Assembly (NCBI RefSeq): GCF_041146345.1
Contig: NW_027191419.1
Coordinates: 248,001 to 312,000 of the forward strand
Direction of reading: 5' to 3'
Source of the DNA: Neodothiora populina
Taxonomy: Eukaryota
Length of the DNA: 64,000 bases
The notes beneath the pieces were generated by a model. It had not been told where the DNA came from. It saw nothing but the letters and a program-made list of their open reading frames with translations, and ran no database searches. Both the position numbers and the translations under genes were made by a program. Shown here piece after piece: positions 1-64,000 of this stretch (position 1 is the stretch's first letter; each line of letters starts with the position of its first letter).

Positions 1-1864
1 GAGCCCAGAATTTGCCCTATGCTTCCAAGCTGATAGACCAGCGGCGTGCTTATTGCTCTAAGGTATGGTAATGGAATGGTGTGGAAGACTTGCAAAACTT
101 CGTTTGCGACATCACATTTGCGCTCCACGCCTGGTCCATCCTCCAGCGAAAAGAGAATCATGCGCAGTAGCTGCAATGTTGCCTGGATGTTCGCAGCTTG
201 AAAGCCGAAGATATCCTTGCCGAGATCTCCAGTCATAGGCAGCGTCTCCTTGAATTGATGTGGCAATTGGTAATACAGATTCAGCACAGTCTGCATCACA
301 TCATGATCGGAGAAGGTATCTGCAAAGACCAAGCTGTCGACACTGCGGCGGTCGTCGTGGCTGAATTTCTTGGCGCGTGCTTTGTTTACAACGTGCTCAA
401 GGACTCTGTACAGGTCGAGGGAAAAGTTCCATCCGACGATCCAGCTGACAGGTTGTCCTGTAGCTTTGGGAGAGTTATGGGTCGACAAGTTATCGTTATG
501 AACGTGAGCAGGGTAGCGGACATAGGCATGAATCTCCTGAGAACGGAGAAAACAGTTCCAGACAACCGCGGAATACACGTCCAACATATATGTGGACCAA
601 TACACGCGCCTGTATATCTCTTTTGTGGCATCGTCCAGATCCTGTGGCCATGATCTTTCGTCGTAGAAGCGATGCATCGCAGCAAGGGTGAAGGCGTTGC
701 CCAGGTATTGCTGAACATCTGCGCTCCTCCCATACTGGATGCAGGTCAAAGACAGCAATGTACACGTCCGGATGTATTCGACAGCACTCGTCTGGGAAAT
801 TCTACTGTAGTCCTTGGACATCGAGTCCTTGGCTGCGGTGAAGAAGATTTCCGAGGACGCCTCGGGTTTTCGTAGCGCGTCCGAAACCGGGCTTGGGTAT
901 GCACCATCACGTACACGGGCTGAGGTGAGCGCGCAGACTGCCATAACAGCAGAGAAGAACCCTGCAGTGAGGTGTTAGCGACATGTTGCTCTACATAGAG
1001 AGACACCAGGTACCCTCACTCAACTTGCATACATCCATGCGCTGTCTGCGACCCTGGAAAACGCAATGTGGAAAGAGGGTCCAAATTGTACGCGTCATCA
1101 ACATTACTGACCTCTATCTGTAAGATGCTCTCTTCTTTCGAGTCTCGCTCTCTCTGGGGCCCTGTCCATCAAGGGATAACTATGGGACATTAGCACACCG
1201 CCGTCTTTGTAGAGACTGGACAAGGAGTCTCACAGAGGGTAGATGATCCGCACGAATATGTCAAAAAGCTCGAGTATAACATCTTCAGAAGCCAAAGCAA
1301 AGGCTTTCCACGGCACTTCAAGATGCTCAGGACTCCCGGCTCGCATAATCACGAGGGCAGCATGGTCTGGTCCTTTTCCACGTCGGTTTATATTGACCAG
1401 GTCGATCGGAGCACGCGATGCACTCCCTGTTGGGGGGATTTCAACATAGTCAGGAATGCCAGTTTGTGTGCCCGTTTGTGATCGAGGCATTGAAGATCCG
1501 CTAGAGATACTACCGTGCACCGGTGGCATTGGTTGCGTAGGTGGAACACCATCTGATACAATCGAGTCCCTTGGAGCTGTTGGTGCTTGCGGGTGCTTCT
1601 TGCGCTTCGAAGGACGGTCATAAGTGCAAGCTACATCGAAGTCGAAGCAATTCTGGCAGCGTTCCGGGTCTTCATTGCTGGATCTACACCGTATGGATCG
1701 CCTGTGGCAGAGATCACCTAAAAGTATAATGAGTATCGCTAGTGAACAGTCCACAGAAGACTCGTCTTGCTGTACTCACATGCTTGTGAGATGCGCTGCA
1801 ATTTGCGCGGACGGTCATTCTGCATCGGTAGAGAAGTCGTCTGTTTTGAGGACGAAGTCGACAT
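1..1864 (-). CDS. Zn(II)2Cys6 fungal transcription factor with fungal-specific TF middle domain (3' end runs off the window)
   Basis: Spliced by eye: ATG 1864; introns 1779-1718 (GTGAGT..TAG), 1233-1180 (GTGAGA..TAG), 1111-962 (GTCAGT..GCTAAC..CAG). Product MSTSSSKQ...RKLQRISQAC/DLCHRRSIRC...CQNCFDFDVACTY carries the six-Cys cluster. Downstream RRVYWSTYMLDVY, WIVGWNFSLDLYRVLEH and FGFQAANIQATLQLLRM; frame stays open to position 1. Confidence 0.92.
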
Positions 1865-4739
1865 ATTGTGAGCTCTCAAGGCATCTAGACTCATAAGAGG
1901 CTAATCGGTGAAACGCAGTCAACGCGACTCGGCGGAAACACTGTAGACGCTAGAGGTGAGGCATGTGCGGGAGGTTCATGTAAAGATCGAGACCTTAGTA
2001 TGATGATGATTGATGTTGGCTTCCGGCTTGGAGATATACAGGGTTTGTAAGTGGCGTTCGTGATGTCTTGCCATCATGGTACGCCCCGTAAGCTGTCAGA
2101 GAACAAACGCCCAGTGCATTGAAATGTATGGGACGCGTTCTCTGCAGGCAGGTTGCAACACCTCACCTTAGCCAACTAGGAGTGAAGGCTGTTACCATAT
2201 TTCGGGGACGACTCCGAGATGCACTAGGTGCCAAGCTTCATGACGCCAAGGGGCCCAAGACCCTGTAATGGCACGGCTTGCATTTCTCGCCACGGATCGG
2301 GCCACGGTCCGAAGACAGACTCTCGACGGAGCGTTGGTAAGGTCTCCAGGAGGCTCCTCCAGAAAGGCATTTTACACCAAGGAATGACGGCCGACTAGCA
2401 GCTTACTGTGGGTTCCAGTTTTGTGGACCAACTTCTCGGGATGCTAGTAGGCGAATTCTGCACTACCTCACATTGCAGCATAGCACTGCAGCCGAATCTA
2501 CAATCGCGTCAGTACTTGATGTGGCCAATTGACAACATCTGCTTTCGGAACAAACTCCACACATTGCCCACATTCGTCTCGGTCATGTCTTTAAAGTCAT
2601 TTTAGGCTGCTGCTCAAGCGATAGCGGTGGTGTCATTTCCCAGTTTCGATTTATGTTGATCGTCAGAAGGACTTTGTCCATGTTTATTCTCGGCAACTAA
2701 TGACCAAATTCGTCACCGAAAACATGGCAGAGATGCCAGACAGCTGCTGCACCGGGTATTCGCATCATTGAAAATCTCCAATGATGCAGGTTGATTAAGG
2801 TAGGTAGGTATGGTGCAAATCATGACGAGAACAGGATGTGCATCAGGCTTACGCCAAGTATCTAGTCGGCTGCAAATGATAAAGGTCCCTTATCGAGCCT
2901 ACCTTGGATTTGCTCAATCTTGCGCATCCCGAAGTGCTTGAAAGCACAAAGTGAGGTAAGGTAAGTAAAGTACCTATGCTTGTGATTACTGCACCAGGTC
3001 CGTGAGGATTTCGAGTCACGGTATATAGAGCCGAGGCCTGAGGTCCGATGTAGGAAATTCGAGTACTGTACTTTTGCGAATTCACGTGCTGCCACCATAT
3101 ATAGCACGTGACATGTCGCTGCCGAGACTGAAGTCAAAAGCCGAGCTCGATCCTATCTTGAGGTTGGCATCATGTTGACTACAATCTGCTGCAAGTAGCT
3201 TACAGTGCCAGCATATATCTGGGGTCCAATTGCAAGCACAGTGGTTTCAGCTGCTGCTGCCGCTTCTGATAAGCCCGGTCATGTGCAAGTCTCGCGCCTG
3301 CGCGTATGTGATGCGGTGACGCTTAGTCGAGCATGAATGGCACTTCCTGATTGCGAACGACAGGATGATGCATACCATACATCATATGCGCCTTCCTAGT
3401 CTACACAACTGATCATTGTGAAAGGCCCTCCGTCGGGGCTTGCCGGTCAGGGTTCCGGAGAGGTGATGCAGGTACAAGTATGTCAGCCTGGCCAGGGACC
3501 GTTGGCACAACCATGCGACAATGCTCCTACGATAGCACATGGTTCCGGCTTCCCGTTTTCATGGACTCAAAGGTGGCAGTTCGCGGAGTGAATCACCGGC
3601 TCCGAGGAGTTACGTAGTGGTCCCTGTGCAGTACCCGGTGTCAGCAAGAGGACTGATCGACGAGTCCCAGTCACAAAGGTTTTAGTTTATGTTGCTTGGC
3701 AGCCGCCAATTGAACATTGGTTGAACGGTCAGATAAGAAATCCGAAGTCCTCTGTACGGTAAGTATGTTGCTGTAGATGTACATCTTGTTGGATTCGGTA
3801 AGTCTGTATGTAATTATCTCCATATTGAAGGTGGGCAATGACCGAAATGCACAAGTTGTCAAGCAGAAGATTGCATCATTAAAAAATAATCATTCCTTCG
3901 GGACCTAATGGGTTCAGCCCCGGGTTCTAGGGTCTATCCAGAAGATTTCTGAAGTAGGCTAGATAGGTACCGGACGGCAATTCAAATGAGTATATCGTCA
4001 AAACAGTAGGACGAGTAGTTCACGTAAACAATAATACATGTGCCTATGGTAATAGCCTTTCCAGGGTGCGGTATGGAGCAAGTGTCAACCTTAGGTGCTC
4101 ACTCGAGACGAGGCGTTCGGAAATAACGCGGGGAAAAGTAGCATGTATGCAGCACCGATCGCCGATGTCATAGGAAAATCTTCGAAATCCTCCCTGTGGG
4201 GCATTTTCATGCCGCGGCACAAATGCTGTTGGTTCACGTACAAATATGAACTGCACAAAAGTAGAATGAGGCTCATCGGCTGAACCTCCGAGAGCCCCAC
4301 CATGGCACTACCACGGTGTAGAAGTATTACGCGTGAAGCTAAGGAGTCCATCGCCATCCCATTGGAGACATCACAGGGGTGAGGTAGTCGAATCGGTATG
4401 AGTAAAGACTTGGCGAGACACCTCCGTGCAGCCTTGATACCTTATCCTGCCCTGGCTTTGCTTAGGTATTGTACCTTCTTCTCTTGTGTCGGACCATGTG
4501 CCGATGGAGGTGGATTCAAAGAACAACATGAAGTATGTGTGGTAAGTAATACGGTGGAAACGTCGCGATCAACATCATACTTCTAGGAACGAGATTGGCT
4601 GGAAACAGGAATGCAAAACCCGATTGTAGACAACGCAGTAGTCCGGGCATTTTCTTCTCGAAACCATGCAACAGCCAGATTGTACTGACCCCTGGTGAAC
4701 AACAGACGCGAATGGTAATACAATCGAAGTTTAGTTCCT

Positions 4740-4769
<30 letters not shown>
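4740..4769. repeat. (TAG)10 microsatellite
   Basis: Directly visible. Confidence 0.95.
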
Positions 4770-4770
<1 letters not shown>

Positions 4771-5593
4771 TGAATGTACTCTTAGAGCCAGGGAATAGCG
4801 CAGCACTCGAGGACGACACCGTACTGTGGACGTACTTCAGGTTCCAGTGAACCAGCCGTAGAGTTTAAAGCCACTCTTTAGCACAAGGCCTAGTTGCGAC
4901 TAATCTGCAAAGAGTGTTTGAAGAACAGGATTTACAGATCGAGCGATCGGCGGTTCCCTTTCGGCCTCAGGTCCGCGTTGATTTTCAATCCTCCACCTTT
5001 CTGACGTAGAGGCATGTGTCCCGAGCCTAGCAGCTACATCACCCACCCTCCATTTCATATCCTTAATATATCCACGCCTAGATGTTGCATCTGTTTTCGA
5101 AACTAACGAGTCTGAAGTTTTCACTAAGTCTAATCGTACGAATCTTACCAAAGTCACACTCTCTACTGTTACAATCATATTTGTGAATCATATCACTTAC
5201 CTAATTACCCCGCCAAACACGTACCTGCCTTGCTGGACCTTTGAGCTTTCACAAGCTTCGCCACTCTAACACTCCTTGTACCTTTCGCGAGTTTCCTATA
5301 GCTACAATTTTCATCGACTGCATATTGAGCCATCGTTGATCATTCACATAATCGCCCTCTACAACGGCGTGTTGTTGACTGTTAGAGAGCCCTCTGAGCG
5401 CAGCCCTCTGAGCGCAGTCTGCATGTCCAGCGCTTGTAGTCATCTATACAGTCCATCTAGTCAATTGAGCTTCAATCGGCCTTGAAAAGCTTACCATCTC
5501 ACTTTCGTCTCTTCTGGTCACCATCCGATATCTTCAATTCTCCTCGTTGAGAGAACAGAGTCCGTCAACACCCGCAAGTGAGGCTTCCCAAGC

Positions 5594-6844
5594 ATGGCAT
5601 CCACAAGCTATCATCAAGATGTCAATCAATTATCTCGCGATGATATGAACGACTATTCAATCGATTTTCCTGAGTCCAGCTTCCAGTTGCCACAATCTCA
5701 TGAGAACGGTCTCAACTTCTACTCTTTCGGGAATCCGTCAGATGGGCACAGTGGAGCCAATGGTGTGACGAATTTTGACCTGCCGATCAGCCCGACAATG
5801 TCAGTTGGCGATGAAATGTTCTACATTGGCGAGAGGCAAATGCACATCGACCCGGCAACCATGTGGAATGACTCGGAAAAGTTGGATAACTCGGCAAATA
5901 TTGATATGGCGGCGTCGCTAGCGCTTCCTGGAATATCCAAGGGTTTGTTTGGCATGGATGGTTCGTCAGATCGACACTTTGGCCAGATCACGCCTCCTAG
6001 TGAAAGCGAAATCCACAAAGAGAGCAAGCGTGCCGATTCTGGTGTTTGCCCTGAAGTCAAAGCAGAGCCAATCGGTGCCGGTGATGGGACGAAGCAAAAC
6101 TCTTCCAAAGTAGGAAAATCGACGAAGACCAGAACCATGTCTGGTGGTCGCCGTCGTCAGTCCAAGAGATCCAGGAGTGTCAGCCAGATCATGGACGACG
6201 ACAGCTCGATGAATGTCGATGGCGATGGTGAAGAAGGTGAGGGCGACGTGAAACGTGAGAAGTACCGCGAGAAGAATAGGGTAGCGGCGGCAAAGTGTCG
6301 TGCAAAGAAGAAGGATCATGTAGATCTCCTCGAAGATACGCATCGGACCCAGAGTGTTCTGAACGCTGCACTGAAGCAAAGCGAGAAGAGCTTACGCGAC
6401 GAGCTCTCGTTTTGGAGAACGCAGGCCTTGCAACACACATTTTGCAATTGTGAGGCGATCCAACAGTACAATTTGCGCAAGGCGCAGAACCTTGCTGCCG
6501 AGTCAATACTTGGAAACGCGGTCATCCACCATTTTCCAAGTATGAAGGGCAGCGTCTCAACCGTGCCTTCGCCGACGGTCGACTCTTGCCCTACCCATAC
6601 TGACAGGCCACAATCCGTCTCGGTTCCTGCAAACTTGTCACCTATGATAGATGCTGCAAATCCTCAGCTGCGACATCAGTCCTATGCCGAGCACGCCAAT
6701 TATGCAACATATCAGAGTGTTGGTCGAGGATCGATGAGTCATGGTGAAGTACAACACACCCCAGACGCCATGGAACGACCTCGACCGTTGTCAAGTAATG
6801 AGGAGCAGGAGCTGAAAGACTTCGTGAACGATCTGACGGAGTAA
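5594..6844 (+). CDS. bZIP transcription factor, ATF/CREB-like (Atf21/AtfB-type), 416 aa, intronless
   Basis: Basic region KREKYREKNRVAAAKCRAKKK followed by a leucine heptad LLEDTHRTQSVLNAALKQSEKSLRDEL and an HTFCNC motif after the zipper. Confidence 0.9.
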   Translation: MASTSYHQDVNQLSRDDMNDYSIDFPESSFQLPQSHENGLNFYSFGNPSDGHSGANGVTNFDLPISPTMSVGDEMFYIGERQMHIDPATMWNDSEKLDNSANIDMAASLALPGISKGLFGMDGSSDRHFGQITPPSESEIHKESKRADSGVCPEVKAEPIGAGDGTKQNSSKVGKSTKTRTMSGGRRRQSKRSRSVSQIMDDDSSMNVDGDGEEGEGDVKREKYREKNRVAAAKCRAKKKDHVDLLEDTHRTQSVLNAALKQSEKSLRDELSFWRTQALQHTFCNCEAIQQYNLRKAQNLAAESILGNAVIHHFPSMKGSVSTVPSPTVDSCPTHTDRPQSVSVPANLSPMIDAANPQLRHQSYAEHANYATYQSVGRGSMSHGEVQHTPDAMERPRPLSSNEEQELKDFVNDLTE

Positions 6845-9800
6845 ACGGCGATGTTTGACGTCGACGAAAAGGAAGCGATTTCCATGAGCATGCGGTGGAG
6901 TGTGGCTAGGTTCAGCATGTGGTGGTCATCGTTAAAAGAGGCGTATAATGAGGATTGGGATGAAGGAGTTCGAGCGTCATGATACGAATATTGCGGTATC
7001 CTCATCATGCGCCATCATCGAGTTGTGTTAGCAGCGTGGTGTTGTCGGTTTGCTGGTGAAGATAACGGTATAATTGGCGTAAATTTGGGCGAATCATGCT
7101 TTTTCCGTAGTTGGGACTTGGTACTTTATGAAGCAGAGCAAGGATGGAAGCTATGGTTAGTTGTCGAGCGAAGAGGTGGAAAGGTACATCCGAGTCTTTG
7201 AAGGAAAACAAAAGTTACCTAAGGTGTTACGCATTGCCTCATCATCTGGAGGATTTCGTAGTAATGACGATACCTACCTTATCTTTTTTTAGCCGTGTAG
7301 GGGACTTCTAGAAGCACAAACTGTGAAGCTCAATTGCCCACGTGCGAAGTAGGCGAAATAGCCCGTTCCCGCGACAGCGACAGGCTCGACAGGTGACAGG
7401 TGCACTGACGTTGGAGTCTGTGAGGTAAGGTGAGGTATCTCAGGTTTCACATTTCCCTGGCGGCGGCGGTCCGCTTCCTGGTGTGCATGTGGGATTCTTT
7501 CTGCAGTTGTCATAATGATGTCGACCTTGACCATGCCATTGGCTCAAGAAGCCTGGTTCGCTATAAAGCCACGAGTCACTCCCATATCGATCTAGGGGGG
7601 TCTTCTTCTGGACCTTCAATGCGAGTCAAACAGACAAGTTGCAAAGGCCCAACAAGGAGGTCAAACATCGAGGACTAATGACCAGCAGCCTAATTATGTA
7701 CGCCTCATGAATATGAATTAGTGACTCAAACGTGAAGGCGCATAAGGAATCGCTTGTTCTCCTCATTTACTTAGCATCTATTTCCGCCTAGGCGTTTATC
7801 CCTTATACAAATCCAGAGCTTTCCTGATCATCTTAACTTTATTAGTGGCCGTATATGTATATACAAGTACGGTGGCTTACATATATGTTCTTTTCCTTCT
7901 CTTTTCCTCGTCGCTTCTCGCTCTGGCAGTCCTGGGTCACGGCACAGAGAATATTCGGCATGATGTTGGTTTAGTCTTTCCTGCACAGACTTGAGTGTAT
8001 CTGTACACCAGTCAAGTCGACGTGCGGTGAATCGACACTTGTGATCGTCGCGCCTAGACGATGGTTTTGTTCGATAGACTTGATTGTGCCAGTGTCCAAC
8101 ACATCTCAGGGTGTTCACGCAGGCCTACAAGCAGTAGCAGAGGCAGGTCCGGCTGCTCGCGAGAGACCCATTTGTTAGCCACCACGCACATATCGAATTT
8201 GCGCCGAGCATATCGAGGTTGAGACGGCATCAATCATGCACCTCGCCAAGTCAGTCGAGTCAACTTCATCAACAGATCAGGCCCCATGAAGGACAGTGAT
8301 CATGTTCCCTAAGATCACGCACACAAGACTTGACGTTAGGCAGAGGCTGGGCTGCCGTCAGCAGTATCTCTGTACTTATGCAAAGGTCCGATCGTCAGAC
8401 ACTAAACCGTAAACGGGCACAGCGCAATGTAACTTAGGTCTGAATTTTTATAGACGGTGCTTCTGCCCGGCTCCGAAGTCTGAGCGATCGAGTCATCAGA
8501 GCACCTTCGTGCGGACCGCCTCTACTAAGTCTATGGACTGTATGGCAGGTGGCTTTAGGTCCTCTCGGATAGCCTGTGGCTTTTCATCAGGCCACTCACG
8601 CTTGCGCCCTCTTCTGCTATCATCTCATATCTATCGATCCTGCCAGCGGTATGTTGACCTGGTACTTGGTCTTTTTATGCTCAGAAGGCAGAATGGATCG
8701 GCTCGCAGCACATTGATCGATCACGACGGATTTTTTACGAGAGTCACCCACACGCGACGAGATGCTGTACGCCGCTGTGCTGCGCTGCAGGGAGCCATCA
8801 CATGAAACGATATCAGCCACTTGAACACCGAGTCGGTGCACTTGGATTCCATGTTCCTCCGCAGAGCGAGACCTGTGTCTGATGTCGACGCCTCCGACGG
8901 TAATCAAATCTCAATCGATTGCATCTTCCGCGCTTCGCCAATAAATTGCATAAGCCACCCGTGGACTGAACGCATCATGCTCCTACTGCGACATACACAC
9001 ACTCCTGCTCGAGAAGAAGGTACACTATACGGGCTGGTTGGTTTTGCAAGAAGCACTTGAAGGAGCTGGCGTGCTGTTTTCGTGCTTTTCCCGTGCGCGA
9101 AACTTGGTCACAATCTACGGCTGTCGTCGGAACACAGGTGCGCCAACCTTCACATCGCGCGATCACATGCTGCGTTACGCTCGCTTGACACATATGGTAA
9201 AGCAGCATAAGCTCGCAAATGGTGCACAGTATTCTGGTTGGGCAACATGGGCATAGTGACAGAGACATTGACCTGTTCGCTTCTCGAGGTGCCGAGGACC
9301 TTATGAACTCTACGAGCTAGGATATACACATAAACTGGGTAAATGTGGTCATCTATCCTCTGGGCATGCGATCACATGTGCCGTGGGCTCCATCTTCGGT
9401 GTCGGTCTCAACTCCGGTGGTGTCAAGGTAAGTTTCGCACTCCTGAAATGGGGTCACTCGGAACGTTTACATCGAAGTCTCAGATGGTCTTTCTCCTTCG
9501 TGAGAGGGTACAAGCGCCCAGACAGACTCGGAACAGAGCAAGGTTATGTTCGTGTCGCCATGTTTGTGTGTTGAGAAAGTGACGTGACATGATGGTGGTG
9601 AGATGAACGGATCTCGTGAGACCACCCTCAAAGGGAGCAATACCTAACTGTTTGCCTTGTGTGTACTGGCAACATGCTCCCTTCCTTCACCAAATTATCG
9701 TAGAAATAAATGTATATTTTGTCGATGTTCGACGTGAATGTCACCTTCGGACTTTTTGTTTGAACAGAGCTCGCGCATCACTAAGCTATCGTCCGTCTAC

Positions 9801-10366
9801 ATATCTTTTGCTGGTCAAAACCAGCCTTGTTAGTCGTGAACATGCTGACCTAGGTCGAACATGGATACATGGATACATGGACATGGACTTTTATTACTCG
9901 TACATGGTATGGGAAGACACAAGCGGTTCGACGGAACGCAGTCATATCAGAAGACAAGTGAGTGATTGCATCCATACAACACCTGAACACCTTGTACTGT
10001 GCAAAGCAATAGGCGAGTGGCCATACTAAATGCTGTCCAATGGCAAAACAAGGACAGGGTTAGCCTCGAGAGAAGCATGTGAACATCCGGGGTAGTCGCG
10101 GAGATACGGAGGTAACGTACTTGTAACAGGAAGGCAGGGGGCGGTCAGCCTGATTGAGACTCCTTCCACCTCGTCCATTACCATATTGATCATTACCAAT
10201 TCTCTCCTCCGACTCCATCCTTGATCTTCTGCATCTGCCATTGGCTGTCATTGTCGCCTGTCGCTTAACTTTCATGTTTCATACAGCCAGTTACTCGACA
10301 GTGTAGTCCCGTCCCATCAGGCTGCGAGTGGAAGGAAGGTACAGAAAGTACATCAGTCGCGCGACC

Positions 10367-11371
10367 ATGTCGCTGAAGGGCCCAACTGTGAAGCGCATCC
10401 GTCAGTTCCCTTCTTCTCATATTCCTGATCCAGTTCCTATCCTCGTTGATGTCCAAGTCGAGTCTAACAGAAGCACAGTCAAAGAAGCCGCCGAGCTGTC
10501 CCAGAACCCCTCCCCAGACTACCACGCCGCTCCCCTCGACGACTCGGACCTTTACACCTGGCACTTCACAATTCGCGGACCACCTGCGCCATCTCCACTG
10601 GCCACAGGCATCTACCATGGACAAATCACCTTGCCGCCCTCGTATCCTCTCAAACCGCCCAACTTCCGCTTCTTGACGCCCTCGGGGCGCTTCGAGCCGA
10701 ACCGTGAGATCTGTCTCAGCATCTCTGGTCATCACGAGGAGAGCTGGCAGCCGGCATGGGGCATACGGACGGCGCTGGTCGCTATACGCGCATTTATGGA
10801 TTCTGATGCTGGGGGCCAGGTGGGAGGCATGAGCGCGGCGGATAGCGTCAAGAGGAAACTGGCGGGAGAAAGCAAAGGGTGGAAGTGCAGGGCGTGTGGA
10901 TCACAGAGCAACGAGGAGATATTGCGGAAGCACGAAGAAGAGGTCAGGGAGATTCTGGGGGCAGAGAGCGAGGAGCGAGAGGCGAAGAGGAGGGAAGAGG
11001 AGGAGAAGCTTGCGAAGGAGATGGGATTCGCCGCCAAGTCGCCACAGCAGCAACAAGACAAGGACAGCGAGGTCGTTGGGGATCCAGAGATCGGATCGTT
11101 GGCTTCTGGAACATCACGAGACAAGCCAGCATCAGCTGTAGCCCAGGCAGCAGTGCCAACAACAACGACGACATCTACACCAGTGACGCAGCCTCCCTCT
11201 CCTCCTGCTTCATTATCAATGCAGCAGCAACAACAACAACAACAGCGAGCGATACGACAGCAACAAGCACAAGCCCCAGCAGCGCGCCACTCGCACGACG
11301 TGTGGTTGGACAGAGCCATCATCGGGATTGTCGTTGCGATAGTGGTGATGCTGATACGACGATTTCACTGA
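10367..11371 (+). CDS. ER tail-anchored ubiquitin-conjugating enzyme E2, Ubc6/UBE2J1 (NCUBE1)-type
   Basis: ATG 10367; intron 10401-10478 (GTCAGT..CTAAC..CAG) gives PTVKRILKEAAEL. UBC core WHFTIRGPP...YPLKPP..FLTPSGRFEPNREICLSISGHHEESWQPAW includes the catalytic Cys. C-terminal hydrophobic anchor AIIGIVVAIVVMLI. Confidence 0.92.
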   Translation: MSLKGPTVKRIRQFPSSHIPDPVPILVDVQVESNRSTVKEAAELSQNPSPDYHAAPLDDSDLYTWHFTIRGPPAPSPLATGIYHGQITLPPSYPLKPPNFRFLTPSGRFEPNREICLSISGHHEESWQPAWGIRTALVAIRAFMDSDAGGQVGGMSAADSVKRKLAGESKGWKCRACGSQSNEEILRKHEEEVREILGAESEEREAKRREEEEKLAKEMGFAAKSPQQQQDKDSEVVGDPEIGSLASGTSRDKPASAVAQAAVPTTTTTSTPVTQPPSPPASLSMQQQQQQQQRAIRQQQAQAPAARHSHDVWLDRAIIGIVVAIVVMLIRRFH

Positions 11372-11752
11372 AGTGGAGTCCGGTCGCTTTTATGCTGTGT
11401 ATGTCTCGAGGAGTTTGAATCAGAGGCGGGACCTCGGTTTCTGTCATTTCACGGGATCGGGTTTTATACAAGCAGACGCGGTTTTCTTTGCAGGAGTCTG
11501 GTGTTTCCCTCTTTATAGATATACATATACCTCTGATGTGAACCTTTCATTATTTGTTTTGACGCAGGATATCGACAGGGGGACAAGGGGAGGAGGAGGT
11601 GGTTAATTGAATGGAAATCACCATGGTGGCTGTATCAGATCCACTAGACAAGAGAAGGAAATGTGCAGTATATGTAAGCAAGCATGGCCCCCCCCCGTTT
11701 CCCCGTATACTCGTACATTTGCCTATCAATCATCACTCATATTTCTTCCATC

Positions 11753-13806
11753 TCAAATCCTCACGATATCAACCCTAGCCCTCTCATAGACCTCATGCCT
11801 CAACAACTTCTCTCCTTCCCTCTCCTCCTCCCTGACCTCTCTCCTCTTGACCACGACCCTGGCCCACGTGCCCGCGCCTCGCTTTTTCGAGAGGAAGCCA
11901 GGATTCACAACCATGACGCCGTCGACGACCTTGGCGAACGGCGTCAGAGCAGAGGGCAAGATCAGCAGGTCCGGCACGACGTTCAACATGTCGCCGAGTT
12001 TGAGGTATGAGATGTCGAGGGAGGCAGCTATACTCAGGCCACCTTTTCCCGCCGACGACGAGGAGTCGGAGTTGTCATCGTCGCCACGACGAGGCAGAGG
12101 CGGAAAGACAGGAAAGAAATGTCTCTGATCGATGACGTTGGCGCTCAGCGCAGCGAGGGTGTCGCCTGCGGCGAACCTGGCCGACGAGCTCACGACGCGC
12201 TGCCGCTGCATTTCGTAGAGCACGTCTTCGGAGCTAACCCCGACCAAAACCTCGTTGATGGACAGCATGATGGGGTTCGTGACGCACAGCACTTGTCGGG
12301 GAAGTCCGAGGTCTCGGCGCAGGAACTTGTCTTGCGGCCACGAGACGTGCTTGGATATGGCGTCTCGCACGGACGGGACCAGGATGACGGTCATGGACGG
12401 CACGCGCTGGATCAGGCGGTGCAAGGGGGGCGAAACGAGGGCGCGGAAGACGTCCGTCATGGTCGCGTTGTCTGGCGAGGAAAGGAAGTCGTCGGGCAGG
12501 GACACGTCTCCTGAGGCGATGAGCGGGTGTTCGAGGTCTAGGAAGGGCCCGGTCAGGATCAGCACGTCGGCGACGCATCCGGCGGCTTTGGAGCATATCT
12601 CTTCGAGCGCGTCGTACGAGAGGTCGCTTTCGGTCGTGTAGGGTCCTGAGGCGATGGATATGCTCAGTGGACGAGGGACGTCGTCGTCGGAGTCTGACGC
12701 TGATGAGAGACGTGCATTGTGCACCTCGAGATCAGCGGGGGAGGTGGCCGGCAGCTGCAGGCGTGGCAAGGTCAAGACTTCGCTGACGGAAAAGTATTCG
12801 CCTGAGGCGTTGATGCCCTTGAGCGCGACGATTTTGCCGGGGAAAAAGTCGAATTGCTGCTTGTCCATACGTAAGGGTACGCGTAGGCCGGCGCCCATTC
12901 GTCTGCTGGTCTCGAGGACCATTGACGCCGCGTTCAGTTTGCCCTCGGGCGCATCGCACGCTATTCTCCCGACCGCAATGATCTCGGCCGTGCTCTCTGC
13001 CGCCGGATTGCCAAAGGCCGACTCGGGGAAGCGGTGATGTTGCCTGACGAGGTCGGTGAACTCGTCGATGCGGTCGTCGAGGATCTCGGATGCTTCTGAT
13101 AGCTTCATGGCCATTGGTTTGTAGGCGAACTTGGGCATCTCCGTGTTGGCTTTCAGCTTGACTCGCGCCTCAGTGCTGGCTTCTGCCGGGGCTTCGGCCA
13201 AGGGGATGTGGCCGTTCAGCTGTTCGACGATCTGACCGGGGTCTTTTCTGTCTGCGAATGATGTGCCTTTTGCAATGGACTCGACGTTGGGGGTTCGCTG
13301 CTCGCCTGGCGAACTCGTTGTCTTGACTTTGCTGGCTTTGGCCGAGGGCGTCTCGAAGTTGTTGCGTCTCTTCCCTGCCGCGCTCTTTGACACCGGTGTG
13401 CCCGTCACCAGACTGTCGAGACTAGATTCACACCATCAGCATGACCTCAGTAGAGAAGACCAGCAGAGGAGCAAAGAACATACACTCCGAAGACGTCCCC
13501 AGTATTCGCATTCCTCGGCGTGGCATTGACGTTTCTCTTGCTCGCACTCTGCAAGTGGACTCTCCCCCTCGACTCCCTCTCCAACGCATCCTGGAGATCC
13601 TTCTTGAAGTCTCGCACCGTCTTGTAGTCCACGCGACTGTTCTCCCCGCCCATCTTCAGGCTGTACGCCTCCCATTTGAAGAACAGCTCCTGCGGCGACA
13701 GCGAGTGGACGCGCACGAGTGACTGCAGCTCGCCGAGGACATCTTGCGGCAGAGGCGCATTGGGTAAGGCGAACAGTTCGTTGATCTCGTCTGTGACTTC
13801 TGCCAT
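11753..13806 (-). CDS. POL12: DNA polymerase alpha/primase subunit B
   Basis: Exon 1 13806-13484 (MAEVTDEINELF...ELFFKWEAY), intron 13483-13422 (GTATGT..GCTGAT..TAG), exon 2 to 11753. Motifs AVGRIACD, FFPGKIVALKGIN.SG, ASGPYT, LILTGPFLD, PDLLILPS, VNPG and terminal RARVDIVRI. Confidence 0.95.
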
Positions 13807-13816
13807 TGCGTGTCTG

Positions 13817-13849
13817 TGTCTGTGTATGTGTATGTGTATGTGTATGTGT
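13817..13849. repeat. (TGTATG)n/(TGTCTG)n simple repeat immediately 5' of the POL12 ATG
   Basis: Directly visible. Confidence 0.85.
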
Positions 13850-13908
13850 GGTCGATATGTAATATGTTGTCATGCAAGACGGGAATAGTTGTTCGTCTTT
13901 TCCAGAAG

Positions 13909-14029
13909 ACGCGCCGGTGACGCGACATGACGCGCCAAGCCCTCGCGTTGGAATCGGGGCACTTCGACACCCATTCAGGGACTGGCGGGGGACGGACCAA
14001 TAGACTCCCGTCCGCCGAGCCGACACGCG
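13909..14029. promoter_or_regulatory. Cluster of MCB-like (ACGCG) elements in the POL12 promoter
   Basis: ACGCG at 13909, 13920, 13930 and 14025, and CGCGT at 13944, 100-220 bp upstream of a DNA replication gene. The MCB/MBF role is established in yeasts and inferred here. Confidence 0.65.
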
Positions 14030-14332
14030 GGACAACGTTGGGACCCCTGTTCTTGACCCACCTAGCAATCATTAGGTTATTGCATAAACCTTGTACGAAG
14101 CAGATACAGCGCCATCATAGGCTCGAGTTCACATGCATCCTCCAAGAGATCAAGAAGATCACCAAAAGATGATGCACAATCATGCCATGTCCACTCTCGG
14201 AAGGCTGGGCGCACCCTAGGCCAAGGCCAAGGCCAAGGCAGAGAGCGGCATCGGATTGCGCCGCTCGCTCGCTCCCTTTTTTCTAACTTGTACAGGGAGG
14301 GACGGGCGTTGTATCTTGCTGTATCGTCTGTC

Positions 14333-14334
<2 letters not shown>

Positions 14335-14367
<33 letters not shown>
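14335..14367. repeat. (TAG)11 microsatellite
   Basis: Directly visible. Confidence 0.95.
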
Positions 14368-14712
14368 CTTGCCTCATTGTACAGTACAGTAGATGTACCA
14401 GTGACGAGGGAGGAAGAGAGAGAGATTCACTCGTTTTGCAATCAAGCTTGTCTTATAAAATACTCGTAATAACCTCGCTCTCGACACTGTATTATACCCT
14501 GCCTCCCGTACCTTGGGATTGATAGTCCACTCTGCTCTCTCTCTCGCTCCCTCTCCTACACCGGATCCCGTGTCCTCAGGCCTTCAATCTCCTAGCCCGT
14601 CTTCTTTTCCTTTTTGTCCCTCCCTTCTCTCCTTCCACCCCCGGACCATCTTCCAAAGCATCTGTATATCACGCATACTCCCGACAGCTTTTCCTTGCTA
14701 CATACAACACAG

Positions 14713-15902
14713 ATGGCCAACGTCGCAGATGCCGTACCGGCGCCCGTCGACAGTGTTCAGGATTCCAGATCAAGCAGCAAGCCTGCCTCCATCACTTCTA
14801 CTCAGAAACAAAGCCCTCCCACCCCGGAAGAATATGCCCCCAAGGGCGCCGTCCGCACCCCCATCCTGGTCCCGGTGCCGACTTGTAAACCCGCCATCAT
14901 CGCGCCCCTGACCGCGGACCAGCAAGCCAAATACTCGCAGGTCTTCGCTACCGTGTCGAATTGGACCACCATTCCCAGCACGACGGACAAGCATGCCACC
15001 AACGAGCCCATCACCGACAACGAGCGCATGTTCCTGACCCGCGAGTGTCTGCTCCGATATCTGCGTGCGACCAAGTGGAAAGTCCCGGACGCCCTGCACA
15101 GGCTGCAGAGCACGCTCTCGTGGCGACGCGAGTACGGCGCCGACACCTTCACCGCAGACTACATCTCGCCGGAGAACGAGACCGGCAAGCAAGTCGTCAT
15201 CGGCTACGACGTCAATGCCCGTCCCTGCCTCTATCTCAATCCCGCCAAGCAGAACACGAAAATGAGCGACCGTCAAATACACCACCTTTCCTTCATGTTG
15301 GATCGCGTGCTCGACATGCTTCCCCCGGGCCAGGAGACGACGTGTCTCCTCATCAACTTCAAGGGCGCCGCCAGCGGCAACGTGCCCAGCGTCGCCCAGG
15401 CAAGAGCTGTGCTGAACATTCTACAAAACCACAACCCCGAGAGACTCGGACGCGCGCTCATCTCACAACGTGAGTTTTTTTGTTTTTGTTTATATGTACA
15501 AACAAAGACACAGCTAACTTTGACCAAACAGTGCCCTGGTACGTCAGCACCTTCTTCAAGCTCATCTCACCCTTCATCGACCCCGTCACCAAGGAAAAGA
15601 TGAAGTTCAACGAGGACCTGCGCAAATACGTGCCCCCGGAGCAACTCTGGAAGGAGAGCGGCGGCGATCTCGAGTTCGAATACGACCACGCCAAGTACTG
15701 GCCCGCTCTGAACGCAGAGTGCGACAAGCGAAGAGCGGCATACAAGCAGCGCTGGGTCGAGGCCGGCCAGAAGATCGGCGAGTACGAAGAGTACCTTCGC
15801 GGCGGAGACCATAAACCCCTGAGGGACATTGTCGTCGAGGCGGAGAAGGCCACCGCTGCGGCCGAGGACGGCACCCCGGACATTGCCCAGTTGAAGGTTT
15901 AA
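14713..15902 (+). CDS. CRAL-TRIO/Sec14-family phosphatidylinositol transfer protein, Pdr16/Sfh3-like
   Basis: ATG 14713; intron 15470-15531 (GTGAGT..GCTAAC..CAG). Motifs FLTRECLLRYLRATKW, ENETGKQ..IGYD..ARPCLYL, ILQNHNPERLG, FFKLISPFIDPVTKEKMKF. Confidence 0.93.
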
Positions 15903-18137
15903 ATACAACACGCAGGAAAACGCTTTGCAGGCCAGAGCTGAGCGGGGAGCCCATCAAAAGATGTGCAGGAAGAGTGGCATTTGTGTCAAACGAACTGGGT
16001 AGGCACACACCGATTGAGCGGCAGCCTCGGTGCTGTCCTGTACATGTAGACAGAGAGGCGTATACGATACAAACAAGGCGCGATGATGCCTCTGATTCCG
16101 TCGTCCTCGAACGTGTGATCATCGTCAGTCCACGGAAACTACAAAGCTACAGATAACCATCATACATAAAAACAAATACTCTCAACCACGGAACATCCAA
16201 CCAAGTCCTGCATACGAGGCCGGCCAGACGATCAATCAATCAATCCATCATCCCATTTCCGACTATCCACTCAAACCTCGCATTCAGACAGTCTGACATG
16301 AAACCAGCCCGAACAGGACACCGCATGATCACAGTACAAATCGAGACAATCCATATATATGAACAATATCGCGGCCCTGTGTACAGTATGCCATGCCTCC
16401 GTGCGGCCACTAACCAGGAGGTACAAGTAGTGTAGTGTAATCGATAAAGCCCCCGGCGTCCGGTGTCCGGTGTCCGGTGTCCGGGCTCGCGCTATCTGGC
16501 TGGTTGGCCGCAAGGCCTCGGTAGATACTGCCCAAGGTAAGGTAAGGTAGGTAAGGTACCGCTTCGCCCAGAAATCAAGATGCTGCATCGCATCGCGAGC
16601 AAGCTGCACCCCGCCCTGGTCGTCGTCGCAGCAGTCATCTCAAAACTCCACCTACCTTCTTTCTAGTATCATCGTTATCGTGAATGAGAACCACAGGACA
16701 CCCGCTGCTCGCAAGTGTAATATCACAGACAGAAGGACGTTCATTCACCGACCGGTCAGCCTGCCTTGGTACGATGCACGTCTCTGTGTCTCCGTGATGA
16801 TCAATGTCCACGGAGTCACGGCACTCTTGCTATTGACACCTTGTATAAGGTACCTACCTTACGCCGCCGCGTGTACTCGTACGCGCATGGATTCGCTATG
16901 CGGTCGGTGGGCGCTGCTACGGTGTGAAGTGCGGTGGGGGTGAACAGAGGAATTGACAGATTAATTGCACGACTCACGCTACCTACCTACTGTATCTCGG
17001 TCCAGGGCGTGGCTCTGTAGTCCTCTATGCCTCTCTCTCGCCATCACACTATCTTCTACGTACCATACTATATCTACTTTTTCCCTTCTCGCTAAGGTGT
17101 GACGAAGGTGGCCCACGCCCGTGCACCCGAGTTTTGGCCTGACCCCGTCCCCCGATGGGCTTTAAACCTTGGAATCCCATGTTTGCCAAGGGTGGCCAAG
17201 GTGTACGTGATGCGTTACGGGTACGGGGGCATGGAGAGTCCGGTAAAGCTTTGCTTGCCTTGAAAAACAAAAGGCAGACACTACTCTGTGGCTGTCGTAA
17301 TATTTGTATGGCATGTAGAGAAAGAAGCCGACCACTTTTGGTCAGTACGTCTTTGCCCGGCAGCATTGCATGCAATCTGCTCTGGGATCGCGGAAAAGCA
17401 AGGCTATTATACGAGTTACATCATGCAGGCGGGGGAGGTGCCCCCCCCCCCCCAGGTGGTTCACTTTAAATGGTAAGAAAACATTACCTCAACCGATCAG
17501 CCGTAAGTCTATCTTGGCACTAAGATAATCATCACCACTCTCACCTTGGCACCACCAGCCCATTGCCTCTCTACCTTGCCTTTCTGTACTGCTACCTCCC
17601 AAGCATTGATTTCACTATCCTTTTTTTTTCTTGTTTTTCCCCGTCTTGTCTGTTCAAGAGTCGACCTTTTAGACTTCAGCACCACGTTCGCTCGACCTCA
17701 CCGGTGGCTATATTCTGTGATTTGCAATTGTATAAACAAAGCAGCCCATTACTCCGCCAAGAAAGACTCTCCGCGCCTTCACTCTGTGTCTCTCCCCCGC
17801 CTCCAATAACCCTTCTCCGGGAAACTTCTACGGTACCGCCATTCTCTGGCAGGCAGGAGCGGCGACTGGGCGCATCCACAGCACTGTATGAGCTGGATAG
17901 AGCATACATCGACTGCGCTCTCTGCCGCGAATTGGGACGATAGACCGCTCAACTAGAGCAACATTCGCTCATGTGCGAAAAGAAAAAAGAAAAGCAATAT
18001 AACGATATTTACACTCAAAATCAACAGAAACGTCGACGACCCCTCTCAAAGTCTGGATCTTGGGTTTCCTGTCGTTGCGCTGTTCTGGTGTCGTTCTGCT
18101 TGTTGTAGAAACAAAAGGTAATTGTACCTAGAATAAA

Positions 18138-18166
18138 TACCCACCACCACCACCACCACCACCACC
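18138..18166. repeat. (ACC)n repeat directly abutting the NHA1 start codon
   Basis: ccaccaccac...accaccATG, directly visible. Confidence 0.9.
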
Positions 18167-21100
18167 ATGGCTTGGGATCATTTAGCCATCAACCGACCGC
18201 ATCTGGTCTACATCATCCTGGGAGGCTTCACCAGTCTTTTCATGTTGTGTTCCTCAGTCATCAAAGAAAGATTATACATTGGCGAAGCCACGGTAGCCAC
18301 CATTTGTGGTATCATTTTCGGTCCACATGCCGCCGACCTGATAGATCCAGGTACATGGGGAAACACTGACCAAATCACGCTTGAGTTCGCCCGCATTGTT
18401 CTCGTTGTGCAATGTTTCGCCGTCGGAGTCGAGTTGCCAAAGGCTTACATGGAACGGCACTGGCGGTCTGTCACCTTCCTCCTTATTCCCGTCATGACCT
18501 TCGGCTGGCTCATCACCAGTCTTTTCATCTGGGCTCTCATCCCCCCACTCAATTGGCTCGACAGTTTGTGCGTCGCTGCTTGTGTCACCGCCACTGATCC
18601 CGTCCTCGCCTCGTCTGTCGTTGGTAAGGGCAAGTTCGCCAAGCGTGTACCAAAGCATTTGCGAGACTTGCTATCGGCCGAGTCCGGGTGCAACGACGGC
18701 ATGGCCTTTCCCTTCGTCTACCTTCCCCTTTACATCATCCGTTACCGTCACGAGCCTCATGAGGTCGCACTCGAATGGATCTGTGTCACCATCTTGTACG
18801 AGTGTGTCTTCGGTGCGGTATACGGCTTCTTGGTCGGCTACATTGCTCGACGCTTGATCAGACTTGCTCACGAAAAGGACATCATCGATAGGGAATCGTT
18901 CCTGGTGTTTTACTTTGTTCTCGCTCTCTTCTGCGCTGGTTCAGGAAGTATTTTGGGTGTTGATGATTTGCTCGTCGGTTTTGCTTGTGGTGTCGGCTTC
19001 AGTAATGATGGTTGGTTCACTGAGAAGACCGAAGAGTCTCACGTCTCCAACGTCATCGATTTGCTCATCAATTTGGCCTTTTTCGTTTACTTTGGAACCA
19101 TCATCCCATGGCCCCAGTTCAACTCGGACATTCTTGGTCTCAACGCCTGGAGACTCGTCGTCCTCGGTATCTTGGTCGTTCTGTTCCGTCGCATACCGAT
19201 CATGATGGTGTTGAAGCCCGTCATTCCAGACATCAAGACATGGAGAGAGGCTCTTTTCGCTGGTCACTTTGGCCCGATCGGAGTAGGCGCCATCTTCGTC
19301 GCCATCCTCGCGAGGGCTGAGCTAGAGACTGATTCCACCACTCCCTTGGCTGAGCTCCCTGAGCCCGGCTTCGAACATCTCAACATCATCGAACTCATCT
19401 GGCCTATCACGACGTTCCTTGTTATTGTGTCTATAGTGGTCCATGGCTCCTCTATCGCGGTCTTCACGCTCGGAAAACGAATCAACACTCTGACCTTGAC
19501 CATGTCCTACACACAAGCCAACGAGGAAGGCCCATCCTGGATGGACAGACTACCTCGTATCCAATCGAGATCGAAGACCTCCATGTCCTTGAGACGGCCA
19601 GACGATACGGAATCCTCAATCGATGAAAAGAATGACTTCCCTGGAGGCGTGGTGCCCGGAAACTTCTTGCGTCGACAGCCGGTCAATGACTCTCCTTATG
19701 GAACAGGAAATCGAAGGAAGTCGCGCAAGTCCAGCCATTACGGAGGACCCATCAGTCAATCTGCTATTGCTCCTCAACGGAACAACACGGACAGCGGCGA
19801 TGACAGGCCAGGAATCGGTCCCCGAGCCGACTCTGAAGCAGAGACTGATAGACCTATGCGTAGGCCGATGGCAGCCAAGAACGAGGAACAGGACGATGCC
19901 GACGAAGAAGGCGAGATGGAAGGCGAGGTCTATGAGGAGGGTAATGACACTGTTTACGAGGACGAAGAGGGTAATGTCCTCGGCGTGGAGGAAGCCAAAA
20001 AGGGTCAGTCGGATGCTCAGAGACAGCAGCATGAGGCAAGGAAGGGTCACAGATTAATGGAGCAGCACGACGTACATCACGGTGTCGCCTGGGACAAAGA
20101 AGACCCTCACGAGGACACAGGAGACAGGGTGGAAAAGGCCGGCGAAGGTGCTCTGTCGGGTCTCGCTCACCCGCAAAAGGAATGGAAAAAGATGATGAAG
20201 GGACACTTTGGCGGCCTTCGCCAGAGTGAGGACCACCAGGCCGCAAAGCCCAAGTCGACAGAGAAACCACCGCGTGCAGCTGCCCGTGCCTACCAATTCG
20301 GCAACACCATCATCGTTGAAGACGAAGACGGCGAGGTCTTGAAGAAATACGACATCCCTGCACAACCCAAGAAGGAAAAGGCCGAGGGTGCCAACACAGG
20401 TGGACAATCGACCAGACAAAAAATCACAAGGATGGGCACGTTCGGTCTGTCAGGCAAGGGCGAGACAAAAGCCGAGCCTGGCTCGGCCGAAGCAACAAAG
20501 GCGACGGCCGAGGGCGAGAAGAAGAAAAAGAAGCGTCAGGAGGAGGACGAGGCGGACGACGCTCGCCTACGCTTCACCGTCGGTGCCGGAGGTCGCAGGA
20601 TGAGCAAGCAAGAGTTCATCCGCCAAGTGTCACAGCTAGACCCCAAAGCGCGAGCCAAGCTCATCGAGCAGAGTGACGTGCCCGAAGCACTCAAAGACCA
20701 AGCGCGCGAAGACGCAAGTCAAGGCCGCCGTCCGAGCGCGCAGAAGTTCGAAAGCCACCTCGACCGTAAAATGCCCGAGCTGCAAGACTTCGGACCCATG
20801 CCCGAGAGCAGCGAAGAAAGCAGCGAAGGAGCAGCCGTGACGCGGGTGGCGAGCCACGAAAGCGGCGGCGGACCAGAAGGGTTGACACTGATCGACTCCA
20901 ATGACAACAACATCCCCTTCCACGAGGGCCACAACCAAGAAGCGCCAGACCACCCATCATACAACATCCGAGGCGACCTCGCGCGCCGCGAAACAGCAGC
21001 GGAGCGACGCCGCCGCGAAGCCCGAGCCCGCAACCAACAACAGCAACAAACCCAACGCCGCCAACTCTCTCCTTCTCCAACCCGCGTATCCCCCCAAGAA

Positions 21101-21415
21101 TACGAAGAAGACAGCGAAGACGACGGCACGGAGCGTGTGGTACCTCCGCCCCAACGCTCCACCGGCGCCAAAATCAGCAACAACACCAACGACCGCCGCT
21201 TCGAGTCGGACAACGAGGGCGAAACCGCCGCTGAGCGAAGACGCAGAGAGGGCGCCCTGGGCCTCAGTAAAGAAGAGTCCGACAGCGACGACGACGACAA
21301 CAACGGGCCCAGACAGGTGCCGCAGTCCATCAGGTTCGCGGAGCCCGAGAGGCCTGGCCCGGCGGCGCAGAGGTCGAATGGGAAGTTGAGGTGGGGCACT
21401 GATCGACGGGGTTGA
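18167..21415 (+). CDS. NHA1: Plasma-membrane Na+(K+)/H+ antiporter, Nha1/Sod2 family, 1082 aa
   Basis: MAWDHL start, KERLYIGEA, TATDPVLA, ESGCNDG, GVDDLL and GHFGPIGVGA; multi-TM N-terminal half and long hydrophilic tail. Confidence 0.95.
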   Translation: MAWDHLAINRPHLVYIILGGFTSLFMLCSSVIKERLYIGEATVATICGIIFGPHAADLIDPGTWGNTDQITLEFARIVLVVQCFAVGVELPKAYMERHWRSVTFLLIPVMTFGWLITSLFIWALIPPLNWLDSLCVAACVTATDPVLASSVVGKGKFAKRVPKHLRDLLSAESGCNDGMAFPFVYLPLYIIRYRHEPHEVALEWICVTILYECVFGAVYGFLVGYIARRLIRLAHEKDIIDRESFLVFYFVLALFCAGSGSILGVDDLLVGFACGVGFSNDGWFTEKTEESHVSNVIDLLINLAFFVYFGTIIPWPQFNSDILGLNAWRLVVLGILVVLFRRIPIMMVLKPVIPDIKTWREALFAGHFGPIGVGAIFVAILARAELETDSTTPLAELPEPGFEHLNIIELIWPITTFLVIVSIVVHGSSIAVFTLGKRINTLTLTMSYTQANEEGPSWMDRLPRIQSRSKTSMSLRRPDDTESSIDEKNDFPGGVVPGNFLRRQPVNDSPYGTGNRRKSRKSSHYGGPISQSAIAPQRNNTDSGDDRPGIGPRADSEAETDRPMRRPMAAKNEEQDDADEEGEMEGEVYEEGNDTVYEDEEGNVLGVEEAKKGQSDAQRQQHEARKGHRLMEQHDVHHGVAWDKEDPHEDTGDRVEKAGEGALSGLAHPQKEWKKMMKGHFGGLRQSEDHQAAKPKSTEKPPRAAARAYQFGNTIIVEDEDGEVLKKYDIPAQPKKEKAEGANTGGQSTRQKITRMGTFGLSGKGETKAEPGSAEATKATAEGEKKKKKRQEEDEADDARLRFTVGAGGRRMSKQEFIRQVSQLDPKARAKLIEQSDVPEALKDQAREDASQGRRPSAQKFESHLDRKMPELQDFGPMPESSEESSEGAAVTRVASHESGGGPEGLTLIDSNDNNIPFHEGHNQEAPDHPSYNIRGDLARRETAAERRRREARARNQQQQQTQRRQLSPSPTRVSPQEYEEDSEDDGTERVVPPPQRSTGAKISNNTNDRRFESDNEGETAAERRRREGALGLSKEESDSDDDDNNGPRQVPQSIRFAEPERPGPAAQRSNGKLRWGTDRRG

Positions 21416-21525
21416 TTTTTTTTATTCTTCTTGTCTATTTTTCCCGCTGCGGCTTCTCGTCGACGTCTTTCATACACGAGACAAAGACGGAAAAAGGATG
21501 CCGTAGAGGCAGGCATGTGATTTAC

Positions 21526-21571
21526 ATCATCCATCCATCCATCCATCCATCCATCCATCCATCCATCCATC
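21526..21571. repeat. (CATC)n microsatellite in the NHA1 3' region
   Basis: Directly visible. Confidence 0.9.
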
Positions 21572-21880
21572 AAATGACGACGACGATGATGTCGATGAGC
21601 GATGAGCGATGAAAGTAAGTGGATAGTGGATGGAACGAACGGATGAATAAACAAACACACGCTCGGACTCGCGATCGATCTCGAGAGGAGTATGACGAGG
21701 AGAGGAGAGAAAGAGAGAGACAGAGAGAGAGATGACAAACTTGTACATAGCCCCCCCCCCCCAACCATACAATAACACTTTATATTGTCCATAATGCATA
21801 TACAATTCTCTATAAATGAAAGACAATCCTTGATCCTTGCCTTGGCTTGATGTTGATATCCGTTCGTTATGACCACTCCT

Positions 21881-21947
21881 TAGACTACATTATAGACTAC
21901 TCCATGGACTACATCATAGACTACATCATAGACTACTCCATAGACTA
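21881..21947. repeat. 12-bp minisatellite, consensus TAGACTAC(AT/TC)CA, about 5.5 copies
   Basis: Units TAGACTACATTA, TAGACTACTCCA, TGGACTACATCA, TAGACTACATCA, TAGACTACTCCA, TAGACTA. Confidence 0.9.
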
Positions 21948-22104
21948 GACTCGAAGATATAAGTGTATTGTAGGCCGATATTGTATGCGAGCATGCCTCT
22001 GTGTTTCAATAATATCGGGCAGTATAACGGAGGGCGGATCTAGATAGAGAGACAGGCGAAAGGGCTGACTGCACTGTACATACAGTAGTTTAGATCCGAG
22101 AAGA

Positions 22105-23505
22105 TCAAACTTCAGATACTACCCCCGGCAATCTACTCATCATGACTCTGCCATCTTTGAACACAACCAAAGGACCGCCTCTTCCTTCTCCCCCTGCTCC
22201 ACCAGAAGAAGAAGAATCCAGCACCGCAACATCCACACACGGATTCCTTTCCAACACGATCAAATCCGCGCAAAACCCAACCTCGACCCTCCCAAGCCTA
22301 TGCTCCATTCTCAACAACCTGGCCGCATTGACAGTCGCGCTCTGCAGGACCTTAAGCGACGACAGCACCTGTGCACGCAACGAAAACTCGCGCGTCTGAC
22401 GCACTTGGAGCGCGCCTAGCAGGTCGGTGCCGAAGCACATCATCACGCCTGCCTCGTCTGCGAGTCGGAGGCTTTCGAGGCCCGCGCGCAGGACTGGGGT
22501 GTTTTTCGCTGCGTTGCCGGGGGGCAGGAAGCCCGCGAAGTCCGGCGAGGCCATCGTGTCGTACGTGACTAGTGTCGGGGTCAGGAAGACGTTCTTGGAT
22601 GCCATGAGGTGCGCCGTGGGCTCGTCGATGAGGTTGCCGTGCTCGATGGCGCCGACGCCGTGCCGGATCGCTTGCGTGATCGCTGCCGGCGTGTATGCGT
22701 GTGCGCTGACGTAGGTGTTTGCCGCCTGCGCGACGCTGGTCAGGGATGTGATCTCCGCGGCTGTGTACTGCGTTGCGGTCAGCGTGTCCGTGGGCGAGGC
22801 TACGCCGCCGCTGCACATGATCTTGATGAAGTCGGCGCCTTGACGCAGTTGGGAGCGCGCGGCGCGGAGACAGGCGTCTGCGCCGTCTGCAATGTTGCCT
22901 ACGTCTCCTGAGGAGGAGGAGGAGGAGGCGAAGTGGCTGCAGCTGCATCCCTCGTAGTCGGGCGTCTTGGAGGATCGTCTGTCTCCATGCCCGCCGGTTT
23001 GGCTTATGGCGTGGCAGGAAATGAACATGCGAGGCCCGGGGTGTAGGTTCTCGGACACGGCTTCTTTGAGAGCAAAACTTGCTCCACCGCAGTCTCTTAT
23101 CGTTGTGAAGCCGCGGTGGAGCATCTGCTTCAGCAGCCATGGTTGTCGAAGCAGAGCTGTAGTCGGGTCTTGTGACATGGTTGCTGCTAGTCCATTCTCT
23201 CCTGGCGGAGTGGCAACGTGGACGTGACAATCGATCAAACCGGGACAGATGTACCTGCCGCTGAGATCTATTGTGACGCTACCACTGCTGCCAGTGGGAG
23301 TGGCTTCGGAACCAGAAGGGTAGACTGCCTTGACCAAGCCATTGGAGAGATGCACGGTTGTGTTCTCTCTGGTAGATCCGTCTTGGGGATCAACGACGGT
23401 TGCGTGTGTCAGATAGTAGTCTCTCTGACCTGGTAGAATCCATGGTTTAATCATGCTCTCTATTGACAAGCTTTGTGGTAGTGCTTCAACCCGACGTTTG
23501 ACCAT
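22105..23505 (-). CDS. Metal-dependent amidohydrolase (prolidase-like/peptidase M38 group), 466 aa, intronless
   Basis: PGLIDCHVH (HxH), RGFTTIRDCGG, SQTGGHGD, GADFIKIM (bridging Lys), SAHAY, IEHGN, FGTD. Confidence 0.92.
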   Translation of the reverse strand: MVKRRVEALPQSLSIESMIKPWILPGQRDYYLTHATVVDPQDGSTRENTTVHLSNGLVKAVYPSGSEATPTGSSGSVTIDLSGRYICPGLIDCHVHVATPPGENGLAATMSQDPTTALLRQPWLLKQMLHRGFTTIRDCGGASFALKEAVSENLHPGPRMFISCHAISQTGGHGDRRSSKTPDYEGCSCSHFASSSSSSGDVGNIADGADACLRAARSQLRQGADFIKIMCSGGVASPTDTLTATQYTAAEITSLTSVAQAANTYVSAHAYTPAAITQAIRHGVGAIEHGNLIDEPTAHLMASKNVFLTPTLVTYDTMASPDFAGFLPPGNAAKNTPVLRAGLESLRLADEAGVMMCFGTDLLGALQVRQTREFSLRAQVLSSLKVLQSATVNAARLLRMEHRLGRVEVGFCADLIVLERNPCVDVAVLDSSSSGGAGGEGRGGPLVVFKDGRVMMSRLPGVVSEV

Positions 23506-24145
23506 AATGTGGTTTTATATTATATTACACTATTTGATGGGTATTGTCGACGAGTGAGATCATTGAACATGTATTACAGATTATAAGCAGGAGTGCTCGC
23601 GATGCTGCAGCAGGTTATATCGTGTTGTTGCAACAAGGTCCTGTAACCAAGGGCGGACGCCCGTTCATATTCAATAAGGTCGTGAGGTGAAGTCGAGATA
23701 GGATATGCTGATTGGCCGCGCCTTCCCGATTTGGAGGTCCGTCGGCGGACGCCCGCATGCAGCCCTATACGCCAACAACAAATATATCGTGAGAGAACCT
23801 GACCAACCCACACCATCCAAGGACCCCTATGATATGTATTCCAGAGGTGTGAGCATTCTCCTCTCTTTTATGGTCTTTCCTTCTCTTCGTCTTTCAGAGG
23901 CCGATAGGCACTTGTTCCCGCAAGAGGATTTACCTCTGCTTTATGCCAGCATTTTCAATTCGAAAATGAATATATCATGACCATGCGTTGCATTCCATGA
24001 GCGGCCTCGGTTCGGTCTTGGGTATATCCACTTGCTTGCTGACCATACTTGCGCATGGCATTGCGGTAATTATCCGGAGTACTCCATTGGGTCTTCCATC
24101 GCAGTCGTAGATGGGCCATGTGCCTCCCGGAAAGACGCACTGAAA

Positions 24146-26009
24146 TCATATATCATTACAATCCAAGTTCCAGATCTCGATGTGCTTCACATCATCGAGT
24201 GTGGCCGGCCAGACCTCCTTTCTCCATTCCAGGCGTCCGTCATCGTCAGTCCGTTGGACGGCCTTGCCAATGCGGAAGACCCTGTCGCCTATGCCAGCCC
24301 ATTTCATTCTCGAGTTGAGTGGTATCCTCCAGTAAATTGGGTCGTTGCTGGTCCAGTTCATGGTGTCTCGTAGATCTGAATCTATGGCCATGGCCTTTTC
24401 CAGCCACTCGTTGCTGAGTATGCGCAGCGCTGTAACGTTTCTCAAGAAAGGAGCGACCAGGCGCATGGCACCGGGTTCATCTTCAGAAAGTCCAAGACCA
24501 AGTTGCTCAAGCTTCGGACACGAACTGACGAGTTCGGCGATTTGAGTGCCCGACAAAGCCCACTGGTTGCTCAGTAGGAGCTTCTTCAAGGAATGTCCGT
24601 GCTTGGTGAATAACACATGCAGATACTCTGCACAAAGTGCGACGCCGGCTTGATCTGACGATCTGATGGGCGATTGGGAAATCGACGAGTACGAGCTCAC
24701 CGATGCCGGTGTCGCAGTCGAGCGAGGCGAGTCAGTCACTAGTGTGGTGCTGCTGCTGGCTCTCTTCATGTGTTGCGATGGCGTATTGACGAAATAAAGC
24801 TCTTCCAGTCCTGAGAAGGTGCCGACAATTTTGGCGTGCGATTCCGATGGTTCACTGACTCTGAAGGCCTTGAGATTCTGGAAGACCTTCCCATCAGGAA
24901 TATTCTTCCAGCTGTCGTCGACAAATATCGTAGCTGCCGCACCACCTGCTCCTCCAAAGCAGTTTATCAGAGCTGTGCTCCGCAACGTATTCGGATCTCC
25001 AATCTCTTTCAGGTCACCAGTGTTGATTCCATAGAAATTAGAGAGAGCAAAGTGCTCGAGAGGGATCTTGTATTGAGCTTCCAGACATCTACTAAAGTAT
25101 GCGCGCAAGTTGATGCTGGGCTCCGCTGCTTCGCGCATGCGGGGGCTCCATTGAAGTCGAAGGATTCTGAGCTGTTTCGAGTGTAACAACAGTAGAGATA
25201 TGTCGTCGGGATAACAGACTGGATCGATATTGGAGACGCGCAAGTTGCGCAAAGAAGGCAATGGTGGCAGCATGATGATGGGACGAGGATCCCGACATGA
25301 CGGGAACCTAATGTCCAGTGAAACCAAAGCGTTGCGGGACGCCAGACCTTGATAGATGGTTTTGAGCGGTTTCATGTCCAGTTCCCACCTGTTCACTATC
25401 AGTACCGAGTTCTCTGTGCTGGCTAAGTCAAATTACCTGAAAGACTTCAGGTTGACCATCTTGTCTATCGCAGCTCTTAGTGCAATTCCCAGCAGCATCG
25501 TGCTGTCCGGCACCCTGCCCACTGTGTACTCGTCTATATGCGCATCCTCCCAAGTACCTGAAATGTGAAAGTCATTTACCAAGGCTGCCGAATTACTTGT
25601 AGCAAGGCCATTGAGAGCCATGGTGAATGGACTGCCACTCCCAAACCCTGCCGGTTTGCCATCGATAAATTGTAACTCAGGATATGAACGGAGTGTGACT
25701 TTTGTGTATAGTTGCGGGAGAGTCATATAATACATAAGACGACATGTTCGTGTGACTCGCGCAATATCAGCGGTGTCGTCGATCTGGATGCGTGTGGTCA
25801 GCAGCCAGGGTCGTGGGACAACGAATGCGACATGGGACTCGCGACCAACTTACATAGCTGATTATGCTCGCAATAACATTTAATGGCAGTGAGAGACCCC
25901 TCGCACCTTGCATGCCCGGATGCGTCGATACGGGCGACACAGCAAGGACTTCCGGCGGGACATCTCGTCGCAGTCTATTGTACGTTTTCTCACTGAGTCT
26001 CGACACCAT
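24146..26009 (-). CDS. Conserved fungal protein with N-terminal F-box-like motif and LRR/RNI-like body
   Basis: ATG 26009; introns 25853-25784 (GTAAGT..GCTGAC..CAG) and 25436-25389 (GTAATT..ACTGAT..CAG) join three ORF-track pieces in frame. LPLNVIASIISY/IDDTADIARVTRTCRLMYYMTLPQLY is F-box-like; LxxLxL repeats follow. Confidence 0.8.
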
Positions 26010-26685
26010 GTTACTGGTGTAGGCGGCCGAAGGAACCGTCACATACTGGAAAGAAATATAGCTTGTCGCATGCGACCTGAATAAGTACTGTATATGTGTA
26101 CGGCAGGGTAGGTCTCACTTCCAGGGTCGCCAAGATTTCTGGCTTGTATTCCTCTGATCCTGAGCGCTTTGTCATAGTACTTTTGCTAACCTTTCTTAGG
26201 TGTAGTGTTAGCGAGTGTACCAAGAGGGCATGTGGTCTCGGGATGTCCAGGAGCTCCGTCCCGAAGCATATACGACATCTTCAGATACCTAACAGGACTC
26301 AATGTGTCTGCACTCGCCGAGATCGCCTGTCAATTGACCGAGAAGCACTTCGCATAATAACGGCGGAGAGAACGTTGTCCGACTTGGCTTAGTCTTTTGA
26401 TTGTTCGCTCCAGGGCTGTCTTTTATTCATGTCGGAGTCTCGGGTTTTAGACGCCAGATCCCGCCGACATGCTTCGTCATGACCGAGCCATCAGGTCAAC
26501 ACATCTAGAGCATATCTTGTCCCGGAAATTGAGATTCCGTTCGGGTACCACATGGTTGGAGTATTATAGAGATGGAGACTTGGCTATCACTTAGTTGACT
26601 CGTTAGACTGGACGTACACCGATACTAGATGTTCATTATGCAACCGGTCTCAGATCATACTTAGTGCTGAATATTAAAGTCTAGC

Positions 26686-27137
26686 TCAGCCACCGTGTAA
26701 GGTCGATACAAAGACAATGTTGTCTCTTGGTTGGAGTTCGTATTGGTCTTCGCCTTCGAGTTCCCAATCCGCATCGTTGATGAGCACCAGTATACCAGGT
26801 CGCCTGCAGTGAATGTCAGTATGCACAGCCAGATCTTAGCATACAATCGGGTTGTTTGTATAGGTCTTCCTTACACCGAGTCGTCAAGAATGAAAAGTTC
26901 TTTCTTCTCTTTTTGCATCATGTTTTCGCACAGATGCTTGATCAGGAATGCAACATTAACCGGACGTCCCTGCTCGTCGTGTGATGGAAGGGACACCTTG
27001 TGATTTCGCTGATTCGAGAAAATCATCTCCAGACCACCTCTGCGCAGGAGTGAGTAGGCTTGGCGAAGATTCTAATGTGGCATCGGTCGGTAGACCACTT
27101 ACGTGAATTCGACGTTGACGTCTATTTGCCCCGCCAT
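26686..27137 (-). CDS. URM1: Ubiquitin-related modifier 1 (sulfur carrier for tRNA U34 2-thiolation; urmylation), 105 aa
   Basis: Not in the ORF track. Exons 27137-27103, 27039-26875, 26803-26686; introns GTAAGT..CAG (63 nt) and GTAAGG..ACTGAC..CAG (71 nt). Translation [30 protein letters not shown]...[47 protein letters not shown], with the Urm1 signatures and C-terminal di-Gly. Confidence 0.97.
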
Positions 27138-27483
27138 GGCTGTGAAGTAAGGCAGAGCGAGCTTGCGATGAAGAAGACTTGCCTTGCTGTATGGCTATAA
27201 GATAGTTCCCTGGTTGTGTTCGTCTTCAGTCACGTAGTATAGTGCAGGATGCAGCAAGTGGATATTGTCATTCAGCTGCTTCCAGGATTGTTAGAAGCGA
27301 AAAGTCTCCCCAGATTTTTTGACTGCATCATCTTCTGCCCGCATCCAGAAATTTTACCACCACCCATAATAGACTATATAACTGAGAAGAGACCAGATTG
27401 CCGACCACAATACGAAGAAATCGTAATGCTGCTCTAGTAAAAGACTTCTGATATAGAAAGGGTAAACAGTGCAAGAACATTGC
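27138..27483. promoter_or_regulatory. Putative bidirectional promoter shared by URM1 and ELP2 (346 bp ATG to ATG)
   Basis: Divergent start codons at 27137 (-) and 27484 (+) leave 346 bp for both 5' UTRs and promoters. Confidence 0.7.
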
Positions 27484-30003
27484 ATGATGAACAAAACACT
27501 GGACTTCATTGCCGCGGGCGGCAACAGACATCCTTCGGCAGCAGATTGGAACTCGGATGTTCTTGCCTTTGGAACTGGCAACAACATTGCAATCTGGAAT
27601 CCACACGACCCTCAGGCACACGGCATCAATTCACTCTTATCCGGGCATACAGATATTGTGAATGTAGTGAAGCTTTATCGGGATCCCAAACTTCAGCGTC
27701 AAGTACTTCTCAGTGGCTCCGCAGACAAAACTATTCGGCTCTGGATTAGAGATACAGATACTGGTTCTTTCACCGCCACTCAGACCTTGACAGAGCATAC
27801 AGCTTCTGTGAACGCTATCGCAGTGCTACCTGATGCTGGACTTCTTATCACTGGAGCTGCTGATGCGACGTTAAAAATATGGCGTCTCGAGCCACTCACG
27901 GCAGAGGTAAACTTGCAATCCTTCCCTTCTATTTTTACAATCGTTCGGCTAATCAGTGCATAGTCTGGACCACACATTGAAGTGAAGCTAATTCAGAGTA
28001 TATCTTTGACCCCAAGATTCTTTCCTCTTGCGTTAGCAATCACGCGCCTCTCAGATGCTCAAATTGTATTCGCTGTAGCTGGCACAACCTCGTCATTACG
28101 AGTGTTCGTCCAGAAAGGCGATCTCTTCGCTCATGGCGCCATTCTTACTGGCCATGAAGGCTGGATTCGGTCTCTCGACTTTGTCCAGGAGAGCTCTGCA
28201 GAGGACAGTGACATCCTGCTAGCCTCAGCGAGCCAAGACAAGTATATCCGCTTGTGGCGATTTCACAAGGGTTCTGAGCTACCTGCAACAGCCTCTGCTG
28301 CTAATGACCCTACTCTCGGAGCTCTTGGTAAGTCTTTGTCGAACAAGGCACATTACATTGGAGAGGACAACTCGACACATTCGATCACTTTTGAAGCACT
28401 TCTTATTGGCCATGAAGACTGGATCTACACTGCGCGCTGGTGTGGTGAGGGACAAGCAAGTTCAGGTCCACGTTTGCTTACCGCGTCTGCCGACAACTCT
28501 CTGGCCATATGGGAGCAGGAGACCGAATCGGGCATATGGGCATGCACAGCAAGACTCGGAGAGATCAGTTCACAGAAAGGATCAACTACCGCCACTGGTA
28601 GCACTGGTGGGTTCTGGGTTGGACTATGGTCACCCGAGGGTAGTGCAATCGTCAGCCTAGGAAGAACCGGTAGTTGGAGAGTCTGGAGCTACCACTCAAG
28701 TGAAGACAGGTGGCTGCAGCAGATTGGAATCACTGGGCATGTCAGAGAAGTCAAGGATATTGCTTGGTCGAGGGATGGTGCATATCTCATGTCTACCGGA
28801 TCAGATCAAACGACACGTCTTTATTCGGAATGGAAGCGATCTGGAGTCACGACTTGGTATGAGATGTCCAGGCCACAGATTCACGGGTATGATCTGAATT
28901 GCTTGGACTCCATAAAATCAACACAGTTCATATCAGGAGCTGACGAGAAACTTTTGCGTGTCTTTAACAAGCCAGGAGCTGTCGCCAAACTCATGAGCAA
29001 ACTCGGCGGTACTGAAGATACTTCGGCCAGTGACCTTCCTGAAGCCGCGAATATCCCGGTCCTGGGGTTGTCGAACAAGGCTGTTGCCACTGCCACTTCG
29101 GAGGAGGAGGCTGCAGAGGAGCTTGCGACGAATGGGCAGTCTTCCAACGATCGCGACGCTGTAGATCCGGTCGCCATTACGCACAAATCCACTTTGGATT
29201 TGGATCATCCACCTTTCGAAGATCACTTAGCCAGGCATACTCTTTGGCCAGAACACGAAAAGCTGTATGGTCACGGCTACGAGATCTCTGCAGTTGCAGC
29301 ATCTCACGACGGTAGCCTTGTTGCGACAGCCTGTCGTGCCAGTTCTATCGATCATGCGGTCATCAGGCTATACGATACCAAGACATGGCATGAGGTGAAG
29401 CCGACACTCGCAGCACACAACCTGACAGTCACAAGCATCACATTCTCCCCAGACGACAACTATCTCCTGAGCACAGGCCGTGATCGCCAATGGGCTCTCT
29501 TCAAGAGAGAAGAAGCAAATTCCACCGTGTACAAATTGCGTGTATCAAACCCCAAAGGTCATTCAAGAATGATCCTCAATTGCTCATGGGCGCCACAGGC
29601 TGCAGGATCAGTCTTTGCCACTGCCGGCAGAGACAAGTCCGTCAAGATTTGGCAAGTACAGACCGAGAGCACCGTCGAATGTAAAGTCACGATACCCACT
29701 ACTGCGGCTGCGACTGCTCTCGCATTCGTTCCCGACTTGGTGTCGGGCAACATGGTGTTGGCATACGGCACAGAGGACGGCACCGTGAGCATTTCGGCAA
29801 TCAGCGGTAACGACTGGGCTGTTGTAGAAACAACAAATATCGACAAGAATGACACGCCTTCGGCCTCAGTCAACGCTCTTCGCTGGAGACCCAATGTCGA
29901 TGGCGACGACAAGCCCGGCCAGCGCCAATTCGCGATCGCGAGTGAAGATCACTCGTTGCGCCTGTTCACATTTGCTGCTCTACCTGGCCAAAACCTAGGA
30001 TAG
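27484..30003 (+). CDS. ELP2: Elongator complex subunit 2 (WD40)
   Basis: ATG 27484; intron 27907-27963 (GTAAAC..GCTAAT..TAG, phase 0). Elp2 signatures GHEGWIRSL, LASASQDKYIRLW, FEALLIGHEDWI, RPQIHGYDL, SGADEKLLRVF, LGLSNKA, TLWPEHEKLYGHGYEI. Confidence 0.96.
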
Positions 30004-30678
30004 CACCACAACATACCGTACGTCGAGAACTAAACAAGGGGCACAGAGCCTATTTCGATCTATCGCACAGTACGGTCACCATGTAGATCAGTAAAACGCG
30101 CGGTAGCAGATGGAGATATTGTAGATCCACAGTGTAACAACATGGTATACCAAAGTCGTCGGCTCCGTATGCGACCTGCCCAATAAGGAAATACTTTTCC
30201 TTGCCTGAAGAGCTTAAGCCTTTCGGCGCTCGTGCACACTGGCGAGAGGGCAATTTCTAAATAGCATGTCGTGAAGAAAAAAAAATGATAAGTCCACTCT
30301 TGAGCACCGTGGTAACCATCAATATACTACCCAGCCTTGATTGATCAGAAAAGGGAGATCCGACGCGAGAACCGTACCCACGATGCTCCCAGGGGTAGCT
30401 CAGGAACGTGCGGAAGATCCGGGCTTGACGGATCACGGACAATATACCGGTTCCACCCTTCGAGAGGGGGCCACTCTCCGACACTCGCACCACAGAGACT
30501 AAGATGGATTTTCTTTCGAAGATAGATTGGTTTTATTGGAAGTGAAACATAAGAATTTAAAAGTTAGATAATAATTCGAAGCTAACATTAATCGCTATTT
30601 ACATGGATGCAAATTCATTAGGGGGACATATACGGCTTTATACAGGTGCACTTGAGAATCGTTTTTTTGCTGTGGATC

Positions 30679-32244
30679 TTAGACCTCCATCTTGGGCGCG
30701 GCGACCTCGTGGAAGTCGGCCTCCTCGACTGCCTTTCCAGTCTTGAGGTCCATTTCTTGAGCGAAGGTCTCGGTGGGGACCCAGCCGGCAGACTTGCGGG
30801 CGGTGACTTGCTCCATCATCTTGTCGACCTGTTCGAGGGAAAGACCCTTGGTCTCGGGGACGAAGAAGTAGGACCAGACGGCGCACGTGGCGCAGAGACT
30901 TCCCCAGAGGAAGAAGACCTTGACACCGAGGTTGGCCTTGTCCTTGCCGACCAGGTATGGAGTGATGACGGCAATGACGCAGTTCCATAGCCAGTTGGAG
31001 GCAGTGCCGCATGCAACACCCTTAGATCTAATAGGAAGTTGGTAGATCTCGCCAATCACCACCCAGGCGGTAGGTCCCCAAGTAGAGGCGAAGACAGCGA
31101 TGTAGATGCAGACAAAGGCGATGAGCACACCTTGGGAAGCGTGGCTGTGATCAGCGACTCCGACGATGGCAACGATGAATTGACAGACGGTCATGGCTAC
31201 TGCACCCCAGATGAGCAGAGGGCGACGACCGAATCTCTCGATGGTCCAGAAGGAGAGAGGTGTAGAGCAGACGTTGACAATGTCAGTGATCATGGAGATG
31301 AGGAAGGAGTTGTGGATGCCAATGGATGTGAAGAATGTTGTCGAGAAGTAGAAGATGAAGTTGACACCAGTCCATTGCTGGAACATCTGGAGGAAGACAC
31401 CGATGAAGATCTTGCGAGCGTTGCTGTTGCGGTTGCCGAGGCCACCCTTGAAGCAACCGAGCCAGCTGACCTCGCCGACCTGCATCTCATACTCGAAGTT
31501 GGCCTGGATCTCGTTGATCTCATCTGTGATGTAGTCCGAGTCAATTGGTTGACCTCGGATACGAGCCAACGCATTCTTTGCCTTATCCATTTGTTGCTTC
31601 TTGATGAAGTAACGTGGAGACTCGGGAAGCATGAACAGGCCAGAGCCAAGGATGATTGCCCAGGCAAATTGGATGGAAATTGGGATGCGGTAAGCACCAC
31701 TGTTTTGGCGCTTCTCACATGCATAGGTAACACCAGCTGCGAGTAAAAGACCAATGGTGATAGCAAATTGGTAGCAAGAGATGATAGCACCTCTGACCTT
31801 GCGCGGGGCGACTTCGCTCATGTAAGTAATGTTGGTTGCAGAGACGAATCCCACACCGAAACCTGCGATGAGACGACCAACGACCAGAAGTGCGAGCTGA
31901 GATGCTGCCATCTGAAGAATAACACCGACCATGAAAACTCCACAGCCAGCGATAATGACAGTTCGACGACCTATCCAGTCGGCGAGGGAACCCGCGATCA
32001 ATGATCCGAAGAAAGTACCAGCAGAGAGGATGGAAACGGTGAGGGATTGGTTGGAGGCGGAGTACAAGTATGTACCATCCGGCTGTAACGAGCCAAAGGT
32101 CTCGAGAAACTTTTGTGTGCCCATGACTCCATTGATGTAGCCAGAGTCGTAACCGTTGAGGATACCAGCAAAGGCAGCAAAGGCGCACATCATGTACGCC
32201 TTGAGGGTCACTGGCGCCTCAATGCGCTCAGGTGTTAGGGCCAT
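30679..32244 (-). CDS. MFS sugar porter, high-affinity glucose/monosaccharide transporter type (MstA/RCO3-like), intronless
   Basis: GYDSGYINGV, DWIGRR, YMSEVAP..RG, PESPR, QQWTGVNFIFY, ERFGRRPLL, WGPTAWVVIGEI, PETKGLSLE. The start MALTPERIEAPVT at 32244 is preferred because the upstream ATG lies 5' of a TATAAA. Confidence 0.93.
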   Translation of the reverse strand: MALTPERIEAPVTLKAYMMCAFAAFAGILNGYDSGYINGVMGTQKFLETFGSLQPDGTYLYSASNQSLTVSILSAGTFFGSLIAGSLADWIGRRTVIIAGCGVFMVGVILQMAASQLALLVVGRLIAGFGVGFVSATNITYMSEVAPRKVRGAIISCYQFAITIGLLLAAGVTYACEKRQNSGAYRIPISIQFAWAIILGSGLFMLPESPRYFIKKQQMDKAKNALARIRGQPIDSDYITDEINEIQANFEYEMQVGEVSWLGCFKGGLGNRNSNARKIFIGVFLQMFQQWTGVNFIFYFSTTFFTSIGIHNSFLISMITDIVNVCSTPLSFWTIERFGRRPLLIWGAVAMTVCQFIVAIVGVADHSHASQGVLIAFVCIYIAVFASTWGPTAWVVIGEIYQLPIRSKGVACGTASNWLWNCVIAVITPYLVGKDKANLGVKVFFLWGSLCATCAVWSYFFVPETKGLSLEQVDKMMEQVTARKSAGWVPTETFAQEMDLKTGKAVEEADFHEVAAPKMEV

Positions 32245-32400
32245 CTTTGTGAAAGCAGATGAGTGATATAGTGTATGGGAGTGTAGAGATGTAGAGTGTC
32301 TTAGAGTAGATTGTGAGATTGAAGAAGTAAGTGGAGCTTTTGATGTAAGAACTGTTGGATGATGGGGAAATAGAAAGAATGGAGTGCTGGGGAAAGCCTC

Positions 32401-32406
32401 TTTATA
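32401..32406 (-). promoter_or_regulatory. TATA box candidate for the sugar transporter
   Basis: TATAAA on the minus strand about 160 bp upstream of the ATG, followed by a pyrimidine-rich leader. Confidence 0.5.
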
Positions 32407-35400
32407 CCAACTTACACCCATGGGGCAGCCATAGGTGTCTGGTGTTGAATGCCGTTGTATGGCGTTCTGTTCACCATGCTTGTCTGGAGACCAAGCACTT
32501 GAACAGTCTAGAGTGGCGCACGGCCCGCGACTAAGGGCCCAGCCCGTATATCACTCAATCCGGAGAATATGGAGGAAGAACCTTGGAGCCATGAGGTGTG
32601 GCGCTGATAGTGAATGCTTCGATTATAACCTTACTTGGTCGAACCTCGTAACATAGATCTCCACTACATTGCCGTAGTTCCTTGTGCTGTTTTTCTTGTG
32701 AAACGAAACAGATTTCGCAAACTCGAAGCGTGTGCACACGTTTTTTGGCCACCTCCATGGGGTTTCTCCAGATCCACTCTGCAGAGTGGATCCAAAAATC
32801 AAACGCGCCAGTATGATCCGGCCACTGTGTTTGCGGAAGCACGGCACCGCTTTCGAGCATGGCTCCCCATATCGCCCCACTGGTCCAGTGTGTAGCTAAT
32901 TGCAGGAACGTGGAGGGTTCTCGTAACGAGCAATTGTGGAGTCCGGAGGACGACTGATTCATAATCAGCAAATATCAGGAGCCACGTCTGAAGGATGAAG
33001 AAGCTGGTAGATGACACGAGCCGCGGAGCACCACTTTCCAGGTTGTAAGACATCGTAGTAAAGCGGAATGTGGGCGTGAGCAAAATTTACCCATACGACT
33101 TCCTAACGCCTTCTCACTTCATCAGTCATGGCAAGATCTTTTCTCGCACACAATAGCTTGATAGGTGAAAGGTGTTTACTGGTCGTCACCACATGATCAA
33201 TATATTGCTTGCCTTAAGTGTCCGTGATCTTGTCGTGTCAAGCTATAGTGCAAGTATATGTACGGACACCGCCTACGTGGACTTCGTTGGATTGTGAGGC
33301 TCTGAGAGTACTCTTTCGAGTCATTATCGTCGTACCATGAATCTCTATGGTGTGCACGAGACAATCTCCTCACCCAGGATCACCCCCCATTCGCATCTCG
33401 CTCAAGATCTGGCCTGTCTAGTCCTGAAGAGAAATGTCGGGGCCCCGAGTGCAAGGGCATGAACTGTGGATCACGTTGTGTTCGGTCAAGTCCTAGACGC
33501 GGTCGTACGGCGGCGATACTGCGTCACGGCATCCAACTCGGGTTTTAAGCTGATTTCTCTCCAATGATAGATGGGAACGAAGCCCTAATGGATAAGTTTT
33601 CTGGTTCATGGGGTAAGCATGCTATCAAGTCCGAGTCGTGGTATTGCACCTTAGCCAGGCACGTGGAGACCGAGACCGCACCGAAAGATCGCAGGTGCAG
33701 TCTTCTCCATACAGATCTAAACTCATGATGGTCTTTGCATGCAGATCATGGGGCTCTGTGTGACCTGAAAGTCTGGAGCTATAGATCATTCCAGACTTTT
33801 GCTCGAGCAGCTCACTGATTCTGAACCAAAGATGTTTTCATCCTGGGGACAGTTTGTGATGTCGTCTGATATTTTGGCTTTTTGGTTTAGTGGCTAAATT
33901 AAGGTACAGTACATTGAAGTGGTCACGGTGCCATATCTGGTGGCTGAACAACTATCCGCAGCGGAACCTGTTTGCTTCCGAGCATCCGTTAGGCTCGACA
34001 TGTACCTTGGGTACCTTACTGTACTTATACATCTCTCAACTGTCAACCTCTTTTTAGTTTACCTGGAGCCTGAGCATTGCTCGTTACTGACCTATGATGT
34101 CAACTTGCAAGGCATGAGATACGACAGTACAGTTTGCTAAAGTTGTGCAATCGCTATTCGATGAAGACAAGCTTTTTGATGGCCCACTATGGACCATTGT
34201 ACAGTTACCTGCAAGTGCTTACTGTACCTTAAGGTACCTTACCATACAGTACTGTATGTCCGGGATTCGCTGAATACGGAAACGGTATCATGCATAGAGT
34301 CCGGGACACCAAACAGTAACACTGCCATCAGAAGAGAATGCTCAGCCGCTTATACATACAAGTGGTCTCGTCAGTTTCGGTGATCAAGCATAGTGCGTCA
34401 TTATTTCCGTGGTCTGTCTGTCTTCAGCTTGATCATCATCATGTGCACCTCGCTCATCCGCTTCGAGAAGTGTAATGCTCCAAGTGGGGTGATTTGGCTG
34501 TCAAGACGCATTCGAACGGCCGTTTCAACATTCTGGCCTCCCCTGTACTTGCTGAGTCTGGTCAAGATTTCTGAGCATGGATGCTCGCTGGACTGACATC
34601 GCTTCAGCGCTCCCTTACTTCCATCTGGGTGGCGTGATCGGTCATGTAAGCCCAGTCAAAGCATTCAGCGTGTTGTTCGGCGATTATTAGATCCAACAAT
34701 ACTACAGAAAAGGTATAGCCTGTGAGATGGCATGGTTCTCCAATACCAACACCGCTAACAGGTGCATACTGAAGGGCATTGGTGTTAGCGGACCAGTCGA
34801 GATGGCTATAGGAGATTAAAACATGGTAAACCTAACGTCTTCCCCACCGCCTCACCAATTTTGCTGCGATGCACCTAGTCGGTCTGGTCGAGTTGCCTGT
34901 CACGTCGAATTATGACCGTTGAGCATGTGAATCATGTGCATTTTGTAGGTGGTTCATCCAAGCGACGTGCATGGAAATGATCGAGCAATGTCAATGGACC
35001 TGAGCTATTCGACCAATGCGAGAGTAAATGCAGAACTCACTCGAAAATACCAGGTGTCTGTAGCTGTCAACCTCAGCTTCCACAATTTGCGTGAACCTAC
35101 CTCTTACCATAGTCATTCATACAGTTCAGAATGAAGTCAACAGAAATTGAGCCTTTGCAATGAACGATGCGGAAGTGCACAGTTACGGCGCTTTGCGCAT
35201 AAAGTTTCCTAATTGACTGATCTTCCTGGGCATCTCGTTCAATGATGATCCCCCTCATATGACGAAAGTGAAAAGACAGCTACGAAGTGCAGTCGAATTC
35301 ATCCAGCACAGCAGTTGCTAGGAATTGATGTGAAACATTAGTACCGGGGCATAGCAAACGTCGGACGGCTAACGCGCTTGCGTGATCTACAACATGTCTA

Positions 35401-37870
35401 TCATAACCGCATTTTAGCCCACCGGGTATCCCGCTATCTATTAAGGCATGCCTTAGTTTCGCAAAGATAAGCATGTCTATCAATTAAATTAATCAAGGTG
35501 TTGAGGAATGTCGTTCTGCCAAGTTTTAAAGAGTCTCACTTTGCCATGAGATCCAGTTGAATATGGTATCGTCTATAGACTGCAGTAGGTCGGTATATAT
35601 CATAACAAAGAAAGGGCTTAATAGAGGTCCTAGCCATCGCTTCTCTGCACTCTTTATTGCCTGCCTTGTTCCTCGATATCCGATTTCACCTCATGTCTAC
35701 TATGACAGAACATACAGAAAGTGAGGTGGGGAAGCAAAAAGTGATTGTAGGGTGACGAAGACAGCTTGATCAGTGACATCCAGAGAAGCTCGATGATACC
35801 ATCGAGCGAGAAATCCGGTTTGATGCCAAGGAATCGTCTGACTGACCCTGAAGGCTTGCCACAGGGGATTGTGAGATAGGGCGCATTCGACTTTCCCACT
35901 GAAATATATGAAGACATACGGCAGTACTTATGGAGGATCTTTGAGGAGACTCATCTGATGTCTAATTGCCTCGTCAGGCCATATAACCGTGCAGTAAACA
36001 GGAGATGGTCAAAGAAGGCGGAACAGTCCGTTCTGTATCATATACGAACCAGATGAGTGGGACAACTCAGATGAGGCTGCGATGTGGCATGACCAAAAAG
36101 ACCTAATCTAAATCGTCCACATGGTTAGCACATGGCCATACGATGGGCAACATGCCGTCCATGGCGATAGAACGGATGGTACAGCTCTGGCCAGACTGTG
36201 TCGCGAAGTCGCTATCCTCATGGTCCTGCCTTTTGCGAGGGTTGCTCGCAGGAAAGGAGTGTGCTCCGATGTGTAAATGCAAGCAATGATATGCCATAAC
36301 GGAGCGTTTGGAGTAGAGTGATGGTACAGGCACATCAGCAAAATGACTACGAGGGTCTCAAGAGGTCCAGCAAGGACCGACGCTGTGTAATGTGCAATGT
36401 CGATTTTGTAAGTGCATAAACTCACGTATCTTACAACCGTATCGTCATCATATGAAGATGATGCCAGGATCTCCTTGCTCAGAAATAGATCACTCGGTAC
36501 TTTAGTGCAGCTCCAGGAGAATCTGAAGTGATATCCATCATTAAAATCGGCCATTAATGACACTCGAATTACTCTGATGTCTCCTCAAGTGGCATGGCTC
36601 TGAGGCAGATCAGTTCAGAATTTGCATTGCCTCAGCTCCGACATCGTCGAGCCACATGGCGATCTAGTAAGCAGGTTCTCGTAGGAGCTTACCTTGACCG
36701 CCCCCCTGGAGAACAGCTCTGGCGATGAAGGCTGCGGCCCCTCGAGGATCACGTCCCAAGTATCCTCAGTAAGAATGGGAGAAGTTGACTTTCCCACAGA
36801 TCGGTATAGCGAGCTCCATACAGTAGCTCAATCAAAAGCGGAAGACCTCTGATCAATCTGGTGGAGTGTGTTGTATGACTGTCAGTCCATAAGCTTATAC
36901 CACCGAAAGTTCGGCGAGACATAAGCATCGTAAAGTACAAAGTCCGAAAGCACTCGTCTATCACAATACCTGCCCTCTGAAACGTAACCAGCTTCTAGAA
37001 GATCAGTGGGGTTTGAGCTTGGCCCCTATGCTGAGGGGTAGCATCACTGCTAGGCTAAAGCCTGATACAGCCAATCAGAAACGTCTTGTAGATCTGGCGT
37101 GCAGCTACTGAATACTGACATCAGTGTTTCAGGTCGTTAAGGAGTCATGCTCCATGCCTCTGCGCATCCTCATTTAAAGAACTGCCTCTCTACAGCAAAT
37201 TCCTTACCTACCTTGATCACCCGGTGCAGGCACCGTCAAAAGGGTGACTAGTTTATAGAGCGCTTTCCGATGTCATGCAAGAGTAGTTTGATCGTTGTTT
37301 TTTCCCATACCAACGCCTGTTTACAATCATTAGTCTGGCTCAGGTCGACCTCTTAACCTAACACTCGTTGGCTGTCAGTATCACAGGCTGTGCCTTGTAC
37401 TGCGTTTCGGATCACTCTTCCAAATCCAAACGGCATTCGTTTGATTAGTTAATACCCTCTTTGCTTTGGTGTATCCTACTACTCGGCTCGCATATAGAGC
37501 TCCCTGTCCACAACTCACATAACGTCTCCCTTGCAGCCTGGTGCTTGCATCGACAGTCGCTTTTTCTCTATCCGGGTACACCTTCACGCTTTAATTACCT
37601 CCGTCAGGCTCGTGGAATTTGTGTGGCTCGTCTCTTCTGACATAGACCCTTGCGTATCAAGCATTTGGAAACACCATCAACGCTCCATCAGTGTTTCAAC
37701 GGCGGTGCGTTTCATCACTTCTAAGCTGCCAAACTATTGCGTCTACGAAGAGTTGCGCAACGTCACACTTTCACTGCTCTTCCTTTACCTGATTGCATTG
37801 TGTTGGTCTACACATCTTTCCTCGTCGGATACAAAACACGATCCTTAAAAAATCAACGCTATAAATCCTC

Positions 37871-38695
37871 ATGTTCATGCATCATCCACAGCTCAGCTTC
37901 TATTCGGCGGCAGCCTTGGTGTTCTTTCTGCAGGTCACCGCAGCAGTCCGTCTCGAGGACTTCACACCTCGGGCTTCCAATCTCCCATCCGACTGCGAGC
38001 AGCTCTATAGCTCACACATCGACGGCTGTGAATCGTCCGACTTCACCAACGGCAAATGCTCCAAGTCCTGCATCTCTGCGCTGACCACTTTGAGTGCCTC
38101 CGTTAAGCAAACATGCGCGGGTGATGTTTCGGAAGATAACATCATCAGTGCTATGCTTAATAACCAAGGTGTATTAAGAGTCTGTCCAAATGCTGGAGAT
38201 GCTGATGCTGGAGATGACGCCAGCAGCGCTACTTCGGCCACTTCATCGGCTACGAGAAGTACTCCCACTGCATCTAAGCAAGCTGAGTCGGAGTCGATCG
38301 GCACGAGCACCATGATACTTAGCGCAGATCCCTTAAGTACCAGCGGTATCCTCGTGGATACTTCTTCGCCTATGTCTTCCACCAGCTTGATGTCCTCAGC
38401 AGCCATGCGTACAGCTACTGCTAGTACGACACTGACAGCAGCGCCAGTCGCCGCGACCAAATCAAGTGCCGCGAGTAGTGGCATTGACGTCCTACACGAT
38501 GCTACTACTGGAGCCACTGCCCCGCCAGAAGAGACAGCCTCATCACCCTCTGCGACCACAAGTGACGCATCAGTAGACAGCTCTAGCACTGGGGGCGGTA
38601 GCCCATTCGATAGTACTAGTGGTTCTGTCAGGACCTTGGGTTCGCTTTCAGCAGTCCTGATGTCGTTTTCTTTCGGTCTGATCTTGCTTCGGTAA
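37871..38695 (+). CDS. Secreted Ser/Thr-rich protein, probably GPI-anchored, with a small Cys-rich N-terminal domain
   Basis: Signal-peptide-like FYSAAALVFFLQVTAA; six Cys (CEQLY..GC..CSKSC..TC..VCPN); S/T/A-rich stalk; GGGSPFD followed by hydrophobic C-terminus LSAVLMSFSFGLILLR. The start may be 37877. Confidence 0.8.
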   Translation: MFMHHPQLSFYSAAALVFFLQVTAAVRLEDFTPRASNLPSDCEQLYSSHIDGCESSDFTNGKCSKSCISALTTLSASVKQTCAGDVSEDNIISAMLNNQGVLRVCPNAGDADAGDDASSATSATSSATRSTPTASKQAESESIGTSTMILSADPLSTSGILVDTSSPMSSTSLMSSAAMRTATASTTLTAAPVAATKSSAASSGIDVLHDATTGATAPPEETASSPSATTSDASVDSSSTGGGSPFDSTSGSVRTLGSLSAVLMSFSFGLILLR

Positions 38696-41600
38696 TCCGA
38701 CACGAACAGATCATATTCATTTTGTCATGGCCGAATGTTCGGCTCGCTCTTTGTTCTGTCCTTTCCTTCCTTTTCTTGTTTGTTTACTTTACATGACTGT
38801 CCCAGTACGGCCTCAGTACGGCCCCAGTCCTATACCCCATCAGCGCAATGTACGCTCGAGATGCGAATGAAACGGCATGAAAGGCGTTTGTTGCTGTTAT
38901 CCCTGAAGGCAATCATAAAGCTCTGTACAGAATTAATATAGCAATGTTGTAAGCCGTCGAGACAATCTATTCTTTTGCCACCCTTTTTGAAATATAAATA
39001 TGATATGTTCCCTCAACTTCAGTCAAATTGACCGCAAGATTTGTTGTTGGCGAAGGACCAGATGCAGTCGGATGTTGTATTTGTGCAGCTGCTCTGCATT
39101 GTGATGCCAGGTCATGATCATGTCAATACATGTGCGCATGCGCGGTCAGGCAGTTTGAGCCACAAGGTCGGAACGCACGACATCTGGATGTTGCTATGCC
39201 AAATGATAGAGGGGGACCCTGTCCATATTGCCACACATCATCTGCTGACATGACATGGCAACGACATGACCTCCTACATCACCATATGTATATGATGACA
39301 TTTCTGTTGATCTTGATTTCATGATGACAGTGTGCCAGCACAGATTCTCCTGTTCACGACTGGTCCTCAGGCCTTCCAACCGATGAAGTGAGGAGGATCA
39401 ATTTATCGCACATTGATTCGTGATCAGATCGAGCAACACATTATCGCTACCAGCAATTATAAAGTTGGAAGTATCGCATATCATTCGTCTTCATATGGCA
39501 GCTGATTGTCGAAGGAGCGGTACCTCGCGCTGTGGATATATGATACATGATTGCTGCCTCGTGATGAAATGCCGGATATTTTCTCCGATAGTCCTGGGGG
39601 CACTAAAGACACACCTAGCTCATAGGCTATAGGGCGTGGATTTGAACATTGCAGGCACTGGCTGCAGTGCTTCAATCGTTGGGGACAAAGACGGACCTAT
39701 GCTGCTGATTCAGGTGTGGGATCAAGGACAGGAAGGCTGTTGCTCTTCGAGGACAAGTTTGGAACACTAAGTTGTTTGCAGCCCTTGGTGTAACACAGTT
39801 GAATATGGAACAGACCGAGTGGAGGTCAGGAAGGGAAGAGCTCTCTCTTGGTGGGTATGTACGCCTTGAGGCCTAGTCATGATGAAAGCCTCGTGTAGCA
39901 ACAAAGCCTCGGCCATTTCTTCTTGACAGTTGAAAGTGTATTCGAAGTAGTGAGGGGCTTTACCATCTGAACACAATGTACTTAAAATCACTATACATAT
40001 GATATTCCATCATCAATCCAATGACACAACTGCTAGGCACTGATCAAGACTGACATGAGTATTATACGAGAGGAGTGCTAGCAAGCCAGAACTAAGGTAT
40101 GAAGACGTTCGGGTGAAGTATCCTGGTGGCTACCTTAAGATACGAAAAAGGTGACATGACTTCTGCCAGGACCATCTCCGAGGCTTCTCGAGTCCAGTGA
40201 AGCAGCCTGTGGTCGCATGTCCTGCCTTGAAGATGGATCGCATCAATAGGCGCGAGAATCGAACCACCTTTAAACATGAAGCAGAGGCTGTTATCTCGAA
40301 GTCATCGGGCGCATCGCCCCGTTCTTCTTCATATACGTGCAAATGATTGGCGGCAGGACCGAAATATCCTGCGTCTTCGGTCGGGTAGTCGATGTTTGAT
40401 GCTATGGGCTACAACGTGGTCCCAAACCACGGACACTCGACGAATGCTTGCAATCGCTTTCATGATGGACATTGGGGTCGATCCAGTTTCTGTTCATTGG
40501 TGGAAATGATCCAAGCCGATTCAAGGACTCGTAAGCGCATTCGTGTCCTTGTAAGATGCAATTTCACGCGGCACGGAGGTACACGATTCACAAGAATCGA
40601 AAATGGTTCACCCTTAGTAGGCATGTGGTCTTGAGGGCTACAAATCATGCACACCCCTTTGCATGCGTTTATTGCCTCTGCAAAGTGCGTGTTTACCAGT
40701 GCCTTGTCAACACCCTGATGCTAGCCAATGTTAGTAGGTTGCATCTCCCACCTGAAGGAGTTGAATGGTCATCAGTACGAGGCGTTGTCTCCCCAGCTCT
40801 CTGTGACTATAAGTGGCGTGCGTGGTCATTCGATATTTCGTGTTCGCTTTCACAGCACTGAAAGGGTACTGTACTGTATGATCAATACGGTTCCCCAAAA
40901 GGATATGTCCAGGGTGGAGTACTGCGCAGGGTCTGGGGTATATGAGAAGAAATAAGTGTGATTCTAGAAGCCCTGCCCGCCCCACAGAGCTATTGTCCAT
41001 GGCATTTCGTCGATAAGATCACGGTCCTGCTCCTGGATACGATGTCAGGCCATATGCCAAGAAAGTGTTAGAAGCCTAAGGTATGCGAGATACGGTGTGA
41101 TTAAGAAATGCATTATACCGATGTGAGTGTCGTGCTTCGAGGATATGATCATAGGACAAAGGCACGAGATGAGGACGTAGTCCTGCATGCTGTACTGTAT
41201 GATGAATGCAGTCATTGGGTTGATCTTCAACGGACGTTGTCACTAAGCAATAATTGTCTGGGAGACCTCAGGGCATAGTCGGGTTCACAATGTCTTTCTC
41301 CGGTCCAATGAGTTTCGCACGAGTGGAACCGACGGATCATCTGGATGTTACCCACTGCACCTTGGCCGAGGGGGCACATCGTTTGGAGTAACATTTGCTT
41401 CCGTTGTACAAGTGTATTTCGCAAAAGGTGCAAGCGTGTTCATGCGTGTTCGGAGAAATAAGCTGCAAAACTTACGAGCGCGTCGAAGTATGTACAGTAT
41501 CTTCAATGTACTCGTACCGGCTGTCGTTGATGATTTACATACACGATACGCGCCTCAGGTAGCTAGGTATGCGTCATCCTTCACAAGGCACGGTGCCTCG

Positions 41601-43186
41601 GAGAAGTTCTGCACTAACGAAGAGCTCCACGCGACAGCCAGAATTTTCCTTCGCCCTGATGATAATCATCAAGACCACGGCAAGCGGCACCAGTGCCAGG
41701 TACGACAAGCGTATAGCATACCTGTGGCAGGGTGGCTGACGTGACAATTTTTATGCTACCTGTGTATTATGATGTGGAGGTTCAATTATAGAGTACGTTG
41801 AAATAGTCTATACAAATTTACCCGCTCGTGCCGCGAAATGATACCGAGGTTTTCAGGCGCATTTACCTGTTAAAGTACCTCACCTGCCGATGCGCACGTA
41901 CGCACCGTACCGTTCACCTTTGCAAGCAAAAGTCCATGCAAGATAATGGACTTGCACGTTTCGGTTTCACTACTTGTATTTAGCTCTGTCCGGAGTATCC
42001 ACATCGAAATGGCGCAGGCTGTTATGAAGCCAGGTTCCACAAGCATGGATAGATTGCCTGTAAAGTCTCCTTAATCGGAGCATGTTCAAGACAAGTATAG
42101 CACATCCGTAGGTGCCACGCAACCGAGATGTGCCCATACTGTAGTTGCAGTTCTTAGCCAACAAACTTCTGATTCGTTGTCACATATGTTCTCTCTTCGC
42201 GCTTTGTTAAAAGCATTGCATACACGATGATTCGATCTCATGTTGCAGTGGAAAGACCTCTAATTGCTCGTCTGAGACGGACCCTGCAGAGCGCAGCCTG
42301 GCGCATGTGGGCTATACTATGATGTGGGCGCCTGAGTTCAGACGAGTATAGTTAGACGAGTATAGTGTCATGTATAAACGTGTCATGCTAGCGATTCCAC
42401 GAACTCGGATATCAGGGAAAGCAGGCTTGGTGACTACCTCAGCTCCGACTTAGAGAGAAGATACTTGCACCGGACTCGATACAACGAAATTTTGCATTCG
42501 GAATGGATGGCCAATATCCTTGCTAGCCCCCCTCGACCAAAGTTTGGTAACGCTTATCTTTATTTGTTCTTTTTGGTGGTTCGAGCGTCTTGGAAGGGTG
42601 ACCGGGAATTGTATTGCGGACGAAGAGACACACTTGGGGCAGCCGAGTTAAAGCCAAGGCTGATCCTTTATTTTCGCATCAGCCCGGATAACAGCGTTAT
42701 TATCCACAAATCCTCGGATATGACGATTAGAAGCGTCCAACCGATGGACGCATTAGCGTCGACTACCAAGATGTCAAACCAGTGGCACGAGTGACGACCA
42801 TATGAAGCATTTGAGATGCTGACGAAGATCGGAGGCAGTGCAATGAGCACTAACGGGTATTGAATCGTAAAATTTGCTATCATTTCATTTGATGCATGAG
42901 GTACAATATGTAAGAGCTTTATACTAGTTCTAGCTCTGCATCGTACGCATGCCCCTGCTTAAACCGTGGTATCTTTGTGCCCGTACGAACGCCTGTAATA
43001 ATGCAATGCTGCATTCCCGCAATATGCTTATAGCCTGCAGCCATGTAGTCGTTAACGCCGGGTATGCTATGTTCCGCTGTGTACGCTTAAAGATAACAAA
43101 AAAAAACAAAAAAGCAAATGGTTTTGGTAGCCTTGACCAGCGCAAGAAACCATTTTGCGAAGTAATGAAGAAATGACATGAACTTC

Positions 43187-45139
43187 TTAAGTCCTGCCGA
43201 ATGAAGGGGTGGGCAAAGGAAGCTGTTGCTGGTTGTAGCTGGGCAGAAAGCTTGGCCACTGATATGCTGTAGCCGATGTCTGGTGATTGCCATCGATCCA
43301 TTGATTCTGAGCAATATAAGGTAATTGTCCAGTCTGAAGTTCTTGAGGTCTACCCAGTGGCTGATAGTGCATCTGATCACGACAGACGTGCTGTGGCTGA
43401 TCCCTAGTGCGCTGAGGTGGGGGGACGAGTAACGTGGAGACACTGCGAATTGGGCGATATGGACTATTGCGCTGCTCCAAGTAGTATGAAGGCGATAATT
43501 GAGATGAAAGAGTCTGACCAGTAGCCGAGAGACCTCCATGGGTTGGGGACACGCCAGCCGAGCCAGGATATGGGCTCTGATGACGTGGCTGTGTCAGCCC
43601 TTGGGAAACTGGTGTGAGCTGCACCGGTGGCTGGTAATGGTTGACCGAGGCGGTCATAGATGGTGTTGAAGTCCAGGAAGTGGTCGGTACTGGAGTGGAC
43701 CCATATGAACGTTGGTTGTAGTTCAAAGGAGGCAGCTGAGGAAGCATCTGCTGCTGATGCTCCGCAGTGCCACTCTGAGGTGTGACAGCGTTCGATTGGG
43801 AGAGTGGGATCCCAAGGCTTGGTAAAGGTACTCTAGGCAAGAATGCGCTCTGGTTATATGTGAGAGCATTGGAACCAGATGGGAAAGTCTGGCCATAATT
43901 GGAATTGGTCGTGGCATGTCTCTTCGCAGGCTGGGAGACAGAGGCATCGTCCAAGCTTCGTTTGCGAGTGCTCTGCGAATGCAACTTTGGAATAGGTCCG
44001 AGCGGTGAGGGATTGGGTGTAGATGCAATCGAAGGGGTAACGGATTTGGCATACTGGGGGTGAGTATGACTTCCAGAATATGGCGGGGAAGCGTGGTTTG
44101 ATATTGGTGGTGACGGAAGTGTGATGCCTAGAGCTCCGGTAGATGATTGCATTGCAGGTACATGTGATGCCTGATCGAAGAAACTGGCGAACATCCCAAG
44201 TTTTGTTTGCCACTGGTCCCATTCTTCGGCTGAAGTGAACAAGGCGTATTTCATGTTGCTCAGGAATTCGACTTCCATAACATGAACTTCAGAAACAGAG
44301 ATGCCCGACACTTCGGCCCATGTTTTGTTGGTATAGGTGTTGTCGTCTAGAAACTTATTTCCCAGCATCAAAGCTACAGTCAAAAGTCTGTACTCGCTAC
44401 CTGGCTTGCCCTTGACCGAGGGGTTGAGCTTCTTCAACCTGTACACAAAAAGCAGGGCGAGTATGATCACATTCTGAGCCACCTGCGTAGTCGACAAAAT
44501 AGTCGTCACCCATTTGCGAAACCCAGTGCTTGGAATTGCATCTGGCACTAGAGGTTGCACCGCATGCTTGTAAGTTGCGAAGCTCTCAGCAAGCCCAAGA
44601 GTCGCGGAGCTCTCGAACCAGAAAAGACATGTAATCTGAGCTGCCAATTCGGCTAGGCTGCCTTGACTGTTGTTGACGGATCGTGGAATCTGGAGTGACG
44701 GCGCAATGCTGCTCATACGAGACTCTTTCTTTGAGTCATGCGGTTTCGGATGCTGTAGAAACACTGGACTTCGTGGCTTGTTGGTGGTGTTAGGCGCAAC
44801 ATCTGCTTTGCCCATAGAGCCTTCAAGAGCAGCAGCCTGATAGTGATATCCAGAATCGTATCTCGGGTGACCCACAGCGTACCTTGTCGAACTATTTGAT
44901 TTCTCCCCACAGTAAGGATACTGAGAGTGCTGCAGATTGGTCGCTACGGTATTCATCTCCGGAGGTGGAGTTAGCGGTCTATAGTTCGTCGGCGTTGTCT
45001 TTTCACATCCAGCAGAAGGAGAGAGGGCGTCGAAGTCGTAATTGTAATAGCTCTGAGGTCGATGAAACTGGCTGAAGGGATTACGAAATTGGACGATTGG
45101 TGCTGGATGCATGGGTCGGGATGATAGTGCGTTCAGCAT
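43187..45139 (-). CDS. CLG1: Pho85-type (Pcl/Pho80 family) cyclin, Clg1-like, intronless CDS
   Basis: Cyclin box FRKWVTTILSTTQVAQNVIILALLFVYRL...GSEYRLLTVALMLGNKFLDDNTYTNKTWAEVSGI...EVHVMEVEFL; long P/S/Q-rich tail. First in-frame ATG is 45139. The cyclin call is firm; the CLG1 symbol is less so. Confidence 0.8.
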   Translation of the reverse strand: MLNALSSRPMHPAPIVQFRNPFSQFHRPQSYYNYDFDALSPSAGCEKTTPTNYRPLTPPPEMNTVATNLQHSQYPYCGEKSNSSTRYAVGHPRYDSGYHYQAAALEGSMGKADVAPNTTNKPRSPVFLQHPKPHDSKKESRMSSIAPSLQIPRSVNNSQGSLAELAAQITCLFWFESSATLGLAESFATYKHAVQPLVPDAIPSTGFRKWVTTILSTTQVAQNVIILALLFVYRLKKLNPSVKGKPGSEYRLLTVALMLGNKFLDDNTYTNKTWAEVSGISVSEVHVMEVEFLSNMKYALFTSAEEWDQWQTKLGMFASFFDQASHVPAMQSSTGALGITLPSPPISNHASPPYSGSHTHPQYAKSVTPSIASTPNPSPLGPIPKLHSQSTRKRSLDDASVSQPAKRHATTNSNYGQTFPSGSNALTYNQSAFLPRVPLPSLGIPLSQSNAVTPQSGTAEHQQQMLPQLPPLNYNQRSYGSTPVPTTSWTSTPSMTASVNHYQPPVQLTPVSQGLTQPRHQSPYPGSAGVSPTHGGLSATGQTLSSQLSPSYYLEQRNSPYRPIRSVSTLLVPPPQRTRDQPQHVCRDQMHYQPLGRPQELQTGQLPYIAQNQWIDGNHQTSATAYQWPSFLPSYNQQQLPLPTPSFGRT

Positions 45140-48100
45140 GGAATCAGAAAGTGTTTTGATCAGGTCCAATCAGAGCAAATGAGATTCGTGTGATGTCGAA
45201 GAGGAAGGCGGCAAGGATGAAGTAAACAGTGAAGAATCACGATGGTGGATTGCTCTTGGACATTGCAGGTCAAGATTGATGTGAAGTGAAGTTGAAGATG
45301 TGTGAATGGCGACTACAACAACAACGACAACTAGATCGAGCGGGGGTTCCCAAACTGTTGAAAGTATGTGAAGAAGGAGAAGCAAGGAGTGAAAAGGAAG
45401 TCAAGTCAAGACAGGTAGGCATGTACATGTATGACAGCGACGAGAAATGCTGGCGGTCTTTCGGGTCAAGACAGGAACAAGCATACGGGTAGCAAAAGCG
45501 ACATGACACTGCGGCCTTAGTGGAGCGAGGGTTAGCAATCATGGAAAGTGTGAAGCAACTGTTTGGGTACATCACGTATGCACGTAGGCAGACAGCAATA
45601 GCATGAAGGCCTGTTCTTCCGCGCCATGATCATCGGAACAGCGGCGGAGCTGATGGCGCTGGGCAAACGTTCATGAGGATGGCTTCGCGTGAAGTCTGAA
45701 TCAAGGTCCGGCTGGTTCCAGACATGGAAGTTCCAAGACCTCACCGCAAGAGGCGCAGGAAGGAAATGGAAGGAGAGGGTCAGGGCCAACGTTGACATCA
45801 GATCCACGGCTTCCTCACGCCGAGCTGGACCCAGCAACAGCGGCCGGGCTAGACGGATATTGGCAAATCAGCGTTCTGCCCCATCACAGGAGGATATGAC
45901 CGTGTGCCGCCCGCACAACCTGTCCTATGCAAAAAGAAATCCCATGTCGGACTCTAGCAGCGCTATGTGTTATCCCTGGCCTTTACTTGATACTGACACA
46001 GCTTGCTATCAATTCAGCTGCCCTGCCATGCGCCCCAAAAGGACAGCAGGCGACTACCGGCAGCAGCCAGCCTCAGCCGTCGCTTCTTTTGACGGCATCC
46101 TATCGGTCATGGCCTTGTCTACGGTGCATGACCCGCCGCGGCTTCAAGCATCTTTTTTGCGTGCACGTTTGGGACTTTGGACATAAGACAATCGAACTGC
46201 GCGGGCTATGATTCGCCAAGCCCATGGCAGATCCAGTGGATTCAAGGCTCGGCAAACCATTCCTGCGTCGCACCGCCAGAGAGATGCTTGCAAGCAGCCA
46301 TCATCCGTCCGTTTCAGCTGTGACGAAAGACTCCTAGACTATTGACCATAAACCCGTAGAGTGACGACGCTGGCTCCATCGTCTGATGGCTTGGGACAGC
46401 ATGCGCCAACGCCGATGCGACTGCCTCAACTTTTTTTTGATTTAGAATGCTGGTTACGGGAGCTAAAGTCGATCTTGGGCCAGCTCATCCTTTAGACACC
46501 CTTCCCTCCACCCCCCCCACTTTGTTGTGTAGGGGGGGGGGGATCAAACGCCCAGCCAATTACTATGGTCATGCAACCGATATGATTTAGGCCCTGCTCT
46601 ACGTCGGCTCAGGTTCTCTCTCTCTGCACATATTATTGTCTTTCAATATTTGATTTGCTGCTTCCCTGGGAAATGGTCCGAGTGGACCATAGGAATGCTT
46701 ATCGGTTCGATTTCAACGCCTTGCATTGCTAGAATCCTCACGGTCCGCTTCAAATCCTGTGTCAACTTACGAGGCTACACCGTGCGTACGGGGTACAGTA
46801 CTTGCGAATAGGAGAAGAGTCGTTGTGGAAGCATCACATCGGTCTCGAATCATGCTACAGAGTACCTCGCTGATCGCGACACCATCTCGCGCAGAGTGTA
46901 ATTGTCCAATGACGGATCCTTCGTGACTGCAAAGTTTACCACAAGCGTAACTATCGCCCTGTCTGTACCGTGTGTGAGGCTAGGTCGTGCTTGTCGTTGT
47001 CTCATCAACACACACTTCTGGATTAACAGCATCGTGCAGCATACATCTGCAAGGGCGAATGCTATGAACTCTAAATCCTTGTGCCATACAGGCCAATGAT
47101 GGGATTTAGCGCACTTTGCTTAGACCAGGACTTGCACATTCGTCTCGCTTCGTTAGTGAATAAGGTACGAAGCTACTGACGATGGTTGTCCATTTTGTCG
47201 AATTACTAGTACTACCGGAAGCTACACCGACCGCAGCCGCCCCGTTCGCTGGAATAATAAATCTCGAGGAGAAAATACAAATTGTATGCTGACTCATCAC
47301 CATGGTTCTCCACTGTGCTGCCCGTCTCAGTGCTACAAATCACGATCAGCAGCGCGACCGTTGCAACTCTCGCTTGTGGGCTACTGTGGATATGGGCCCG
47401 CCACAGCTTTGGAACGCCAGGGAGGACGAATAAGGTTGCTGCGACCTTGCTCGTACAGTCGCCACCACGAGTCTTGAATAGACTATCGTGAACCACTCTA
47501 CATCGAAACTATGCTCCTACGCCAGTTCGTACAAGGATACTTTACAGTACATTGGCCCGACGACATGTTGTCACACGCTGTGCATGGGGAATCCTCTCAC
47601 ACATGGGGGCCGCTTGAATCATCTACATCATTGTAACTTTGGGCACCCGACCAGCAGCTGACCATTACGTACACATATAGACAGATGTATTAGCGATGCT
47701 TACCACGGTGTTTGCTTGGACACCGGACGCCACAGCTCGTCTGGCCTACCACTAAAACCATTGTGATCAGCCACTTCCGAGCATTTATCCCGAGGTCATG
47801 GCAGTAATTTCACAACTGGCGAATACCATGTACAGTACGATTCTTGGAGTTCGAAAAGATCTGAAGTCCGCGGTTTACAGCCAATGACAGTAGCTGAGGA
47901 CCCTGTTTGTACATGTACTGTATTTGGACATGACTACTTCATGCCCTAGCCTTTGCAGTGTTGGATCCCAAGCCTGGACGCTTTGGGAAAAGCGCGACTC
48001 TATCAGTGCATGGAGGACTAACCACTTTGATAACCTTTATGAGGTTCAGAACGCCCTCGCGCAGGCGCGTCAACGTTTGAGAACAAGCAAGGTGCACAAG

Positions 48101-51100
48101 TATTCAATGCCCGTGCGCATTTATGATAACTTAGGTAGTCTTGAGGAAAATTCGGCGAGATCATGAGAGACGTCTCAGATTCCATCGGCGTGAGACGAGG
48201 ACGGTCTTTGCCGAAGCAGAGAAAAGAGTGGTGCAAGGACTGGGTCTCATTTGAATTAGATACATTTACCAATAACAATGCGTTGCCGCGTGCATCAGTA
48301 TGTCGATATACGCGGCCAGCTTTTGGCTAATAACGACGAGCCAGAAGTTTCACGTCACACGCTGCAGTCCGGTGGAGCTACAACCAGGCCGAGCAGGGCA
48401 AATATTCGCAAACAGTGTGACTGTGGTCTTTACCCGAGACCGCCGCCAGCAGATGACCAATCACGACGTCTCGCTAGCCGCATTGGCAGACCCTGTGCCA
48501 ACAGGCAACTCTCCTTTCCAAACAATCTCCCCACTTCTTTTCAGTGCCGCATACCCAATACCAGCGGAACCTTCTTCTGGGTCCATTACTCGGACCCGAC
48601 GTCGTATCTTCGACAGATCGTGCTCACTCTTCTTATATACTTACCTAGTCTAGTCCAGGATAGTCTGTCCGACACGCAATCATGCCGAGGCTTTGCAGTC
48701 GTTAGTGGTCGCGAAGCACTCACGCGAACCTGTATCAAGGACACTTTCGTGCGGGTCACGGATCAGCAAGCCCATTATTTCCACTTACTCCGCACGGCTG
48801 GAGAACTTTTTCTACCCTTTCCCCCTTGCGAAGCATCAATAGCGGCTTCCTGCTTCGAAAGTAAGTAGCACGTCTCTCGTGATCGGGTACGGCAAATGCA
48901 AGACTCACAACATCCTTGTCACACTTCCGTCAGCTTCATGAGCCCGTTCGCGAAGACCGTTGCGACAAGTTCCACGACACGGTACAATTTACGACGAGAG
49001 AAGCCTGTGCATGTTCCTCTTTACTTTTCTCTTCCTCTTCGACTTTGATACTCGGTTGGTTCGCTCGTTGGTTAGTTGGTTGGTCGGCGATGATGACACG
49101 TTGATCGAAAGGTGTATATCATTACATGGCGTCTCCGCTTTGCATTTCCCACTTGCCCTCTGCTGGTTGGACAGACTTCGGTATAAAAAAAACTCGTTAT
49201 CAGGAGTTGTTGCTGGAGGCCGAGACTACTGATCGCGCGTGGCTTTTGCAAGCGTCTTGTTATGGTTGACAAGCCGTAGGTCTCCATGGTCAGCGTCCGT
49301 TGACCGCCTTGTGGGATTATTATGCACCAAGCTTCACCGTTGTTGCACCTCCACTTTGCGCCTCATCCCTGCTTGTAGCTTCTTCGTCCACAAACGACAA
49401 AGTGACTCGTCAAGGTTGCCTACTTTTCTCGCCAATATACAGATCTACAAGCGTGCAGAGGCTGAGCGCTCCGCAATTATTTACTCTACACACACCATTG
49501 TGTACTTATCGTACGCACCGTTCTCACCGTTTCCACTCTTTATTGGACCATATGGCTCTTCCGCTGCTTGATCATCTGCTTCATGTCTGGCCTGGATGAT
49601 CGATACTTTTACCAAAGTTCTGCCCTCCACGGGCGGGTTTGCTTGCATGCGGAGAAACGCCCATCCTCCGATTCTCACTACATGTCTTAGATCCCACTAT
49701 CCTAGGATTTCGTATTGACTAACGCAACGAGAGTTGATTGCACCTAGCAAGCCTTGTTGCCGCATTCTGGGGCCTGTGCAGTACTTTACCGTCGAAGTAT
49801 CAATGCTTATGCCATATTACGATCACCTTGAAGAATACGGACCGTCGGCCATGCTCTTGAGACTCTACGCCGTCGCACTTCGGAAAAGCACTGGACATGA
49901 GCAGCAATCACGGGCGTTAACACAGCGGTCTCTTCGTTGCACATCTCGTTATCGCCGCTGATGCAATCTGTGTTCGCCTCGATCATCAGAGCAATCGACC
50001 CTGACTCAGTCGTAAACGCGCTCAGCCTCTCGCCCGCGCTCTACAGTTTGCGACTCCGACATGTTTGACGAATGTAGGTGCATTGTAGTCTGCCTTGGTG
50101 CTGATAGTTCTGCACGCATGGTTCGATTGCGACCGCATCGGTCACTGCTGTACCTACAGACATCATCTGCGTCGCTTGCCTGCAGCAAGAATCATAGATA
50201 CGGCTCGCCGAGCAGACACACGGGTAGATACTAATCAGCCTGAAACTTGTTCTACCACGTGACCGTTACTATTGTAGGTAACTACGTCTGCAAGACGTTC
50301 GGCTTGTCGTCCTGATTTATTTGCGAGGCAATTGTAGATTCAACATAGTACAATTAGACTCCCAGTCGCGCCACTTGGTTCATTCCTATACGATAATGAA
50401 GGAAGATGGAAAGGTAGGGTAGTAATTGCGATTACTGGACGTGTCTCTGAGATCTCCACATCGATAGGATGAGGCTTGAGACACATAAAATGCTCCACTC
50501 AGCCCTGTAGCGTCAGTCCGACGGTCAGCAGTGCAGCTTGGAGACCATGACCAGGACGACCTCGACTCCACTTGTAATACAACTGCCACTACGCTTTCAA
50601 CATCTTGCAGAAATACCTTGTATTCCCGACAGCCCCTTTGCTCTCCTTGCCAACGCGAAAGGACCACACCGGTAAGCTTCAAGTATACGACTCTAGCATG
50701 GACTGGCCTGGCCTGGGCAGAGTAGTGAAACAGCTTTTGGCCAAGTTTCGGTGTCAGCGGTAACCCTCCTGCGGTGTCACAACATGGTCGCGACAAAGAC
50801 GCAATGTACTTCAAGCATTCTTGTCCTTCGCGGCCTAAAGTGCTCACCATGTGGGGCCAGCAAGCAACGCGATCAGGACAAGTCCTACGGCAAGAGCGAA
50901 GGTGATGAGGTTGCCGTCGACCCTCATGTCCAGTCTCAGCAGTGCATGCGAGGCGCTTCTCCTTTGCAACCTGCTGTATCTATCCCACTAGACCTCGTAC
51001 CTTCCTGCACGAAATGTTGACGATATACCTTCAAGGTAGCGTTGGTCACACGAAACAGTCCGCGAGACTGGCAAGGATACTCACACAAACACTTGTGACA

Positions 51101-51677
51101 CTGTAGTGCAAGCAGGATTCTAGAAAACTTTGGCAAGATCGTTGTGGTCTTATTGCTTTTTCTTCTTCTCCTGGCGGCTGCATCTCACGATTGGTCTTTC
51201 GTCATCACCATGCCCCTGCATTATTGTGTCACGCTACCAGTGTACGTGAATCGTCGGGTACGTGCCTTCCCTCTCTAAGCTGTACAACGCACCGGCGGGC
51301 CCTAGGTAACTATTGGAGATCTAAAGCAGATGGCAGCTTTCACCTCGATAGTGGGTTTGAATTCTGTACGACCACGGTCCGATACACCAATGTTCCGCGT
51401 CTTGCATTGCGAGGGGTATGTATGCTTTGTTTGAGGCGCACACGACAAGATTAAGCAGTAGGAAGGGAACAAATATTGTGGAAATGATGATGTCGACATT
51501 CGATCCCCGTACATGCTTTCTCGTCGCTGTATGAGCACGAAAAGAAGGAACCGCCTTGTGTTTTGTTATTGATACATATTCCTCTCTTCCACTTTCTCGT
51601 AGAAGAGTCGAAAATCCTGTCAGGTGCCTTTGAGGACGCGGCATGTTTCTCACCGCGACCCCTGGTCACTTTGTAAT

Positions 51678-52668
51678 TTACCAGACTCTGTTCTCACTCT
51701 TGCCCACAACCTTGCCACCTTTGGAGGTCATCTTGGCCCGGTCCGCACGGCCGAGTCCAGGAGTCTTGAAGAACAGCGAAGGTCCATGGCCCTCTGCGAC
51801 GAGATGACTCAGGTAGCCCCTGTGAGCAGGATCACGGTAGTATTCGAGATCCTTTCTGCTGGCGGGATCCGGTAGTCTGTATCTGTAGTTCTTGGTGGCG
51901 GCGGCGGCTTCCTCAGCCTCTGACTTCTTGGACAGCAGACTGTTGATGGGATCGGTCTCGCCCTTGAGGATGCGCGAAATGGCGGGACGAGTGTAGTAAC
52001 GAGTGGTGACAGTGCCGCCGGCCTTTTCCACAGCGGCGATGGCAGATGCGGAAGCGCGGCTCACGACAATGTTGATGGGAACAGAAATGGGCGATTCGGC
52101 AGCGGTTGTGTTGCGCGCGAGCAGCTTGACTCCGTCCTTTATGCCGTGCAGACAGCGTGATGCACAGAGCTCTTTGAGGGTAATGGGCTTGGTCGGATCC
52201 AATCGACCCTGGGAGACCCAGTGCGCAATGCGATCGAGGTTCACGGGCGACATGTCAACAGAGAAACTGCACGAAGTTCATTCCGTCAGCCTCAAGTTAT
52301 TCTCACATCTTTTTTCCGGTATTGTCCTGAATCAATGCAACGTACTGGTTCTCGAATCCCCTCTCTCCATGCACTACCACCTCGGGCGTCTGACCTCCAT
52401 TGAAGTTCCTGGGCACTTTACCGTGCTGTTTCTGACCCTTGTGACCACGTCCAGATGTTTTGCCCTTGCCAGAAGAGGCACCGCGACCCCTTCGTATCCG
52501 CTTGTTGTAGGCGCCGTCTGTGTCGGAAAGGGTTGAAAGAATGGATGCAGAGCGCTGCTGCTGCTGCTGGTGTTGGGCCTGGCGGAGGAAGGGAGCGAGG
52601 AAGGAGGCGACTGAGGTGTGCGATTGCGGTTGCGCTGCTCGAGCGAGCAGGTTCAGTCGGGGCGGCAT
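51678..52668 (-). CDS. MRPL10: Mitochondrial large ribosomal subunit protein uL15m (YmL10)
   Basis: ATG 52668 with presequence-like N-terminus; RRGRGASSGKGKTSGRGHKGQKQ..FNGGQTP; intron 52345-52267 (GTACGT..GCTGAC..CAG); GVKLL, SRAS..AI.AVE.AGG, YYRDPAHRGYL. Confidence 0.94.
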
Positions 52669-53899
52669 CTTGGACTTGCTCTCTGCAGGTGTTGTTTGCC
52701 GCTGTACTGTATGATTGTTCAAGTTGAGGTTATCTTTTGCCAATTCGAATCCCTCGGCGTTGCTTGCACAAGGGTCACGTGGATCTGTTATGCATGGTCT
52801 ATGCATCCACCCAGAGCTCATACAACACACAAGTACATCTTATGTATCGATTGGCTGCATGGCCTGTGCACACAGCACCCCTCTCGGGCGGGCCATATCT
52901 TCCAGGGTTTGTATCCACTTCACTAAGATAGATAAGTTGCCTGACTTGTCTACAGCTCACACCGGCGATTGACAAGCACGATCATCTGGGATGACATGTC
53001 ACGGTGTCATGTGCATTGTTGCGCAGCCTTTCGCTTTCTCGTATTTCGTATGCGGATGCTTGGACGAATGTCTCCCGAAGACTGCATCCTTCGTGTTCCC
53101 CTAGCAGCATCCTGGAGCATACTCATGTGGTGCCACCATCATCTACGATCTCGCCCCCTATGCTATGCACTCACACAAGTGTCATGTACGAATTGAATCT
53201 ACACAAGGTTTTGTACTTGTGGTCTCTACTGTACGAATGTACCACTAGAGCCTTGGATCCGAATGGATGGAGCCATGCAGTCGCTCCACCTTGATTGACC
53301 TACAGAACATTCCCTGTGCCTGCCAAGCAGTTGAGGGATCGTGTCGGTCTATCTGTCTGTCTGGAGGCTGGTGCTGACTACATGTACTTTGTAGAGTACG
53401 AAGGTGCAAGCCACCCAAAGTCCTCGTGTCACCGGCCTGTCAATCCCTTCATTCACTTTAGCTTGTACCGCTGTATGTCCCTTGTGGGCATATGAGGCTT
53501 TCTCGTGATCGCTCATCTCCTTTAGTGGCAGTGCAGCGTCACCACATTGGGTGTACAAGATGTTCGGCCATGGCCCTCAGAGTTCAGACGCAAGGCGAAT
53601 ATGCAGCGGCGCATGAGCACCTTGCATGAGTCCTCTAGGAAAGCTACCTTGCTTCGGTGTCTTGGGATGGGGTCAGCCATGTCATATCGGTCCGCTTGCG
53701 CACACGGATGGTGTGCATTCGCTGGTCGACTATGTGGCCATGGTTTTCTCGCTTCCTGCTTGCATGGCTTGTGTGATTTGACAAGCAGCTGTATGCCCAA
53801 TCGTGATCCTTCCAATGCCTTTGCTGCCCGCTCATCACATCCTCCCTGCTTTGCCTCTTGTGTGACAGCCTATGCCACCGCATTAAGTAGGCGAGTCTA

Positions 53900-53919
53900 C
53901 CCCCCCCCCCCCCCCCCCC
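53900..53919. repeat. Poly-C tract (about 20 nt)
   Basis: Directly visible. Shorter C/G runs occur near 11687, 17441, 21750 and 46511-46542. Confidence 0.9.
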
Positions 53920-55709
53920 CGTGGCAGCGTCAAACGCTCACTCTGCCGTCAGCTGGCCGCACCACGTCCACCTACACACGGCCCATCAAGTCGCAACAAA
54001 CTATTCAACACATACCCTGTTTTCCAGTGCTCTCGCAGATACACGCAGTCAGAGTTCATTGGTCTCATGACGTGAGCTCGGAAGTCTTTGCCTTTTGTAT
54101 CGCGAAGCGCTGATCGTGCCGCTTGCAAAACCTAGCAGGTATCTGGAATGATTATCGCAAGTCTCACAAGGATCTGACTGAATCAGCTTTTTCATTGGGT
54201 CCCCCCCCACCCCGGAGGACCAGAACTTCCTTGCGTGCAGGCTATATCCCATGCACAGAAACTGACATGGTTCAGCTTGGCTTTTTGACGGAAAACAGGA
54301 CCGGGAATTAACACGACGCCTCTTCCTCACGTGTTACAAGGTGCCGGCCAGCCCATGCTTTGACACACCGGATCGAGACTTCGGAAACAACACTCTCTTT
54401 CCACTACGGACCTTGGAAAAAATCAGCCAGCGACTGACTAGGACATGGTCGACCAAAAGTCATCCAAGATCTCTAGTGTATACTATCAAGGATGTGCATG
54501 TTCGTCTTCCGATGGACCGCTTCCTTCTCTGACATGTCCAGGGTGTTTGCTTGTTCAGGCCTGCGCGTTTCCACTTCTGTTCTTCTCCTCGACCTGGATC
54601 TGCTCGAGAGATGGCGTAGGGCGTTCGACCATGCTACAGCATTGTGACGAGAACAAAGGCTGCATTGCCCGTCGGGCATATTTACTACCGTCGAATGCCC
54701 TCGCCTCTTTTAGGTTCTGCGTCGACTCTGTTCATAGACAGAATGTCTTCTGAAGCGACGTGGACGATGCATGCCTCATGCCCTCGCCTATTCGAAATCC
54801 ACCTCGCGCTCGCTCACAGACAGATTGTCATACATGTCAATTCCCAGTGCGAGAACGGCCATGAAATGTTGCTGCCTTTAGAGGTCCCTATGGAAGGGTC
54901 GCCTACCGCCACGTTCGACTTGGTAGGTTATTCCATTTCAACACTTTCATCGATCGTCGCGACAGAACCCTAAACGAGGGAAAGCAGTGGCGCGCTGCTG
55001 CACGGGAAACTGATATGAACTATGTAATGTGCCGGAATGTTCTATATCTACTCCAAACATCGTTTCGACCGAGGTAGGTAGGTACACGAAGAGGACAGAG
55101 CGAGTGTTCGATAAGCATTCGTCTGGTGAAAATTGTGACATGGATGGAGTGTTACTCGGACATAGCTGTCTCGTCGAATTGGCTATGTGATCGTAACCTA
55201 TTCATTTTTTCGATCATGGTATGCATGGTTCCACGAGAAAGGCTTGGAGGCTCGCGAGGGCTTGAATGCCGTCGTTTGGTGTCTTGACAGGATCGATTTA
55301 CTCGATTCGAGTGATTCGTGCATTCGCCTTTCATTATACAACCATGGTAGGCTGAACATTCATGTTTGATTTCTCCTGCAAACCGTCCTACCACTACCAT
55401 TGCCACTGCTTGCCGGCCAACGAGTTTTTATTCTTCCCTTGTTCATCATGCAAACTTCTCTTGTCTCATATGAGATCTACCTATCCATTCCATTAAATTA
55501 CATCTGTATGCCCCCCTTGTCCTCATCTAGGGCTATTCCTCATCTATACAGTGTCTATAGCACATGTGCGCTGTCCAATCTCGTCAATTAGTTTCCCACC
55601 CACTGTTCTTCATATCACATCTATCCCTTCTTCTTTAGGTATCACTTGCACATTCTCACCCCTCGACTGTTCTCCTCCCGACCTAAACAGCCTTAACCGC
55701 ACTCCCAGC

Positions 55710-56843
55710 CTATTTAGCAGCAGCCGGAGGCGGCACAACAACATCAGCAGCAGGATGCAGCAACAGCGTAGCAAGCGCAACAACGACCTTAACCCCACCC
55801 GCGACCCAAAAAACCGCCATCATCCCGCCCCTACTCCGCATAATCCACGCGCTAGAAATCGAGCCCACAACAAGCAAAACCACACTCGCCAGTCTCCGAT
55901 TCCTCTTGATGTTCTGTTTGCGGATTGCGAACAGCGCAGGGTCGCCCATGAGGTCTGCGTATGAAGAGGTCAAGACGTTGACGGGCAGCTCGTTGAAGCC
56001 CAGTAGCCGCGTCGTGGCGATTTGCATCCCGCTCTGGAACGCCAGGGGAGGCAGCAGCGAGATTATCTTTATGTTGCCTATGACGCCGCGCGTGTGGGCG
56101 TCGTCTGGCACGCCGGGCGAGCGGTTATGCGGGACTAGGTGCGCGGGCGTCACGAGTGCTGCGGCGATGATGATCAGGAGGCCTTGGAGCAGGTAGATTG
56201 TGCTTAGCCACAGACGGTTTGAGGCGATTGTGCGTGGGGGTGAGGACGGGGTTGAGGGCCGCAGGATGAAGGAAGTGCTGCGGAAGGTGAAGAATGCGCC
56301 GACCAGGAAGGAGCCTAGGGATACGAGCGTTGAAGACCAGGCATGCGGGTTGTTGGGGAGGGTTGCTGATGAGAGGCCCAGGATCACGGTGTTGCCTGGC
56401 GATTGTTGTGCGTTAATGGTTGGCCTTTTGTTTGTTTCTCTCCTTTCTTCTTTGATATATTTCTTGCTTTCTCGTCTTGGTTACGGGTTCGATGATGGAA
56501 GAGTGCAATGTGGTGAATTTTCTTTCCTCCTCTTTTTGTGATGCAGCGTAAGAAGAAAATGAACCTATGCTCAAAACGAAAGAAGACAGCAACACTTGAT
56601 TTTTCATCTCCAATGCGTGTATGTATATCATGACATAGAGTTGAGTTTCTGCAACATGCCAACGTCCATACCAGATCAGTAAAGCATGCCTGACATGTCT
56701 CACGAACCAGCAGACATTACATCCATGTTGTGCCAGAAACCAAGCCACGAACGAACGTAGCCTGAGTATCTCGCAAAAGCTCTGATCGTACACGTTCACT
56801 TCCACCTACCTCATCCCATCTCTCATCTTCGTCAAACACTGCT

Positions 56844-56877
<34 letters not shown>

Positions 56878-57349
56878 CCAACGCCCGTCCATAGCACCCA
56901 AGAGAGAAAAAGAAAACACAACCACCGCGCAAAACCGCAACCACCAAAAAAGCAGCAAGTCCAAAAGAAAAAAGAGACTCACCAGTCTGCATGCCCACGA
57001 AAACCGCCCAATTCGCAAACGTCGCCGCATCGACCATGCCCGTGACGAAACTATGCGCCAACAACGCAAAGTCTCCCTTCGAGCCATCTAACGGGCCTGT
57101 CAGACGCGCGCGCGATAACATACTGGATGATCGGGGCACGATAGGTTCGCCGTGGTAGTTGGTTTGTTGTCTGTCGCCACTGTTGGCAGGGATCATCGGG
57201 GACGGGGCCGAGGTCTTGGAGGATGCGCTTGAGGTTGGGGGATGGTCTTGTTGGGGGTTCGCCTTTTCGTCGAGGTAGGGGGCTGGAGATGTCGGTGGTC
57301 CTTGGTTGGACGAGTGCGCCGCGGTTGCGCACGCTGGATCTTGTTGCAT
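55710..57349 (-). CDS. DUF1275/YoaK-family membrane protein
   Basis: Exon 1 57349-56983 (...SFVTGMVDAATFANWAVFVGMQTG), intron 56982-56396 (GTGAGT..ATTAAC..CAG), exon 2 (NTVILGL...LAFQSGMQ...ELPVNVLTSSYADL). The split motif MQTG/NT is the DUF1275 signature. Confidence 0.88.
56843..56878. repeat. (AAC)n microsatellite inside the DUF1275 intron
   Basis: Directly visible. Confidence 0.9.
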
Positions 57350-59100
57350 TTGGTCGTTGCTTTGTTGTTGTATTCCTGGTGATGATGGATATGTTGTCTG
57401 AAAGTTCCTGGATTCGATTCTCCGACGATGAATATATTCGTTCCTTTGGAGGGGTGTGTAGTCCGATGCGTCAAATGCTACTAGCCTTCAAGTGCCTTTT
57501 CAAGCGAATAGTTACACCTTGATAAGTACTCGATTCGAGGCCCCGCTTACTAGTGAAATACTCGGCCAGTCTTTCTTTTCTTCCTATTAATGCTCGATGC
57601 TCTATAGTCCGAGCACCAAAGAGAAGAAAACAAACAAAAGTCCAGTCGCAGTGTTGTATACCTACGAACCCTCTGAGAAAGAGAAGTCGGCCAGCAGTCC
57701 GAAGAAAGAAAAACCGTCACTCGTGCGAGTACAAGTATTATACAGTACAAGCGATCGATCCTTGCGAGATCTTAGCGCGAAGACAAAAACCACGACGGCG
57801 CCATGCAAGCGACCAAGGGTCCTTCTTCCAGAAAATCGTATTCTTCAAATCACGTCTAAAGTTGTTGGAATGAGAATGTAGAGAAGACAGGCAGATAGCA
57901 ACAAAGAAACCCATCAAATCCTTCTATGAGTCAAGAGCATCAGCAACTCAAAAAAAGGAGAGAAGCAGAAAAAGTAACGAAGAGTGAGGTACTCTCCCCT
58001 CGCTATCCTCAAACAAACACCAAATACCTACACACTATCTTATCACGTCTCTACCCTACCAACCATACCAAAACCCGCAACCACAGATGAAAGAAAGATT
58101 GCGCTTGCGCCGAGGGGGCTGATTTCGCCGGCCGACATGCGCGCCGAACGATGGGTATCGCTTGCTCGCTCGTCCCGCCGGCGAGACGCCCTCTCCTACC
58201 TCACTGCTTTGCTCGCGAAGTTAGGTAAATGCACTGGACCATTTGACATAATTACATTCCTCAAGCCAACGACGAAGAAAACAAGGCCAGGCCGTCGGCC
58301 GGCGACCGACTGCAGTGGGTGCGTAGGACTCTCCACGTCCGTGGGTGGGGCTACTGGGTCTTGACTTTCTTTAAGGTGGGTTAGTACGGCTGCGCTTGGC
58401 TTTGTTGGGATTGAAGCGTTGCGCGCGAAAGCTTATTTTATTCTTTTTTCTATTGTGCGATGAGTAGAGGTGGGATTGGGATAGGGTTTGCTGTGGTTAT
58501 TTCTTTGAGCTTGCGCGATGGGGGCTTGGGATGAGGTGATCGTGTGTGTATATGCTATTACTCTTGGTTTGAGGTGTTGTGTTGCATCTTCGTAGCCTAT
58601 GCGCAGGATAAGTTTATCACTGTAGTGTTGGACGTGCGTGGAGACAAATGTCAATGTTGTACGGAAGACCTTGGTATTTTATGTGTGTGCGATTCGTCAT
58701 TTCAGGTTGACAACCCAGGTCCAAGATGCTCTTTGGGCTAGACATCAATGTTGGAGACGAGAAGAAAGGCTCCACGCAGTGGCGCTGTCCGCGTAGGACA
58801 TCCATTCGGCCCCCAGGTAAGGAATCGATCTAGTGCAGCGGGTTATCGAAGGTAGATATGTGAGATATTGAGTGATATACACCATTACGTGTGATCAAGA
58901 GATGGCAAGAGAACCAGAACAGAAGAGCTTCTTTTGCATCTACGCCATGTCCCCCTCGAGTTCAAGCGCCCTAACGCCTTGATAGTTTTGTGTTCGTCTG
59001 CCCCTGATCCCATTGATGGACAGTCAAACATGTTCCTGATAGATGCAATACGTAAATACAAATTCCCTCCTTTTATCCCCCATCATCTCCATAGCGCAGC

Positions 59101-61737
59101 CTAGTTGCCGTACTTCTTCTTCAGCCTCTTCTGTGCACGCACATCCTTCTTGAGACGAGGATCAACCATCTTGTATTTACCCTTGACACCGCCAGGTCTG
59201 CCCTTGTTACCTCTGTTGCCACCACGGGCAACAACGACCTTGACAGGCTGTCGCTTCTTGCCGCCCTTGCTGGCCTTTGCCATGAGCTTGGCGATATCTC
59301 TGGACTTGTCCTTTTCGCTGGCGTCTTCGTTGTCAGCCAGGAGCGCAGACTTGCGCTTGAGCTTCTCGAGACGGTTGGCTGCACGGAGAGTCTTTCTCGC
59401 CTTGGCCTCGCGGACCTTCTTGATGGGTCGCGCGTTCAGTGCTCGCATCTTCTCCTTGATAGCAGCGGCGGCCTCTTTGGTAATGGGTCGTTGCAGCTTG
59501 GAGTGCTTACCCTCGTCATCGAGGAACCACTCGGGCAAGCCGTCGACATCGCGTAGCGCGTATTTGTTGAAGTTGTCGTCAAGGAGGTCGTGCTTGGTCT
59601 TTTGACCGGTGGCGAGCTGATGTGCCAGAGTCATGGCTTCTGCCGTGATGATATCGATGGAAGGTTGTCCACTGGCGTTCTGGGGCTCGCTGTCACGATC
59701 CCATTGCGTCTGGTTGTTCTTGACAACCTCGAATCCGCCATCGTCTTCAGATTCCTCGTCCGAACCTGCTTCCTCATTTGCACCATAGTCAGACTCGGAC
59801 TCGGAGTCCTCGGCAGGCGCGACCACGGTCTTGGTCTTTGTGTTGGACGCTTTGAGAGGCGGCGACTGCGAGCTAGAGTCTTCCATCTCGACGCCGCTGT
59901 CTCTGTCCTTTGTCGTCTCGGGCTCGTCGAGATCCATGTCGTCTAGTCCGTCGATACCTTGGAAGATGTCCTGCTCGAAGAAGTTTGCTGCTCGCTTCGA
60001 AAGACCGTTAGTAGGATTGGCGGAGTTGTCGAGGTCGGTGACCAGCTTGTTGCTCTCGTCCTCATCGTACTCAGAGTCAGAGTCGTCTTCGCCACGCGGC
60101 TCGTCAGCGTCGCTGTCGTCTTCTCTGTCTGAAAAGCCCTCGAACTCCTCATCGTCACCGTGGCGCGCTTTTCGTGCTCGCTTGGCGCGGGCCTTGGCGT
60201 CTCTGTCTTCCTTCTGGGTTTGGTAGGCTTCGTACATGTTGTCGAGTTGTCTCTCGAGCTCGTCGCCGAGTTCGTCGTCGGTGACTTCATCGACAACCTC
60301 CTCCTGCTTCTCCTCGACAGGGTTCACCATCTTGCCCCGAGCGAGCTTGCCGACCAAGCCAGCCTTGTCGACGCTCTTGAGCTGGAACATGGAGTCTTCG
60401 CCAAAGGGACCAGCCTGTTCCATACCGATGTCCATGGGTGTAGTCATGTGCATCTGCATGCGGATGATTTCTTTTTGCTTTCTCTCGTTCTCCCTGCGGC
60501 GGTCCTTGCGCTTGCCCTTGGATTCCATGTCCTTCATGTTCTGAATCTCCTCTTGCAGTTTCATCTCCTCGTCCATGTCCTCGACCTCTGCGACTTCGAC
60601 GCCGTCCTGTTCCTTCTTGGCGGCCTCTTCGGCGGCCTTTTTCTGCTTTGATGAGAAACCGAATCGCTCGCGGACCTTGAGACGCCATTTCAAGAGCAGC
60701 CTGAATTCTTTCTTACCCAAAACTTTCAGATCGGCGCAGCAGATCTTGACCTCCTCGGTGGTTTCTGGGAGTTGACTCAGAGTGGCAAGAGCGAGATCGC
60801 CGTTCTTGGATTGATCAAAGCCGAGCTTGTTCATGCCACCGAGAATGGCAATGGGATCCTCAGTCTGGATGAAGTCGCTGGCGGGGACTTCCTTGAACTG
60901 GGTCCAGTCACCGTCCTCGTAACCTTCTCTTTTCCTCTTCTTGACTTCGGGGTTGAAGACCTTGGCTTCATTGTTGGGTGCGGGAGCCTCGACTTCGCTG
61001 AAGGCGTACTTGGGGTCGAGGAATCTGGGGTCGAGGAACTTGGGTGCCTTGAAGCCACGGCAGACGTAGAAGGTCTCGGCGGAGACGTTACGGGAGGAAG
61101 GAGGCTTGGTCTGCTCGACCTTGTTGAAAAGCTGCTTGAAAATCCACTCGAGCTTGGAACTATCCTTTGATCTGAAGACCTTTGTCACGAAGTTTCCGTT
61201 GGGGCCGAGGAAGTCACAGGCCAAGCGTAGAGAGTGCAAGACCAGCTCGTTCTGAGAGAAAGCGTCCTGAACCCAGGCGGTACCGACGTTGGGAGCACCG
61301 TCGTGAATGACAGTGTCTGCCTTCCATGTCTTGAGATGACCTCTGATGATGGCGCGGGTCTTGTCGGTGGTGATGTCGCCCTGGAAGGTGATTGCTTTGG
61401 GGATGGGCTTGATGGGAGTGAGATCGACACCGATAATCAGAGACTTAATCGGCATTGTCTCTGCCGCGACCTGCAGCCACGAACCGGGGGCGGCACACAA
61501 ATCGATCAGACATCTCGACTGCTGGAGGAAACCGAACTTCTTGTTGAGTTGGATGAGCTTGAAGGCAGCACGCGCGCGATATCCCTTTTCTTTTGCAAGA
61601 TAGTAGTATTTATCCAAACGGCCTTTGCCGTGCTGCGCGGGCGATGGTGGTCAGTGATTTTTTCTTTCCTTCTTCTTCTTCCTATAGTTACAGATTGAAG
61701 AAGACGGAAATGCGCGTACCTTTTTCTGGATGGCCAT
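59101..61737 (-). CDS. SPB1: AdoMet-dependent pre-rRNA 2'-O-methyltransferase (FtsJ family)
   Basis: Exon 1 61737-61720 (MAIQKK), intron 61719-61633 (GTACGC..ACTGAC..CAG), then [84 protein letters not shown]. Confidence 0.97.
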
Positions 61738-62644
61738 GACTGCCCTCTACGAACAATAGCAGGGAGAGATGGGAGTGAAATAATACAGAATAATTGATCT
61801 GGAGAACAAGAAAAGTTTCCTGCATGCAGAGAAACCCTGAAAGTAGAAAGAGCGACGGACGGAGATTCTTCCCCGCCGCTAGCGAGTCGTCGAGTCTGAG
61901 CGCCATGGGCGGCTGCCTGAGCTGCATGACTCTTGCATATGGCTGGAACCCATGACCATACTTGTATCAGCAGCGACTGGCACCGCATTTCTTTTTTATC
62001 GCGATGACGGAAGACGGACGACGGGCGGGGATGACGAAAGAATAGGGTAAGATAAGGTAGGTACCTTACCTTACCTGCCTTGCCTTACTTTACTACAGAA
62101 TAAGAAAGTCCTGGCTCTGGCTGCAGCAGTATGCCTCTGTACAGTAAAGTCGGTGAAGACAGGAGTACTGCTTCCATAGATAAAGTTGCAGGTGTGGATC
62201 AGGACTAGTTATCACTACTACTTGTATCACTAGATGCCCTGTACTGTGAGTGCCTCGCGCAATATACAGTAAAGTAGCACAGACTCGTCGCCTTGTCGCT
62301 GGATGCTCCGTACCTTGCACTTATCCGCCGTACTCGCTATTATTCCCCCTCATTCCATTATTGTTCCTGGTTCAATTTCACAATTGACTGTCGCGCGATC
62401 CAGGTCCAACCAGGTACAAGTACTGTTACAACAACAATAACACCTCAAGTCCGCATAATCCATTTGAACACCGCTTTGGACATTTGATCGCCCACACGTT
62501 CATCGGAGATCAGAGACAAAGACCAACAGGCACAGAGGGATAGGCGCCCCTTCCCCACCCGTCCATTGCGCCGCCATCCCTCAAGTCTCCCTCATCCTTT
62601 GATATCTCCATCTTTCGTCACAGTGCTGTCCGACTCTCCCTTCC

Positions 62645-64000
62645 ATGGGTCCGCGAAACAAGAAGCACAAGCCAAACCACCCGGCATCAGCAGGTCAAGA
62701 CCATGATCAAGTCCAATCACATGAGAACGCCGTCGCTGCCCCGCCCGCCAAGCCAGAAGAAGATGCGGCTCCGGATGATGACACTCAGTCCCAAAAGCCA
62801 GAGCGACGGTCCAGCAGGGCGAGTTGGTATAACAAATCAGGTTCATGGCGTGCCAAAGCATCTCCCGTAGCCCAAGCGACGCGCGAGAGCATCTCGGTTG
62901 CCGGTGGAGCGACTTCAGAGGCTCTGGCTGAAGGATCCGCCCAGGTCGCCAGATACATGCACAACACGCTCAAACGCAGCAGCAAATCCATCCCGAGTCT
63001 GCCTTCTGAGTCAAGGGTCAACGTGACAGGCATTCCTTCGGATCTCGACAGACCCAGATCCAGAGAAGCCAAAGAGGAGACCAAGGAGATAAAGGAGGAC
63101 GACGTGCCGGATATGAAGGTCAGAGAGGGAGGAACGACGACAACGACCGAAGATGATTCTCGACCGCCAGACGACGCCCCTCTGCCGCCTGATCCCATCA
63201 AGGACACTGCATCACAACCCGACTCCACCCAGACTCAACTGACCTCTTCGCAAAGAGGCTGGTGGGGCTGGTGGTCAAGACCTGACGGATACAACACACA
63301 GCCCGAGAAGGCCGACGACAGCAACAAAAAGCCAGACCATCCCGACCAGAACGAGACCAGCAACACTCCATTACCCACATCGCCTGCTCAGGAAAATCCC
63401 CCTGCAGAAGAAAACGCCGCCACTCCAGCCCTCCCTATTGCCGACCCGCCCAATGCACCCGTCGTAGCAGCCAACAAAGACTTAGGCTATGGCTCAACCA
63501 GATCGTGGTTTGGTCTCTGGAGTAAAGCGCAAAACACACAGCAGAGGCACGATGAATCGTCTACTCTCCCACAACCCTCACCACCAGAGAACACTGTCTC
63601 TCCGGAGCCCACGCCGCCACAAGCAGTCGAGAGTACGATCCCAGGAACGCATGAGCCAGAGCACCCTGCTCCCTCGCCACCCACAAAGTCGGCAGCAGGA
63701 TGGGCCTTTTGGTCAAGAGAGCAAAAGCCAGGGAACAGTTCGACGCCGAACGGCACTCAGACACAGCGACAGATTGGAGAGTTGGCCGTAGCAGACACTC
63801 CCTCACAGTCTCATCCCGAGGCTGCCCAGTTCAATCAAGAGCGCGAACAGAAATCAAAGGCCAAACGCATCGCCCGCTCCGCTTCTCTCAAGACTCCCAA
63901 GAACGCCACATTTTCTGCCAGCCCAAACATTGCTTCAGCTCCTGATACGCCGACGACGGCCAGCCCAGCCCAGACCCGCGCCAACACTCCGGAGCCTGGC
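62645..64000 (+). CDS. Conserved fungal protein, YML020W-like N-terminal region (runs off the window)
   Basis: Not in the ORF track because it has no stop in the window. ATG 62645 MGPRNKKHKP; Trp islands SWRAKASPVAQATRESISVA, GWWGWWSRPDGY, RSWFGLWS, GWAFWS and GELAVADTPSQSHPEAAQFN in a low-complexity background. The family name is from recall. Confidence 0.75.
   Translation, partial: MGPRNKKHKPNHPASAGQDHDQVQSHENAVAAPPAKPEEDAAPDDDTQSQKPERRSSRASWYNKSGSWRAKASPVAQATRESISVAGGATSEALAEGSAQVARYMHNTLKRSSKSIPSLPSESRVNVTGIPSDLDRPRSREAKEETKEIKEDDVPDMKVREGGTTTTTEDDSRPPDDAPLPPDPIKDTASQPDSTQTQLTSSQRGWWGWWSRPDGYNTQPEKADDSNKKPDHPDQNETSNTPLPTSPAQENPPAEENAATPALPIADPPNAPVVAANKDLGYGSTRSWFGLWSKAQNTQQRHDESSTLPQPSPPENTVSPEPTPPQAVESTIPGTHEPEHPAPSPPTKSAAGWAFWSREQKPGNSSTPNGTQTQRQIGELAVADTPSQSHPEAAQFNQEREQKSKAKRIARSASLKTPKNATFSASPNIASAPDTPTTASPAQTRANTPEPG

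Follow-up and report, generated by a model that had tools for sequence, protein, structure and literature searches.

Among filamentous ascomycetes, the order in which genes lie and the direction in which they point have for the most part become random (PMC3219968, abstract). Divergent gene pairs that are conserved in fungi tend toward functional relatedness (PMC2871058, Davila Lopez et al. 2010, section 8), and Table 1 of that work gives examples of the H2A-H2B, H3-H4, SNZ1-SNO1, RAD16-RAD7 and FET3-FTR1 type. The URM1-ELP2 pair described here is a new example of this already known class of conserved, divergent and functionally related fungal pairs. Like the pairs in PMC2871058, it unites non-homologous genes of one process across a short divergent spacer, the gene order around it decays, and it is kept across classes, as they are across fungal subphyla or classes. 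It departs from them in that Urm1 and Elp2 do not form one complex but belong to two pathways meeting on one nucleotide, and in that co-expression of the two genes is something we infer. URM1-ELP2 is not in Table 1 of PMC2871058, and neither "URM1" nor "ubiquitin-related modifier 1" was found in the available copies of its supplementary files, which are possibly incomplete; a literature search found no paper describing the linkage, and the one article in which both genes and the term "head-to-head" occur mentions them in unconnected passages.

Another comparable case is the dph3-msh3 pair of S. pombe (PMC5668335), in which an Elongator-associated gene likewise shares a divergent promoter region with its neighbour, and where integration of a marker at the neighbouring locus revealed a dph3 effect. 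That case differs in that msh3 is functionally unrelated, and the accessible part of the article claims no deep conservation. As in prokaryotic operons and divergons, where physical linkage of same-pathway genes is a means of co-regulation, the two genes described here may be linked for that purpose. The original prediction went too far, however, in calling them operon-like: unlike an operon, they yield no polycistronic transcript, being two separate, monocistronic and intron-containing eukaryotic genes that are transcribed divergently from opposite strands, 5′ to 5′.

Elongator (Elp1-6) builds the cm5, mcm5 or ncm5 side chain at U34, and the Uba4-Urm1-Ncs2/Ncs6 pathway adds the 2-thio group to the same uridine in tRNA-Lys(UUU), Gln(UUG) and Glu(UUC). 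The Elongator and Urm1 pathways converge on mcm5s2U34, and their mutants resemble each other in phenotype. To our knowledge, the way in which cells balance the mcm5 and 2-thio arms is not settled. Elongator has six subunits, of which the pair encodes only one, and thiolation likewise depends on several genes, of which it again contains one; this counts against a co-ordinating role.

Gene models and the spacer between the start codons

The source organism, Neodothiora populina, belongs to the Dothideomycetes, and the window is the whole 64,000-nucleotide stretch of its DNA that was analysed. The studied region, 26686 to 30003, is bounded by the stop codons of URM1 and ELP2. URM1 lies on the minus strand and comprises three exons that encode 105 amino acids and are separated by two introns (63 and 71 nt) that begin with GT and end with AG. 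Exon 1 (27103..27137) carries the start codon at 27137-27135 and encodes 11 residues. Exon 2 (26875..27039) matches the Pfam Urm1 profile PF09138 at E 2.5e-9 (profile positions 8-56) and the solved Urm1 6yuc_G at E 4.9e-16, while exon 3 (26686..26803) matches PF09138 at E 4.5e-18 (positions 59-96 of 96), both profile matches exceeding the cut-off of 21.8 bits and together spanning the entire beta-grasp domain. Exon 3 also carries the stop codon and the C-terminal Gly-Gly at which the thiocarboxylate is formed, the translation ending in ..STLHGG*. URM1 is matched by the solved Urm1 chains 6yuc_G and 7q5n_G, and after splicing it gives exactly the public protein P0437 (AAFC00_000070).

ELP2 lies on the plus strand, with two exons, a single 57-nt intron and a product of 820 amino acids. 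Exon 1 (27484..27906) encodes the first WD40 blades (PF00400, E 9.1e-16). Exon 2 (27964..30003; 679 codons and the stop) is 100% identical to P0001 (AAFC00_000071), the Elongator complex protein 2 of Neodothiora populina, whose public model of 819 amino acids begins at the second Met, at 27487. The exon 2 product matches yeast Elp2 (5m2n_A, 4xfv_A) at E 2.5e-147 over residues 18-671 and mouse/human Elp2 (8avg_B, 8ptx_B) at E 1e-106 to 1e-107; after these Elp2 chains, the next matches are generic WD40 proteins at 1e-26. With about 800 amino acids, two WD40 propellers and full-length similarity to solved Elp2, the protein has the make-up of a true Elp2, and by orthology it would be expected to assemble into Elongator and to be needed for mcm5/ncm5 formation at U34. 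The identities of both genes, and the biochemistry attached to them, had been correctly given in the original prediction.

The inter-start-codon region (27138..27483, assigned to neither strand, GC 0.44) is a putative bidirectional promoter of 346 bp, or 349 bp if the public ELP2 start is used, and thus falls within the distance of less than ~1 kb between divergent 5′ ends by which bidirectional pairs are recognised. The divergent arrangement and the 346 bp between ATGs that had been predicted are confirmed. The further claim that this is the tightest 5′-5′ spacing in the window stands as far as a spot check of one other divergent pair, at ~13.9-14.7 kb, whose spacing is wider (at least ~640 bp). 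At 346 bp, the spacer must accommodate the 5′ UTR and the core promoter of each gene. A spacer this short would probably hold both core promoters within one nucleosome-free region, in which case they would act as one bidirectional promoter and the two mRNA levels would be coupled.

Distribution of the pair across the Pezizomycotina

Adjacency in a single genome could be due to chance, which was the default reading before synteny was surveyed. A scan of metagenome contigs with an ELP2 profile yielded 80 loci with ELP2 relatives, in which URM1 was sought by tblastn with the URM1 exons of the Neodothiora window. Of the 67 informative loci, 54 have URM1 immediately upstream of ELP2 and on the other strand, and the orientation is divergent in all 54. 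In the 13 loci scored as negative, 1.2 kb or more of DNA upstream of ELP2 was available and contained no URM1, and a second search of them with 23 named URM1 proteins found none either; 13 more loci were too short to judge. When loci are grouped into lineages at 90% ELP2 identity, the pair is present in 39/45 lineages across seven class-level clades. By clade, these are Dothideomycete (17/19), Eurotiomycete (3/3, a thin sample), Leotiomycete-like (4/6) and Sordariomycete-like (2/2, equally thin in informative lineages), together with clades A (1/2), C (10/10) and F (2/3), which were assigned to classes from a FastTree phylogeny and from their resemblance to named proteins. The pair is not universal: Pezizomycete loci (0/2 lineages) and more distant loci (0/3) lack the adjacency. 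Named genomes provide a second line of evidence, since the locus tags of the two genes follow directly on each other in four of them (Neodothiora, Zasmidium cellare, Curvularia clavata and Dothideomycetes sp. NU459), and in nine further ones the longest contig is equally long for both proteins, including a 47.6-kb contig of Lachnellula and a 34.2-kb contig of Melanomma.

A chance, lineage-restricted adjacency that has not persisted in evolution would fit the absence of the pair from the Pezizomycete and distant lineages, and also S. cerevisiae, in which we take URM1 and ELP2 to be unlinked. Recurrence in 54/67 loci and in 39/45 lineages, with consecutive tags in four named genomes, could not be due to chance; this reading is refuted and its probability is negligible. 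The synteny survey thus bears out the conservation that the original prediction depended on. Together with the presumed state in S. cerevisiae, the absences indicate that linkage is not needed for the pathway to work.

On the ELP2 tree with named anchors, the minimum number of state changes is five, i.e., one gain and four losses. The adjacency arose after the Pezizomycete lineage split off, and it has since been kept divergent, at about 150-530 bp, in most Dothideomycete-, Eurotiomycete-, Lecanoromycete-like, Leotiomycete- and Sordariomycete-like lineages. The losses number at least four (L056; L032 with L046; L042/L051/L065; L068) and appear to have had no obvious consequence. Across 35 measured loci, the window included, the start-to-start gap has a median of 252 bp and lies between 144 and 528 bp in 34; the outlier, L057, has a 1582-bp spacer that contains extra reading frames.

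Altogether, the bidirectional URM1-ELP2 pair is real, its conservation is ancient and its two genes are linked in function, and the retained layout suggests that the two are switched on together. The favoured reading, to which we give a probability of about 0.6, is that of an ancient head-to-head pair of the Pezizomycotina served by one bidirectional promoter, with coupled mRNAs, and kept by selection for balanced supply. Urm1 carries the sulfur of the 2-thio group and Elp2 is a subunit of Elongator, which makes the mcm5 side chain, both at one and the same wobble uridine in tRNA-Lys/Gln/Glu; with a common target, a balanced supply of the two would be useful and selection would retain the pair. 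One promoter would then co-ordinate both arms of mcm5s2U synthesis, as had originally been proposed.

Other neighbours of ELP2 as an internal control

Comparison of the loci shows that the genes flanking the pair have been reshuffled over the period of its persistence. They vary between classes, and besides URM1 no neighbour of ELP2 is kept in all clades. Among the flanks seen in the window, an unknown gene at 24146 recurs in 5/11 Dothideomycete lineages and a sugar transporter in none, so that the adjacency is neither lineage-restricted nor kept no better than its surroundings, the two outcomes that would have spoken against the prediction. Porin, PFK2 and other genes neighbour ELP2 only in clade C, the Eurotiomycetes and clade A. 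The second-best neighbour, present in 24/45 lineages as against 39/45 for URM1, is an ABC ATPase gene that lies 3′ of ELP2 in convergent orientation and for which no name more specific than single-domain ABC ATPase was obtained. Pfam searches of the small conserved ORFs beyond URM1 and beside the ABC gene returned nothing usable. The ELP2-ABC ATPase linkage spans an even wider range than URM1-ELP2, including the Pezizomycetes; because this retained gene is unrelated, long-lived microsynteny alone is no proof of functional selection.

The ABC ATPase thereby lends weight to an explanation by structural constraint alone, in which the promoters of two housekeeping genes are interleaved, the shared role in tRNA modification is coincidental and co-regulation has never been selected. 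A spacer of 150-500 bp with interleaved promoters offers almost no neutral breakpoint target, so that the pair would persist by default. This explanation also agrees with the very short spacer in all clades, with the four independent losses, and with Table 1 of PMC2871058, where many of the conserved divergent fungal pairs show no evident connection in function. Against it, functional relatedness is enriched among conserved divergent fungal pairs according to section 8 of the same paper. Moreover, the probability of meeting a neighbour from the same small pathway by chance is in the region of 0.5%, by our own estimate for a pathway of ~25 genes in ~10,000. Constraint alone is possible, and we hold it to be clearly the less probable account when set beside selection for balanced supply.

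A third tRNA modification gene occurs in the vicinity. A miaA/MOD5-type gene (Pfam IPPT, E 6.2e-63; TIGR00174, E 2.9e-60, exceeding its cut-off) is located 3.1-6.3 kb away, counted from where the ELP2 exon-2 match starts, and is found near ELP2 in 14/35 lineages: 8/10 in clade C, 2/2 in Eurotiomycetes, 1/2 each in clade A, clade F and Pezizomycetes, and 1/9 in Dothideomycetes. This distribution raises the idea that URM1-ELP2 is the surviving core of an early-Pezizomycotina neighbourhood (URM1 <-> ELP2 - ABC ATPase - MOD5) that was selected as a unit. However, MOD5 is missing from the Leotiomycete-like (0/4) and Sordariomycete-like (0/1) lineages, from most Dothideomycete loci and from the whole 64-kb window, the Pezizomycete locus has it on a different strand, the ABC ATPase gene that intervenes is unrelated, and its product modifies A37 instead of U34. 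Synteny in ordinary decay would give such a pattern, and selection of the neighbourhood as a unit is very unlikely.

Spacer motifs and the case for a shared promoter

A bidirectional promoter would be expected to place the start sites of both genes in a single nucleosome-depleted region, to contain shared cis elements and to give the two genes correlated expression. The motif AAGCG[AC]G occurs in 11/29 non-redundant spacers, from three clades, at a density of 1.49/kb as against 0.21/kb in the remainder of the same loci, an approximately seven-fold enrichment that was found post hoc. This enrichment, which speaks against constraint alone, is no more than suggestive of a shared element; the exact motif is absent from the Neodothiora window's own spacer, as read from the sequence. 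Other results are in keeping with the constraint explanation, as no motif is common to all clades among the spacers analysed, and neither the RRPE core of ribosome biogenesis (6/29 spacers, a count reached by 33/500 shuffles) nor PAC GATGAG (4/29; 348/500 shuffles) is enriched. CCAAT and TATA are likewise not enriched in the 29 spacers. The best unbiased 8-mer, TAAGCGAG, is confined to two clades, and its count of 7/29 spacers merely equals the top 8-mer count in 100 shuffles. A motif of width 10 obtained by EM scores 41.0 as against 30.0-35.6, above 8/8 shuffles, a result that carries little weight because the spacers are related and the shuffles so few.

A bolder extension, which we regard as speculative and improbable, is that the Pezizomycotina have a selected anticodon-loop-modification neighbourhood, in which one bidirectional promoter with a conserved AAGCG[AC]G-type element drives URM1 and ELP2, and MOD5 (i6A37) ancestrally lay two genes away. 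If true, chromatin would set the supply of all three together, the thiolation carrier, Elongator and isopentenylation, and the neighbourhood would be a non-metabolic eukaryotic counterpart of the bacterial functional gene cluster, hundreds of millions of years old.

The URM1-ELP2 pair itself is a clean addition to the few bidirectional pairs of eukaryotes that are both deeply conserved and linked in function, and such pairs could be used as compact dual promoters in fungal engineering. It also offers a testable system, with a spacer of 150-500 bp, naturally uncoupled lineages as controls and a candidate shared motif. That the pair has been kept in most classes of a subphylum that is the largest among fungi, in genomes whose gene order is otherwise scrambled, is comparative-genomic evidence that the two arms of wobble uridine modification may be coupled at the level of transcription.

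A divergent URM1-ELP2 pair in Neodothiora populina

Two eukaryotic, intron-containing genes stand 5′ to 5′ on opposite strands in this fungus of the Dothideales (Dothideomycetes). URM1, on the minus strand (exons 27137-27103, 27039-26875 and 26803-26686), encodes 105 aa with the C-terminus ..LHGG, and ELP2, on the plus strand (exons 27484-27906 and 27964-30003), encodes 820 aa. The two larger exons of URM1 each match the Urm1 profile of Pfam (PF09138; E 2.5e-9 and 4.5e-18), and exon 2 also matches solved Urm1 chains. Against solved structures, ELP2 exon 2 scores E 2.5e-147 with yeast Elp2 and about 1e-106 with mammalian Elp2, far ahead of generic WD40 proteins at 1e-26. The public protein AAFC00_000070 has the same sequence as our URM1 model. 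Public Neodothiora populina ELP2 (AAFC00_000071) matches the window at 100% identity and begins one codon downstream of our model: two in-frame ATGs open the gene (27484-27489), the first giving 820 aa and the second the public 819 aa. Between the start codons lie 346 bp. Gene models, Pfam and solved-structure matches and this gap confirm, at its stated coordinates, the divergent pair of the original prediction.

Retention of the pair and of its neighbours

Synteny was sampled in a metagenome contig collection, searched in place of annotated fungal genomes with an alignment of ELP2 representatives (identity down to about 33%) and with 10-kb flanks. More than 593 stretches matched and at least 527 were confirmed; the best 80 were retained, so the sample is biased towards ELP2 proteins near the profile. 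In these 80 loci, a tblastn search with peptides from the URM1 exons of the window placed a minus-strand URM1 immediately upstream of ELP2 in 54 and found none in 13 with at least 1.2 kb visible upstream; the remaining 13 were too short to judge. URM1 was upstream and on the opposite strand in every positive locus, and a second query of 23 named URM1 proteins from five classes recovered no URM1 in the 13 negative loci.

The loci were named from the nearest public proteins, best-hit identities, the likeness of their URM1 to named proteins and FastTree trees. The nearest public proteins come from Dothideomycetes, from Pyronema, Agyrium and Aplosporella, and from Eurotiales, many Leotiomycetes, Xylariales and Xylona. 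Identities reach 98% to Penicillium for the ELP2 of locus L040, and 99% to Aureobasidium (L004), 97% to Cadophora malorum (L021), 96% to Alternaria (L072) and 88% to Thermoascus (L067) for others. The Sordariomycete-like loci (L050, L047/48) have URM1 79-87% identical to Sordariales URM1 and an ELP2 sister to Xylariales with full support. For clades A, C and F, class labels are provisional: Eurotiales is the sister of clade A (support 82), clade F is placed within the Dothideomycete-like group, and the 16 loci of clade C resemble Lecanoromycetes in their URM1 (up to 83% to Stereocaulon), part of them falling beside Xylona. Pyronema ELP2 (Pezizomycetes) is 71-74% identical to four loci, and four others, at about 40% identity, fall outside Pezizomycotina on the tree.

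Collapsing at 90% ELP2 identity left 59 lineages. Among those with enough flanking DNA, URM1 is head-to-head with ELP2 in 17/19 Dothideomycete, 2/3 clade F, 10/10 clade C, 3/3 Eurotiomycete, 1/2 clade A, 4/6 Leotiomycete-like and 2/2 Sordariomycete-like lineages, and in 0/2 Pezizomycete and 0/3 distant ones. In line with the synteny expected in the original prediction, the adjacency is kept well beyond the Neodothiora lineage, in 39 of the 45 lineages of seven non-Pezizomycete clades. It is the sole neighbour pair retained in all seven, at a tblastn threshold of 1e-10 under which small, fast-evolving neighbours may go undetected across classes. Breakpoints lie on either side of the pair and seldom between its members. 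The gene without Pfam match at 24146-25849 (minus), 3′ of URM1, has relatives beside the pair (32-67% identity) in 5 of 11 lineages of Dothideomycetes and in no other clade; the sugar transporter at 30679-32421 adjoins the pair in none of the lineages compared. A porin, a 6-phosphofructo-2-kinase and two small frames occur near ELP2 in clade C, Eurotiomycetes and clade A alone.

A single-domain ABC ATPase lies directly 3′ of ELP2, 2.1-3.3 kb past the start of the exon-2 match, at L056:12211-13410 (minus) and in homologous places of 24 lineages. Overall it neighbours ELP2 in 24/45 lineages: clade C 10/10, Eurotiomycetes 2/2, clade A 2/2, Leotiomycete-like 7/7 and Pezizomycetes 3/3, where it is kept; Dothideomycetes 0/12, clade F 0/2 and Sordariomycete-like 0/3, from which it is lost; and distant loci 0/4. 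The supplement listing of PMC2871058 (file 4) independently agrees, giving a convergent ABC_tran-WD40 (ELP2) pair in A. nidulans, A. terreus, B. cinerea, C. immitis and S. sclerotiorum.

In several classes the second gene on the 3′ side of ELP2 is a MOD5/miaA-type tRNA isopentenyltransferase gene, at L057:13089-14792 (plus; Pfam IPPT E 6.2e-63, TIGR00174 E 2.9e-60) and in homologous places of L011, L014, L017, L020, L023, L027, L034, L037, L039, L041, L053, L062 and L067, which puts a third tRNA-modification gene about 6 kb or less from URM1 and ELP2. The 64-kb window holds no MOD5-type gene. Other genes of the translation apparatus there are a Spb1-type rRNA 2′-O-methyltransferase (59101-61650, minus; FtsJ, DUF3381 and Spb1_C domains) and an L27A/L15-family ribosomal protein (51678-52277, minus).

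On the ELP2 tree with named anchors, the fewest state changes for the pair are five, which we read as a single origin once Pezizomycetes had branched off, followed by four losses (L056; L032 and L046; L042, L051 and L065; L068). Upstream of ELP2, the URM1-less loci carry a PLP decarboxylase, PARG, ATG43, coatomer epsilon, Med20 or dihydroxy-acid dehydratase, unrelated genes that indicate separate rearrangements. In L056, sister of L057, URM1 is gone and the upstream gene is PARG-like. By dated phylogenies, the pair is probably several hundred million years old.

Consecutive URM1/ELP2 locus tags occur in four named genomes, Neodothiora populina (000070/000071), Zasmidium cellare (28617/28618), Curvularia clavata (05340/05339) and Dothideomycetes sp. 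NU459 (g4731/g4732). In nine more species the longest recorded contig is equal in size for both genes, as in Lachnellula occidentalis (47,597 bp) and Melanomma pulvis-pyrius (34,218 bp). These contigs are unequal in Tothia and Meristemomyces, which may reflect different assemblies or loss of the pair.

The spacer between the start codons

Where both start codons were located (34 loci and the window), the spacer measures 144-528 bp (median 252) with one exception. It spans 167-490 bp in Dothideomycetes, 180-275 in clade C, 144-186 in clade F, 179 and 254 in Eurotiomycetes, 323 and 372 in Sordariomycete-like and 315-528 in Leotiomycete-like loci. The exception, L057:7981-9562 of clade A, keeps the genes as divergent neighbours across 1582 bp containing minus-strand reading frames, one with a weak FAD_binding_3 match (E 7.8e-5), and looks like an insertion. 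Two 5′ UTRs and two core promoters have to fit into this spacer, which makes one nucleosome-free region common to both genes the natural inference.

The motif AAGCG[AC]G, frequently occurring as CTAAGCGAG or CCAAGCGCG, was singled out post hoc in 11 of 29 non-redundant spacers of Dothideomycetes, Leotiomycete-like loci and clade C (L003, L009, L014, L016, L021, L022, L024, L027, L031, L041 and L070). None of 500 shuffles reaches 11, and its density is seven-fold higher in spacers than elsewhere in the same loci (1.49 vs 0.21/kb), figures that relatedness inflates. The exact motif is missing from the window's own spacer, and as a candidate element it is only a lead. RRPE, PAC, CCAAT and TATA are not enriched in the spacers.

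Meaning of the linkage

URM1-ELP2 is a real, old, tightly spaced and divergently transcribed pair that unites both arms of mcm5s2U34 synthesis. The biochemistry of Elongator and of the Uba4-Urm1-Ncs2/Ncs6 pathway is established, and the prior chance of a neighbour from the same small pathway is low by our estimate. Conserved divergent pairs in fungi show a trend towards functional relatedness (PMC2871058, section 8). Together, these points suggest that the pairing co-ordinates the two halves of the modification, as originally proposed. The main rival explanation holds that interleaved promoters in a short region are hard to break apart, regardless of gene function; the ELP2-ABC ATPase pair is equally old and functionally unrelated, so such persistence does occur here. 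According to PMC3219968, filamentous ascomycetes keep per-chromosome gene content and randomise order and orientation (mesosynteny), and against this background retention of URM1-ELP2 across classes stands out.

Divergent pairs with deep conservation are already known, among them histone pairs, SNZ1-SNO1 and RAD16-RAD7 (PMC2871058, Table 1). URM1-ELP2 resembles such functionally linked bidirectional pairs and is not a new kind of system. It is missing from that table, and the supplementary text searched names URM1 nowhere and 'ubiquitin-related modifier' once, meaning SUMO. Full-text literature, a coverage largely outside subscription journals, yielded no description of the linkage. Co-regulation of URM1 and ELP2 is likely rather than established, and it lends itself to simple tests, given the natural 'uncoupled' lineages and the shortness of the spacers.
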